From assembly GCA_040752415.1 (NCBI GenBank), contig JBFMGU010000027.1:1-60124 (forward strand): a stretch of 60,124 nucleotides of DNA, in the 5' to 3' direction. The translations under genes and the position numbers were made by a program. Positions 1 to 60,124 of this stretch are shown here, one piece after another; the first letter of the stretch is position 1, and every line of letters begins with the position of its first letter. The notes beneath the pieces were generated by a model that worked only from the letters and a program-made list of their open reading frames with translations, was not told the origin of the DNA and did no database searches. The DNA is from Myxococcota bacterium. Its GTDB lineage: Bacteria; Myxococcota; JACRCW01.

Positions 1-172
1 TCTTGGGCGGCGGGTCGGAGGCACGGGCGCCGGGGCCCGCGGTGCGGGTGTTGTCCTCCGGGGCGGCGCCGGCGGGCTCCAGGGGCGCGGTGTTCTTGCG
101 CGCCGCCGGCTTCTTCCCAGCCTGGGCGCGGGCACCATCCACGACGGGCTGTGGTTTTCGGGAGGACGCCAA
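1..172 (-). CDS. Possible N-terminal part of a gene running off the left edge (Pro/Ala/Lys-rich; start uncertain)
   Basis: Open minus-strand frame reads LASSRKPQPVVDGARAQAGKKPAARKNTAPLEPAGAAPEDNTRTAGPGARASDPPPK to the window edge; TTG at 172-170 is one candidate start and the frame stays open further upstream. Confidence 0.35.
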   Translation of the reverse strand, partial: MASSRKPQPVVDGARAQAGKKPAARKNTAPLEPAGAAPEDNTRTAGPGARASDPPPK

Positions 173-450
173 TGGACACCCGGGCCTGGGATCAGCCCCC
201 GGTTCCGAGGAAGCTGCCGTCAGAGGATACCGGCCGGAGCAGGTCACGATCAAGAAACGTTGCCCGGACAAGCAGTTACGGCCCGGCGCCACCCGTCCCG
301 TCGGCAAGCCCTGCGCGCACGCCGTCCCACCGGGGGTCCGCTCCCGTCGGTGAAGCCCACCGGCCGATAGGGCCCCTCCATCGACGCGGCCCCGACGCTG
401 ACGCACGGGCTGGCGCTGTCACGCGCCTGCAGGCGCCGGGGATGACGTCG

Positions 451-1254
451 TCAGCGTCGCAGCGGTCGGGACGCGCTCGCGGCCTGGTGCTGCCGCCAGT
501 GTTCCGCCAGGAGCACGCTGCTGGCGCAGGCCACATTGAGACTCTCGACGAGACCGGAGCCGGGAATGGCCACCACGCCGTCGGAGAGCGCCATGAGCTC
601 ACGGCTGAGGCCGTAGGACTCGGAGCCCATGAGGAACGCGCTGCGGGGCGGCAGCTCCGACTGGTACAGGTTGACCTTCCCGAACTGGCTGGTGGCAAAC
701 ACCTTGAACCCGGCGCGACGCAGCGCCTCCATGCCCGCGCGCACATCCGCCACGTCGACGAGATCCACGTGCTCCGCGCCGCCCTCCGACGTGCGATACG
801 CCGCCGTGCTGAGTCGCGCGGGCGTTCCACCGATGCTGAGCACCGCCGCCGTGCCGAAGTGCGCGCACACGCGCAGGATGGCGCCGAGGTTGTGCGGGTT
901 CTCCACGTCCTCGAGGAGCAGGAGTGACGCCGGTCCCGGCCCCACGCGGGAGAGCATCTGGCCCATGGCGGGAGAGGGCTTCTGGCGCGCCAGGACGCAG
1001 ATGCCCTCGTGGTGCATGCCGCCGGCCACCTTCTCCAGCTCGCCCACCTCGATGACCTTGTACGCCTTCTTGTTTTCCGCGCAGTGCTTGAGGAGGTCAC
1101 CAAAGCCCTTGATGCGCTCCTGGGTGAGATAGACGCGGATGACGTCGTGGGGGCGGGTCTTGAAGAGGGCGCGGCAGGCGTTGACGCCGCACACCTTCAC
1201 CTCGTCGTCGGAGGGGCGGGAGGGCTTCTGGGGACGGGATGGTTTCTGCTTCAT
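451..1254 (-). CDS. TrmH/SpoU-family RNA 2'-O-methyltransferase
   Basis: Motifs LEDVENPHNLGAILR, MGSESYGL and VESLNVACAS; true start ATG at 1254 (MKQKPS...) overlaps the upstream stop (ATGA), so the ORF-track extension to 1929 is spurious. Confidence 0.92.
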   Translation of the reverse strand: MKQKPSRPQKPSRPSDDEVKVCGVNACRALFKTRPHDVIRVYLTQERIKGFGDLLKHCAENKKAYKVIEVGELEKVAGGMHHEGICVLARQKPSPAMGQMLSRVGPGPASLLLLEDVENPHNLGAILRVCAHFGTAAVLSIGGTPARLSTAAYRTSEGGAEHVDLVDVADVRAGMEALRRAGFKVFATSQFGKVNLYQSELPPRSAFLMGSESYGLSRELMALSDGVVAIPGSGLVESLNVACASSVLLAEHWRQHQAASASRPLRR

Positions 1255-4200
1255 GGTCGTGAGGTGGCAGTGCCGGTGCGGAATTCCAGCCGGTTGCGCC
1301 CTTTCTGGACGGCCTGCTCCACGCGGCCGCGGAATTCGGCGTAGTCGCCGGGTTGGATGCGCGCCACGTCCACGCGCGTGCTGCGGGTCAGCTCCATGGT
1401 GCTGCCGTTGATGACGACGTTCTGCGCCACCGCGAAGCCCGGCCCGTCGACGCGGAAGCTGCGCGGTCCCCGCACCACCTGGGAGCCCAACGGCATCACC
1501 ACGCGCAGCACCATGCGCTCGCGCAGCGGCCGCGAGAGCAGCAGCGGTGTCTGCCGGGTCCCCACGCGCAGGTACTCCTCGGGCGCGAGCCCTCCCACCA
1601 CGCCGCGCAGCATGGGTTTCTCGACGACGCGGTCCCACAACATGACGTCGCCGGCGGAACGCGCCACCGCGGGCGCGGTGAAACGGACCTTCAGCTCGAA
1701 GGGCCCGCTGCGCGCCGCCACGTCGGAGGTGCTGACGCCCTTGACCTGCACGCCGGGGAAGCTCTCCAGGAGGATGCTGCCCGCCCACTGCTGCAGCTGC
1801 GCCGCGGTGGCCTGCCCCACGGCCTGTCGCAACATGGGCCCCAGCGGTCCCACGAACGTGGCGGTCAGCGTGCCGGTCACGTCGCCACCGGTGCCCAGCG
1901 CGACCTCCAGCAGCGAACGGTTCTCCCACACGTTCTCATCGGGCGGAGGCAGTGGATAGGTCTGACCCAGGCGGCCCACCTCGTCGCAGTCCGCTTCCAC
2001 CGCGTCGTGGCTGGCCAGGTTGGGAGGCACTGGCCCTTCCAGAAGCCAGGGCCCCACGCCACTGAGCAGGATGTCGCCCGTCCCCGTCGGAACCACCAGG
2101 ATGCTGACGTCGTGGGAGCGCGGCGTGACCATCTCCACCTGCGGTCCCAGCGCGGAGCGCGCGATCACAATCCGGGCCCGCACGCCGCCCAGGCGCAGCA
2201 GCGCGCGCACCAGCGAGAGGTGATGACCGCGACCACCGGCCAGGACCTCACTGGCGTCCACGGGATCGTTCGCCGGCTCCACCGTCGCGCGCACGTGGTC
2301 CAGCACCGCGCTCACCAGCTCCGAGACGTCGCGTGCGCCGCGTTTCAGCTGCTCCGCCAGCGCCACCAGCTCCGGTGTGGGCTGCGCGGTGGAAGCCATC
2401 CGACGACACTCCCGACGCGCGTCGAACAGCGGGTCCGGGCGCAGGGCCACCATCACGCGCGGCGCGTACTCCACCGGCGGCGCGGAGAACGGCTCGGCCT
2501 GGATGGCGGGGATGCGCTCCGCGCGCCACACCGCACGCATCACGCCATCACGCCGCGTGACGACGGGCGCGGGGGCGCCACGCGGAAACATCCGCAGCTC
2601 CTGCACCACCTCCTCCGGCGCCTCCACGACGTATTCCGCGAGCAGCACCGGGTCGTTCCCCGCGAGGAAGAACGTTTCCAGGAAGTTCCCCTCCGGCGTG
2701 TGCGTCTGGATGGCGGACACGGTGCGCGTCTCCAGGAAGTCCCCCGGCGAGAGCGCGCTCATGCTCACCTCCGCCTTGCCCTGCCCCGCCTCCGGCTCCA
2801 CCACGCGACCGTTCGCCTTCCACACCCGCACAATCCGCCGCTCGTCGCCCGCGTCGAAGGAAAGCTCGCCCATCTCGTCGGCGGCCTCGCGGGTTCCCAC
2901 GCGCACCAGGCGGTGCTGCACCACGAATCCCCCGCCGCTGCGCTTGAGCACGCGCCGCATGGCGTCCAGGACCACCACCGTGGGATGCCCGCGCAGCAGC
3001 TCGTCACCCGCGGCCTCCGCGGCCAGCAGCTGGTCGATGAGGGCGCGCGCATCCGGCACGGGCACGTCGTCACCCAGCTCCACGCCGCTCAGCTCCGCGT
3101 CCACGCGGTCCGGGAAGATGCTGGAGGGACTGAGGGTCCGCACGCGTTCCAGGCAGCCGCGGAGCCCTCGCTGGTCTCCCAGCGCGCGTTGCGTGGTGCA
3201 GAGTTGTTGCAGCGCCTCACCGTCGGCGGGGAAGCGCTCCAGGTGGGCATCCAGGGCCGCGCGCAGGGCGTTGTTGTCGCCGGTGCGCTCCAGGATCTGG
3301 AGACGGTCGCCCTGGTCCGGGTGGTCGGGGTGGATGCGGAGGAGACGTTGCCATTCCTCCAGCGCGCCAGCGTCGTCCAGCTCCTCCGCGCGCCACTGCG
3401 CGGTGCGGGCGGAGAACAGGTTGTCCTCGGACGCGGCCCAGCGCTTGCGCAGCTCGCGAGCACGCGGCACGTCGCCCAGCGCGCGGAAGAACGACGCTCC
3501 CTCCTCGAGGAGACGGTCCGGTGCCCCCAGCTCCAACGCTTGATCCAGCGCCTGCGCGGCCTCCGCGTTCCACCCGCGGTTGCGATACAGCTCGAAGAGC
3601 GAGCGCCATGCGGTGGCATGTTCCGGCTGCGCCTTCACCACGTCCTGGAGGATGTCCTGCGCCTCGTCGGGACGGGAGCTCTGGGACAACACGGCCAGGC
3701 GGTGCCGCGCCGTCGACAAGCGGGAGGACCTCTGCAGGGCCGCCTGGTACGCCAAGCGCGCCGCGGCGGAGCGCGTTGCACCGGGGAGACCGTGGTCCTG
3801 CTCCAGCGCCTGCGCCAGCGTCTGCTGCACCACCGCGCTCCCTGGAAACTCGTTGGCAAGCTGCTCGGCCAGTGCGCGCGCGGCGGAAGGATGACGACGA
3901 GGGAGCCCGCCATGCAGCCACACCGCGCCCAGGCCCGCTTCCACGTCGGCGGGGTCGGAGGCGTGCTGCTGTTCCAGCGCCGTCACCGCGTTGGGCAACG
4001 GCGGCGCACGCGTGGCGGCGGGTGAGAACGCGGTGCCGTCGGGCAGCTGCGCGGACTGGATGTCCATGGGCGCCAGTCCGTTTTCGGAGAGCAGCCGCAC
4101 CTCGACGGCGTCACGGTCCAGCACCGCCAGCTCCAGGCTCACCCGGTGCCAGCCCGGCGCCGCCACCGCCGTGGCCGTGGCGCGCGTGGTTGCCGACGAG

Positions 4201-5165
4201 GCCCAGCGGTCCTGGGTGACCAGCAACACGCCGTCCACGTACGCGCGTACGGAGGCGGAGGTGCGCAGGTCCAGCAGGAACCTCGACGGACGGGCCAGGT
4301 GCACGTCGGCGTGGGCCACGTAGATTCCCGGGGTGGCGTAGCGCGCGGGACGCAGGACGCCGTCGGGGGCCAGGCGCAGCGAGCGGGTGAAGAGGCCGCC
4401 GGCGGGGAGCGGCGCGGGTGCGTCGGGCGGAATCCCGGAGGCGCCCAGCCCCGCCAGTGCGCGGAACGCGTCCACCTCCGGCACCGCGTAGGGACCCGCC
4501 ACCGTCCACGCCGTGATGCTGCCACCGCGGGAAAGCGCCGACTGGTGCAGGCTCACGTCCTTGGCCTGACCGGCAATGGCCAGCACATGCGTCATGGCGG
4601 CCGCCGCCAGCTCCGCGCAGCCCCTGCCGCCCTGCTGCGGACACCCGTCGACACCCCGCACCGCCGCGGTGGCCATCCGCCCGGAATACGCGGGATGCAG
4701 GCCGCGCGTCTGCGCCATCAGCGCCAGCGCCACCTCCGCCTCCCACGACGAGGGCGCACGCTCCACCACCAGCGCGCAGCGCTCCAGCACGTCGCCACGC
4801 TGGGCCAGGTGGTGGGCCAGCGTGCAATGGAACAGCAAGGACCGCGGGTGGGACGGGTCCGCGCGCAGCGCCTGGCGGATCAGTGAATCCGCCGTGTCGA
4901 CGTCATTCCGCACGTGCAACGCCGTGACCGCCTGCCAGAAGAACGCCTCCGCGCTCCCGGGCCGCTGCGTTGCCACCTTCTCGCGCAGACGCGTGATGCC
5001 CACCCCCTCTCCCTCGGGGAAACGCGGGCGGGCGCCGGCGGTGGAGGGGCGCGGCTCGGCCTCGTGCTTGGGCGCCTCAGCGCGGGGTGAGGCACCGCGA
5101 CACGCCAGGAATGTCGACGTGATGACGAGCGCGAGCGCGAGGTGGGGGACCGGGCGACGAGACAT
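1251..5165 (-). CDS. Lipoprotein with TPR repeats, DUF3857 and a degenerate transglutaminase-like domain
   Basis: Lipobox FLAC; WTVAGPY beta-domain; TPR-like helices; DUF3857-like RVWKANGRVVEPE...SALSPGDFLE; C-terminal YAEFR motif; no catalytic Cys at the GxGDC position (GRGHHL). Confidence 0.8.
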   Translation of the reverse strand: MSRRPVPHLALALVITSTFLACRGASPRAEAPKHEAEPRPSTAGARPRFPEGEGVGITRLREKVATQRPGSAEAFFWQAVTALHVRNDVDTADSLIRQALRADPSHPRSLLFHCTLAHHLAQRGDVLERCALVVERAPSSWEAEVALALMAQTRGLHPAYSGRMATAAVRGVDGCPQQGGRGCAELAAAAMTHVLAIAGQAKDVSLHQSALSRGGSITAWTVAGPYAVPEVDAFRALAGLGASGIPPDAPAPLPAGGLFTRSLRLAPDGVLRPARYATPGIYVAHADVHLARPSRFLLDLRTSASVRAYVDGVLLVTQDRWASSATTRATATAVAAPGWHRVSLELAVLDRDAVEVRLLSENGLAPMDIQSAQLPDGTAFSPAATRAPPLPNAVTALEQQHASDPADVEAGLGAVWLHGGLPRRHPSAARALAEQLANEFPGSAVVQQTLAQALEQDHGLPGATRSAAARLAYQAALQRSSRLSTARHRLAVLSQSSRPDEAQDILQDVVKAQPEHATAWRSLFELYRNRGWNAEAAQALDQALELGAPDRLLEEGASFFRALGDVPRARELRKRWAASEDNLFSARTAQWRAEELDDAGALEEWQRLLRIHPDHPDQGDRLQILERTGDNNALRAALDAHLERFPADGEALQQLCTTQRALGDQRGLRGCLERVRTLSPSSIFPDRVDAELSGVELGDDVPVPDARALIDQLLAAEAAGDELLRGHPTVVVLDAMRRVLKRSGGGFVVQHRLVRVGTREAADEMGELSFDAGDERRIVRVWKANGRVVEPEAGQGKAEVSMSALSPGDFLETRTVSAIQTHTPEGNFLETFFLAGNDPVLLAEYVVEAPEEVVQELRMFPRGAPAPVVTRRDGVMRAVWRAERIPAIQAEPFSAPPVEYAPRVMVALRPDPLFDARRECRRMASTAQPTPELVALAEQLKRGARDVSELVSAVLDHVRATVEPANDPVDASEVLAGGRGHHLSLVRALLRLGGVRARIVIARSALGPQVEMVTPRSHDVSILVVPTGTGDILLSGVGPWLLEGPVPPNLASHDAVEADCDEVGRLGQTYPLPPPDENVWENRSLLEVALGTGGDVTGTLTATFVGPLGPMLRQAVGQATAAQLQQWAGSILLESFPGVQVKGVSTSDVAARSGPFELKVRFTAPAVARSAGDVMLWDRVVEKPMLRGVVGGLAPEEYLRVGTRQTPLLLSRPLRERMVLRVVMPLGSQVVRGPRSFRVDGPGFAVAQNVVINGSTMELTRSTRVDVARIQPGDYAEFRGRVEQAVQKGRNRLEFRTGTATSRP

Positions 5166-5234
5166 GAGGGGTCGAGCGCACCTTACGCGGGAGGCATGGG
5201 GCTGTCCTAGGCAAGAGCGGCCGGGCCGCGCTAC

Positions 5235-6485
5235 ATGGACGCCGTGGCCTGGGAAGTCATTGTCGTCTTTGGGGCACCGGTCGCGGCGTACGTCGCCAAG
5301 CGCTACTTCGACGCGGTGGAGAAGGGCCGCACGCCCCTGCAGGTTGCCAATCCGCTCGCGGACAAGGAGCTCAAGCAGCTGCGCGAGACCAACGCCGTCC
5401 TCGACGAGCGGGTGCGCAACCTGGAGTCCATTGTCTGCGGCCTGGACTTCGAGCTGAACGCGCGCCTGGCACGGTTGAAGACCGCCGCCGGCCTGCCTGC
5501 GCCAACCACGCCCAGCAACGGCACGGGCGACCCCGCCACCACGCCCACCCTCGTCGGACCCGCGCCCGCCACCACCACGGGGCAGCAGGCTGGCGCCACC
5601 ACGCTGGACTTCCCGGCGCGCGCCCCCACCCCCGCCGAGGTGCGCTACCTGGAGACGCTGCCGCGCATCACGGAGCTCTCACCGGGGAACATGTTGGCGG
5701 GGCGTTATCGCGTGGAGCGGCTGCTCGGTCGCGGGGCCATGGGTGCGGTGTACCTGGCGCAGGATCCCACGCTGGGTGAGCCCGTTGCCGTGAAGGTCAT
5801 CTCCAGCATGTGGGTCCACGACGCGGGCGCCGCCACCGAGCGCTTCCGTCGTGAAGCCAGCGCCGCGCGACGCATCACGCACACCAACGTCATCCGCATC
5901 CATGACCTGGGTGAGCAGGACGGGCTGCTCTACATGTCCATGGAGTACTTCCCGGGACGCACGCTGGCGCAGCTCATCAGCGCGCGCGGTGGTCTTCCGC
6001 TCGGGGAGGCACGCCAGATCCTCACGCAGGTGTGCGCGGGACTGGGCGCGGCGCACCAGGCGGGGATTGTCCACCGCGACCTCAAGCCGGCCAACGTCCT
6101 CGTCGGGGAAGGCCAGGTGGTCAAGCTCATTGACTTTGGTCTGGCCAAGGCCATGTTCCTGGAGGGGATGACGGCCACCGGCCTCATCATGGGCACGCCG
6201 GAGTACATGGCGCCGGAGCAGGTGCGGGGTCAGCCCGTGGACGCGCGCGCGGACATCTATGCGCTGGGCGCCATGGCCTACCACGTCCTCACCGGGAGAC
6301 CTCCGTTCTCGGCGGACAACCCCATTGCGCTGGGCTTCGCGCACTGCTCGCAGAAGCCGGTGCCGCCGCGGGACCTGCGAGCGGACATTCCCGCGACGTT
6401 GCAGGACGCCGTGCTGGCGGCCCTGGCCAAGGAACCCAACGCCCGACCGCGCAGCGCCGAGGAGTTCGCGCGCGCACTGGCCTGA
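5235..6485 (+). CDS. Hanks-type Ser/Thr protein kinase with N-terminal TM and coiled coil
   Basis: GRGAMGAVY, VAVKVI, HRDLKPAN, DFGLAK, GTPEYMAPEQ and DIYALG all intact. Confidence 0.95.
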   Translation: MDAVAWEVIVVFGAPVAAYVAKRYFDAVEKGRTPLQVANPLADKELKQLRETNAVLDERVRNLESIVCGLDFELNARLARLKTAAGLPAPTTPSNGTGDPATTPTLVGPAPATTTGQQAGATTLDFPARAPTPAEVRYLETLPRITELSPGNMLAGRYRVERLLGRGAMGAVYLAQDPTLGEPVAVKVISSMWVHDAGAATERFRREASAARRITHTNVIRIHDLGEQDGLLYMSMEYFPGRTLAQLISARGGLPLGEARQILTQVCAGLGAAHQAGIVHRDLKPANVLVGEGQVVKLIDFGLAKAMFLEGMTATGLIMGTPEYMAPEQVRGQPVDARADIYALGAMAYHVLTGRPPFSADNPIALGFAHCSQKPVPPRDLRADIPATLQDAVLAALAKEPNARPRSAEEFARALA

Positions 6486-6494
6486 GGAGCGCTC

Positions 6495-7316
6495 ATGACG
6501 CCGTTGCTCCTGGCCTTGCAGGTGCTGCTCGCGTCGCCGGACGGGGTGGTGACCGCGCCGGTGACGTCGACACCTGCCGCGGAACAGAAGAAGGCCGAGC
6601 AGAAACCGCCGCAGCCCTCGTGGAGCACGTGGTTCATGGTGCGGCTGGCGCACGTGGTGGATGCCAGCGGGTGGGCCGGAGGCACGGTGGCTGGCGCACT
6701 GGCGGCGCAGTTCTTCCTGGGGTTGGCGGCGAGCGCCGCGGCGGGGCTGGTGGCTGGCGAGGCGATTTCACGAGGACAGAGCCTGCCCGCGCTCGACCTG
6801 GGACCGTATGGGACCGGCGTACAACCGAACGCGCAGGGAGGCGTGGCGGTGTTCTTCCTGGCGTTCCTGGTGGCGGCGCCGTGGATGGCGCACCTCTGGG
6901 ACTTCGTGGGGTTCAACGTGGGCGCCTCGGTGCTCGGCGTGCCGTCACGTCAGCGACAGCTGGCATTGGTCTCGTCGCTGGTGACGGGCGCGCTCTCGTT
7001 GGGGATGAGCATCTTCGCGGCGCTGGGAGCGGCGGTGATGGCGGGTATCTTCCGCAACGCGTACGGGTTGACCTCGTTCCTGCCGGACAAGATCACCTAC
7101 CAGGCGGGGGAGCGGCCGAACGACTTCTACGTGGCGTCGGTGGCGGGCGGCGCGCTGCAGATCCTCGCGCTGACGACGGGAATTGCGCTCCTCGCAGTGC
7201 CGCTGGTCACCGGGCTGGCCACCTTCCTGGCGCTGCGCCCTCTCGCGTATCTCGCGGTGCTCGCCATCGACGAGCGCGGTCCCACGTCGGAACCCGAGCC
7301 GCATCACGTGCCCTGA
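6495..7316 (+). CDS. Hypothetical multi-pass membrane protein
   Basis: GAGGAG RBS after the kinase stop; signal-like N-terminus and about 4-5 hydrophobic segments. Confidence 0.7.
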   Translation: MTPLLLALQVLLASPDGVVTAPVTSTPAAEQKKAEQKPPQPSWSTWFMVRLAHVVDASGWAGGTVAGALAAQFFLGLAASAAAGLVAGEAISRGQSLPALDLGPYGTGVQPNAQGGVAVFFLAFLVAAPWMAHLWDFVGFNVGASVLGVPSRQRQLALVSSLVTGALSLGMSIFAALGAAVMAGIFRNAYGLTSFLPDKITYQAGERPNDFYVASVAGGALQILALTTGIALLAVPLVTGLATFLALRPLAYLAVLAIDERGPTSEPEPHHVP

Positions 7317-7325
7317 CTCGCGACG

Positions 7326-8495
7326 TCACGGGCGGAACATCAGGTAGACCGGCACGAACAGCGCGGCGAAGAACGTCGCTGCCGCGGCCAGTGGCATCGT
7401 CACCGAGAACCCGGCGGACATGATCACGACGGAGATCGTCGTACCACCGAACGCGATGAGCAGGGCCACGCGCATGGCCACCCACCGTCCCAACGTCACC
7501 GTCGCCCTCAGCCGACGCAGTGCCTGACGCTGGCGCACGTTCAGGGTCCGCCAGACCGCGCCGTGGGTGGCCCACCTCTCAAACGCGCGCGACGCGGCGG
7601 CGTTGTGGTCCAGGAGCTCATTGAGCTGATGGAAGCACCGCTCCGCCTCGTCGGGCGTGGCGTCCTCCATGCGCGTGCCCACGTGGTGCAAGAGCTGACG
7701 GACGTCTGCCTCCTCCGTGCCCATGGCCCACGCACGAATGAGCGGGGAGAGCGCCCGGGCGTGAGTCGTGACGTCGTCGGCAACCTGGAACGCGTCCGGG
7801 GTGGCCACTGCGCACTGGCGCGGCCGACCGGGGTTCACCATCAGCCGCACACCTTCCGGGATGATCTCGACGGCGGGCCACATCACCATGGGGATGTCGG
7901 CCCAACAGCGGTACGCGCGGCCCGCCACGACGTACTCGATCTCGTACAGCGTGGCGAAGAAGGGATTCCGGCGCAGGATCCGGAAGGGGTGGGCTTCCCC
8001 GCCGACGAGGACACGCCAGCGCCGCAACGCATACCGCAGTCCCCATCCGGACGCCGCGGCGATCAAGAGCACCATGAAGAGCACGGCCACGAACTCCACG
8101 TCGTGGAAATGGTCCGGCTCGTCGTCGACGTGGAGCGCCAGGAACGTGGGCTCGGCGGGGTCCACGCGCGCGGTGATCACCTGTCCCTCGGACAGCGCCA
8201 GCAGGTCCGTCCCGAACGCGTTGCGCTGCACCAGCTGGACGCGGCCCTCCACGGTGACCGCGAGCTCGATGGTGGGCGGCCCCGGGAGGATTCCGTCGTC
8301 ATGAAACGTCCGGACCACCCGCGCGGGAACAACCAGCCCCTCCTGCCAGATGCGTTGCCGCCGCAGCTCCTCGACGCGCTCGCCCACCAGCGCCACCACC
8401 AGCACCGGCGCCGCCGCCAGCAGCCCCACCGTCAGCACGACGAGCAGCAGGAGCTGGTTGCGGACCGGCGGGCTGAGGCGACGGACGCTGGACAT
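7326..8495 (-). CDS. Hypothetical membrane protein (DUF3592-like N-terminal module)
   Basis: TM, then VPARVV...GQVITARVDPAEP, then TM pattern; C-terminal TM pair; GC3-rich frame. Confidence 0.65.
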   Translation of the reverse strand: MSSVRRLSPPVRNQLLLLVVLTVGLLAAAPVLVVALVGERVEELRRQRIWQEGLVVPARVVRTFHDDGILPGPPTIELAVTVEGRVQLVQRNAFGTDLLALSEGQVITARVDPAEPTFLALHVDDEPDHFHDVEFVAVLFMVLLIAAASGWGLRYALRRWRVLVGGEAHPFRILRRNPFFATLYEIEYVVAGRAYRCWADIPMVMWPAVEIIPEGVRLMVNPGRPRQCAVATPDAFQVADDVTTHARALSPLIRAWAMGTEEADVRQLLHHVGTRMEDATPDEAERCFHQLNELLDHNAAASRAFERWATHGAVWRTLNVRQRQALRRLRATVTLGRWVAMRVALLIAFGGTTISVVIMSAGFSVTMPLAAAATFFAALFVPVYLMFRP

Positions 8496-8522
8496 GCCGG
8501 GATGACGCCGCGAAGAGCGCGT

Positions 8523-9845
8523 TCAGAGAAGCTGGCTGCCGAGCGCGGCCGCCGCGCCCACGACGGCGACGGAGACCGCGATCATGCCGGTGCCACCCGC
8601 CGCCGCGGCGAAGACGATCCACGCGAACCACGCCGCCTGGAACACCGTGGTCAGCGCGTTGCGGTCGTACCGCACCTCGGAGCCCACCGAATCCAGCGCG
8701 TAGTAGCTGTAGCCGAACGTCGCCAGTGACCCGGCGGCACCCGTGGCGGCCACCAGCGACACCACCAGCGCCACCGCCGCCACCGCGAGCAGACCTCCCC
8801 CCGCGGCGAGCACTGGGACGCGCTTGACGGGCGGTTCCTCGTCGGTGGGCTCGGCCACGGGCGGCGCGGCCTCCTGCGCGGGCGGCGGCGACGGAGCCGG
8901 CGTGGTGGCGGCAGGCGCCTGCGGCTGCGGACGCTGGATGATGTACACGCGCGGGGACTCGGTGCGCGGCGCCGGCGAGGGCGTTGCGGTGGCGGGCGGG
9001 GCACTCTCCGGGGCGGGCTTGGCCGCGGCGGGCGGCGATGCGGCTGGTGGCGGCGACGCGGGTGGCGCACTCGGCGGCGCGGCCACGACGGGCGGAGGCG
9101 GCGCGGTCACCGGTGGCGTGGCTGCAACGGGCGGCGGCTCCGGCTTGGGAGTCAGCTCCTTGATCACGGCGCTGCTCTGCGCCGCCGGGACGGGAAGCTC
9201 CAGCGGCTTGACGGCGTCACCGTTGCGGGCCACCGGGACCCCGCGGCGGTTGCGCGCTTCCACCACCACCTCCAGCTTCCCGCTCCGCGCCAGCTCTTCC
9301 CACAGGTCCAGCTTCGCCAACGGCGCCCGCCCCACCGCACCTGTCAGCGGCACGTCAAAGGAGCGGTACGTGGCCTCACCTGCCGCGCGCACAAACGCCA
9401 CCACCTTCCCGACGTCACGGACGTTGCCGCTCAGACCCACCACCAGGTCCTTCCCCTCCAGCCTGGGCGCGCCAACGCTGACGCCCTTCTCGCGCTGGTA
9501 GGCCTCCGCGCGCGCACGGAACGCCGCCCGCAGGTCCGGTGGCGTCTCGAGACGATTGGGCTCGAAGAGGGGACGCAGCGTGAGCAGCGCGTCGAAGGAG
9601 CGGTCCGCTTCCGCGGTCTTGCCGAGCTGGAAGTAGGTGGCACCGCGCGTCCAGTGCAGCTCAACCAGTTCCTCCTCGGTGATCTCCGGGGAGCGCTCCG
9701 CCCGCTCCAGGCTCACGAGCGCGGCGCGGTGCTCGCCCCGCTGGAGGGCGGCCTTGGCGGCATCCAGGTCCGGATGCGCCTGAACCACGGTGGCAGCTCC
9801 CAGCACGGCAAGAAGAACGAGGCATCGAACCCGGCTCGAGCGCAT
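8523..9845 (-). CDS. Secreted TPR protein with Pro-rich linker and C-terminal membrane helices
   Basis: Signal peptide (VVQA/HP), TPR segment, long PPVAA linker, hydrophobic C-terminus. Confidence 0.75.
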   Translation of the reverse strand: MRSSRVRCLVLLAVLGAATVVQAHPDLDAAKAALQRGEHRAALVSLERAERSPEITEEELVELHWTRGATYFQLGKTAEADRSFDALLTLRPLFEPNRLETPPDLRAAFRARAEAYQREKGVSVGAPRLEGKDLVVGLSGNVRDVGKVVAFVRAAGEATYRSFDVPLTGAVGRAPLAKLDLWEELARSGKLEVVVEARNRRGVPVARNGDAVKPLELPVPAAQSSAVIKELTPKPEPPPVAATPPVTAPPPPVVAAPPSAPPASPPPAASPPAAAKPAPESAPPATATPSPAPRTESPRVYIIQRPQPQAPAATTPAPSPPPAQEAAPPVAEPTDEEPPVKRVPVLAAGGGLLAVAAVALVVSLVAATGAAGSLATFGYSYYALDSVGSEVRYDRNALTTVFQAAWFAWIVFAAAAGGTGMIAVSVAVVGAAAALGSQLL

Positions 9846-9956
9846 GCGGCGATGCTAACGAGCCCGACTGCGCCGAAACAAGCGCTGCGCGGTGGCACGT
9901 CAATGCGGACGCGTGGCAACCTGCGGCGCTGCCCTCCGGAACGAGGAAGAACCCGC

Positions 9957-12900
9957 ATGCGTTCCCCGTCTTCGATGGTCGTGCTGCTCTCCACCGGGAT
10001 GATGCTCGGCCTCCTCTCCGGCTGTCCGCCCCCGGTACCCAAGGCGCGCTGCGCCGGCGACAACGACTGCGACCAGAGCCGCCACCTCTGCGGCGCCGAT
10101 CGAATCTGTCGCCCCACGGCAGAAGTGGAGGCCGAGCGCGCAGCGTCCACCGCGAGCGGAAGCGGCAGCTCCTCCTCCAGCTCCACCGGGAGCGGCTCGT
10201 CCGCCAGCAGCACGGGGTCGTCCTCGTCGTCCGCCTCGTCGAGCAGCAGCTCCGGGGCCACCACCACGTCGTCTTCGGTCTCCGGGAGCAGCAGCTCGGG
10301 AACGTCGACCAGCGCGAGCTCCACCGGTAGCAGCAGCACGGGCGCGTCGTCGTCGAGCTCGGCGGCTTCGTCATCCGTGTCGTCGTCGTCTTCTTCGTCG
10401 GGGGTCAGCTCCTCCGGCGCGGTGGACGGTGGCAGTCCGGACGGCGCTCCTCCGCCGGTGGATGAGTGCGCACTGCAGACCGACGATTGCGACGACAATG
10501 CCATCTGCACCGACGAGGCACAGGGGTTCTCCTGCGCCTGTCTCACCACCTTTGCGGGGGACGGACGCGCCTGCACACCCAACGACTGCGCCCTCGGCAT
10601 TGCCGGGTGCGACCCGCGCGCCACCTGCACCGACTCACCCGAGGGATGGACCTGCGCCTGTCCCGCCCCGCTCACCGGCGACGGTGCCCACTGCCACGCC
10701 CCCTACCAGCGCCTCTCCGCCGGACTGCGCCACACCTGCGGCATCCGTACCGACGGGACGCTGTGGTGCTGGGGCCACGGCGAGTCGGGCCAGCTGGGCG
10801 CCACTCCGTTCGAACCCGGGGTACCCGTGCAGGTGGGTACGGATGCCGACTGGACCGACGTCTCCGCGGGCGGTGAGCACACCTGTGGCATCAAAGGCGC
10901 CGGAGAGCTGTGGTGCTGGGGCCGCGGCATCGACGGGCAGCTCGGCCGCGGCGACAACGCGGGCGCCAACGCGCCGGTGCGGGTTGAGACGGCGAGTGAC
11001 TGGATCGCCGTGGCGTCGGGCGCGCGGCACACCTGCGGCCTCCGCCAACCGGGAACGCTCTGGTGCTGGGGCGACAACAGCGTCGGTCAGCTTGGGAATC
11101 CCTCCGACGCCAACACCTCCTCACCCGTCCAGCGCGGCGCGCTCACCACGTGGACCGCACTCGACGCCGGCGCGGAGCACACCTGCGGCCTCACGGCGGG
11201 GCAACTCCACTGCTGGGGACGCAATACGGAGGGTCAACTCGGCCTGGCGTCGACGGGCGCGCCGCAGGCCATCACGCGCGTGGGCCTGGCCAGCGACTGG
11301 ACGCGCGTGGTCACCGGCGGACAGCACACCTGCGGCACCCGCGGTGCCGGGTCGCTGTGGTGCTGGGGGAAGAACGAGAGCGGCCAGATCGGCTCCAACG
11401 ACTTCCTCGACGTCAACGCCCCCAGACAGGTGGGCACCGCGGTGGATTGGTCCGCCGTGGCGCCGGGAAGTCGTCACACGTGTGGCGTGCGGAGCAACGG
11501 CCTGTGGTGCTGGGGAGGCAACAGCCAGGGGCAGGCGCTCCTCCTCACCGGCGTGAGCCCGCAGCCCGTACAGGTGAACGCGGCGAGCTGGGACTCCGTG
11601 GTGGCGGGCGGAGATCACAGCTGCGTGCTCAGCACCGACGGCGTGACACTGTGTTGGGGCGCCAACGACGTGGGACAGCTGGGCCTGGGCAACGAGGCGC
11701 GGGCGTCGACGCCGACGAGCGCGGGCGTGCCGTCCGGCTGGGCCACTTTGGACGTGGGTCAGGCGCATAGCTGCGGCCTCCGTGACGACGGCACGCTGTG
11801 GTGCTGGGGGAACAACCTCAACGGGGAGCTGGGCGCGGGCAACCAGGTGGACCAGCGCCGGCCCGTCCAGGTTGGGCCTGCGGCACGGTGGACCCAGGTG
11901 ACGGTCGGGGACTTCCACACCTGCGCCGTGCGCGCCGACGGCCTGCTGCACTGCTGGGGCCTCAACCAGTCCAACCAGCTTGGCGACAACTCCACGACCA
12001 CCCGCCTGGTGCCGGTGCCCGTCGGCCCCGGCGCGACCTGGCAGGACGTCTCCGCTGGCGCGTCGCACACGTGCGGGGTGCAGAGCAGCGGGTCGCTGTG
12101 GTGCTGGGGCAGCAACCTGGAAGGTCAGGCGGGGCCCTCCAACCTGGGCGGCAACATCGCGCAGCCCGTCCGCGTGGGCACCGACGCTGACTGGCTCATG
12201 GTGGCCGGCGGCGGCTCCCACACCTGCGCGCTCAAGCGCGACCGGAGCCTGTGGTGCTTCGGTGGCAACGGGTCCGGGCAGCTGGGTGTTCCGGGCGCGG
12301 GGGCGGACGGCGTTCCGGTGGCGGTGGCTCAAGGGCAGTTCTGGCAGACGGTGACGTCGGGGAGCGCGCACACGTGCGGAGTCACCGTGGACGGAACGCT
12401 GTGGTGCTGGGGCTTCAACCTCGACGGGGAGCTGGGCCTGGGCGACAACGCCAACCGCGACGTCCCCACCGCGCTCGGCGCGCCCGGACCGTGGCTGCAG
12501 GTGGAAGCCAGGGGATTCTCCACCTGCGCCGTCGACGTCAGCGGGACCCTGTGGTGCTGGGGCGACAACACGCAGGGCCACCTGGGCGTGGGCGACGCCA
12601 ACCCCCGCAACGCGCCCACCCAGCTCGCCCTGCCGGCGGAGTGGCGCGTGGGGACCGCCGCGTTCAGCCACGGGTGCGGCATTGCCGCCGACGGCGCGCT
12701 CTGGTGCTGGGGGACCAACTCCGACGGACAGCTGGCCCAACCCGCCGTCACAAACGTGGACCTCCCGGGCCAGGCGGCGGAGGTGCTCGCCACCACGATG
12801 TCGGTGGGCGGTGCGCACGCGTGCGCGATTGACGCGGCCGGCGTGCTCTCCTGCTGGGGACGCAACCTGGAGGGCCAGCTCGGCGTGGGCGGGCTGGAGC

Positions 12901-13859
12901 GTAGTCCCGGAGACATGCCGCTGGCGTTGGCGCCGCTGGAGGTCCCACTGATGACGTTCACCAAGGTGGCAGCGGGCGGTCAGCACACGTGCGCGCGGGA
13001 TACCGCGGGGCACCTGCTGTGCTGGGGGGCCAATGACCTGGGCCAGTTGGGCGACGGCAGCCAGACCGCGCGCCGCTTCCCGGTGACGATTGCCAACGCC
13101 GCCACCAACTGGCTCGACGTGACCGCCGGGGACCGACACACCTGCGGCACCCGCGCGCCTGGCACGTTGTGGTGCTGGGGCGACAACTCCCAGGGCGAGC
13201 TGGGCCTGGACAACCAGGTTCCCGCCAACGCACCCCAGCAGGTGGGAAGCCAGACGGACTGGACCCTGGTCAGCCTGGGAGCGGACTTCACGTGCGGTAT
13301 CCGCAGCGGGAACAACGGACTGTGGTGCTGGGGCGCCAATGCGGCGGGCCAGCTTGGCCTCGGCGACTCCGCCCCCCGCGACGTCCCCGAGCAGGTGATG
13401 GTGGGTACGCAGTTTGCCACCGTGGCCGTCGGCGCGGCGCACGCGTGCGCGGTGGATGGCAACGGCGCGCTCCTCTGCTGGGGGAGCAACGGCGCCGGTC
13501 AGCTTGGGCCCACCGCCGGGAACAGCGAGGACACGCCGGTGCAGATGGGCAGCGCCCAGGACTACGTGGAGGTGGCGCTGGGGCTTTCGCACACGTGCGC
13601 GCGCCACCAGAACGGCGTGGTGGAGTGCTTTGGCGCCAATGACAGCGGCCAGCTCGGTCGCGGCGTGACCAGCAGCGTCGAGGCGGACCCCGCGCCGGTG
13701 CCGACGGGGGGGCCGTGGACCTCCGTTGTCGCCGGGGGAAACACCACGTGCGGACGCGAAGCAAGCGGGAGGGTGGTCTGCTGGGGCAGCAACACCTCCG
13801 GCGCGCTGGGCGACGGGCGCGGCGCGGTGCGCGCTGCCACCCCCGTGATCACCCCATAG
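9957..13859 (+). CDS. Lipoprotein: Ser-rich linker, 2 EGF-like domains and 21 RCC1-like repeats
   Basis: Lipobox LSGC; poly-Ser tract; VDECALQTDDC...FSCAC EGF modules; 21 copies of HTC...LWCWGxNxxGQLG; start placed at ATG 9957. Confidence 0.9.
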   Translation: MRSPSSMVVLLSTGMMLGLLSGCPPPVPKARCAGDNDCDQSRHLCGADRICRPTAEVEAERAASTASGSGSSSSSSTGSGSSASSTGSSSSSASSSSSSGATTTSSSVSGSSSSGTSTSASSTGSSSTGASSSSSAASSSVSSSSSSSGVSSSGAVDGGSPDGAPPPVDECALQTDDCDDNAICTDEAQGFSCACLTTFAGDGRACTPNDCALGIAGCDPRATCTDSPEGWTCACPAPLTGDGAHCHAPYQRLSAGLRHTCGIRTDGTLWCWGHGESGQLGATPFEPGVPVQVGTDADWTDVSAGGEHTCGIKGAGELWCWGRGIDGQLGRGDNAGANAPVRVETASDWIAVASGARHTCGLRQPGTLWCWGDNSVGQLGNPSDANTSSPVQRGALTTWTALDAGAEHTCGLTAGQLHCWGRNTEGQLGLASTGAPQAITRVGLASDWTRVVTGGQHTCGTRGAGSLWCWGKNESGQIGSNDFLDVNAPRQVGTAVDWSAVAPGSRHTCGVRSNGLWCWGGNSQGQALLLTGVSPQPVQVNAASWDSVVAGGDHSCVLSTDGVTLCWGANDVGQLGLGNEARASTPTSAGVPSGWATLDVGQAHSCGLRDDGTLWCWGNNLNGELGAGNQVDQRRPVQVGPAARWTQVTVGDFHTCAVRADGLLHCWGLNQSNQLGDNSTTTRLVPVPVGPGATWQDVSAGASHTCGVQSSGSLWCWGSNLEGQAGPSNLGGNIAQPVRVGTDADWLMVAGGGSHTCALKRDRSLWCFGGNGSGQLGVPGAGADGVPVAVAQGQFWQTVTSGSAHTCGVTVDGTLWCWGFNLDGELGLGDNANRDVPTALGAPGPWLQVEARGFSTCAVDVSGTLWCWGDNTQGHLGVGDANPRNAPTQLALPAEWRVGTAAFSHGCGIAADGALWCWGTNSDGQLAQPAVTNVDLPGQAAEVLATTMSVGGAHACAIDAAGVLSCWGRNLEGQLGVGGLERSPGDMPLALAPLEVPLMTFTKVAAGGQHTCARDTAGHLLCWGANDLGQLGDGSQTARRFPVTIANAATNWLDVTAGDRHTCGTRAPGTLWCWGDNSQGELGLDNQVPANAPQQVGSQTDWTLVSLGADFTCGIRSGNNGLWCWGANAAGQLGLGDSAPRDVPEQVMVGTQFATVAVGAAHACAVDGNGALLCWGSNGAGQLGPTAGNSEDTPVQMGSAQDYVEVALGLSHTCARHQNGVVECFGANDSGQLGRGVTSSVEADPAPVPTGGPWTSVVAGGNTTCGREASGRVVCWGSNTSGALGDGRGAVRAATPVITP

Positions 13860-13892
13860 GCCGCGTCAGGACAAGACGCCCTTCGGCCTCGC

Positions 13893-14120
13893 GGACGTCG
13901 TGAGCGGGCCACGACCTGGAGTGCGGCGGGCCCTCGCCGCCCTGGTCAGCGCCGAGGGTGTCGTCAGGCGGCAATCGTGGAGCGCAGGGAGTCCGCGACG
14001 ACGGAGGAATGCACGGCGGCGGCCCATGCTGGACCGTCGGCCGGGTGGGTAACCCGCTCGGCGCTGACCAGGGCGGCGAGGGCCCGCCGCACTCCAGGTC
14101 GTGGTCCACTCACGACGTCC
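13893..14120. repeat. Long inverted repeat element A (REPIN/MITE-like)
   Basis: 64-bp arms 13893-13956 and 14057-14120 with 2 mismatches and a 100-bp spacer; each arm holds GGAG-T-GCGGCG-ggccct-CGCCGC-CCTGG. Confidence 0.9.
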
Positions 14121-14175
14121 GAGAGCCGGGGTGCGTGGGTCCTCGCACCGTGGGCGGAGGGGCGGCGACCTCACG

Positions 14176-17100
14176 TCACGGCACGCGGTAGAACATCCGG
14201 CTCTGGCCCATGTTGGCGATGTACAGGTCGTCGTCGCCATCGCCGTTGAAGTCGCCCACCACCACGCTCACCGTGTTGTCGTCGGAGACCGGGAGCTTCT
14301 CCGCGGTGAAGTCCTGGAAGTTGCCGTTGCCCACGTTGACCAGCAGACGGTTCGGCCGGCCCGTGGTGCTGCCATTGAAGCTGTCGGTGTAATAGCCGTC
14401 GTTCTTGCCCAGGAAGATGTCCAGCAAACCGTCCTTGTCCACGTCGACAATCGCAGCACCGGTGGTGGCATCCACGCGCGCGGGCAACGACGAGAGCGTG
14501 ACGTCGCTCAGCGAGCCGCCCAGGTTGAGGTAGAGCCGGTCGTCGCCGCCGTTGATGACGTAGACGTCCTGGTCACTGTCGCCGTCGGCGTCAAACAGCA
14601 GGGAACGCAAGCCGAAAGGAGCGCTGGGCAGCCGCGAGGTGGTCAGGTCCTGGAACCGCCCGGAGCCGCCGAGGTTGAAGATGACCAGGTCCGTTGGATA
14701 CGGGTTGTAGTAGCCGTTTCTCGTCAGGAAGATGTCCGGCCAGGTGTCCCCGTCCAGGTCGCCCACGGAGACGCCCGCCGTGCCAAAGCTGGTCCCCTGG
14801 ATTCCAGCGCAGCCCATGGTGCCCGGCAGCGTGTCCAGGCCGGAGCCCGGCGTCACGTCCATGAAATAGCCCGGCCCCACGTTCTGCCACAGCCGCACCA
14901 TCTGGTTCGTGGCCACCAACACGTCCGTGTGGCCATCCAGGTTGAAGTCGATGGTGGAGATGGCGAACGCGTTGTCCAGGTCGCGGTTGCCGCTGGGCAG
15001 GCGCAGCTGCGAGACGTCCTCGAAGACGCCGGTGCCGTCGTTGAGCAGCAGGTAGACGTAGTTGGGGTTGCTGCCGGGGTGGTAGGTCTGCACCACCATG
15101 ATGTCGGTGTCGTTGTCGTTGTCGGCGTCGAACAGGGCCACGTCCGAGGCTCGCAGGTCCAGCGCGGGCAGGCGCACCGCGCTCTCGTCGAACAGGTTGC
15201 CCGCGCCGTCATTCACCAGCAGCCGCAGCGCGCCGCCCGTGGCCACCGGCGGGCAGTAACCGCTGAACCCGGTGAGGACCACCTTCACCACGTCCATGAA
15301 GCCGTCACCATCCAGGTCGGCGCCGCGCGCGTTGGTGGTGAACTCGTTCTCCTCCGGCAACACCGTCTGCGTGCGGTAGCGGAACACGCCCGCGGAGCCC
15401 ACGCCGTAGTTCTCCAGGAGGCGGTTCTGCGCGGCCTCGTTGACGAGGATCAGGTCCGCGTACCCGTCGGAGTTGAGGTCGTAGCGGGAGGCCTCCGCAA
15501 TGTTGTCCACCGCCGTCCCCGCGGGCCGCTTGGCCACCGCAAAGGCCACGGTGTACTCGCCCAGCGAGGCCGGCAGGTTGGTGGCGGTCAGGTTGGAGAA
15601 GCGCCCCGCGCCGTCATTGAGATAGAGCCGCGGCCGCGAGCCGTTGGTGCGGATGGCCGCCAGGTCCGCGTCTCCGTCGCTGTCCACGTCCACCGGGATG
15701 ATCTGCTGGGTGGCGTCCGTGTCCGAGGGCATGTTGCCCGCCGAAGAATCCGTGAACGTGCCGAAGCCGTTGTTGAAGAAGATGCGGTCCTGCTGCCCGT
15801 CGTTGCCCAGGATGATGTCCAGCTTCCCGTCGCCGTTGAGGTCCCGGGTGGCCGCGGTGGTGGAGTTGCCCGCGGTGATGGGGAACTGGATGCCCGGGGA
15901 GGTGGCGATGAGGTTGCCGGCGCCGTCGTTGAGATAGAGCTGCTTCTGCTGGTCGTAGTAATTGGCCACGAACAGGTCCAGGTCGCCCTCGCCGTCAAAG
16001 TCGCCCAGCACCACCGCGGTGGTGGCGTCATTGAGGCCAAAGGTGGTGACGGTGAAGGTGCCGGGGCTGGCCGCGTTGTTGATGTACTTCTGCTCCTGGC
16101 TCTGGAACCCGCCCACCACGAAGTCCAGCCGTCCGTCGCCATTGAGGTCACCCATGGCGCCGGTGCGCACGTTGCACACGCCGTACATGGCGCCGCCGGA
16201 GGGCATGGCAAAGGTGCCGCCGTCATTGCGCAGGATGGTGCGGTAGCAGTTGCCCACCAGGATGACGTCGTCATCCAGGTCCCCGTCGATGTCGCCCACC
16301 AGCGCGTCGCGCACGTCATCATTGGGGACACCGGTCCAGTTCACCGCCACGCTGGTCACGTCCACCAGCGTGCCGTTGTCATTGCGGTGGAAGAAGGGTC
16401 GGTTGTTGGCGTTGGTGTTGGCGCGGACCAGGAGCATGTCGGAGTCGCCGTCGCGGTCCCAGTCAAAGAGGACCCCGCCGCGCTTGGCCCCACCGCTCTC
16501 CATGGGGAGGCGCTGGCCCGCGGACTGGTAGCGGCCGCCGGCGTTGTAACGGAAGCCGTTCACCGCCGTGTAGTACTGCGTGTCCGGGTTGGTGATGGTG
16601 ACGTCGACGAGCCCCGCGGCGTGCGGTGGCGTGTCGGCGGCCAGCGCGGTGGGGCCCAGCCAGACCACGTTGGTGGCGGCCAGGCCGCCCACCGTCAGCT
16701 GGGCACCGTTCTGGATGCCCCGGCCGGACACCGTCATCCGCGTCCCGCCCGCAATGCCGCCGGTGTTGGGGCTGATGCCCAGGATGACCAGGGGCGGAAG
16801 CTGCTGGTCGGGCACGTAGGTGAACGCGGAGGGCAGCGAGGCGGACTGGTTGTCGGGGTTGGTGATGGTGACGTCGACCGTGGCATTGGGCGTGCCGCCG
16901 GGCGCGCGACAGGTGAGGTTGGTGGAGGAGATGACCACCACGTCGGTGGCCAGCGCGCTGCCAAAGCGGACCTCCAGGCCCACCTGGAAGCGGTTGCCGC
17001 GGATGGCCACCGTGGTCCCGCCCGCCACCGGGCCGTAGTTGGGACTGACGCTGGTGACCGAGGGCGGCGGCACCGGCACCAGGTAGGTGAAGCCCCCGGC

Positions 17101-20100
17101 GAGCGAGTGCGTCTGCCCGTCGGTGTTGGTGACGGTGACCGCGGCGGGACCGCCGGCTCCCGCGGGAGTGGTGGCGGTGATGGCGGTGGCGGAGACCACG
17201 GTGACGTTGGTGGCCAGGTTGCCGCCCACGCGCACCTCGGCGCCGGCGCGGAAGAAGTTGCCGGTGACGGTGATGTCCGTGCCGCCCGCGGTGGGACCGC
17301 TGGTGGGCGAGACCGCGTCGACGTAGGGCGCGGCCACGTAGGTGAATCCGTCGGGCGGACCGCCCGGCAGGGTGGCACTGCCGCCGTTGACGTTGACCAC
17401 CGAGATGGCCGCCGGCCCATCCGAGCCCGGCGGGGTGACCGCGGTGAGCAGGAACGGCGAGAGCACGTTGACGTCGCTGGCGGCCGCGCCGCCCACGTAC
17501 ACCGCCGCGCCGCTGAGGAAGTTGCGACCGTTCAGCGTGATGGTGGTGCCGCCCACCGCAAAACCGGTGCTGGGATTGACGGCGAGGATCTGCGGCGGCG
17601 GGATGATGTAGTTCCACGCGTCCTGGAGCGTGATGGACTGGCCTTCCGCCGTGGTCACGGTGAGGTCGAACACGCCCAGGATGTACGGGCCCGCCTGGAA
17701 CTCCAGCGTGTTGCCGTCGACGAACGTGCTGTCCTGCGGCACGCCGTCGATCAGCACGAACGACCCCGCCGTGAACGCCTGGCCGCTCACCGTGGCGGTG
17801 TCGCCGCCGAAGATGGAGCCGGAGTTGGGCGTGACGTTGAAGGCCTGCGGCGCCGGCGGCAGCGCGTCGGGCGTCAGGTAGGTGAACGCAGCGGGGAGCA
17901 CCGCGGACTGGCCGTCCGGGTTGGTGATGGCCACGCGCAACGCCGGACCGGCCACGCCGGGCGCGGTGACCCCGGTGGCCCGCCCCGCATCCACCACGCG
18001 CGCGTTGCCCAGCGGCCGCGGCCCCACAATCAGTGTGGCGTTGTTGACGAAACCGGTGCCGTAGAAGGCCATGTACGTGCCGCCCACGTCGGGACCCTTG
18101 CTGGGGTTGATGGAGGTGAGCGTGGGAGCCTGCCCCAGCGACGCCGGGTTCACGTAGGTGAAGGTGACGCCGCCACTCTGCTGCCCGTCGGGATTGATGA
18201 CCACCACCGTGGCGTTGCCCGCCGTGCCCGGCGGCATGGTCACCACCAGCGTCCCGTCGTCCGCACGGTCCACGGCGGCATCCACGCCACCCACGGTGAC
18301 GCGCACGCCGTCCTGCAGCTCCGCGCCGGTGAGCACCAGCACGGTGCCCCCGGTGGACGGCCCGGTGGCCGGCGTGAGCGAGGTGACGGAAGGCGGGGCC
18401 ACGTACTCAAAGCCGGCGCTCAGCGTGGAGGCCTGCCCGTCGGGGGAGACCACGCGGACGTCCACCAGTCCCTTGGGACCGGGCGGCGTGATGGCCTGCA
18501 GCAGCGTGTTGGACAGCACCTGCACCGACGGGCTCTGGCCCGCACCGAAGTAGACGGCGGAGCCCTGGTGGAAACCGCTGCCGGAGACCAGCACCTCCGT
18601 CCCGCCCGACGAGGGGCCCCGGGGCGGAGACACCGCCGCCACCGACGGTGCCTCCTCGTACAGGAACGCGTTGGTCAGCGTGGCGGAGCGCCCGTCGGGG
18701 TTGGTGACGGTGAGGTCGGCGGGACCAAAGGGCTGCGGGGGAGCGGCGCCGCGCAGCAGACCCGGGTGCATGAACAGGATGTTGGCGGCCACCAGGTCGC
18801 GCACGAAGAAGATGGCGCCGGCCTGGAACCCCGAGCCCGTGATGTAAAGGCTCGTCGAGGTGGTCTCCGGGCCCCGGTTGGGCGTGGCGCCGCTCACGCG
18901 CGGGGCCGGCGTGGTGTACGTGGCCGGGTCCACGTAGGTGAATCCGCGCAACAACGTGCCGTACTGCCCGTCGGTGTTCACCACCACCACGTCGACCGCG
19001 CCGGGCATTCCGGCGGGAGTGACCACCGTGGCCTCGGTGCTGGACACCACCGTGGCGACGGCCCGGCCGGTTCCCAGCTCCACCGTCATGCCCGCGGAGA
19101 AGTTGGTGCCGCGCAAGAGGAGCTTGGTGCCGCCCGTCGCCGGGCCCCGGTCAGGGAGCAGGCTGGCAATGGTGGGCGGCGGGGCGGGCACGTAGCCCGC
19201 GCGGTATTCGAACGCGGCGGGAAGCGTGGCGGTCTGCCCGTCCGGGTTCTGCACGGTGACGTCGACAAAACCGGGGTTCCCCGCGGGTGCCACGGCGCGG
19301 ATGGCGCCGGAGTCCAGCGTGGTGGAGCCGGCGAGGAGGCCGCCGAAGTAGACGTCCGCCCCCGGCAGGAAGCCGCTGCCGCTCACCACCACCGACGTGT
19401 TCCCCGACGGAGGCGCCACCGCCGGATTGACCGAGTCCACCGTGGGCGGCGGGTTGATGTACGTGAAGCCGCCCGGGAGCACCGCGGACTGACCGTCGCC
19501 GTTGGTCACGGTGACATCCACGTCGCCTGCTGCGTGCGGTGGGAACGTGGCACTGGCCTCGAACGCGCTGATGACCACCGTGTCCACGTCCACGCCGTCG
19601 ACCGAGACCACGGTGGTGCTGGTGAAGTTGCTGCCGGTCACGGTCACCAGCGTGGTGTCCACGGTCAGCGCGCTGTCCGGTGAGACGCTGGTGATGGTGG
19701 GCGGGGGAGCGGTGACGTACGAGAACGCGTTGCCGAGGGTGGAGGACTGTCCGTCCTGGTTGGTGACGGTCACGTCGACAAAGCCGGCCGCGTGCGCGGG
19801 GAAGATGGCGGTGAGCTCGGTGCTGCTGACGTAGGTGGAGATGGCCCCCAGCCCGCCCACGGTCACCAGCGCGCCCGGGCGGAACCCCGTGCCGGTGATG
19901 GTGACCAGCGTGGCCTCGCCCGCGTTGCCCACCGAGGGGCGGACGTTGACGACGGTGGGCGGCGGCGGCGCCTCGTAAAGGAACGCACCCGTGGCCACGG
20001 CCTCCTGGCCGTCCGGGTTCCGCACGACGACATCCACCAGGCCCGCGTCATGCGGCGGCAGCTCCGCGGTGATGCGCGTGTCGCTCTCGACGGTGGCCTC

Positions 20101-22540
20101 CACCTCCTCCCCGTCGACGAGCACCACGGCCTGCGCGCTGAACCCGCTACCGGACAGCGTCACCGTCGTGGTTTCGCTGGTGTAACCCGACGCGGGCGAG
20201 ACCAGCAGGAGCACGGGAGGCGGCGGCAGCAGGTAGGTGAACGCACCCGCCGCGGTGACCGCCTGGCCGTCGGGGTTGGTCACGGTGACGTCGACCGCGC
20301 CCTCCGCGTGGGGCGGGAACTCCGCCTGGAGCGTGGTGCCGCTGAGGAACGTGGTCACCGCCTCCACACCACCCGCGGAGACCACCACGCCGTCGCGGAA
20401 GGCGGAGCCGGTGATGGTCACGCGCGTGGTCTCCGTGGTGTAGCCCACGGTGGGGTCCAACGAGTCAATGACCGGCGGCGGCGGCGCCACGTAGGTGAAC
20501 GCGCCGGCCAGCGTCGAGGACTGGCCGTCCGGGTTGGTCAGCACCACGTCCACCGCGCCGGCGGCACGTGGGGGGAATTGCGCGTCGAGCTGGCTCTCGC
20601 TGACGAACGTGGTCTCCACCGCCACGCCGCCGACAAACGCGATGGCGCCGTCCTTGAAGCCCGTGCCGGAGAGCGTGACGCTGGTGGTACCCTCGGTGGA
20701 ACCTGAAGGCGGCACCACCGACGAGAGAACCGGCGGCGGGTCGAGCTGGGTGGAGGAATAGTAGGCGAAGCCGCCCGCCAGCGTGGCGCTCTTCCCATCG
20801 GGATTCACCAGCAGCACGTCGACGACGCCAGCGGTCCCCGGCGGGATCACCGCGGACATCACGGACGGTCCGTAGACGTAGACGCCGGAGGCCTGGTTGG
20901 GTCCGAAGTAAGAGGCTGGCCCCGGCGGTGAAGTTGGATCCGTTGATGGCCACCGTGCCGCCACCCGCCACCGGGGAGGTGTTGGGTGCCACCGACGTCA
21001 CGCTGGGCGCCGGCGCCGTGCTGGCGGGATCGAAATACGTGAACCCGAGCGGGAGGGTGACGGTGGTTCCGTCGGAGGCGCGCACCTGGACGTCCACGGG
21101 CCCCAGCGGACCTGGGGGCAGCGTGAAGGACAGCGAGGTGGCGCCCAGCACTCGCACGTTGGTGGCGGACGCGGAGCCCACCGTGACGGTGGCGCCGGCG
21201 GCAAAGCCCTGCCCAAAGGCGGACACCGTGATGCCGCCGCTGGCGGGACCCACGTTGGGCGCCACGCGCGTGAGCGTCAGCGACGAGCCCGCCGGCGGAG
21301 GATGGGTCTCGTCCGCGTACCAGAAGCCACCCGGCATGGCGTCGAGCTGGCCGTCCACGTTGGTGACCACCACCTCCGCAGCGCCCGCCGCCTGGCCAGG
21401 AGGCACCACGCCGGTGATGGCCGTCTCCGAGACCACCACCGCCGTCTGCAGCGCCTGACCACCAATGACGACGGAAGCGCCTGGCGCGAAGAACCGCCCG
21501 GCGATGGTGACGGTGATGCCGCCGGACATTTCCGAGAAGCTGGGATTGACGCCCAGCAACGCGGGTGGCGGAAGGAAGTAGTTGTACGCGTCGCCGAGGA
21601 TGGCGGTCTGTCCGTCCGGGTTGGTGACGGCAAAGGAGGCCAGACCGCGCGGGCCCGGCGGCGTGGTGAACGTCAGGCTGCCGTCGGCGCGCGCGGAAAT
21701 CTCGACGGGAACGCCGCCCAGGAACGCACGCACCTCCGGCGAGAATCCCGTGCCGGTAGCCACGGTGGTGATGCCGCCGGCCGTGGGGCCGTCCGCGGGG
21801 ACCAGCGCGGTGACCTGCGGTGCGGCGCCCGCCGTGGCGGGGTCGTAATAGGCGAACGCGCCGGGTGAGAGGTCGGAGCGGCCGTCGGGGTTGGACACCG
21901 CCACCCGGGCCGTGCCCACCGCGCCCTCGGGGAACACCGCGGTGAGGACGGTGGGATTCACAAACCACGTGGAGCGCGCCAGCCGCCCGCCCACAATGAC
22001 GACGGCGCCGGGCTGGAAGTCGGTCCCCAGCAACGTGGCCAGGGTGCCGCCGCTGGCGGGCCCGGTGTTGGGCGTGATCTCCGTGAGCGTGGGCGCAGGG
22101 GCCGCACCGTCCAGCAGCGTGAAGTAGGTGAAGCCGCCCGCGAACGTGGTCGAGTCGCCGTCCACGTTCTCCACGTGCACATCCACCGGCCCCGCGGTCC
22201 CCGGCGGCGTGGTGAGGGAGAGCGTCTGCCCGTCCGCCACGATGACGTCGGTGGCCTCGGCGTCACCGAACTTCACCCGCACCGACGACGCGAAGTTGTA
22301 GCCGCGAATGACCAGCACCGTGCCGCCCAGCGAGGGGCCCTTGTTGGGCTCCATTCGCGTGATGCCCACCGGCGGCGGAAGCTCCGACGGCGTGTGCGCG
22401 TTGGCGGAGCCGTCTGCCTGCCCCGTGGTGTCCGCGCCGGGATCCGGAGCGGAGAGCGGGGAATTGCCACCGCAATTGCACGCGTGGATGGTCAGGAACG
22501 CTGGAATCATCAGCGCCCGGAACACGACGGAAGTATGCAC
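14176..22540 (-). pseudogene. Giant IPT/TIG plus FG-GAP adhesin-like lipoprotein (~2,787 aa) interrupted by a +1 frameshift (real or sequencing error)
   Basis: ORFs 20465-22654 and 14176-20964 join by removing one A at 20910-20911, restoring GSNFTAGASLYFGPNQ in IPT repeat 6; 22 IPT repeats (xNPDGQ...FTY) and 14 DxDGDGxxD FG-GAP motifs; probable GTG start at 22540 with signal ending IHAC-NCG. Confidence 0.85.
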
Positions 22541-22787
22541 GATGCCGCCCCGTTGTGATGTGGATTGAACCCAGTAGAGCCAGTGCGTCTGATCGTTGTC
22601 AAAGCCTGTGGCAATCCCGCGCGGCTCATGCGCGGTGTGAGCCTTCACCCACATTCACCGCGGAAAACGGGTGCCCGGGTAGAGCGTTCCTCGAATCACG
22701 ACGTGATGGAGCCTGCCGAGCCCTGGCGGCGCATTCACGCACGGGCGTGGACGGGAGCACGCGGTCCGGCGGCGCGGAACCGCGGGA

Positions 22788-25700
22788 TCAAGAAGGAGGC
22801 CGCGCCTCACCCACCACGCGCACCTTGTGGGCCATGCGCCGGTCGGCATCCACGAGCGCGGCGCGGAACTCCGCGTAGCCCTTGGCGGGAATCCGACGTG
22901 ACTTGAAGTGGGTGACCTCGTCGACCGTGTACCCGTCGGGATTCACGGTGATGGTCTGCGTGAATTCGAAGTGCGGCGTGCTGACGCGCGTGGACTGCGG
23001 GAGGTTCTCCGCCTTCATGCCGGCAGGGAGCACGAAGCGCATGCGGTTGCGTGTCATCGACGGAAACGAGAGCACCAGGTCATGCGTGCGTGAAGCAATG
23101 CTGCCGTATTCCTGCTCCAGCTGGTGCGGGTACAGCGTGATTGGCAAGAGCATCGCTTCTCCGTCGGAGCCGCCGAACGCGGGAATCTCGGCGTCGAACC
23201 GGTACGCGACCGGCGCGTCCAGGTTGGCCATGTCGGAGAACTCCACCTGGCCCACGCGGGTGCCGGGATAGATGCCACTGAGCTCTCGCTCCAGGCGGGA
23301 ACGCTGCGTGGCGCGGTCCTGGTAGTCCATGCGGATCTCCGGGGCGCGTTGGCCGGTGAAGCGCTCCTCGCCGCGCAGCCGTGCGTTCCCGTCGGCGTCA
23401 ATCTCGATGACGTAGTCACTGTTGTTGGTGTTCTGCGTGGAGGGCGCCACGGCCGGGGTCACGCGCTCCACGCCACCGGATTGCACGTCCACTGCCAGGC
23501 TCAGCGCGTCCTGGTCCTGGTACGGCAGCTCCGCGGTGCCGGAGAACTCCGCGGTCCCGTCGATGAACAGCTTGCGCGAGGGGATGTACGCAATGGCGTG
23601 ATTGAAGCTCCACATCGACGGGAGGTCGACGAGCGGACCCTGGTTGGCGGTGCGCAGCAGGACCAGTCGCGCATCAATGCCCGCTTCCTTCAACAACGCC
23701 ACCAACAACGCCGCCTTGTCCTTGCAGTCCCCGTAGCCGCGCGCGTGCACCTGCGTGACCCGGTACGGCTTCCACCCGTGAATACCCAGCTCAATGCCCA
23801 CGTAACGCGTCTGCTGCAGCACGTAGCGGTGGATGCGCCGGATCTTCTCGACGTCATCCGGCACTCCCGCCACCAGCCGCCCCACCACCGCGCGCAGCTC
23901 ATCGTCGAGGACGAACTGCTCCCGCACCAGGTTGGTGTACCAGCGGCCCAGGTCCTCCCAGCGCCCGTAGCTGCTGAACATCGCGTAGGCGCCCACCTCC
24001 GTGTACGCGGGCATGTGCGGCTCCAACACCAGCGCCGGGAGGTCACGCGCGGAGAGCCGGTAGACGGTCCAGCCGTTCTTCACTTCGGTGGTGACGTCGG
24101 GAAGGCGCACGGAACGGTAGGAGAGCGGGCGTGAGGTTGGCGCTTCCACCACCAGCTCATAGCGGGCCTTGGGGAACTGCTCCTGCGCATATTCGATGAG
24201 CCCGAAGAAGTCGCCGAACAGGTTGCGCTCACCCACGGCGTCGACACGGTAGCGGAAGCGGACGATGTCTCCGGCCTGCAGCGTGCCGAAGTTGGCGGTG
24301 ACCCTGCGCACGTCCGTGTACACGCCCATCTGGCGACCCACCGGATCCTGCTCCCGGATCTCCGCCTCGAAGACCTCACCCGCCGCGGTGACGCGCTCGG
24401 CACGGAGCACCTCGAACGTCTCCCGCCCCGGCACGTACGACGCCGTCAGCTCACGCAGCAGCGGTGCCTTGGCGCGGTCCAGGAGCCGGTAGGCCATGTC
24501 CACCACCTGGCTGCTGAGCCCGCTCTCGAGGAGCCGGTGCGCAATGACGTGGCCCAGCGCGTACCCACCCGCGGCCTGCGCACCCGGCGGCGGGACCATC
24601 TCCGCAAGCCGCGCGACGTCGAGCTGGTGCCGATCCTCGAACCGGTCCTCCCCGCTGAGCGCCTCCACGTGTCGACGGAGCGCGGCGTTCTGGGGACGGA
24701 TGAGCAGGCTCTCCCGGTACGCGGCAATGGCGCGTGGGACGTCCTGGCTGCGCTGTCGCATCTCGCCTAGCTGTTCCCACACGTCGGGGGAATCCGGGTG
24801 TTGCGCCAGGAAGCGCTCCAACAACGCCTGCGCCTCCGCACCGCGCCCCACGGAAAGCAGCGTGGAGGATTCCTCCGCCGCCAGGCGACGGTTGTGCGGA
24901 TCCAACGCGCGCGCCGCGGCCAGCTCGACGAGCAGCGCGTTCATGTCGCCCTTCCGACGAGCCACGTCCATCACCACGTGTCGCGCGGTGCGGTGGGCGG
25001 GACGGATGGAACGCAGCTTGAGCGCGCGTTGATGCGCACGGGAGAGCGCGCCGCGGTTCTGCTCCAGCATCATCAACGTCTCCAACGCCGTCACCGTGGG
25101 ACGTCGACGCACCAGCGCATCCATGTCCCGCACGGCCTGGTTGGGATCCGCGGAGACGTTGAAACGCAGCTCATGCAAGGAAGCCGCGGCGGTGGTCAGC
25201 GACCGGTCCACGTTCACCGCGCGTTGCAGCAGCTCGCGGGCTTCCGTGTTCAGCTCCTGTCGCAGCCGCAGGCGGCCCAGGCCCAGCCACGCGGGGGCAA
25301 AGTTGGCGTCCAGCGTGGTGGCATTCTGGTACAGCTCGCGCGCGCGATTGACGTCGCGAGGAGCCCACTCGTCGGCCATGGCGGTGAGCAGGTACGGGTC
25401 GGTGGGTGCTTCGCGTAGCGCGGCTTCCAGGGCCAGGATGCGCGGCAGCGGCTCCACGCGCTCGTCGTCAAGGTGCAGCGCGCGACGCAGGCGGAACACT
25501 TCTTCCAGCGCCAACGCACGGGGAATGCCGGGGTCGCGTGCGCGTGCTTCCACCTCGCTGAGCGGGTCCCACGCCGGGGTCTGGGCGGGAGCATGCACCG
25601 CCGCGCGCGCCTGCGGCTCGACGGAAGGATCCAGGGAAGCCTCCCAGTCGGGCAGCGGGCTTCCGTCGGGAGCGGTGAGCCGCGCGAGCAGGTTCCATCC

Positions 25701-26486
25701 GCCCCGGAGCTGACCCACCTTGATGAGCAGCCGGTTCCATCCCGCGCGCAGCCGCATGGCCACGGTGTGTTGATCCAGCGCCACGTTGTGCAGCTCATCC
25801 GCCACCAGCAGCGCCTCGCCGTTGAGCATCACCTTCAGCTGGTCGGTCGAGCCCACGCGCAGCGCCGCGTCCTGCTCCACGTTGCTGCGGATGAACACCA
25901 GCGCGTAGGCCGCCACCTCGTCGCTGGGCCACAGGTGGTCGTGCAGGGCCAGGATGCCGCCGGGTCCCACGTCGTCCACGCGACGCCACGCCACGGCACG
26001 GCTCAGCCCATCCCACGTCCTGGTCAGCGTGGTGTCGTCTTCCGGACCGTGGTTCACGGTGAGCCCGGCGCCGCCGGAATTCTCGAACGGGCCCAGCACC
26101 CAGTAGCCACCGAGCAGACCAAGGGCCTTCCGCTGCGCGGCCGCCTGTGCCAGGTCGCCCTGCTCCAACGCCAGCTGCATCAGCAGGTAGCGCGCGTGGT
26201 CACGGACCACCGGGTGCGAGACGGGAGCGTTGGCCACGCGGTTCAGCCACTGGGCCAGGCTCCGCGCCTCCGTCTCCTCGTCGCGCATCTCGAAGCGGTC
26301 GTGGAGGTAGCCCAGCGCCCGCGCGTGGTCGCGTGCACCGTCGACGGCGGCTTCCAGCTCCTGCAGCCGGTTCTCGATGCCACGCCACTTGCGGGCGCCC
26401 GGCTCCGCGTTGCCATTGCGCGCCCAAACGTGCAGCGGCACGACGAGCGACAGGACCACACCGAGCGCGGCAAGCCACGGTGTCAC
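22788..26486 (-). CDS. Secreted TPR-DUF3857-transglutaminase-like protein with an intact Cys-His-Asp triad
   Basis: Signal peptide from GTG 26486; YWVLGPF domain; TPRs; RYVGIELGIHGWKPY, GYGDCKDKA, FNHAIAY and FIDGTA motifs. Confidence 0.9.
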   Translation of the reverse strand: MTPWLAALGVVLSLVVPLHVWARNGNAEPGARKWRGIENRLQELEAAVDGARDHARALGYLHDRFEMRDEETEARSLAQWLNRVANAPVSHPVVRDHARYLLMQLALEQGDLAQAAAQRKALGLLGGYWVLGPFENSGGAGLTVNHGPEDDTTLTRTWDGLSRAVAWRRVDDVGPGGILALHDHLWPSDEVAAYALVFIRSNVEQDAALRVGSTDQLKVMLNGEALLVADELHNVALDQHTVAMRLRAGWNRLLIKVGQLRGGWNLLARLTAPDGSPLPDWEASLDPSVEPQARAAVHAPAQTPAWDPLSEVEARARDPGIPRALALEEVFRLRRALHLDDERVEPLPRILALEAALREAPTDPYLLTAMADEWAPRDVNRARELYQNATTLDANFAPAWLGLGRLRLRQELNTEARELLQRAVNVDRSLTTAAASLHELRFNVSADPNQAVRDMDALVRRRPTVTALETLMMLEQNRGALSRAHQRALKLRSIRPAHRTARHVVMDVARRKGDMNALLVELAAARALDPHNRRLAAEESSTLLSVGRGAEAQALLERFLAQHPDSPDVWEQLGEMRQRSQDVPRAIAAYRESLLIRPQNAALRRHVEALSGEDRFEDRHQLDVARLAEMVPPPGAQAAGGYALGHVIAHRLLESGLSSQVVDMAYRLLDRAKAPLLRELTASYVPGRETFEVLRAERVTAAGEVFEAEIREQDPVGRQMGVYTDVRRVTANFGTLQAGDIVRFRYRVDAVGERNLFGDFFGLIEYAQEQFPKARYELVVEAPTSRPLSYRSVRLPDVTTEVKNGWTVYRLSARDLPALVLEPHMPAYTEVGAYAMFSSYGRWEDLGRWYTNLVREQFVLDDELRAVVGRLVAGVPDDVEKIRRIHRYVLQQTRYVGIELGIHGWKPYRVTQVHARGYGDCKDKAALLVALLKEAGIDARLVLLRTANQGPLVDLPSMWSFNHAIAYIPSRKLFIDGTAEFSGTAELPYQDQDALSLAVDVQSGGVERVTPAVAPSTQNTNNSDYVIEIDADGNARLRGEERFTGQRAPEIRMDYQDRATQRSRLERELSGIYPGTRVGQVEFSDMANLDAPVAYRFDAEIPAFGGSDGEAMLLPITLYPHQLEQEYGSIASRTHDLVLSFPSMTRNRMRFVLPAGMKAENLPQSTRVSTPHFEFTQTITVNPDGYTVDEVTHFKSRRIPAKGYAEFRAALVDADRRMAHKVRVVGEARPPS

Positions 26487-26533
26487 CTGGTTTTCTCGAC
26501 GGGGGAAGACGTTGTGGCGGGAGCGCGTCCTGG

Positions 26534-29500
26534 TCACTGGACCTCGAACGACACCGGCTCGCTCAGGGTGCGCGCGCGCCAATGCGGCTCACCCAGGCGG
26601 TCATTGGTGTGGTCGTTGTACTGGAATCCGTCCTCGTCGAAGATGGCGTAGAAGCCCACCTGGAAGAGGTTCTGGCCCGGCTGCAGGTCGGTCACGCTGG
26701 GCGCGCCGGTGAGGTCGGGGATGTCAAACTCGGTGACGTCACCGGGCAGCAGGATGGACCAACGCGGCTCGATGTTCTGGTCGTCCACACGCTCACCAAT
26801 GTCCAGCGTGATGAAGCTGGCCGTCTGGCTGGGCGCGTTCCAACGGAAGCGACGACCTTGCAGCACCGTCCCGTTGCCCGGCGTGAAACCGCTGGGGAAC
26901 TGGAACCAGCCGTTGATGTCCGCCTGCAGCGTCGAGACATTCCGCAGCCACACCTCGCTCTGCGGCTGCGTGTAACCCACGATGTTGTTGCCCTGATCCA
27001 GCACCGGCGCCGCGGAGATGCCGCGCAGGATGTACTTGATGTCGTTGCCGGGCGCGGGCAGCGCCGTGGGAACCACGTTCATGAAGTCGCCGGGCGAGTA
27101 GTAGAAGAACCCCGCGGCGGGCTTGGAGAACTGCGAGGTGAAGCTGGCCTGGTCGCGGATGTCGTTGAAGAACGTGAAGATGCCGCTGGCGCCCACGTCG
27201 AGGATGGCGTCGATGGTGCGCGCGGTGGAGCCCACGCCGCCCAGGGAAGGCGCGCCCGTCATGGTCATGTTCATGCCCGGCGTCACCGTGCGGTTCACCA
27301 GGATGTTGTGACCCGGGTTGGTGCCCGCCTGCACGAACACGTCCGGCTTGAGGCCCACCGCCGACGCCGTCACCGCCACCAGCCCCTCGCCTTCCTGGTT
27401 GGGCTGCTGCGGGCTGCCGGGCTCACACGCGCCGTTCCGTGAGTCGTAGAAGTAGACGGCGGCCATCAGGGCCACGCGGGTGTTGGGCGTGGCGTCGATG
27501 GTGAACTGCTGCGGCAGCGGGTTGTTGATGCCGTCGGGCGTGATGTCGCAATCCCCGTTCTCGCTGACGACGTTGAATTGACCCGGATGGATGGGGCTCA
27601 GGCCCTGGTCGGGCTCGGAGACGTAGACCACGGCCAGGCGCTTGATCTGGCCCGGTGCGGCACCTTGCGGGTAACCCGCGCCCTGGAAGTCCACGTAGCC
27701 GCTGATCTGCGCCGGCGTGGGACCAGACACCTGCGCGGGATTGATGGGCAGTAGCGCAAAGGTGATTTCCGACGCGTCGAGGCGGACGCGCGCCTGGTTC
27801 TCATAGCCCTCACGCGCGGCGGTGATGGTGACGGGACCGGTGAGCGTCTCGGTGGCGAGCACGGTCATGCCCTTGGCGTCGGTGGTGCGACGCACCGGGG
27901 CATTGGCCCACGACGGCCCCACGAACACCTCCGCGCCCTGCACGCGCTCCCCGGTGTCCTGGCGCACGACGGAGACGCTGATGTTGCGACTGATGGGGCC
28001 ACCGCCCACGTTGCCGTAGCGCGTGGTGTGGTCCACGTACTCGACGTTGATCTCACCAATGGCCAGCGCGGGATTGAGCGGCTGCGTGTCCTCCACCCGG
28101 AAGCGCACCACGCCGGCCTGCTGGCGCTGCGGCATGACGACGCGCAGGCGGTTGGGGGCCAGCCAGGTGACGTTGGGAATCTCGGTCTGCTCGTCGCCCA
28201 GGGTCACGCGCATGCGACCAGCCACGAAGCCGCTGCCAATGGCATCCACGATGGTGCCGCCGGCGATGCTGACCGTGGGCGGGTCCAGCTGCGTTACGCG
28301 CACCGCCTCCACGAACTCGAACGCGTCGACGGAGGGCTCGCTGGTGTCGAACTCGCTGCTCACCGTGACGTCGACAAAGCCAATGGGATGCGCGGGGATC
28401 TTGCAGGTGATGCGGTTGGTGACCACGCGCGTGACCTCGGTGGCCTGGAGTCCGTCGAACTGCACGCCCATGCCCTCCGGCATGAAGCCTTCACCGGTGA
28501 TGGTGACCAGGTCTCCACCGACGGTGGCGCCCTTGATCGGACTGATCTCGAAGATGGCGGGGCGCACGAAGTAGGTGAAACCGCCCGGCTTGGTGGACGT
28601 CTGCCCGCCCACGGTGAGGTTGATGGCCACGTCCTCGAAGACGGCGCCGTTGGCGGGTGTGTACGCCGGGATGCCCACGCGCAGTCGCCGTCCGTCGGGT
28701 GAGATGTCCAGCACGTTGGCGTCGACGTTGCCAAAGCGCACGGAGCGCGTGGCGGAGAGGTTCAAGCCGGTGGCCGCAATGTCCGTGAACCCGCCGCCCG
28801 TGCTGCGTCCCTTGCGCGGCGAGGCGTACAGCACGCGCACCGCGGTGTCCGACGCCGTGACGTAGGTGAACGCGCCGGCCGCGCGCCCCTCGTCGCCGGG
28901 AGAGCGACGCACGATGACGTCGGTGACGCCAGCAGCGCCCACGGGCGCGGTGCAGGTGAGCTTGGTGTCGCTGATGATGGTGAGGCCGGCGCACTGGCCC
29001 GTGCCAAAGAGCACCTCGGTGACGCCGGTGAAGCCGGAGCCGGTGATGGTGACCGGGAGCGTCTCGTCGTCAAAGCCGGCGTCCGGGTCCAGGCGCGTGA
29101 TGCGGATGGGCGGAGTCACCTGCAGCTCCACGGTGCCAAACTCGTTGTCGCCGTTGGTGATGGTGAGCTGGTAGGTGCCCACGGCCAGCGGCGGGATGGT
29201 GACGGGAACCGCCAGCTCCGTGCCCTGCCCCACGGTGGCGTTGGCCTGCGTGGCGCCGGTGATGCGCGCGCTCAACGGCGGGAGGAAGCCCTTGCCGCGC
29301 ACCGTCAACGTGGTCTCCGCGTCGGCGGACATGCGCGGCGGGTCCAGCTGCTCGATCACCACCTGCGCCACGTAGGTGAACGCATTGGGCAGCGAAGCGG
29401 TTCCGCCCGCAGCGCTCACCTCGACGGTGGCCGTGCCGCGCTGCCCCGGCGGGCTGGTGACGGTGAGCTGCTTTCCGTCGCCACTGGGCTGCACGGCAGT

Positions 29501-29713
29501 GGCCTTGCTGACGCCGAACTTCACCTCCACCACGTCGGCGAGATTCTCCCCGGTGAGGATGATGGGCTGGCCGCCCTTGTAGTCACCCTTGATGGGACTG
29601 ACGGAGAGCAGCACCGGCGCGGGAGGCTTGGGCTTCTCCTCCGAGGGAGGGCACGCCGTCAGGAGCAACGCAACGGGAACGGTCAGCGGATATGCAAGGC
29701 GGGAGCGGAGCAT
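26534..29713 (-). CDS. IPT/TIG repeat lipoprotein (~6 IPT domains plus beta-sandwich C-terminal region)
   Basis: Start ATG 29713 (MLRSRL...LLTAC-PP lipobox); repeated P..G...GG..ITITG..F...FTY units. Confidence 0.88.
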   Translation of the reverse strand: MLRSRLAYPLTVPVALLLTACPPSEEKPKPPAPVLLSVSPIKGDYKGGQPIILTGENLADVVEVKFGVSKATAVQPSGDGKQLTVTSPPGQRGTATVEVSAAGGTASLPNAFTYVAQVVIEQLDPPRMSADAETTLTVRGKGFLPPLSARITGATQANATVGQGTELAVPVTIPPLAVGTYQLTITNGDNEFGTVELQVTPPIRITRLDPDAGFDDETLPVTITGSGFTGVTEVLFGTGQCAGLTIISDTKLTCTAPVGAAGVTDVIVRRSPGDEGRAAGAFTYVTASDTAVRVLYASPRKGRSTGGGFTDIAATGLNLSATRSVRFGNVDANVLDISPDGRRLRVGIPAYTPANGAVFEDVAINLTVGGQTSTKPGGFTYFVRPAIFEISPIKGATVGGDLVTITGEGFMPEGMGVQFDGLQATEVTRVVTNRITCKIPAHPIGFVDVTVSSEFDTSEPSVDAFEFVEAVRVTQLDPPTVSIAGGTIVDAIGSGFVAGRMRVTLGDEQTEIPNVTWLAPNRLRVVMPQRQQAGVVRFRVEDTQPLNPALAIGEINVEYVDHTTRYGNVGGGPISRNISVSVVRQDTGERVQGAEVFVGPSWANAPVRRTTDAKGMTVLATETLTGPVTITAAREGYENQARVRLDASEITFALLPINPAQVSGPTPAQISGYVDFQGAGYPQGAAPGQIKRLAVVYVSEPDQGLSPIHPGQFNVVSENGDCDITPDGINNPLPQQFTIDATPNTRVALMAAVYFYDSRNGACEPGSPQQPNQEGEGLVAVTASAVGLKPDVFVQAGTNPGHNILVNRTVTPGMNMTMTGAPSLGGVGSTARTIDAILDVGASGIFTFFNDIRDQASFTSQFSKPAAGFFYYSPGDFMNVVPTALPAPGNDIKYILRGISAAPVLDQGNNIVGYTQPQSEVWLRNVSTLQADINGWFQFPSGFTPGNGTVLQGRRFRWNAPSQTASFITLDIGERVDDQNIEPRWSILLPGDVTEFDIPDLTGAPSVTDLQPGQNLFQVGFYAIFDEDGFQYNDHTNDRLGEPHWRARTLSEPVSFEVQ

Positions 29714-29862
29714 GGGGGGCAGTATAGGAGGGGCCGCCGCCGGGGCCACAACCTCGTCAGCGGCCCTTCCACAGGACCCGCCCTCGCACATTTCGCGGCC
29801 CCTCCTCCGACGTGGACCAAGGCAATGCGCCCTTTTCCCTACATGGTCCGTTTCCTGACCGA

Positions 29863-29878
29863 TGGCCTCGACCTTGCA
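29863..29878 (+). promoter_or_regulatory. Candidate sigma54 (-24/-12) promoter for the DUF2330 gene
   Basis: TGGCCTCGACCTTGCA has GG-N10-GC spacing and matches TGGC-N7-TTGC, ~140 bp upstream of the start. Confidence 0.35.
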
Positions 29879-30018
29879 GCCCGGACGCACCAGATTCCAA
29901 CGACGCCAGGGAACCGGGGTGATTCCCATGGAGGTGATGCACGCGTGCATCAGGCACGTGCTGCCAGGTCGCATCACCGCAGCGTCGCGTATTTCCGGCC
30001 CCCATGGAGCTAACAGAC

Positions 30019-31809
30019 ATGATGCGACGACACCGTTCGACCTTCCTTTGCTTCGCCGCTCCCGTCCTCGCGACCGCGGTATGGCTGAGCGCACCACGCG
30101 CGGAGGCCTGCGGCGGGTTCTTCTGCGACGGCGGCAGCACGCCCATGCCTGTGGACCAGACCGGCGAGAACATCCTGTTCGTCACCGACGGGGCCATGGT
30201 GGAAGCGCACATCCAGATCCAGTACGCGGGTGAGCCGGAGCGCTTCAGCTGGGTGATTCCGGTGCCCTCGCTCCCCACGTTCCGCGTCGGCAGCCAGCCC
30301 CTCTTCGACAACCTGCTTGCCGGCTCGGTGCCCACGTACGGCATCACCACGACGGGATTCCGTTGTGACTCAAGCTTCTCCGGCTCCAGCGGCGGAGCGT
30401 TCAGCTCGGCGTCGTCGAGCGGCGGCGCCAGCAGCAGCAGCGGCGGAGGCGGTGCGCAGGTGGTGTACCGGGAGACGGTGGGCGTCTACGACGTCACCGT
30501 GCTGCAGGGCGGCTCCGGCCAGGAAGTGGTGACCTGGCTCAACGACAACGGCTACCAGCAGGACGTGGAAGCGCCGCCCATCCTCGACGAGTACGTGGCG
30601 CTGAACCACCTGTTCGTGGCGGTGAAGCTCATCCGTGACGCCGGGAGCAACGAGCTGCACCCATTGGTGGTGCGCTATCTCGGCGACAAGCCGTGCGTGC
30701 CGCTGAAGCTGACCGCCATTGCGTCCGTGGAGAACATGGGCGTGCGCGCGTTCTTCCTGGGTCAGAACCGCGTGGTGCCCGAGCGCTACAAGCACGTGGA
30801 GCTGAACCCGCTGCGCGTGGACTGGCTCAACCGGGGGAGCAACTACCGCACCGTCGTCAACAACGCGGTCAACGAGGCGCAGGGCGGTCTGGCCTTCATC
30901 ACCGAGTACGCGGGTCCCTCGTCGGTGGTGACCACATCATTCCCCTCGGTGGCGTACAGCGCACTATGGGACTCCAGCGTGTTCCAGGACGCGGAGCCGG
31001 TGAACGTGGTCACGCTGCTGCAGCAGCAGGGCCTGGCGGGCTGCGACCCGTTCTCGGGGTCGGTGTCGTCGACGTCGTCGGGTGGGTCGGGCGGCGCGTG
31101 CCTGTTCCGTCACCCGCTGCTCATCGGGCTGCTCCGTCGGTACGTGCCGGCGCCGGAGGGCGTGATGGAAGCGGACTTCTACGGCTGCCTCTCCTGCTAC
31201 GCGGAACGGATCGACCAGACGGCGTGGAACGGCGCGGAGTTCGCGGCCGCGCTCCAGGAGCGGATTGTGGAGCCGGGCCAGCACGCCCAGGAGATCCTGC
31301 AGCAGAACCCGTATCTCACGCGGCTCTTCACCACGATTTCTCCGTCGGAGATGGTGGAGGACCCCATGTTCCACGAGCGCACCGACCTGGAGGACGTGGC
31401 CACCGCGCGCAACGCCACGCGTGAGGTCCTGTGCAACAGCGAGGCTGCCGTGACCACGCCCGAGGGTCGCGTGGTGTGGACCAATGGTTTCTCCTGGCCA
31501 CAGTTCGACGACGACATGCCCTGGACCCTGCGCGTCGAGGAGTTCACCGAGAACGGTCCGGTGACGACGATTGCGGACAACACCGAGGTCGTCGACGCCG
31601 AGCTGGACGCCTGGAACACGCAGAACGGCTACTCGCTCACTTCCTCGGGTGGCGCCACGTCATCCGGCGGCACGGACACCAGCACCTCCAGCGGCGGAGG
31701 CCCGTTCACGCCGCCGGGAAGCGACGATGACTCCGGCGTGCCCGCGGACGGTTCCACCTGCGCATGCGCCATCCCGGTCACCGACGTGCCCATGGGATTG
31801 GCGGCGTAG
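30019..31809 (+). CDS. DUF2330-domain secreted protein; C-terminal MYXO-CTERM-like tail cut by an in-frame TAG
   Basis: AEACGGFFC...PVDQTGENILF N-terminus typical of DUF2330; frame continues past TAG 31807-31809 as LLGMLVRRRKTR to TGA 31846-31848. Confidence 0.88.
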   Translation: MMRRHRSTFLCFAAPVLATAVWLSAPRAEACGGFFCDGGSTPMPVDQTGENILFVTDGAMVEAHIQIQYAGEPERFSWVIPVPSLPTFRVGSQPLFDNLLAGSVPTYGITTTGFRCDSSFSGSSGGAFSSASSSGGASSSSGGGGAQVVYRETVGVYDVTVLQGGSGQEVVTWLNDNGYQQDVEAPPILDEYVALNHLFVAVKLIRDAGSNELHPLVVRYLGDKPCVPLKLTAIASVENMGVRAFFLGQNRVVPERYKHVELNPLRVDWLNRGSNYRTVVNNAVNEAQGGLAFITEYAGPSSVVTTSFPSVAYSALWDSSVFQDAEPVNVVTLLQQQGLAGCDPFSGSVSSTSSGGSGGACLFRHPLLIGLLRRYVPAPEGVMEADFYGCLSCYAERIDQTAWNGAEFAAALQERIVEPGQHAQEILQQNPYLTRLFTTISPSEMVEDPMFHERTDLEDVATARNATREVLCNSEAAVTTPEGRVVWTNGFSWPQFDDDMPWTLRVEEFTENGPVTTIADNTEVVDAELDAWNTQNGYSLTSSGGATSSGGTDTSTSSGGGPFTPPGSDDDSGVPADGSTCACAIPVTDVPMGLAA

Positions 31810-31851
31810 CTGTTGGGAATGCTGGTCCGTCGTCGGAAGACGCGCTGAGCT

Positions 31852-32862
31852 TCAGCGGCCGGCGTCCGGGCGTCGACACACCGGTGAGTCCGCAAGCGCC
31901 GACGCACAGTCTCCGGCCTCCGCCCGCTCCGTCCGACACACCAGCGTGTCCGACGGAGGATCTCCCCGCTGACCCACCCGCGGATAGGCGTCGCAGGCAT
32001 TGAGGCACTCCTGCGTCGTCGGGAACGCGTCGCATTGCGCGGCCATCACGCGGCAGTAGTGGGCGCAATCATCCCGACAGTAGAAGCCGAAGTACTCCGC
32101 CAGGTGTCCGCAGTACCTCGGGTCCGACGCCACCAGGCCCACGTAGTGGATGCGACACTGCAACGTGTTGCCGCTGGTCTCTCCGGGCAGACCCGTCTCC
32201 GGGAAGAGTGCGCACGCGGATTGGCATTCCTCCGACGTGGCGTGCATGCGTTGCTCGTTCTCCGCGCAGTAGGACATCTGCACGTCGCAGTAGGTGGTGC
32301 AATCCTGTGGCAGCGTGGCAATGAAACCCGCGTCCACCCCGCCCTGTCCGCCGGGGCTCCACACGTCGCAACAGCCCACGCGCCACTCGCGCTCCGCCGT
32401 GGCCAGCACGGTTCCTTCGCGGGAGACCAGGTCCACAGCCACCTGCACCGCGTGCTCCGTCCACGCGCTGGGCTCCACGTCCTGTTGCAGCAGCATGGGA
32501 ATCCCGTCGTCCTCGAAAGCGCCGTCCACCGACGTCAGCGAGACGTAGGAGCGCCCCTGTCCCAGGGAACGGTTGCTATCGCGCAGTGCGTAGCGGACCA
32601 CCAGGCCACGCGTGTTCTCGTCGACACCGACGTCACCGACGCGCAGGCTCAGCCACACGTGATGGCCGCCCTGGGGACCCTCCACCAGGCGAACCGCGCC
32701 GCCGTTGGAAACCTCGTGATGCCCCTGCCCCGACGCGGCCGCCCCCAGGCTCAGCTTCCCGTCGGCGGTGCCGGCATCCGCGCCTTCTTGCGTTGGGGAG
32801 GCGCAAGCCACCAGGCCCAGCACCAGGACGCAGGGAAATCTCACGCTCTCGAGGCTACCCAT
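31852..32862 (-). CDS. Hypothetical lipoprotein with two Cys-rich repeats
   Basis: GGAGGAG RBS; lipobox LVAC; GPQGGHHVW motif; repeated DCxxYC...ECxxAC..(F/Y)P...TLxCR units. Confidence 0.75.
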   Translation of the reverse strand: MGSLESVRFPCVLVLGLVACASPTQEGADAGTADGKLSLGAAASGQGHHEVSNGGAVRLVEGPQGGHHVWLSLRVGDVGVDENTRGLVVRYALRDSNRSLGQGRSYVSLTSVDGAFEDDGIPMLLQQDVEPSAWTEHAVQVAVDLVSREGTVLATAEREWRVGCCDVWSPGGQGGVDAGFIATLPQDCTTYCDVQMSYCAENEQRMHATSEECQSACALFPETGLPGETSGNTLQCRIHYVGLVASDPRYCGHLAEYFGFYCRDDCAHYCRVMAAQCDAFPTTQECLNACDAYPRVGQRGDPPSDTLVCRTERAEAGDCASALADSPVCRRPDAGR

Positions 32863-32944
32863 CGCTCCTCCCGACGACAACAAGGCCCGATGTGCACGCT
32901 CCAGGCCAGCCTGTTATGTCGGGTGCGGGGGTTGGAGGTAGCGC

Positions 32945-33559
32945 ATGTCCCTGAGCATCCGTCTCTACACTGACTTTGTTTGACCGTTCTGCTTCATCGC
33001 GGAGCGCAGCAGCCTGGTCAGGTTGCAGGAAAACTACGACATCGAGATCGACTGGCGCGGCTTTGAGCTTCACCCGGAGACCCCGGAGGGCGGCATGCCC
33101 ATCACGCGGCTCTTCCCGGCATCCCGCGTTGGTCCCATGCATGAACGTCTTAAGAACTTTGCCGCGGAGTTCGGCATCACCGGCATGATTCCCTCCCAAC
33201 ACATTCCCAACACGCGGCGCGCGCTCGCCGTCGCCGAGTGGGCACGGGAGAAGGGCAAGCTGACGCCTTTCCGTCACCGCGCCATGGATGCCTATTGGCT
33301 CGAGGGAAAGAACGTGGAGGACGTGAAGGTGCTGCAGGAGGTGGCCACCGCCGCCGGCCTGCCCGCCGAGGAAGTCCCCGCCGCCATGAATGACGAGCGC
33401 TACCTCGCGCGCATCGACGACACCCGCGCCGAGGCCAACGAGATGGGCGTGACCGGCATTCCCACGTTCATCTTTGGCAACCTCGCCGTCGTGGGCTGCC
33501 AGCCGTATGAAGTGCTGGAGCGGGTGGCGCTGCGCGCCGGTGCCAAGCCGAGGAAGTGA
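32945..33559 (+). CDS. DsbA/FrnE-family thiol-disulfide oxidoreductase, selenoprotein (UxxC)
   Basis: GGAGGT RBS 32934-32939, ATG 32945, MSLSIRLYTDFV-[TGA 32981-32983]-PFCFIAE in frame with WRGFELHPETP...GVTGIPTFIF...GCQP. Confidence 0.9.
33009..33026 (+). promoter_or_regulatory. Bacterial SECIS element
   Basis: Hairpin GCAGCCT-GGTC-AGGTTGC; apical loop begins 32 nt after the TGA, starts with G and contains GU. Confidence 0.75.
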
Positions 33560-34102
33560 TCACGCCGCGGGAGGAGGCGTGAGGTCTTTCTGCAGTTGCG
33601 CCAAGTCCTCGTCGGAGAGGCGCCGGCTGTGGCGTTGCACCTTGGCCAGCAGCTCGGGGTCCTTCACGTACTCCACCGCGCACGTCGTGTGGACGTACGC
33701 TGCTCCGTCGGGGGGAACGGAGCCGGGCGGACGGGCCACGGCCACGCGCAGCATCCCCTTGTCGATGGGCTGTCGGCAGGACTGACAGCGTGACCGCGCC
33801 GTGGGCGCATGCTCCGCGAACGGGAACGGCGGACGCGCGGTGTCAATGGATTCGGCAATGGCCTGGTCCACTTCCGCCCGATTGGGCACCGCGCCGGTGA
33901 ACGTCTCCAGCGTCTCCTTGACGAGCTGCGGCTTCTTGCGCGCGGCACAGAGCAGGTGATGCCACTGGTGCGTCGCGCCGCCTTCCGGATCAAACGCGTT
34001 GGCGGCCTCCTCACCAAAACGCAGCTCACCCTTCCCAATCTTCTCCCTGCACGTTCGACACGACGCGCGCCCCGACTTCGCCTCCTCGATCATGTGCGGC
34101 AT
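33560..34102 (-). CDS. Tandem PARP-type zinc finger protein
   Basis: EEAKSGRASCRTC...IGKGELR...WHHLLC and EHAPTARSRCQSC...IDKGMLR...VHTTC; GGAGGT RBS before ATG 34102. Confidence 0.85.
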   Translation of the reverse strand: MPHMIEEAKSGRASCRTCREKIGKGELRFGEEAANAFDPEGGATHQWHHLLCAARKKPQLVKETLETFTGAVPNRAEVDQAIAESIDTARPPFPFAEHAPTARSRCQSCRQPIDKGMLRVAVARPPGSVPPDGAAYVHTTCAVEYVKDPELLAKVQRHSRRLSDEDLAQLQKDLTPPPAA

Positions 34103-34176
34103 GGCGACACCTCCACCGGGTCCTTCCCGTACGCTCAAGGTGTAGAGCCAGGCGCGCCGGGAAGCCAAGAAATCCG

Positions 34177-36240
34177 TCACTTGCTCTCGAACGACTCCAC
34201 GCCCTGCCACCCCTCCGGCGCGCCGTGTTTGGCGTGGTGCTCACAGCGCTTCGCGTAGAACTGCGCAGCCCCGTCGGCGGGATTGCGCTGCAGCACCTGT
34301 TGGAACCCGGCCGCCGCCTCGGTGAACCGACCCGCGAAGTGGTGCTCCAGCGCCTGCTCGAACAGCTCCCGTGTGGCGTCCTTGCCCGTGCGCACGTCGT
34401 CATCGTCGCCGGCGTAGACCTCGAAGAGGAGGACGGGATGCTGCTTGCCCTTCACCCGCACGCGCCCCAGCGGCCGGCTCGCGGGGGGATGGACACTGCC
34501 GCGCAGGCTGTTCTCCGTCGCCACCACGGACGCGCCGTAGTACTTGCTGAGCCCTTCCACGCGCGAGGCCAGGTTCACCGCGTCGGAGATCACCGTCCCC
34601 TCCAGCCGCTTCTCCTCCCCCACCACGCCGAGCATGAGCGTGCCGGTGTGCATGCCAATGCCCATGCGGATGGGGTCCACGCCGCGCGCGGCCAGCTTGG
34701 CATTCACGCTTCGCAGCTCGACGAGGATGTCCACCGCGCAGCGCAGCGCGTCCTCGGGACTGGTCGGGAAGAGCGCCATGATCGCGTCGCCAATGTACTT
34801 GTCGATGAACCCGTGGTGACGCCGGATGACCGGCCCAATCTCCCGCATGTACCCGTTGATGAACTCAAAGGTCTCGCGCGGGGTCATGCGCTCGCTGCGG
34901 TCCGTGAAGGAGCGGATGTCCGTGAACAACACGGTCATCTCCAGCTGCACCTGGTCACCCAGCTTGACGTCGACAATGTTGTCCAGCTTCAGGTGATGCA
35001 GGAACTCCCGCGGCACGAAGCGCGCAAACGACTCCGCCATGTGCGTCTGCGTCTCCAGCGCCTTCTGCTGGACGGCCAGCTTCTCGCGGTTCAGCCGGTT
35101 GGTGCGATCCGCCAGGCCAAAGGAGAACAGGACCATCTGCAGCGCGGCTCCCGCTACGACGCCGTAGGAGAAGATCGCCGGGACCAGGCCGCTGCCCGCC
35201 ATGGTGCTGAGGTTGGCGGCGAACATGAACGCCAGCTGCGCCACCGCAAAGTAGGAGGCAGACCGGTTGCCCTTGACCCACAGGTACACGCTGACACCGA
35301 CGAGCGTCCACGGCACCGGGATCATCAACACCATGCTGATGATCAGCGACTTGTCGAACGCGACGTACGACGTGAACAGGTTGATGGGGCACAACCACAA
35401 CGCAAAGCGAAGAAAGCGGTCGACGCGCGGCGTGAGCTCCCGCGTGCGCAGGAAGGTCCGACCCAGCTGCACGGTCAGGCCGATCCCGACGGTGAAGTGC
35501 GTGGCAATGAGCTGCGACGTCCAAGGCACCAGCTCCGGGAACATCACGTTGAGCATGCCGTGGTCGATGGGAAGCGTGGGCGCCATGGTCCCCACCCACA
35601 GCGCGTACCAGAGCGAATTGCTCTCCCTCAGCGCGATGCCTATGAACAGGTTGTACAGCACCATGATCAGCGCCATGCCGAAGAAGATGCCGAAGAACAC
35701 CATGACCCACGCGTCGGTGGCGCGGAGGCGCGCGTCGCTGAGGAAGCGCATGGGGAAGTTGGCGTTCCACTGCGTCTCCGCGCGCACGTAGATGGCCACG
35801 TCGACGCTGCGCGGCAGGTCCAACCGGAACACCGGCTGGCGGTGACGCACGTCCGCCTCGTGGACATGGCGCAGGCCGCCGGCGTGGCGCTGCACGGTCC
35901 CGTCAGGGAGGAGGACAAAGAGCTGGATGGACTCGACGAGCGCGTTGTCCAGCATCAGCAGCCACGGTTCCGTCGTCGTGCGCTGGTTGCGAACGGTGAA
36001 ACGCAGCCAGAAGGTCCCGCCCTCAAAGCCGAACGAGGGATGACCCTCCACGGGCTTGAACTGCTCGCTGACGCGGGCCTGGTCCAACGTCATCGCCGGG
36101 TCGGCGCCGGTGATGACCTGGAGCGCGGACGAGACCTCGAGCTCGTGGGTCTCGTCGGTGAGGACCAGGGGTGCTGCGGGATTCCCGTCGTGGACGGAGA
36201 GCGCGGAGGCCAGGCACAGCGCAATCAGCAGCATGACCAC
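34177..36240 (-). CDS. 7TM-DISM receptor class III adenylate/guanylate cyclase
   Basis: DISMED2-like FWLRF...HRQPVF, seven TM helices, FTDIRSFT, DKYIGDAIM and SDAVNLASRVE. Confidence 0.92.
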   Translation of the reverse strand: MVMLLIALCLASALSVHDGNPAAPLVLTDETHELEVSSALQVITGADPAMTLDQARVSEQFKPVEGHPSFGFEGGTFWLRFTVRNQRTTTEPWLLMLDNALVESIQLFVLLPDGTVQRHAGGLRHVHEADVRHRQPVFRLDLPRSVDVAIYVRAETQWNANFPMRFLSDARLRATDAWVMVFFGIFFGMALIMVLYNLFIGIALRESNSLWYALWVGTMAPTLPIDHGMLNVMFPELVPWTSQLIATHFTVGIGLTVQLGRTFLRTRELTPRVDRFLRFALWLCPINLFTSYVAFDKSLIISMVLMIPVPWTLVGVSVYLWVKGNRSASYFAVAQLAFMFAANLSTMAGSGLVPAIFSYGVVAGAALQMVLFSFGLADRTNRLNREKLAVQQKALETQTHMAESFARFVPREFLHHLKLDNIVDVKLGDQVQLEMTVLFTDIRSFTDRSERMTPRETFEFINGYMREIGPVIRRHHGFIDKYIGDAIMALFPTSPEDALRCAVDILVELRSVNAKLAARGVDPIRMGIGMHTGTLMLGVVGEEKRLEGTVISDAVNLASRVEGLSKYYGASVVATENSLRGSVHPPASRPLGRVRVKGKQHPVLLFEVYAGDDDDVRTGKDATRELFEQALEHHFAGRFTEAAAGFQQVLQRNPADGAAQFYAKRCEHHAKHGAPEGWQGVESFESK

Positions 36241-36294
36241 GGAGTAACACGACGCAACGCAACCCGTCCTCCGCGGTGCGCCGGAGCCACCACG

Positions 36295-37062
36295 TCAACC
36301 CGGGTTTGCTCGGGGCGGGGATGGCATCATGTGCGGCGCACGCTCGGGAGCGGCCTGCTGCGGGAACTGCTTGCGCGCGGCCAGGATGGCGTCGGCAACC
36401 TTGCGGGTGAGGCGCGTGGCCAGGCGCGTGATCAGGTCTTGATCGTCGACGTACGCGGAGGCTTCCGCCGCGGTGTCCTCACCCCACGCCAGGATCTGTC
36501 CACTGCGCTTGTCGACGAGCCGGACGTGCACGCCAATCTGCGCCATCTGGTACACGCCGGGACGGTCGCCCACGTAGTGGAACGCCGACGTGGTGCTGCC
36601 CAGCAGGACCGCATCCGCGCCCGCCAGTCCCGCGCTCACCTCGGGCAACATCTCCTGGCCGCCCTTGGTTCCGTCGGTGGGTCCCAGCGCCTGCTCCTGC
36701 AGCACGGCGGCCAACCGGCTCCGCTCGACGACGTCGACGACCTTGGTGGCCAGGAAGTACTCCTCGAATCGCTCAGCAATCTGCTCCCCGGCGGCGCGGT
36801 GCGGGAAGAACATGCGGCCGCGCATGGCGGAGTCGTCGCGGAAGACCTCCAGCTCATTGCCCGGCGTCCACGAGCTGTCACGGAAGGGCGGAACCGCCAG
36901 GGTGCGCACCGTGGCCAGCTGCTCCGGCCGCACCACCTCCACGACGGCACCACGTGCGTCCGCCTCGCGCATGCTCTGCGACATCATCATGTTGCTTGGC
37001 GGAATGGTGAGGAATGAACAGCCCGCGAGACCCACAACCGCAACCGCCGCACCCCAGCGCAT
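36295..37062 (-). CDS. CsgG/HfaB-like lipoprotein
   Basis: Lipobox LAGC; VVERSRLAAVLQEQAL...GADAVLLGS...VRLVDKRSGQIL pattern. Confidence 0.7.
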   Translation of the reverse strand: MRWGAAVAVVGLAGCSFLTIPPSNMMMSQSMREADARGAVVEVVRPEQLATVRTLAVPPFRDSSWTPGNELEVFRDDSAMRGRMFFPHRAAGEQIAERFEEYFLATKVVDVVERSRLAAVLQEQALGPTDGTKGGQEMLPEVSAGLAGADAVLLGSTTSAFHYVGDRPGVYQMAQIGVHVRLVDKRSGQILAWGEDTAAEASAYVDDQDLITRLATRLTRKVADAILAARKQFPQQAAPERAPHMMPSPPRANPG

Positions 37063-37128
37063 GGAAGGCTCCTTGGCGTCACCAGGGTGGTACGCCATGA
37101 CCTCTCAAACGCTCAAGCTCAGGGAACA

Positions 37129-37424
37129 GGGTCACGAAGCGGGTGAGCGCGACAACGTCGCCCTGGAGTGCGGTGCGAACCCGTTGCACATGCCACGACG
37201 TCAAGCACCGCCCTGGATCGGTCTTCCATGGCTCCTCGTCGTCAAATGGAACCTCGACCACGTGAGGGGCTGCGTCAGGAGAAGCCCCTGACGTCGCCAG
37301 CTCGCCACGGGGATCGGGCAGCCGTGAGGGCCGATCCAGGGCGGTGCTTGACGTCGTGGCATGCGCGAGCGTGTTCGCACCGCACTCCAGGGCGACGTTG
37401 TCGCGCTCACCCGCCTCGTGACCC
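37129..37424. repeat. Long inverted repeat element B (REPIN/MITE-like)
   Basis: ~93-bp arms 37129-37221 and 37331-37424 with a 109-bp spacer; each arm holds GGAG-T-GCGGTGC...GCACCGC-CCTGG. Confidence 0.9.
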
Positions 37425-37438
37425 CCACGTCGACGGGC

Positions 37439-39640
37439 CTACTGCTCCGACTTCAGCTCATGCAGCAGGAAGGCGAACTTGTCCGCGTTCTCCTCGATGA
37501 GCTTGCTGGTGGGCTTGCCCGCGCCGTGACCGGCCTTGGTGTCAATGCGGATGATCACCGGAGCCACCCCGCCCTGCGCCTTCTGGATGGCCGCCGCGAA
37601 CTTGAAGCTGTGCGCCGGCACCACGCGGTCGTCGTGATCGGCGGTGGTGATGAGCGTGGCGGGATACTTCATCCCCGGCTTCAGGTTGTGCAGCGGGGAG
37701 TACTTCATCAGGTACTGGAACTGCGCGGCGTCGTCGGAAGAACCGTATTCGCTGGTCCACGCGTGGCCAATGGTGAACTTGTGGAAGCGCAGCATGTCCA
37801 TCACGCCCACCTGCGCCAACGCCGCGCCAAACAGCTCCGGCCGCTGCGTGATGCACGCGCCCACGAGGAGACCGCCGTTGGACCCGCCACCAATCGCCAG
37901 CTTCTCCGGCTTGGTGATGCCGCTCTTCGTCAGGAATTCCGCGGCGGAAATGAAGTCGTCAAACACGTTCTGCTTCTTGTCCAGCATGCCCGCCGAGTGC
38001 CAGTCCTCGCCGTACTCGCCGCCGCCGCGCAACGTGGGCTGCGCGTACACGCAACCGCGCTCCAGCCAGGCAATGAGCGGAACGCTGAATGACGGCGTCA
38101 GGCTCACGTTGAATCCGCCGTAACCGTACAGGTACGTGCAGCGGTTCCCGTCCATGGCCAGCCCCTTCTTGTGCACCAGGAACATGGGGACCTTGGTGCC
38201 GTCCTTGGACGGGTAGAACTCCTGCCGCACCTCGTAGTCCTCCGGCTTGAAGCTCACCTGCGGCTGACGGAAGAGCGTGCTCTCACCGGTCTTGACGTCG
38301 AGACGGAAGATGGTGGTGGGGTAGTTGAAGGAGGTGAAGCCGTAGAACGTCTCGGTGTCGGTGCTCTTGCCGTCAAAGCCCATGGCGGTGCCAATGGCGG
38401 GCAGCGAAATGTCCTTGGTCTTCTTGCCGGCAATGTCGTGCAGCGTGATGAGCGTGTGCGCGTCATGCAGCCAGCCGGCGAGGAAGCCGCCGCCCAGCAT
38501 GGTGACGAACTCCAGCTTGTCGGCACCCTGGGGAATCAGCTCCTTCCAGTTCTTCTTGTCCGCCTTCTTGACGTCGACAGCCACCAGCCTTCCACGCGGC
38601 GCGTCCAGGTCGGTCTTGATGAAGAACGTGCCGCCCTTGTTGCCAATGAAGTCGTACGCGCCGTCAAAGGCATCAAACAGCTTCACCACCGGCGCGCCCT
38701 TCTTCATCTCCTTGAAGTACAGGCGGTTGCGCCGGTCCGTGCCTTCCCACACGTGGATGATGAGGTACTTCCCATCCTCGGTCACGCGCGCGTCAAAGCC
38801 GCGGGTCTTGTTGTCCTTGTCCTCGAACACCAGCTCGTCGTCTTTCTGCTCGGTGCCGAGGCGGTGGTAGTAGACCTTGTGGAAGTAGTTGGCCTCCTCC
38901 AGCGCGTCGCCCTCCTTGGGCTCCGGGTAGCGGCTGTAGAAAAAGCCTTTCTTGTCCTTGCTCCACGACGCACCGGAGAACTTGCTCCACTTGATGACGT
39001 CGGGGAGGTCATTGCCGGTGGCCACGTCCTTGACGCGCCATTCCACCCAGTCGCTGCCACCGTTGGACAGGCCGTAGGCCATCAGCGTGCCGTCGTCGGT
39101 GAGCTTGAGGCCGTTGAGGGCAATGGTGCCGTCGGCGGAGAGCGCGTTGGGGTCCAGCAGGACCTTGGGCTCAGCGTCGAGTTTCTCCAGCGTGTAGAGG
39201 ACGCTCTGGTTCTGCAGGCCGTCGTTCTTGAAGTAGAAGTAGCGCTTGCCCTCGTGGAACGGCGGGCTGAAACGCTCGTAGTTCCACAGCTCGGTGAGGC
39301 GCATCTTGAGCACTTCACGTGAGGTGATCTTGCCCAGGTAGCCGAACGTGACCTGGTTCTGGGCCTCCACCCACTTGCGCGTCTCCTCGGAGTCCGGGTC
39401 CTCCAGCCAACGGTACGGGTCGGGCACCTTGGTGCCGTGGTATTCGTCGACGTGATCAGCAAGGCGGGTGTCGGGGTACTTCACGGCGGGTTCCGGCGCG
39501 GGAGGCGGGGGTGCGGCCTTGGTGTCGGCGGTCGGCTCCGCCGGCTTGGCGGGCTCCTTCTTGGCCTCCGACGAGGAAGCGCAGGCCGCCGCGACGACGA
39601 CGCCCAACGCAAAAGCGGAGATGACCAGGGCACGGGACAT
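37439..39640 (-). CDS. Prolyl oligopeptidase (peptidase S9A), lipoprotein
   Basis: [21 protein letters not shown] (catalytic Ser), DHDDRV and AGHGAGK; lipobox AAAC. Confidence 0.96.
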
Positions 39641-39742
39641 GGGAGGCTCCGGTGGATGGAGAAGGGTTGTCTGGGGCGGCTCTCCTACTTGCGGCAGCCG
39701 CGCGACGCCAGTGGACAGGTATCGAAGGGATTGCCTGGGCCT

Positions 39743-40564
39743 TCAGCGATGGACCTGGACCGTGGGCGCGGTGCCCTTGCCCAGCGCGGCCTCGGCCAGC
39801 ACGGTGCCGTTGGAATCCACGAGCTTGAACGACGTCACACCGTCGAGCTTGCGCACGCGCTCGAAGGCGGCGGTGACCTGGGTGATGCGCGCGTCCTTGG
39901 GGAACGCCTCCAGCCACATGCGGTTGGCCAGCGTGGCCACCACCTCGTTGCCCTGTCGCGTGGCCGTGCTGAGCGGGATGTGCTCGGAGACGGCGTTGAT
40001 GTCGACGGGCACGGCGGTGTGACGCACGCGCCACCACATGAATCCGCCCGCGCCGCCCGCCAGCACCATGGCCACGAGCAGACCCGCCACCAGCTTCTTG
40101 CCGCTGCCCTCCTCGGCGTCGGGACGGTGCACGGTCACCGAGGTGCGGGAGCCTTCACGCTTGACGGACGCGGCCCCCGGCAGCGCGCGCACCAGGAGGT
40201 TCTCCGGCACGCGGCACTCCGCCGCGAAACGCTCGGCGCTGGAGACGTCGATGATGCCCTTGCCCATCAGCTCCCTGGGCATCTCCACGCGCAGCTTGAG
40301 GAAGGCCTCCCACGTCTTGATGCGCGCCAGCGGCGGGACGACGGTCTCCAGCTTGAACGCGGGTTCCGCCTTCAGCGCGTCGAGGATGGGCTGCAGCTTC
40401 AGCGCGTCACCGACGGAAATCTTGTCCCAGTTCGTCTCCAGGATGTCCTTGAGCGCCGGCCGTCCCAGCTTGCTGTACGGCGAGTGCATGAACGCCAGGA
40501 CAATCGCTTCCATCACGCTCTCGCGTGAGACCCGTGATGACTCGACGTTGATGTCGCCCGGCAT
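39743..40564 (-). CDS. Hypothetical single-pass membrane protein
   Basis: GC3-rich frame from MPGDINV; one TM (LVAGLLVAMVLAGGAGGFMWW). Confidence 0.65.
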   Translation of the reverse strand: MPGDINVESSRVSRESVMEAIVLAFMHSPYSKLGRPALKDILETNWDKISVGDALKLQPILDALKAEPAFKLETVVPPLARIKTWEAFLKLRVEMPRELMGKGIIDVSSAERFAAECRVPENLLVRALPGAASVKREGSRTSVTVHRPDAEEGSGKKLVAGLLVAMVLAGGAGGFMWWRVRHTAVPVDINAVSEHIPLSTATRQGNEVVATLANRMWLEAFPKDARITQVTAAFERVRKLDGVTSFKLVDSNGTVLAEAALGKGTAPTVQVHR

Positions 40565-40661
40565 GAGTGAACCACCTGCCCCCCGTGAGAGCAGACCAGA
40601 AAAGCCTCCCCGACGCAAAAAGGCGGTTGCCAGGCCCGTCGGGCGGGGCAGAAGTCCGCAG

Positions 40662-41549
40662 TCATGGACGGTGCTGCAGCGTGGCCAGGAGGCTGGTGGC
40701 GTCGTCGAGTCGGGGCGCCAGCTCCAACGCCGCCTGCGCGTCCTTCCGGGCTTCCGACGTGCGTCCCAACGCAGCCAACGCACGCGCTCGCGTCAGCAGC
40801 CTCAGCGCGGTCCGGCCACGTTGGAGGAGCTCGTTGCTCTCACGCAGCGCATTCTCCCGGTCCCGACGAGCGCCACGCCCATCCCCCGCCTGCTCCCGGA
40901 AGTCCGCGCGCATGAGGGCCCAGTCCGCCTTGACCTGGGAAGCCGCCATGGCGTCGTCAATCAGCGCGATGGCCTCCTGGTGACCGCAGGTGACCTTGAG
41001 CACGCGCAACAACGCCAAGCGCAGCACCACCGCGCCGTCCAGCGCGCTCAGCCCCTCGCGGTACCCCGACGCGGCGACTTCCCAGCGACGGAGCTGCTCG
41101 TCGATGCGTCCGCGCGCGAGGAACAGCTCGGGGTCGGGGTGGACACGAAGCGCTTCGTCGTACTGCACCCACGCCTCCACCAGGTGGCCTTGTGCCTCGT
41201 GGATGGTGGCCAGTGCCACGCGAACGTCCTTGGGAACGTCGTCACGAAGGGCCACGCGCTCCAGGTCACGCAACGCCGCGACGTGATCACCCATGCGCGC
41301 CAGCACCAGGCCACGTTCCTGCACCACCGCGACGTCGTCAGGAGCGAACGTGGCCGCCCAGTGGAGGTCCGCCAGGGCCAGCGCCAGCTCACCTTGACGT
41401 CGGTACAACACCGCCCGCTCGACGAGCGCCGAGACGTCCGCGGGGTCCTGCCAAAGCCGCGCGCTCACCCGCGCAATGTCCGCCGCCAATCCCTGGTGCG
41501 CATGAAGCGGGTGGACGACCAGGCAGCACAGGAGCGCCGCGCGCCGCAT
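40662..41549 (-). CDS. Secreted TPR-repeat protein
   Basis: Signal MRRAALLCCLVVHPLHA; repeated A...RG..L...G....A...Y..AL units. Confidence 0.75.
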   Translation of the reverse strand: MRRAALLCCLVVHPLHAHQGLAADIARVSARLWQDPADVSALVERAVLYRRQGELALALADLHWAATFAPDDVAVVQERGLVLARMGDHVAALRDLERVALRDDVPKDVRVALATIHEAQGHLVEAWVQYDEALRVHPDPELFLARGRIDEQLRRWEVAASGYREGLSALDGAVVLRLALLRVLKVTCGHQEAIALIDDAMAASQVKADWALMRADFREQAGDGRGARRDRENALRESNELLQRGRTALRLLTRARALAALGRTSEARKDAQAALELAPRLDDATSLLATLQHRP

Positions 41550-41590
41550 CCACTTGCGGGGGTGACGTCGGAGAATCTGCGTCACGTGCG

Positions 41591-42067
41591 CTACCGCGTT
41601 CCGCTGCTCTCCATGAACTTGTCCAGCCCCTTCTGCGCCATCTTGCGCACGGTGTTCTGCACCAGGGGCGTCCAGCCGAGCAGCTTGCCCTTCAGTCCCA
41701 GGGCCATGCCGGTCCACTTCCACAGGTCAAACGTGTCCTCGTGCTGGATGATCTTGCCGTCCTTGAAGCGGAAGCGCGCCTTGATCTGGTTGAGCACCGG
41801 CCGCCCCGTCCCGGAGAACGTGTAGCGTGCATCCCACCAGGCCTCGCCTTTCTCGTCGTCAGCCTTGATACCGCCGTAGGTGATGCTGAGGTCCTTTCCG
41901 CGCTCGCACAGCATGTGCCACATGGCCTTGGCGCGCTCGCCCTTCAGGCCCTGGAACACCGCGTCGCTGAATTCCACGTCGGGGTGGTAGCAGGCGGCCA
42001 TGGCGGCGTGATCCTTCTTCTGGAACGCCTTGTAGAAGCTGTCGATGAGCGCTTCGTTGGGATGCAC
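41591..42067 (-). CDS. NTF2/SnoaL-like protein
   Basis: GTG start with GGAGG RBS; FYKAF...MAACYHPDVEFSDAVF...FKDGKIIQHEDTFD. Confidence 0.88.
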   Translation of the reverse strand: MHPNEALIDSFYKAFQKKDHAAMAACYHPDVEFSDAVFQGLKGERAKAMWHMLCERGKDLSITYGGIKADDEKGEAWWDARYTFSGTGRPVLNQIKARFRFKDGKIIQHEDTFDLWKWTGMALGLKGKLLGWTPLVQNTVRKMAQKGLDKFMESSGTR

Positions 42068-42080
42068 GTCGTCCTCCCTG

Positions 42081-43415
42081 TCATGCCAGCAGAGCCAGCG
42101 GGTTCCATTCAAACGTCTCGTCCACCACCAGGTACTGATCCACGTCGTGCAGGCGGGCGGGATCCAGCGCACTGAAGCGGAACGCCCCCTTCGCAATGCC
42201 TCGTCGCCGACGGGCCACCACGCGCGGCGTCTGCCGCCAGTTCCCGCGCGCGTAACCGTGGATCTGCGAGGCCACGTACTGGAACGTGTAATCCGCGTCG
42301 GGGTGCGCGCCGCGCTCGAGCGTGAACGGCGACCACTGCGCCACGTGCCAGCTCTCCGTCGTGGAAGGGAACACCACGTCCACCTGCAGCGCCGCGCGAC
42401 GGTCCCAGAGCGTGCGCAAGGGTCCGGTGGTGCGCCAGGTCAGCGTGTTGCGCATGGCCCTGGGGAAGTGCTCCTCCATGAGCGTGGTGATGGCGTCCCG
42501 CATCACGGGCTCGCGGTAGCGGTGCGAGTTCTCGTCGACGAGCGGCGGGGCGGGATGGCCTTCCGGGTCGAACGCCACGCGGTCTTCATCCAGCTCCACC
42601 GTGCGCGCCCAGCGTGAATCCTCGACGACAGGGTCCGCTCCCTTCCGCAGCACCAGGGCCTCTCCCGGGTTGAGCAGTTGGGTGCGGAGCTCCGGCGCCA
42701 CGGCGTTGAGGTCGCGGACGAACTCCTCGCGGCTGACGGGGAAGATCCGGTGGTTGAGCCAACCGTGGTGGTCCGCGGCGCGCAGCCCGGCGGAACCGGG
42801 AATCACGGTGCGCGCGCGTGTGCAGATGGCCATCTCAAGCAGCCGCTCATAACGCTCGCGCGGGAACCCGCTCTCGTCCACCCACATGCTCGCGTGCTCG
42901 AGGAGTGGGCGGTACGCGCAGAAGGCCACGTCCAACTCACCGTCCAGCCACTCCAGCGCCTCGACGACGATCCGCTGCGTCACGACGGTATCCACCACGT
43001 TCCACACCGTCCCCTCCTGCGAGCGGAACATGATGCCCATCTCGACGGCGGGCCCGTCGGAGGGTGTCGGTCGCCACTCCAGTGCGCCCACCCGTCGGAG
43101 GGACGCGTCGGTAAGCATGGTGACGTCGGAGAAACCCTCCAGGGCCAGCGCCTTGGCCAGCGCGCGATCCGGCGGGCAGAACACGGGCGTTCGCCGGTCC
43201 ATGCGTCGCAGCGACGGTGGATGGAAGTGATCGAGGTGCCCGTGGGAGAGGATGACCGCGTCGGGCCGGGGCAGCGCATCCACGTCCACTTCCCGACGTG
43301 GACACGAGACCACCAGGTCACCCTGGAACGGGTCGGAGAACACCGGGTCCACGAACACGCACGCGTCGGGCGCCTGCACCACCAGGCTGGCATGCCCCAA
43401 CAGGGTCACTCTCAT
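42081..43415 (-). CDS. MBL-fold metallo-hydrolase (UlaG-like)
   Basis: MRVTLLGHASL...VDPVF...SHGHLDH metal motif. Confidence 0.85.
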   Translation of the reverse strand: MRVTLLGHASLVVQAPDACVFVDPVFSDPFQGDLVVSCPRREVDVDALPRPDAVILSHGHLDHFHPPSLRRMDRRTPVFCPPDRALAKALALEGFSDVTMLTDASLRRVGALEWRPTPSDGPAVEMGIMFRSQEGTVWNVVDTVVTQRIVVEALEWLDGELDVAFCAYRPLLEHASMWVDESGFPRERYERLLEMAICTRARTVIPGSAGLRAADHHGWLNHRIFPVSREEFVRDLNAVAPELRTQLLNPGEALVLRKGADPVVEDSRWARTVELDEDRVAFDPEGHPAPPLVDENSHRYREPVMRDAITTLMEEHFPRAMRNTLTWRTTGPLRTLWDRRAALQVDVVFPSTTESWHVAQWSPFTLERGAHPDADYTFQYVASQIHGYARGNWRQTPRVVARRRRGIAKGAFRFSALDPARLHDVDQYLVVDETFEWNPLALLA

Positions 43416-43495
43416 GGCGCCTTTGTACCTCCGGATGGTTCGGGAAAGATCTTCCGCGTCGTTCACCCGTTGAAGCACCAGATCCCGGAGGTCCC

Positions 43496-44176
43496 ATGTC
43501 CGTCCGCGTCTGGTGTGCGCTCTTCCCTCTCCTGCTCGGCTGTGCAGCCAGCGCGCCCGAATCCCGGGCCCGGTCCAGCTCCGCACGCGCGGACCTGCGC
43601 GCCGACACCGCTGGGCGGTCCATCGCCGCCGACGAGGGCCAGGCCGACCACAAGCTGGTGCGCACGGCGTGGCTCACGCTGGAGGTCCCCGCCCAGGACC
43701 AGGTCTCCACCGCGCTTGCCGACGCACGACGCCTCGCCACCTCGCTGGGCGGCTACGTGGAAGCGGAACGGACCGACGCCGTCACCGTGAAGATCCCCAA
43801 TGAGCGCCTGGAGACCGCCATCGCGCAGATCGAGCGCGGCGGGAAGCTCACGCGTCGCGACGTGGAAGTGCAGAACGTCACCGCGGAGTACACGGACCTG
43901 GCCATCCGCATCGAGAACGCGCGCACCATGCGCCAACGCCTGCAAGCCCTGTTGGAGCGCACCGACGACGTGCAGAAGCTCCTCGAGATCGAGCGTGAGT
44001 TGGGCCGGGTGACGGTGGAGTTGGAACGGCTGGAAGGTCAGATGCGCCTGATGGAGAACCAGGTGCAGTTCGCCACGTTGTATCTCACCGTCGAGAAGGA
44101 GCTGCGGCCGGGCCCACTGGGCTGGGTGGTCATTGGCATGGCCCGCGCGACGAAGTGGCTGTTCATCCAGGACTGA
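43496..44176 (+). CDS. DUF4349-like lipoprotein
   Basis: GGAGG RBS, lipobox LLGC, NVTAEYTDL...LLEIERELGRV...LEGQ...VQFATL. Confidence 0.82.
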   Translation: MSVRVWCALFPLLLGCAASAPESRARSSSARADLRADTAGRSIAADEGQADHKLVRTAWLTLEVPAQDQVSTALADARRLATSLGGYVEAERTDAVTVKIPNERLETAIAQIERGGKLTRRDVEVQNVTAEYTDLAIRIENARTMRQRLQALLERTDDVQKLLEIERELGRVTVELERLEGQMRLMENQVQFATLYLTVEKELRPGPLGWVVIGMARATKWLFIQD

Positions 44177-44195
44177 TCGACGTCGTGGCCTGTCG

Positions 44196-44585
44196 TCAGG
44201 ACGCCGGATGCATGGGCTTCACCTGCCGGCCGCCACGTCGCCAGCAGTGCATCCCGACGAGGACAATCAGCATCTGCAGCGCATCACGCGTGCTCAACCC
44301 GCGCTCCCGCAAGTAGCGATCCAGCCGGCGCGCCGACCATCGCGCCGCCGCCACCGCGCTGTCGGCCACGCCCTCCTCCAACAGTCGTCCCAACGCGGAG
44401 GTGTCGCGGATGAGCCAGAGGAACCCGGCGCCGCGGGCACCTGGCCCGACGTACAGGATGAGCTCCCCGACGCTGAAACGCAGGTGGGGACGGCCTCCAC
44501 GGGCATGCTCCGCGGCGAGCCGGGCAATGGTCTCCGCCAACGCGTTCTCGTCCTCGGGCTGAACCTGCTCCACCGCCTGCGCCAT
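44196..44585 (-). CDS. Small hypothetical protein
   Basis: Fills the gap; ATG 44585 with GGAG upstream; GC3-biased frame. Confidence 0.55.
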   Translation of the reverse strand: MAQAVEQVQPEDENALAETIARLAAEHARGGRPHLRFSVGELILYVGPGARGAGFLWLIRDTSALGRLLEEGVADSAVAAARWSARRLDRYLRERGLSTRDALQMLIVLVGMHCWRRGGRQVKPMHPAS

Positions 44586-44769
44586 GGGCCGTCTCCGTCT
44601 GTGCGAGACGCGGACAACGCGTGTGACGGCCGCGGTATTCCGCGTGGCCCGTGTCTTCGCTGACGCCGCGGTGCGCAACCCCGGGCGGGGGCGTTGGCGT
44701 CGGAATGACTCCAGGGTGGGAGCGCGGTTGCGGTTGCGCCTACCGCCGTGGGCTACCTAAGGTCGCGTC

Positions 44770-46782
44770 GTGACCACTGGTCGTTTCAACGTGCTGGGCC
44801 CCTTGGGGGGCGGTGGCTCGCAGGCATTCCTTGGCACCTTCACCGACACCGGCGGTGCGGTCCGCCCCGTGGTCATGGTGTTCATCCCCGACGAGGTGGC
44901 CGACAAGAAGGAGCTGCTGGACCAGATCGTCGCCGAGACGCAGCTGGCGGTGCACATTGACCACGTCAACGTGCTGGCGGTGGTGGGACTGCTGAAGCTC
45001 GACGAGGGCGTGGCCCGCGTGGTCGAGTTTGCCGACGCGGAGAACGTGCGCACCGTCTTCAAGCGCGCGCAGCAGCTCCAGGTCCGCCTCCCCGTGGGCG
45101 TGGCGAGCAACATGGTGGCCGGCGCGTGCATGGGCGCGCACTACGCGCATGAGCTGGGCGTCACCATGACCGGCGGCCCGCTCATCCACGGCGCCATCCG
45201 ACCGGAAACCCTCCTGGTCAGCTTCAACGGCGCCACCAAGGTCACCGGCTACGGCGCCGCCACGCTCGCCGAGTGGCTGATGCGCAGCCGCGGATTCGAG
45301 AAGTCCATCCGCGACCCGTACACCGCGCCGGAGCAGAGCTTTGGAGGTCGGGCCGCGGCCACGGTGCACACCGACGTGTACGCGCTGGGCGCCGTCTACT
45401 ACGAGGCCATCACCGGGCGTCCCCCGTTCGGCAACGACACCGGTCTCGCCGACGCGATGATCGCCGACGAGCTCAACAAGCGCGTGGCCATGGGTCTGCC
45501 GCAGGCGGTGGCGGACATCACGTTGCGCGCGCTGCAGCGGAAGTCGCGCGACCGGTTCGAGTCACCGCTGCACATGCGCCAGGCGATCATCGAGTCCGGC
45601 GCCATGGCGTCGCAGCCCGACGTCAAGGAGTTCATGGAGGTCCTGTTCCCGCAGGATTTCCCCGCGCGCGTGGGACGACAGCAGCTGCTCAGCGGCGCCG
45701 TGGCCGCGCCCGGTCGCGCCGGCAGCGGAGACTACGCGGAGCTGGTAGGCCCACCGCGCGAGTTCACGACGTCACCACCGCCCCCCGCGTCCGCCGCGCG
45801 ACTCGAGCCGGTCCCCGCGCCGCCGCCCGCCGCCGCGCCTCCGCCCAGCGCGCCCGCTCCCACCACGTCGGCACCGCGGCTTGCTCCGGTGGTCCAACCG
45901 GCACCCGCCACGTCGTCACCGCGCCTTGCGCCCGTCGAGGCGCCGGTGCCCACCACGTCGACAACGCGCGCCACACCGGTGGCCGAGCCCGCGCCGGCTC
46001 CCGCGCCGCCCGCACCGGAAGCGCCGGTCCGCACCGCAACGCCCGCAGCGTCGTCACCCGCGGCCCCCAGGCGCCGTCCCACGCGCGAGCTCGCGGTTCC
46101 CTCGGACGACACCGACCTCGCCCCCCGCGTTGTCTACAAGACGTCGCCGGTGGTCTACGTGGCGCTCGGTCTCGCGGCTGGATTGGGTGTGGCGTTGGCC
46201 GCGGTGATCCTGACGCGTCCCGCCGCTGCACCCATGGCTGCCGCCCCAACCGAAAATGCCGCGGCCCCGACGGAGAAGCCCACCCCGGAGCCTTCCCGTC
46301 CGGCCGCCGCGTCGCCCACGCCCAGCGCGCCCGAGGAGAAAGCCGCGGCCGCTCCCGAGGCGCCCAAACCCTCGCAGCTCAGCATCACCGCCTCCCCGGC
46401 GGGTGAGATCTACGTCGACGGGAAGCTCGTGGGGCGCAGCCCGATCACCACGACGGTGAAGGCCGGCCAGCACAAGGTCCGCCTCAAGGCCAAGGGCGAG
46501 GGCGTGGACATCCAGCGCACCGTGAAGGTGAACGCCGGCGCCACCAAGGAAGTCAGCCTGGAAGCCGGCAAGGGCACGCTCATCGTCGACGCGCCCGCGG
46601 GGACCCAGCTCTACATCGACGGAAAACTCGTCGGCACGCTGCCGGTGCAACCGTTGTCCCTGTATGAGGGCAGCCACCTCGCGGTCGTGAAGAAGGGCAA
46701 GGCGGAGTTCAAGCAGAACTTCGTCATGAAGCCCGACTTCGAAGCCACCCTGCACGTGGAGTTCCGGAAGGCGGGGGAGTGA
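44770..46782 (+). CDS. Ser/Thr kinase-like (pseudokinase) with Pro-rich linker, TM and PEGA domains
   Basis: Kinase fold retains YTAPEQ and DVYALG, but HRD reads HGA and DFG reads GYG; IYVDGKLVGRSP PEGA repeats. Confidence 0.85.
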   Translation: MTTGRFNVLGPLGGGGSQAFLGTFTDTGGAVRPVVMVFIPDEVADKKELLDQIVAETQLAVHIDHVNVLAVVGLLKLDEGVARVVEFADAENVRTVFKRAQQLQVRLPVGVASNMVAGACMGAHYAHELGVTMTGGPLIHGAIRPETLLVSFNGATKVTGYGAATLAEWLMRSRGFEKSIRDPYTAPEQSFGGRAAATVHTDVYALGAVYYEAITGRPPFGNDTGLADAMIADELNKRVAMGLPQAVADITLRALQRKSRDRFESPLHMRQAIIESGAMASQPDVKEFMEVLFPQDFPARVGRQQLLSGAVAAPGRAGSGDYAELVGPPREFTTSPPPPASAARLEPVPAPPPAAAPPPSAPAPTTSAPRLAPVVQPAPATSSPRLAPVEAPVPTTSTTRATPVAEPAPAPAPPAPEAPVRTATPAASSPAAPRRRPTRELAVPSDDTDLAPRVVYKTSPVVYVALGLAAGLGVALAAVILTRPAAAPMAAAPTENAAAPTEKPTPEPSRPAAASPTPSAPEEKAAAAPEAPKPSQLSITASPAGEIYVDGKLVGRSPITTTVKAGQHKVRLKAKGEGVDIQRTVKVNAGATKEVSLEAGKGTLIVDAPAGTQLYIDGKLVGTLPVQPLSLYEGSHLAVVKKGKAEFKQNFVMKPDFEATLHVEFRKAGE

Positions 46783-47419
46783 CCGCGTCGCCGTCGACGA
46801 GCTCGGCGCGCTGGATCTGGTGCAGGCGGAACTGACGCGGATTCCCGTCGGACTCGATGCAGTTCAGCAAGGTCTCGCTGCGCTCCAGCACCACGCTGCT
46901 GATGCGCACGTTCCGGTCGGTCACCTCGCCGTTCGCGCTCTGGTAGCGGATGCGCAGCGGACGGGCCTCGAACCATGCCTGCTCCACCACCGCGCGCACC
47001 TCCGCCGACGAGGAGCGCGCCGGCACCCCGGTGAAGCGGATGGTCTTGAGCAGCTCCGCCAGTTCCCGCTGCGCCGTGCGCGAGAGCGCGGCACGGACCT
47101 TGTCCAGGCCGGACTGCAGCGTCGTGGAGAAGGGGATGAGACGCATGTCCGTGAGGTACGCGCCGGCAACCAGCAGCGTGGCCGCTTCCCGCGCGGTGAA
47201 GTTCACCGGGGGCAGGCTGTACGTGGAGTCCAATGCGTACCCACCGCCGCGACCACGGTCCGCACGCAAAGGGAGCGCGGCGTCACGGAGTGAATCCAGG
47301 TCGCGGTAGACGGTGCGCACGGTGACACGGAAACGCCGCGCCAGCTCCTCCGCCGTCACACCGGTCCGTCGACCGCGCAGGTATTCCGTCATGGCAAAGA
47401 GCCGCTCGGTGCGTCGCAT
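46724..47419 (-). CDS. YafY-like HTH_11 plus WYL transcriptional regulator
   Basis: MRRTERLF...TAEELARRFRVTVRTVYRDL...GRGGGY...PPVNFT; LRIRY...R.V...RQFRLHQI; 231 aa. Confidence 0.9.
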   Translation of the reverse strand: MRRTERLFAMTEYLRGRRTGVTAEELARRFRVTVRTVYRDLDSLRDAALPLRADRGRGGGYALDSTYSLPPVNFTAREAATLLVAGAYLTDMRLIPFSTTLQSGLDKVRAALSRTAQRELAELLKTIRFTGVPARSSSAEVRAVVEQAWFEARPLRIRYQSANGEVTDRNVRISSVVLERSETLLNCIESDGNPRQFRLHQIQRAELVDGDAVTPPPSGTPRAGWLRSRAS

Positions 47420-47428
47420 GCGCCACAA

Positions 47429-47446
47429 CTGACACACACCTGACAG
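47429..47446. promoter_or_regulatory. Candidate WYL-regulator operator
   Basis: CTGACA-cacacc-TGACAG, one mismatch from the palindrome CTGACA-N6-TGTCAG, 9 nt upstream of the WYL start. Confidence 0.4.
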
Positions 47447-47458
47447 CGGGACAAGACA

Positions 47459-47757
47459 GCGGGGCTGGTGGCGACGTGGCCCCCCCACCCGGCCGCCTGC
47501 AGATTTCACTGATTTCACGACGTGGCGGCCGACCTCCCCCACGGCGTGGGGAGGCGTAGATGTGCCGCGCCTGGTTTCTCCAGTGGGCTGAGCGCGGCAC
47601 AAGGCATCATTGAGCCCGTGCCGCCCATTGCGCGCAATTGTTCAACCGAGGCGGCACATCTACGCCTCCCCACACCGTGGGGGAGGTCGGCCGCCACGAC
47701 GACAAATCGCTGCGCGCGAGGCGGCCGGGTGGGGGGGCACGTCGCCACCAACCCCGC
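47459..47757. repeat. Long inverted repeat element C (REPIN/MITE-like, different sequence family)
   Basis: Arms 47459-47568 and 47651-47757, each with two near-perfect blocks (~40 and 48 bp) around a ~20-nt unmatched patch; 82-bp spacer. Confidence 0.9.
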
Positions 47758-47771
47758 ATCTCCACCACCGC

Positions 47772-49889
47772 CTACTGCTTCTCCACGATCACGAACTCCA
47801 CGCGCCGATTCGCCTCGCGTCCATTCGCGGTCTTGTTGTCCCCCACGGGGCGGTCCGGACCAAAACCCACGGCCTTCAGACGCTCCGGCTCCACGCCCTG
47901 CTTGATGAGGTAGTTCCGCACCGCATCCGCGCGCTGCTGGCTGAGCACCACGTTCTTCTCACGCTTGCCCTGGCTGTCGGTGTGGCCTTCCACCGCCACC
48001 AGCTTGATCTGCGGATTGGCCTTGATGGTCAGCGCCACCTGGTTCAGCAGGTTGAAGGAGCGCTTCTGGATCTTCGCCTTGGCCGTGTCGAAGTAGACCT
48101 TCTCCAGGATCTCCAGCTTCTGCTCGGTGACCTTCACCAGCGGCTTGGGTCCCTCGTCGGGGCAGCCGTCCTCGTCCTGCACGCCGTTGATGGTCTCCGG
48201 CTCCAGCGGGCACTTCTCCAGCGTGTCCGGCACGCCGTCCTTGTCGTTGTCCGCCTCGGGGCAGCCGTCGCCGTCCTCGTAACCATCCTTGTCCTCGGCG
48301 TCGGCGGGGCAGGCGTCCGCGCTGTCCAGGATGCCGTCCACGTCGGTGTCGCGGTCCGGGCAGCCTTCTCCCTGCGCCGCGCGCTCGGGGGGCGCCGCCT
48401 CCAACGGGCAGGCATCCAGCGGGTCGGCCACGCCATCCTCGTCGTTGTCCACGTCGGGACAGCCGTCCTCATCCTTGAACGCGTCCTTGTCCTCCGCGTC
48501 CACCGGGCACGCGTCCGCGTTGTCCAGCAGGCCGTCCTCGTCGTTGTCGGGCTCGGGGCAGCCGTCCTCGTCGTTGAAGTGGTCCCCGTCCTCCGGCTCC
48601 TCACGACACCGGTCATCCGCGTCGGGAACCCCGTCGTTGTCGACGTCGGTCTCGGGGCAGCCCTTGTTGTCCACCACGCCGGCCTGGTTGGGGCACGCAT
48701 CCCGCGGGTCCAGCACGCCGTCCCAGTCGTTGTCCGCCTCGGGACAGCCGTCGTCGTCGGAGAACTCGTCGCGGTCCTCCGCCAGGTCCGGGCACAGGTC
48801 ACGCGTGTCCGGCACGTTGTCCACGTCGTTGTCCAGCTCCGGGCACCCGTCCGCGTCGGAGAAGCCATCACGGTCCTCGGGGACCAGCTTGCAGCGGTCA
48901 TCCACGTCGGGAACGCCGTCATGGTCCACGTCGCGCACGCGGAAGCCGAAGCGCAGGCCCGAGTACACGCGCCAGTCCGGGTTCCCCACGCCGGGCAGCA
49001 CGCCCACGGACAGGCCCGTCACCCACTGCAGGCCCGGCAGCGGCTCGAACTTCAACCCGCCGCCCCACTCCAGCGTGTTCTGCGCGCGCACCGAGCGGAG
49101 CCCCGCCGTGTCCAGCGACGCACCCAGCCCCAGCGGCGTCACCAACCCCGTCGTCGCCACCAGCTCGACGAAAGGCATCAGGCGCACGTTCTTCAGGTGG
49201 TAGCTGACGTCGTAACCCAGGCCCGCGCGCAGGGTGGCCTCGTCGGAGAACGACTGCTGGCCAATGAAGCGCTCTCCGCGCAGCTTGAGACTGGCGTTGC
49301 CCAGCATGCGCAGGCCCCAGATGCTGCGACTCACCGCAATCTGCGGAGTGAACGTGGGCGCGGGCTCGCCCAGGTACGCCAGGCCCAGGCTGGTGGGCAC
49401 CGTGACGTCGGCGCTCACCGCCACGGAGACAAAGTGCAGGTCCTGTCGCAGCAGGCGCGCCTTGGTGCTGAGTCGCACGTCGCCAGGGCCCGCGGGGAAG
49501 AGCTCACGCAGCGTGTCGCCCAGCGGCATGAGCGAGGTGTCGGTGCGCAGCTGCAGCAACGTCCCCGGCGCGTAGACACCCAGGGCCACGTGGTTGAACA
49601 GGCCGAGCTGCACACCCGCTTCCGCGCCCAGCCGGTGCCCCACCAGCGCAAGGGTGCCGGTGCCACTGCGCGACTGCAGCAACACGTTCCGCGCGTAGTT
49701 CCCGTGCGCGCCGACGTTGAACTCCAGGTGCCCGGGAATCTCCGCGGTGTCGACGGAGGCAAGGCCCTCCGGGTCCAGGACCGGACGGAACCGCTCGACC
49801 GTGAAGTTCTGCGGCTCGGCCGCGCCCGCCTGGGCCGCCAGCCCCGCCACCACGACGACGGTCACCAGCCTTCGCAGCATGGTGCGCAT
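47772..49889 (-). CDS. OmpA-family outer membrane protein with thrombospondin type-3 repeats
   Basis: Signal peptide, beta-barrel region, ~8 DxDxDGxxDxxDxCP units, EGHTDSQG...NRRVEF OmpA C-domain. Confidence 0.93.
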   Translation of the reverse strand: MRTMLRRLVTVVVVAGLAAQAGAAEPQNFTVERFRPVLDPEGLASVDTAEIPGHLEFNVGAHGNYARNVLLQSRSGTGTLALVGHRLGAEAGVQLGLFNHVALGVYAPGTLLQLRTDTSLMPLGDTLRELFPAGPGDVRLSTKARLLRQDLHFVSVAVSADVTVPTSLGLAYLGEPAPTFTPQIAVSRSIWGLRMLGNASLKLRGERFIGQQSFSDEATLRAGLGYDVSYHLKNVRLMPFVELVATTGLVTPLGLGASLDTAGLRSVRAQNTLEWGGGLKFEPLPGLQWVTGLSVGVLPGVGNPDWRVYSGLRFGFRVRDVDHDGVPDVDDRCKLVPEDRDGFSDADGCPELDNDVDNVPDTRDLCPDLAEDRDEFSDDDGCPEADNDWDGVLDPRDACPNQAGVVDNKGCPETDVDNDGVPDADDRCREEPEDGDHFNDEDGCPEPDNDEDGLLDNADACPVDAEDKDAFKDEDGCPDVDNDEDGVADPLDACPLEAAPPERAAQGEGCPDRDTDVDGILDSADACPADAEDKDGYEDGDGCPEADNDKDGVPDTLEKCPLEPETINGVQDEDGCPDEGPKPLVKVTEQKLEILEKVYFDTAKAKIQKRSFNLLNQVALTIKANPQIKLVAVEGHTDSQGKREKNVVLSQQRADAVRNYLIKQGVEPERLKAVGFGPDRPVGDNKTANGREANRRVEFVIVEKQ

Positions 49890-49941
49890 GGTGGCGGCAG
49901 GTTAGCGCATGCCGGGGGTGACGGAGAGTTTTCGGCGCGGA

Positions 49942-51210
49942 TCAGTTGCAGATGTAACCGCCGTCACCCGCGGGCTGCGGCGGCTCGGCGGAGGGCGCGC
50001 ACCACACGAACACGCACCCGTAACCGGTCTGCGGACACGGAGGGCACTGGCCCGACTGGCAGTTTTCACGACACACGCCAATGCCCGAGCAGCTGTAACC
50101 GGAGCGGCACACGCTGTCGTCCTCGCACGGCGTTCCGTCGCCACCGCCACCGCCGGTGTTGTCGTTCACGCACGAACCCTCGCTGTTGCAGATCTGCGGC
50201 GCGGTGCAGTTGGCGTTGCTGCGACAACCCGGACGGCACGTGAGACTGCTGGCGTGGCAGAACTGCGTGGCGGGGCAGTCATTGTGGCTGGTGCAGGTGG
50301 TGGCGCCGGAGGGGCCGCAGGTTCCGTCGGCGCGACAGGTCTCATTGGCCCCGCAGGTGATGCCGCCGTTGGTGCACGTGGGCGCCTGGCAGTAGCCGGC
50401 GGTGGCATTGCAGTAGCTGAACGGCGCCACGCACGGGCTCGGGGTGGCCGGGCACGACGGGGAGCGCTTGCAGGTCACCGCGGCCACGTCGCAGGCCAGG
50501 TCGAACGCGTCGCAGTCGGACTGCTTCTGGCACGGCGGAGAGGTCTTGCAGCGACCGGGGTTCTGCGTGGTGTCGCAGTAGGTGCCCGCCGCGCAGTCTG
50601 TGGCCTCGGTGGCCAAGGTGCAGGTGGGCGTGGGCGTGCACTTGCGCTCCGGGTTGCAGGTGCAGCCGTTGGTGCACTGGCTCTTGCCCGCGCAGTCCGC
50701 GTCCACCGAGCACTCCGGCGTGGGGTCAAAGCAGGTGTGCGTGAAGCCGTTGCACTGCTGCGGGCCCGGGCAGTCGTCGGGGCGGTTGCACTGGGCGGGC
50801 GGCGGCACGCACACGCCGTCGCGGCAGATGTTGGTGTTGGGCGGGTTGGTGCAGTCCGCCTTGGTGGCGCAGGAGCCCACCTCGTCACGGCCGCGGCAGA
50901 CGCCGTCCAGGCACAGCTTGTCGTCGGTGCAGCCGGTGCTGTCGCGACAGCCCACCTGGCAATAGCCCTGCGCGGTGCAGAACTCGTTGGGGTCGCACAC
51001 GTCGTCGGTGGAGCAGGGGCGCTGGCACAGGCCGGCCACGCACTCGTCAAACTCGTCAATGGCCTTGCAGTCCTCATTGGTGATGCAGGTTGCCAACCCG
51101 CTGCCAGCGTCTCCGGGGGTCTGCGTCCCCGTGGTGGTGAGACAACCGTGCAGGGCCGCCGCGGTTCCACCCAGCAGCAGCGCGCACACCAACGACCAGA
51201 CACGAGCCAT
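49942..51210 (-). CDS. Cys-rich repeat lipoprotein (CxxxxDC units)
   Basis: Lipobox LHGC; many CxxDxDCxxxxxCxxGxC repeats. Confidence 0.8.
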   Translation of the reverse strand: MARVWSLVCALLLGGTAAALHGCLTTTGTQTPGDAGSGLATCITNEDCKAIDEFDECVAGLCQRPCSTDDVCDPNEFCTAQGYCQVGCRDSTGCTDDKLCLDGVCRGRDEVGSCATKADCTNPPNTNICRDGVCVPPPAQCNRPDDCPGPQQCNGFTHTCFDPTPECSVDADCAGKSQCTNGCTCNPERKCTPTPTCTLATEATDCAAGTYCDTTQNPGRCKTSPPCQKQSDCDAFDLACDVAAVTCKRSPSCPATPSPCVAPFSYCNATAGYCQAPTCTNGGITCGANETCRADGTCGPSGATTCTSHNDCPATQFCHASSLTCRPGCRSNANCTAPQICNSEGSCVNDNTGGGGGDGTPCEDDSVCRSGYSCSGIGVCRENCQSGQCPPCPQTGYGCVFVWCAPSAEPPQPAGDGGYICN

Positions 51211-51377
51211 GTGCAACTCCAAAGCGGGCCCATTCCCGGGGCCCAAGGGAGCGACAGCCTAGCCGCTTGCGCAAAACCCTCAAGTTCACGGCAAGGGTAC
51301 CGGGCACGGAGACCGTGGCGGCGGAGGCGGCGGCCCCGTAGAAGGACGCTCCCGCGCGCAAGCGGCCTGGACCCGGC

Positions 51378-53315
51378 ATGATTCCCGTCGACGAACAGCT
51401 CACCACCCTGGAACGTCTGCTGCAGTTGGAGCGAAGCGCGGAGGAGCAGGCCCTGCGGGAGGAGCGGGCCAATGTGCCGCTGGCGTCGCAGGAGGCGGAC
51501 GGCGTGCTGATGCGCCATCTCACCGTGGCGGAGGAGGGACCGGCGGCGGGCGGGTTGTGGTCGCTCACGCTGCAGCGCTCCGACGGAGGCCCCCTCCCCG
51601 CCTTCCGCGGCCGCCCCGGCGACCCCGTGGCGCTGGGCGGGCCCGAGGTGCTCGCCGAGAGCCAACGCACCGGCAGCGTGCAGGCCGTGCTGCACCGGAT
51701 CGACGCCACGCGACTGACCCTCACCCTGGATCCGCGCGCCGCCGAGAATCTCCCGTCGCAGAAGCTGGCGGTGTGGCCGGAGGGGACACCGGTCACCTTC
51801 GAGCGGGCCATGGCCGGCATCCGGCGCATGCGCGTCACCACCGGTCGCACCGCGCACCTGCGCGACGTCATCCTGGGCGTGCGTGATCCCGAGCCCTCCC
51901 ACGCGCTGAAGTCCCCGCCCGCCCTCACCCACCTCAACGACGCGCAACGCGAAGCCGTGCTGGGCGCCCTGTCCGCGCCCGACGTGTTCCTCATCCACGG
52001 CCCGCCCGGCACGGGGAAGACCACCACCGCCGCCACGCTCGCCCTGGAGGCGCTGCAGGCCGGCCAGCGCGTGCTGCTGTGCGCCCCCTCCAACACCGGC
52101 GCCGACGAGCTCACCCGCGCCCTGCTCGCTCGCGGCGGCAAGGTGCTGCGCGTGGGCCACCCCGCCCGCGTGGATGAGTCCCTCCACGACGCGCTGCTCC
52201 TCAACGCCATCCGCGGCCATGAGCGCTACCGGGTGGCGCAGGATCTGATCCGTCAGGCGGAGAACCTGCGCACGCGGTCGGGGCAGTCGCGGAAGTCCGC
52301 GGCGGATGCACGCGCGGAGCGGCGGGAACGCGCGACGGAATGGCGTGCGATGATCGCGGATGCGCGCAAGCTCATCAGCCAGGCGGAAGAGGAGGTGATG
52401 CGCAAGGCGCGCGCGGTTTCCGCCACCCTGACCGTGTGTGGCGGCCCGGATCTCGTCGACGAGGAGTTCGATCTCGCCATCCTCGACGAGGCCTCGCAGG
52501 CCGTCACGCCGCTGTGTTTCCTCGCGCTGGGACTGTGTCAGCGCCTGGTCCTCGTTGGTGACCACAAGCAGCTTCCGCCCACGGTGGTCTCGCCGGAAGC
52601 GGAGCGTGGTGGCCTCGGTCGCACCATCTTCGACGCACGCCACGAGGACGGCCGCATCCCGGGTCGCATGCTCACGGTGCAGCACCGCATGCACCAGTCG
52701 CTGATGACGTTCCCTTCCGCGCACACCTACGCGGGCCGCTTGACCGCACATCCCCACGTCGCGGGGCGGGGACTGGAGAACGTGCTGGGGCGCACGCTGG
52801 AGGAGCTGCTCTCGGGGCCGCTCACGTTCGTGGACACCGCGGGCACCGGCTTCTCCGACGAGCAGCCCCCCGGCTCCACCTCCTGGCGCAATGAGGGCGA
52901 GGCGCGACTGTGTGCCCTGCTGGTGCGCAAGCTCATTGACGCGGGCCTCACGCCCATACAGGTGGCGGTGATTGCGCCGTACAGCGCCCAGGTGGACACG
53001 CTGCGTGATCTGTTGGCGACGGAAGTGCGCGCCGGGCTGGAAGTGGACAGCGTGGACGCGTTCCAGGGCCGGGAGAAGGAAGCGGTGGTGGTGGGCCTGA
53101 CGCGCAGCAATGAGCAGGGTGAGATCGGCTTCGTGGCGGATGGGAGGCGGTTGAACGTGGCCATCACGCGCGCGCGGGCCAAGCTGTTTGTCGTCGGGGA
53201 CAGCGCCACGGTGGGAGCGCGGGGACACGGTGCGGCCCTGGTGGAACACGCCCAGCGCAACAACGCGTATCTCAGCGCCTATGCGTTGGAAGACTTCAGC
53301 GCGATCTCTGCTTGA
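51378..53315 (+). CDS. Superfamily 1 helicase, UPF1/IGHMBP2/DNA2-NAM7 family
   Basis: GPPGTGKTT, DEASQ, VGDHKQLPP, QHRM, SVDAFQGREKE and RRLNVAITRAR. Confidence 0.93.
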   Translation: MIPVDEQLTTLERLLQLERSAEEQALREERANVPLASQEADGVLMRHLTVAEEGPAAGGLWSLTLQRSDGGPLPAFRGRPGDPVALGGPEVLAESQRTGSVQAVLHRIDATRLTLTLDPRAAENLPSQKLAVWPEGTPVTFERAMAGIRRMRVTTGRTAHLRDVILGVRDPEPSHALKSPPALTHLNDAQREAVLGALSAPDVFLIHGPPGTGKTTTAATLALEALQAGQRVLLCAPSNTGADELTRALLARGGKVLRVGHPARVDESLHDALLLNAIRGHERYRVAQDLIRQAENLRTRSGQSRKSAADARAERRERATEWRAMIADARKLISQAEEEVMRKARAVSATLTVCGGPDLVDEEFDLAILDEASQAVTPLCFLALGLCQRLVLVGDHKQLPPTVVSPEAERGGLGRTIFDARHEDGRIPGRMLTVQHRMHQSLMTFPSAHTYAGRLTAHPHVAGRGLENVLGRTLEELLSGPLTFVDTAGTGFSDEQPPGSTSWRNEGEARLCALLVRKLIDAGLTPIQVAVIAPYSAQVDTLRDLLATEVRAGLEVDSVDAFQGREKEAVVVGLTRSNEQGEIGFVADGRRLNVAITRARAKLFVVGDSATVGARGHGAALVEHAQRNNAYLSAYALEDFSAISA

Positions 53316-53350
53316 CGCACACTCGGCCCGTCCTCAACGATGCACCCACG

Positions 53351-53851
53351 ATGAGCACCGTCTTGCGTGGACCCACCTCCCTCTCCTGCCTGCTGGCCGC
53401 GGCGCTGCTGCTCTCGGCGGGCTGCAAGGACAAGAAGCCCGAGACGGCGGCTCCGGAGCCCTCCGCGCCTGCCGCCCCGGAGGCCGCGCCGGCTGCTGCG
53501 CCCTCGCCCCCGGCGGAGCCCACCGCTGCGGCACCCGCGGAAGCCGCACCCGCCGCCGCGCCTGCGGAGCCCGCTGCCGCCGCGCCCGAAGTGAACATCG
53601 GCAAGAGCGAGGAGCTGCGTTTCGTGGAGGCCACGTCGCAGATCCTGTGTTTTGAGCGCGAGAAGAAGCGCCAGCCCAAGGACAAGGAGCGTGCGGCCAT
53701 CCTCGCGGAGCACGGCTTCAAGGGGAAAGCGGGTGAGGAGGCGTACACCCAGCTCAACCTGCGCGGTGACCGCGACAAGGAATGGGGCAAGCGCATCCTG
53801 GACAAGATCAAGTTCGAGATGGACGAGCGGTGTCCGTTGAAGAAGAAGTGA
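53351..53851 (+). CDS. Hypothetical lipoprotein with Ala/Pro linker
   Basis: Lipobox SAGC; PEAAP linker; stop overlaps the next start (GTGA). Confidence 0.75.
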   Translation: MSTVLRGPTSLSCLLAAALLLSAGCKDKKPETAAPEPSAPAAPEAAPAAAPSPPAEPTAAAPAEAAPAAAPAEPAAAAPEVNIGKSEELRFVEATSQILCFEREKKRQPKDKERAAILAEHGFKGKAGEEAYTQLNLRGDRDKEWGKRILDKIKFEMDERCPLKKK

Positions 53852-55818
53852 CGGATCACTCGCGCGCGCAGCTGGCGGTGCTGGCCGCGTTGCTGGCGCT
53901 GCTGGGTGTCTCGCTGCGTACCCCGTGGGCGGAGAACCTCCCGCTCGCGCCCATCCTCATCGCCGTTGTCATCCTCGGGGTGTGCCACTTCGTGGGGCTC
54001 GCGCTCGTCGCGTTGATTCTCGGGGAGCGTCTTTCCGAGGTCACCCTGCCCTTCCGCACCGCGCTCGCGCTCGCCCTCGGCATGACCGTGGTCAGCACGA
54101 CGATGTCAGCGCTGGCAGGCCTGCAGCTCCTGTCGACGGGACCGATGTTCTTCGTCCTCGCGCTGCTCGGTGTCGGCGGTTTCCTGGGATGTCGTGTGAA
54201 GGACGTGCGGATGACGGGCGTGGGCTCCGCGCTCGTCGACACGCTGTGGCGTTCCGCGCCCCACCCGCTGCTCGCGCTGGTGGCCGCGGCGTTCTTCGCG
54301 CTGGCTTTCGTCGCGGCGCTGGCGCCCCCGCTCTATTACGACGCGCTCGTCTACCACCACGCCCTTCCCCGCCTGTACCTGGACCACGGCGGTTTCACGA
54401 CGCTACCCGGCCTCATCTACTCCAACTTCCCGCTGCTCCTGGAGATGCTGTCCGCCCCTGCCATCGCCATCGACGCCACCGGGGTGGCCGCCAACCTGCT
54501 GAACACCTCGTTGCTCTTCATCCTCGTCGTGACGGTGCTGGAGCTGGGGACTCGCCTCGGCGACCGTCGCACTGGCTGGCTCGCGGCCTTCCTCGCGCTC
54601 AGCTGTCCCACGCTGCTCACCGTGGGCGCGCTCCCCACCAGCGACCTCGCGGTCTCGGCGTTCGGCGCGCTCTCCGTCGCCACGCTGCTGCGCCGTCGTG
54701 ACACCGGGCTGCGTTGGCTGGTGCTGGGCGGTCTCGTCGCGGGTGCGGCCGTGGCGAGCAAGAGCATCTCCACCGCGTTGGTGCTTCCCGTGGTGGTGCT
54801 GGTGGTGCTCGCGCAGCCGGTGGCGCCGGTTTCTCGTCGGGTGATGCACGCCGCGGGCGTGGGCGTGGTGGCGCTGCTGGTGAACCTGCCCATGTACGTG
54901 AAGAACGCGCTCCTCGCCGGCAATCCGGTGATGCCCGCGCTCTTTGACGTGCTGGGCGGTCGTCACTGGACTCCGGAGCAGCACGCCCAACTCATGCGCG
55001 ACGCGCACCAGGCCCCGCTCACCGTCGATCACGCGCTGCAATTCCCCATGACGCTGCTGGAGTACCTCACCGCTCCCACCGGCGCCCTCGACGGAACCTA
55101 CGTGGGCGTGCTCTTCCCGGTGCTGCTCGTTCCCGCGTTTGTCGTCGGCGGCGGGCTGGCGCGACGGCTGGCGGTGGTGGCGTTGGTGCAGGCGCTGCTG
55201 TGGCACTTCACGTTTCCGCAGGCGCGCTTCGTGGGGCCCATGGCGGTGACGTTGGCGCTCTTGTGCGCGTTGGGCCTGCGTGCAGTGCTGGGCGTGCGTT
55301 GGGTGGGTGGCGTCGTCGTGGGATTGGCGGCGTTGTCCAACCTCTCCTCCGCCTACGGCACCATCTCCTGGTGGCAGGGCGAGTTCCTCCCGGTCTCGCT
55401 GGGCCTGATGGACCGCGACACGTACCTCGCCAACCGGCTGGAATACGTGCAGGCCGTCCCCGCCGCGCGACAAGCGCTCAAGCCCGGCCAGAAGCTCCTC
55501 ATGTTCGGCGAGGGCCGCAGCTTCCACATGGACGTGCCGCTCATTCCCACCAGCGCCCTCGACGTCAGCCCGCTCCGCCCCATCCTGCAGACCTCGCAGA
55601 ACGCGCGGGAGGTGCAGCAGAAGCTCACGGAGCTGGGCGTGGGCGCCATCCTGCTGCGCCCCGGTGAGCTGGCGCGCCTGGCCAATTTCTCCACCACCTG
55701 GCAGCTCTCTCCGACGGAAAAGCAGCTGCTGGACGCGCTGTTGAGCGAGCGCGCCACGCTGACCTTCAAGTCGCAGAGCGGGATGACCTACCTGTTCGTG
55801 CTGAAGGATGAGCCCTGA
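53848..55818 (+). CDS. GT-C fold (ArnT/PMT, GT39-like) integral membrane glycosyltransferase
   Basis: YDALVYHHALPRLY...YSNFPLLLE, many TMs, KNALLAGNPVMP. Confidence 0.75.
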   Translation: MTDHSRAQLAVLAALLALLGVSLRTPWAENLPLAPILIAVVILGVCHFVGLALVALILGERLSEVTLPFRTALALALGMTVVSTTMSALAGLQLLSTGPMFFVLALLGVGGFLGCRVKDVRMTGVGSALVDTLWRSAPHPLLALVAAAFFALAFVAALAPPLYYDALVYHHALPRLYLDHGGFTTLPGLIYSNFPLLLEMLSAPAIAIDATGVAANLLNTSLLFILVVTVLELGTRLGDRRTGWLAAFLALSCPTLLTVGALPTSDLAVSAFGALSVATLLRRRDTGLRWLVLGGLVAGAAVASKSISTALVLPVVVLVVLAQPVAPVSRRVMHAAGVGVVALLVNLPMYVKNALLAGNPVMPALFDVLGGRHWTPEQHAQLMRDAHQAPLTVDHALQFPMTLLEYLTAPTGALDGTYVGVLFPVLLVPAFVVGGGLARRLAVVALVQALLWHFTFPQARFVGPMAVTLALLCALGLRAVLGVRWVGGVVVGLAALSNLSSAYGTISWWQGEFLPVSLGLMDRDTYLANRLEYVQAVPAARQALKPGQKLLMFGEGRSFHMDVPLIPTSALDVSPLRPILQTSQNAREVQQKLTELGVGAILLRPGELARLANFSTTWQLSPTEKQLLDALLSERATLTFKSQSGMTYLFVLKDEP

Positions 55819-58005
55819 TCACATGCCGGGACGGAAGCGCCACATCCCCTCGCCCACCGTGCCGAACAAGATGCCGCCGCTCCCCGCCTCGGGAGCCAGC
55901 CCCAGCACGGCGGGAACGCCCACGTCCAGCGCCTGGAACGTGGCGCCGTCGTTGTAGCTGACCCACGTGCTGGCCACGCCCGGGCTCTGCGGCACACCCG
56001 CCGCCACCAGGACGCGACCCACGTACGCCAGCGTCATCACCTTCAACCCGTCAATGCTGCCGCCCGTCGACCACTCCGCGCCCTCATTGGACGTCCGGAA
56101 CACCCGACCGCGCTCGGTGATGACCACGCGCAGGTTCGCGTCGGCGGAGGGGATGGCCAGACCGGCCACGGCGTCATCCGCGGCAATTCCCGTCGGATTC
56201 CATGCGGACATGGGTGCGGCGAAGAAATTGTCGGTCCGGTAGAGCGTGAAGCGCTGCGCGCCCGCCTCGTGACGAAGGGAGGCGGGGGCCAGGACCACGT
56301 AGGCCACGTCGTCGTTGCTGGGGTGGAAGGCCACCTGCCAGGGCACCAGGCTCACGGTGTTGGGGACCTGCGCCAGCGTCGTGCCGCGGTCGGTGCTGCG
56401 GTGGATCGACGCCGTGCCGTCCATCACGCCCACCACCAGCCGCTCCGCCACGCGCGGGTGCGTGGCCACGAAGAACGCGTTGGCCGCGTTGGCGTCGGAC
56501 CACGTCGTGGCCTCGGCGTCCTGCCGCTTGAGCGAGCCCACCGCGGCATACGCCGTCCCGTCGACGCCAAGGGCCACCGCCACCGGCCCCAGCACCCCGG
56601 GTAGCTCCGCCGCCGTGCCCAGCGCGGTCTCCTCGGAAACCACCGCCGGGTCCGTCTCACCACGCCCCGAGAACACGCGCGGGAATGAGCCCTCCGACGT
56701 CTCCACCACGCACCCCAGCAGCACGCGCCCCGTCCGCGCCGCCACCGAGGAACAGCGATGCGCACTGCGCAGCCCCGAGGCCGAAGCCTGCGCCTGCAGC
56801 TCGGCGTGCGGCAGCCCCAGCACCGGGATCACCCCCGCGCCCTGCGTCGCCACGACGAGACCCGGCTCCACGCCGCGCAGCGCCAACGCCGCCGTGGGTT
56901 GCGCGCCGGGGCTGAGCGCCAGCACACGCGAGAATGAGGCCACCGGACGGCCCGCGGTCCCTCCGTCGCGCACGCCTCCGTCGGTCGTGGTGGCGCCGCC
57001 CGGCTGACCGCGGTGGATGCCGTCCGCCGCCACCACCAACACCTCGCTGCCGCGCACCACCAGGCCGCCCTCGGGCACCGCCTGCGCCAGGTCCGCCAGC
57101 TGCGCCGCCGACTGCACCACGCGCGAGACCTTCCCGTCGGGCTGCGCGATGATGAACGCGCCCGGGTCCACGGGGTCGGCCACCACGGCGTGGACCACCA
57201 GCGTGTTGAGGCTCTGGCTGCTCCCGTCGGCGCGGATGCGCAACAGGCCGCGGTCGGTGGCGGCCAAGTGCTCGTTGTTGTGCCAGGCCACGTCGTGGAC
57301 GGTCTCACTGGCCGCGCCCAGCCGGGTGAAGTTGGCGCCCTGGTCCTGGCTCAGCCACAGTCCGCCGGTCTCCACCGCGCCGCCGTCGCGCCCGGTGGTC
57401 GTCGTCGTGGCGGTGCCCAGCGCGTAGAGCCACCCGGGATGCTGCGGCTCGGCCACCAGGCGACGCACCAGCACCCCCGACAGGCCCGCGGCCGCCTCCC
57501 ACGTCGCTCCACGGTTGACGCTGCGCCACGCGCCCGCGCCCAGCCCGTCGGCCACCACCACCACGTCGGGGTTTTCCAGCGCCGCACCCACCACCGGACG
57601 CAGCACCTCGTCGGGGAGCGCCACGCGCTCGAAGCTCACGCCTCCGTTCCCGGAGCGGAACAGCGCGCCGTACTCGTCGCCGGCGGCGTAGAGAACCTCG
57701 CCACCGCCGCTCTGGGCCAAGGAGCGGATGCGGCCCCCGGAGGGCCCCAGCGCCTCCACCGTCGCGCCGTCCAGCTGGAGCGTCCCCGCGTCGGTGACCA
57801 CGACCGCACCGTCGGTGCCCGCCGCGTCCCGGCCCGCTGCGTCGCCCACCGCGCCGTCCAGGGACACCGTGCCGCCGTCGCCCTCGCCGGGCCGCGGCGT
57901 GGCGCTGCCGCCGGGCAGCGGCGGGCAGGCCAGCGTGAAGGTGAGGCTGCCCAGCACCAGGGCGGAAGCGAGGGGACGACGGGGAAGGGTCATGGGCATG
58001 CGCAT
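55819..58005 (-). CDS. BNR/Asp-box repeat beta-propeller lipoprotein
   Basis: Lipobox TLAC-PP; repeated S.(D/N).G.(T/S)(W/F) Asp-boxes; start uncertain (57993-58005). Confidence 0.78.
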   Translation of the reverse strand: MRMPMTLPRRPLASALVLGSLTFTLACPPLPGGSATPRPGEGDGGTVSLDGAVGDAAGRDAAGTDGAVVVTDAGTLQLDGATVEALGPSGGRIRSLAQSGGGEVLYAAGDEYGALFRSGNGGVSFERVALPDEVLRPVVGAALENPDVVVVADGLGAGAWRSVNRGATWEAAAGLSGVLVRRLVAEPQHPGWLYALGTATTTTTGRDGGAVETGGLWLSQDQGANFTRLGAASETVHDVAWHNNEHLAATDRGLLRIRADGSSQSLNTLVVHAVVADPVDPGAFIIAQPDGKVSRVVQSAAQLADLAQAVPEGGLVVRGSEVLVVAADGIHRGQPGGATTTDGGVRDGGTAGRPVASFSRVLALSPGAQPTAALALRGVEPGLVVATQGAGVIPVLGLPHAELQAQASASGLRSAHRCSSVAARTGRVLLGCVVETSEGSFPRVFSGRGETDPAVVSEETALGTAAELPGVLGPVAVALGVDGTAYAAVGSLKRQDAEATTWSDANAANAFFVATHPRVAERLVVGVMDGTASIHRSTDRGTTLAQVPNTVSLVPWQVAFHPSNDDVAYVVLAPASLRHEAGAQRFTLYRTDNFFAAPMSAWNPTGIAADDAVAGLAIPSADANLRVVITERGRVFRTSNEGAEWSTGGSIDGLKVMTLAYVGRVLVAAGVPQSPGVASTWVSYNDGATFQALDVGVPAVLGLAPEAGSGGILFGTVGEGMWRFRPGM

Positions 58006-58114
58006 GGGAGAGGCAACCTGGGGTGAGACGGGTCCCGCATCAAACGCATCCGGGGCGGGCCTTGCAAGCTCCCGGACGTGCATCTCTGGGCTGACGAGGA
58101 CACGGCATCCGTGA

Positions 58115-59668
58115 TTGACTGCGCCGGACCGTGGGAACAGGTGCACTTTGGAGATTCACCACAATCCGCTGCCCACCCTGGTGATTTCCGGCGACGGCGC
58201 CCTCCACGACGCCAACCCCTCCGCGCGCTCCCTGGCCGGCCTGGCCCAGCTGGAGGTGCGGGGACTGACGTTGGAGCGGGTGTTGATGCCGGCGGAGGGT
58301 GGTCCTCGGCTGGAGCGTTTCCTGGGCGAGCTGCTCACGCGCGGGCAGGCGCGGTTTGACGGGCTGCTCCTCACCCAGCAGGCGCAGCGACACCGGATCA
58401 CGGCGTGGGGCTGGCGCCCCGACCCTTCGCAGCCCCTGTTCTGGCTGCACCTGATCCCCGCGCCGCAGCCGCGCACCAACGGCAACGTGGCTCCCACGCT
58501 CACGCCCGTGCCCCGCCCCGCCGTGGATCCCCTGGCGCACCTCACCCCCAGCCTGCGGGCCCTGGTGTCCCATCCGGCGCGCGTGGACGAGCTCATGCGG
58601 CTGGGCGCCTCGTCGGTGGTGTGCGCGCGGGAGCTGTTGCACCCGTTGCTGGCGTTGGCGGAGCGACTGCGCGGTCGCCCGGAGTTCCAGCACACGCTGG
58701 GCTCCTTGATGGTGGCCGCCACGTCGATGAGCGAGCACGCGGAGCGCCTGGCGGAGGTGCTGGGCGCGGCCGGGGAGCTGGAGCCGGCGCGCGTGGACCT
58801 CGCGGAGTTGCTGGGCACGGTGGCGGTGCTCCTGGAGGGCGCCCTCCCCCGCGACATCCACGTGAGCGTGGAGGTGGAGGAAGGCGTGCCCCCGGCGTGG
58901 TGCAACATGGCGGCGCTGGAGCAGGCGCTGATGGCCCTGTGCGCCAACGCGCGCGACGCCATGCCGGTGGGCGGTGGCCTCGTCCTGGCGGCCCGACTGA
59001 CCACGAGCGCGGACCACGTGGCGGTGGAGGTGCGGGACACCGGCTCGGGCATGACCCGCGACCAGGTGGACGAGGCCTTCGCCGCCACGTTCACCACGCG
59101 AAGGGAGCGCTCGGGCGGGTCGCAGCGGGCGGGCCTGGGGTTGGGGCTGCCGTTGGTGCGCGAGCTCATGGAGCGCATGGGTGGCGACGTGGAGCTGGAG
59201 AGCACGCTCAACGTGGGCACCTGCGTCCGACTCACCCTCCCGGCCTACGCCAACCAGTCCGCCGAAGCGGGGCTAAGCACCGGGCGTAGGCCGCGCGTGC
59301 TGGTGGTGGAGGATGACGGGGATCTCCGCCGGGTGACGGCGCGACTGCTGGACCAATCCGGGATGGTGGCGGTGTGCGTGAACGACGGCGCCGACGCCCT
59401 GCAGCTCCTCTCCGACGACGCCACCTTCTCCGCCGTGCTGTTGGACCTGCACATGCCGCGCGCGGGTGGCGAGGACGTGCTGGCGTTCCTGAGCGTGCAG
59501 CAGTCGGCGCCGCCGGTGGTGGTGTTCACCTCCGACGACGTGGGCGCGGTGGGTGCCCGCCTGCGCGCCATGGGTGCGTTCGCGGTGGTGGGAAAACCCT
59601 TCCGTGGCAATGAGCTGATCAGCTCGGTGCGCGACGCCATCCGCTCCCGCGGCGCCGCGGCCGCGTAG
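58115..59668 (+). CDS. Hybrid sensor kinase/response regulator with a degenerate H-box
   Basis: PAS-like N-terminus; NARDAM, DTGSGM and GLGLGL boxes; receiver VEDD...DLHMP...KPF; H-box reads ARELLHPL. Confidence 0.85.
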   Translation: MTAPDRGNRCTLEIHHNPLPTLVISGDGALHDANPSARSLAGLAQLEVRGLTLERVLMPAEGGPRLERFLGELLTRGQARFDGLLLTQQAQRHRITAWGWRPDPSQPLFWLHLIPAPQPRTNGNVAPTLTPVPRPAVDPLAHLTPSLRALVSHPARVDELMRLGASSVVCARELLHPLLALAERLRGRPEFQHTLGSLMVAATSMSEHAERLAEVLGAAGELEPARVDLAELLGTVAVLLEGALPRDIHVSVEVEEGVPPAWCNMAALEQALMALCANARDAMPVGGGLVLAARLTTSADHVAVEVRDTGSGMTRDQVDEAFAATFTTRRERSGGSQRAGLGLGLPLVRELMERMGGDVELESTLNVGTCVRLTLPAYANQSAEAGLSTGRRPRVLVVEDDGDLRRVTARLLDQSGMVAVCVNDGADALQLLSDDATFSAVLLDLHMPRAGGEDVLAFLSVQQSAPPVVVFTSDDVGAVGARLRAMGAFAVVGKPFRGNELISSVRDAIRSRGAAAA

Positions 59669-59722
59669 GCAGCACAGCGCGGCCTCGCACCACGCACCTC
59701 GCGTTCACGTCGTGGAAGCGCC

Positions 59723-60124
59723 TCAGACAGCGCGAGCGGCGGCCAACGCGGCGCGCGCCAACGAGACCACGGTGGGCTCACCGTCCAACAGCGCGCCTTC
59801 CAGCACCGTGACGGCAGCGGGCTGACCATCCAGCACACTGACCGCCGCGCGACGCACGCCCGCGTCCTCGTGCTTGACCAACCGCGCTGCGGCCTCGGCA
59901 ACCTGGGGGTGATGCACGCGCGCCAGCGCGAGCACCGCGGCCTCGCAGACCCGCGGGTCGGCGGAGGACAGGAGGGGCCAGAGGAACTCGCGCGCCTCCC
60001 GCTGCGCCGGCCCCGCGCGCCCCACGGCGGTGATGAGCGCGGGCAGCTCGGCAGCATCCACGCCGGCCGCGCAGCTCAGCACCGCGCGCAGCGCCACCCG
60101 ACCACCCACCAGCCCCAGCGCCTC
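59723..60124 (-). CDS. HEAT-repeat protein, C-terminal part (truncated by the window edge)
   Basis: LLSSADPRVCEAAVLAL, LVKHEDAGVRRAAV and LLDGEPTVVSLARAAL repeats. Confidence 0.7.
   Translation of the reverse strand, partial: EALGLVGGRVALRAVLSCAAGVDAAELPALITAVGRAGPAQREAREFLWPLLSSADPRVCEAAVLALARVHHPQVAEAAARLVKHEDAGVRRAAVSVLDGQPAAVTVLEGALLDGEPTVVSLARAALAAARAV

Follow-up and report, generated by a model that had tools for sequence, protein, structure and literature searches.

A probable selenoprotein gene of the FrnE-type DsbA family in a Myxococcota bacterium

The window analyzed here is a DNA stretch of 60,124 nucleotides from a Myxococcota bacterium (contig JBFMGU010000027.1). With a probability of about 0.93, judged from comparative sequence data, positions 32945-33559 of the window are a genuine selenoprotein gene. 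It is predicted to encode an FrnE-type oxidoreductase of the DsbA family in which selenocysteine (Sec) is U13, the first residue of the redox motif U13-P-F-C16. The reading frame, the Sec/Cys column in homologues, a conserved hairpin 3' of the UGA and the Sec machinery of the genome were all observed; from these we infer that Sec is inserted at the UGA.

Reading frame, start codon and protein family

The start of the gene was read from the sequence. The motif GGAGGT at 32934-32939 is separated by a spacer of 5 nt from ATG at 32945-32947, in agreement with the strong ribosome-binding site and start codon of the original prediction. A start further upstream is excluded, because a TAG stands two codons 5' of this ATG. 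The frame comprises 204 codons with an in-frame TGA at 32981-32983, and its terminal stop is also TGA (33557-33559). With TGA read as U, translation gives MSLSIRLYTDFV-U-PFCFIAE and so on, which confirms the claim that the TGA and PFCFIAE are in frame with the 178-aa ORF listed mechanically from TTG 33023. The features of the locus are as follows.

32934..32939, + strand: Shine-Dalgarno-like GGAGGT, 5 nt 5' of the start codon; direct reading
32945..33559, + strand: predicted FrnE/DsbA-like selenoprotein CDS, 204 residues; TGA=U translation, PF01323, FrnE match and homologue ends
32981..32983, + strand: putative Sec-encoding TGA, residue U13; in frame, and aligned with the first Cys of CP[FW]C or with TGA in homologues
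32981..32992, + strand: redox motif U-P-F-C (UxxC); aligns with CPWC of FrnE in the PDB alignment
32985..33006, + strand: upstream, less conserved hairpin; MFE fold, overlaps the PFCFIAE codons
32996..32998, + strand: ATC start in the public gene call (187 aa, MAERSS...), 3' of the active site
33009..33026, + strand: predicted SECIS hairpin, 7-bp stem, GGUC apical loop at 33016-33019; loop 32 nt 3' of the UGA
33023..33025, + strand: TTG start in the mechanical ORF list (178 aa), within the SECIS 3' arm
33461..33463, + strand: Pro173 in G-I-P-T-F, likely the cis-Pro loop of the thioredoxin fold; invariant in the alignment and aligned with GVPFF of FrnE, from which the role is proposed
33497..33499, + strand: Cys185 in V-V-G-C-Q-P, the sole Cys outside the motif; a clade feature, GAQ in most of the family

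Homologues support both ends of this frame. In 25 of 25 TGA-containing forms, the eight codons 5' of the TGA correspond to the beta-1 strand of the family and to [YF][ST]D[FY][VI]; the second codon positions are near-invariant and the third positions vary. Such conservation at the protein level shows that the sequence upstream of the TGA is translated as part of the gene. At the other end, the C-termini of homologues fall within about 3 residues of the stop at 33557-33559. In the public protein collection this gene appears as a 187-aa product that begins with MAERSS at ATC 32996 and lacks U-P-F-C. The expectation that annotation would yield a truncated protein without its active site was therefore correct, except that the public start is ATC 32996 and not 33023.

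The Pfam family PF01323 (DSBA) matched residues 5-192 of the predicted protein (E 1.3e-36), and the match therefore spans the TGA. The best relative of solved structure was FrnE of D. radiodurans (5cp1/5cnw; E 2.4e-20), in which the first Cys of CPWC is aligned with U13. Both alignments start at residue 4-5. Since FrnE is the best PDB match and the motifs are aligned, the protein probably belongs with the FrnE subfamily (cd03024 / COG2761), and the proposed domain and the proposed position of the TGA at the first Cys of the FrnE-family motif are both borne out. No selenoprotein-specific model of NCBIfam scored above its cut-off; the best was NF041057, with 32 bits against a cut-off of 190.

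The active site comes after just 12 residues, and for the FrnE subfamily a cytoplasmic location is predicted; on these grounds such a location is plausible for this protein. The C-terminal CxxxxC motif that many, although not all, members of the FrnE subfamily carry is absent, the protein ending at residue 204; this is still compatible with membership in the subfamily. Cys185 stands in G-C-Q-P in the window clade, versus G-A-Q in most of the family including FrnE. As an extra residue linked to Sec it was considered and rejected: it is also found in the Cys forms L023, L044, L057 and L077, and it is absent from the group with the other SECIS type described below. Given the missing CxxxxC tail, Cys185 might have a part in regenerating the active site.

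Two further sets of homologues were noted. The same genome encodes a Cys paralogue (L039, G000:C43:9536-10117) with 28% identity and the motif CPWC. Its N-terminus is longer and contains LSAVGLVSACS, which may be a lipoprotein signal, so that L039 is possibly an exported counterpart. Close Cys-form homologues were also seen in MAGs of Asgard archaea (Promethearchaeia and Hodarchaeota; L058, L061, L063, L071, L073 and L087). DsbA-like selenoproteins are mentioned for Asgard archaea in a 2026 review (PMC13188914).

The gene stands between a divergent 343-aa ORF at 31852-32883 (-), which had no Pfam match, and a convergent ORF at 33560-34210 (-) that abuts its stop codon. The latter encodes 216 aa with two zinc fingers of the PARP type (PF00645, E 4.8e-24); this domain is more familiar from PARP and DNA ligase III of eukaryotes. 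A 7TMR-DISM adenylate/guanylate cyclase and a DUF2330 protein are encoded farther out. When the flanking ORFs of 20 loci were compared all-against-all by BLAST, none of the neighbours was conserved; the matches were confined to the gene itself and to shadow ORFs antisense to it. The gene thus looks monocistronic, and its context gives no clue to the substrate.

The hairpin downstream of the UGA

The hairpin GCAGCCU/GGUC/AGGUUGC spans 33009-33026, and positions 33016-33019 form its loop. The published bSECIS model, as given in the Fig. 2 legend of PMC13188914, specifies a loop of 3-9 nt with a G in its first two positions, a stem of 4-16 bp, a loop located 16-37 nt from the UGA, and an MFE of -7.5 kcal/mol or lower. 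All of these values are matched by the window hairpin (GGUC, 4 nt; 7 bp; 32 nt; -8.7 kcal/mol when folded alone), although the spacing of 32 nt is near the upper limit of the published range. The predicted SECIS hairpin with its loop 32 nt downstream was recovered, and it is conserved in orthologues, as detailed below.

By itself, however, the hairpin is indistinguishable from chance. In a shuffle test its fold had a z of -1.21, and 23 of 200 shuffles folded as well. Among 20000 random TGAs of the window genome, 9.7% passed a hairpin filter that asked for at least 7 bp, a G-containing loop and a spacing of 16-37 nt, and even the terminal stop TGA of the gene passed a looser version with a G-U-rich stem and a 9-nt loop. 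The shuffle z is uninformative here, as the real SECIS of E. coli fdhF gave 0.09. A scan of 32900-33150 against Rfam with E up to 10 returned no SECIS family, only a chance match to RAGATH-5 (E 2.5). The significance of the hairpin comes from comparative data.

We examined the region in an alignment of 15 orthologues (A2). In the SECIS helix, 98.1% of the cells were paired. Four of its pairs were constant, two varied on one side, and the basal pair was GC in ten sequences, CG in three and unpaired in two. Since the hairpin hardly varies, it offers little covariation, namely a single compensatory pair. For the two helices taken together, 91.6% of cells were paired, versus 28-49% when the partners were slid by 1-3 columns. 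The first of these helices (32985-33006) lies between the UGA and the SECIS; 85.8% of its cells were paired, and four of its eight pairs depart by unpaired cells only. It may have a function or may be a by-product of the conserved peptide PFCFIAE.

All 15 orthologues encode the Arg of the 3' arm by AGG, a rare codon in the window genome, where 1737 long ORFs use it for 3.0% of their Arg residues; in the same count, the TTG used in the window makes up 7.8% of Leu codons. The closest Cys forms (L023, L044 and L077) have CGG or CGC at that Arg, and the hairpin is absent from them. A further Cys form, L167 (genome G200), encodes the identical peptide SSLVRL through AGC AGC CTC GTG CGG CTC, with synonyms in place of all the codons that make up the hairpin, and no hairpin is formed. 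L167 is a natural control, which indicates that the nucleotide conservation of the hairpin is not explained by the peptide. From its sequence, L167 looks like a Sec-to-Cys revertant with a decayed SECIS.

The original prediction had likened the hairpin to the SECIS of E. coli fdhF. This applies to the apical loop, which is GGUC in both, to the G/C-rich stem and to the location within the coding sequence just 3' of the Sec-UGA. It does not extend to the spacing or to the lower stem. In fdhF of E. coli K-12 the loop (GCA-GGUC-UGC) lies 18 nt after the UGA, versus 32 nt in the window, and one long interrupted stem begins next to the UGA, whereas the window has a perfect 7-bp hairpin that follows a separate, poorly conserved one. 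Unlike in the fdhF SECIS, no bulged U was seen in the window hairpin.

Selenocysteine machinery and the codon at the active-site column

The window assembly comprises 11.0 Mb in 520 contigs and was estimated to be 96.8% complete with 4.29% contamination. As the original prediction had asked for a search for sel genes, it is relevant that all four were found, each above its curated cut-off: tRNA-Sec (selC) with 73.8 bits against a cut-off of 47 and, according to ARAGORN, the anticodon TCA; SelA with 531 bits; SelB with 283.5 bits in a 695-aa frame, where the model's C-terminal end gave another match; and SelD with 304.7 bits and an in-frame TGA of its own in SSGG-U-AAK. These genes reside on contigs other than that of the window. 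Their contigs resemble the window contig in composition (GC 0.68-0.70, genome 0.689; tetranucleotide r 0.986-0.995), so that contamination is an unlikely source.

Other candidate selenoproteins were observed in the same genome. SelD itself is one (G000:C171:7395-8327, L018), with its TGA at contig position 7422 and a hairpin 16 nt after the UGA. Four of the 24 AhpC/TSA-family matches contained one TGA, in each case at the redox position, the motifs being FTPG-U-T, YEY-U-PVC, LPG-U-ASC and HFG-U-LLC. These peroxiredoxin (Prx)-type genes of G000 lie at C390 ~16513 (-), C14 ~24682 (-), C57 ~31551 (+) and C510 ~70834 (-). In each, a hairpin of 7 bp follows, its loop containing a G and lying 16-25 nt 3' of the TGA, and by this sequence evidence the four are likely further selenoproteins. 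Together with SelD and the gene described here, all six TGA-containing redox genes of the genome are followed, 16-32 nt downstream, by a hairpin of 7 bp whose loop of 4-5 nt contains a G, as against the 9.7% of random TGAs given above. An internal stop was found in none of the nine matches to the molybdopterin oxidoreductase family (PF00384), and hence no Sec formate dehydrogenase with this query. The result is out of the ordinary, given that FdhA is said to have the widest distribution of all bacterial selenoproteins (PMC13188914).

We then compared the codon at the active-site column among homologues, for which either Cys or TGA had been anticipated. Among 61 related genomes, the best six matches outside the window genome had TGA in three cases (56, 54 and 38% identity) and Cys in the other three (52, 38 and 38% identity). 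In a scan with one genome per GTDB species, in which 80 of 574 relatives were kept, the codon was TGA in 21 loci, TGT in 32 and TGC in 27; these counts are biased to Cys forms because one of the two search patterns contains Cys. Every one of the 59 loci without TGA had Cys, and never Trp or Gly. Among loci with at least 45% identity, TGA was present in 13 of 15. The MAGs with TGA forms are labelled as Binatia, Chloroflexi/Dehalococcoidales/Anaerolineae, Thermoanaerobaculia, Myxococcales/Anaeromyxobacteraceae, Nitrospinota, Dormiibacterota, Eisenbacteria, Bacillota and Desulfomonile.

A six-frame search of 401 genomes of the phylum, free of this bias, gave a match at E 1e-30 or lower in 170, a tally that includes one unpublished genome (G195); none of the specific claims depends on that genome. 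Counted by hand, 102 among the 150 matches listed had one TGA and 48 had none; for matches listed at E 2.5e-50 or lower, the numbers were 55 with TGA versus 14 without, the window's own genome counted in. We sampled 40 of the phylum loci. All 38 TGA rows (20 of lower and 18 of higher identity) had the TGA at the active-site column, and the two rows scored as having none turned out to be a partial match with TGA at the column and a locus with TGT. The hairpin motif was present in 20 of these 40 loci, namely in 18 of 18 high-identity TGA rows, in the TGA-bearing partial match and in one locus of the lower tier. The species scan and the phylum samples come from the same species collection, and the counts are not additive.

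These data bear on three other explanations. The TGA could be a nonsense mutation or an assembly error, in which case the gene would be a pseudogene or would really have Cys at this position. The fragmentation of the assembly leaves some room for an error, but TGA is found at this column in dozens of independent genomes that belong to several phyla, the frame is intact on both sides of it with upstream codons conserved as protein, and it is accompanied by the conserved hairpin. This reading is already contradicted by the comparative sequence data, and we consider it scarcely credible. Equally negligible in our view is that near-cognate decoding or a variant genetic code places Trp, Cys or Gly at the UGA in lieu of Sec. 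Against this stand the Cys at the column of all loci without TGA, and the complete Sec machinery and SECIS. Moreover, the gene itself terminates with TGA, at a position where homologues end as well, so TGA is a stop in this organism.

Very unlikely, if by a shade less so, is a true start 3' of the TGA, at ATC 32996, TTG 33023 or later, which would yield a domain without the redox motif and turn the 12 upstream codons into a leader or untranslated sequence. Both the public call and the mechanical ORF list give such a start. However, GGAGGT stands 5 nt 5' of ATG 32945, the 12 codons encode the conserved beta-1 strand and the motif [YF][ST]D[FY][VI], with synonymous third-position variation in all 25 TGA forms, and the Pfam and FrnE alignments already begin in this segment. 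TTG 33023, in addition, sits within the conserved hairpin. A selenoprotein translated from ATG 32945 is the reading that we retain.

Predicted function, known relatives and distribution of the Sec form

In the proposed mechanism, SelB carrying Sec-tRNA(Sec) would bind the hairpin at 33009-33026 through its GGUC loop and deliver Sec to the UGA at 32981, while the UGA at 33557 would be read as a stop. The product would be a 204-residue FrnE-type thiol-disulfide oxidoreductase with Sec as the nucleophilic first residue of the CxxC-type motif. Its biochemical function, which we infer from the weakly matching FrnE (with an extra C-terminal tail), may be that of a disulfide reductase or isomerase working through a selenenylsulfide intermediate between U13 and C16, presumably in the cytoplasm.

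Selenoproteins of this kind have been in print since 2005-2006; that DsbA-like selenoproteins exist in bacteria was also stated in the original prediction. Zhang et al. (2005, PMC1088965) described DsbA-like (COG2761) proteins with UxxC, nine sequences in the Sargasso Sea data, as a new family of selenoproteins, for which a SECIS was predicted. DsbA-like selenoproteins were then reported in complete genomes, including those of Anaeromyxobacter dehalogenans, Desulfovibrio desulfuricans and Desulfotomaculum reducens (Zhang et al. 2006, PMC1794560), and the 2026 review lists "DsbA-like protein form 1, PF01323, UxxC" (PMC13188914). With this form, as these sources describe it, the window gene shares PF01323, UxxC with Sec in first place and a bacterial SECIS directly downstream, and nothing essential differs. 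Form 1 is reported from Anaeromyxobacter dehalogenans, and the MAGs labelled Anaeromyxobacteraceae in our data carry the same TGA and hairpin. Since it fits form 1 in every tested feature, the window gene is a member of an already known family, and because family and mechanism have long been in print, it does not constitute a new kind of system. The gene is ordinary and not surprising to a specialist; automatic annotation still truncates the family.

The solved relative FrnE (DR_0659; PDB 5cnw, 5cp1) has in common with the window protein the DsbA-like thioredoxin domain, the place of the CP[WF]C-type motif and, probably, the lack of a signal peptide. It differs in having Cys in place of Sec, a length of 260 aa and a CxxxxC at 239-244, whereas the window protein, with 204 residues, is without this tail, and in having GAQ where the window protein has GCQP with Cys185. 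According to a review, drFrnE is active as a disulfide isomerase and in insulin reduction; it is regarded there as a cytoplasmic disulfide reductase whose regeneration goes through the C-terminal CxxxxC, which some FrnE proteins lack.

Periplasmic DsbA is a more distant relative. It has in common with the window protein a thioredoxin fold that carries a helical insertion, the cis-Pro loop and a motif of CxxC type (PF01323), but the window protein appears to have no room for a signal peptide before its beta-1 strand, and DsbA chains in the PDB matched it only weakly (E about 6e-4). The motif of periplasmic DsbA is CPHC, whereas that of the window protein is CP[FW]C-like.

Two putative SECIS designs were found among the TGA forms. 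The first is a near-invariant cassette, CAGCCUGGUCAGGCUG, which encodes SLVRL, lies 32 nt from the UGA and is apparently common to at least four phyla. The second, a hairpin that has a GGU- or GUG-containing loop and starts about 17 nt after the UGA, was present in eight TGA forms of the species scan. It also appeared in the MFE fold of 17 of 20 sampled phylum forms of lower identity, which have the motif WSDFV-U-PWCYVG; for the WSDFV-U-PWC group its distance from the UGA is about 21 nt. In a quick maximum-likelihood tree (IQ-TREE, 85 rows; L115 was left out as it contains X), the window clade had an SH-aLRT support of 99 and comprised 21 rows, 17 with TGA and four with Cys, and the second SECIS type was placed elsewhere. 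The Sec/Cys label requires at least five changes on this tree, three of them forced by well-supported branches.

These observations, and the Sec share of about two thirds of the listed phylum matches, suggest a broader picture that we put forward tentatively, at rather less than even odds for the whole: FrnE-type oxidoreductases of the phylum may normally, and not just rarely, be in the Sec form, with at least three to five switches between Sec and Cys and two SECIS designs in two orthologue groups. If so, Cys revertants with the same peptide but recoded codons would be ready-made controls for the constraint that a SECIS places on coding sequence, and if this is also absent from the selenoproteome literature, it would be a modest new evolutionary observation.

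For the gene itself, the finding means a correction of the annotation: the public 187-aa call misses the catalytic motif, and the true product is in all probability the 204-residue selenoprotein. For the organism, with its 11-Mb genome of 69% GC, the sequence data point to a working Sec system, whose predicted users among the families searched are SelD and thiol-redox enzymes, the latter being the FrnE-like protein, a peroxiredoxin with TxxU and three Prx-like proteins with UxxC.
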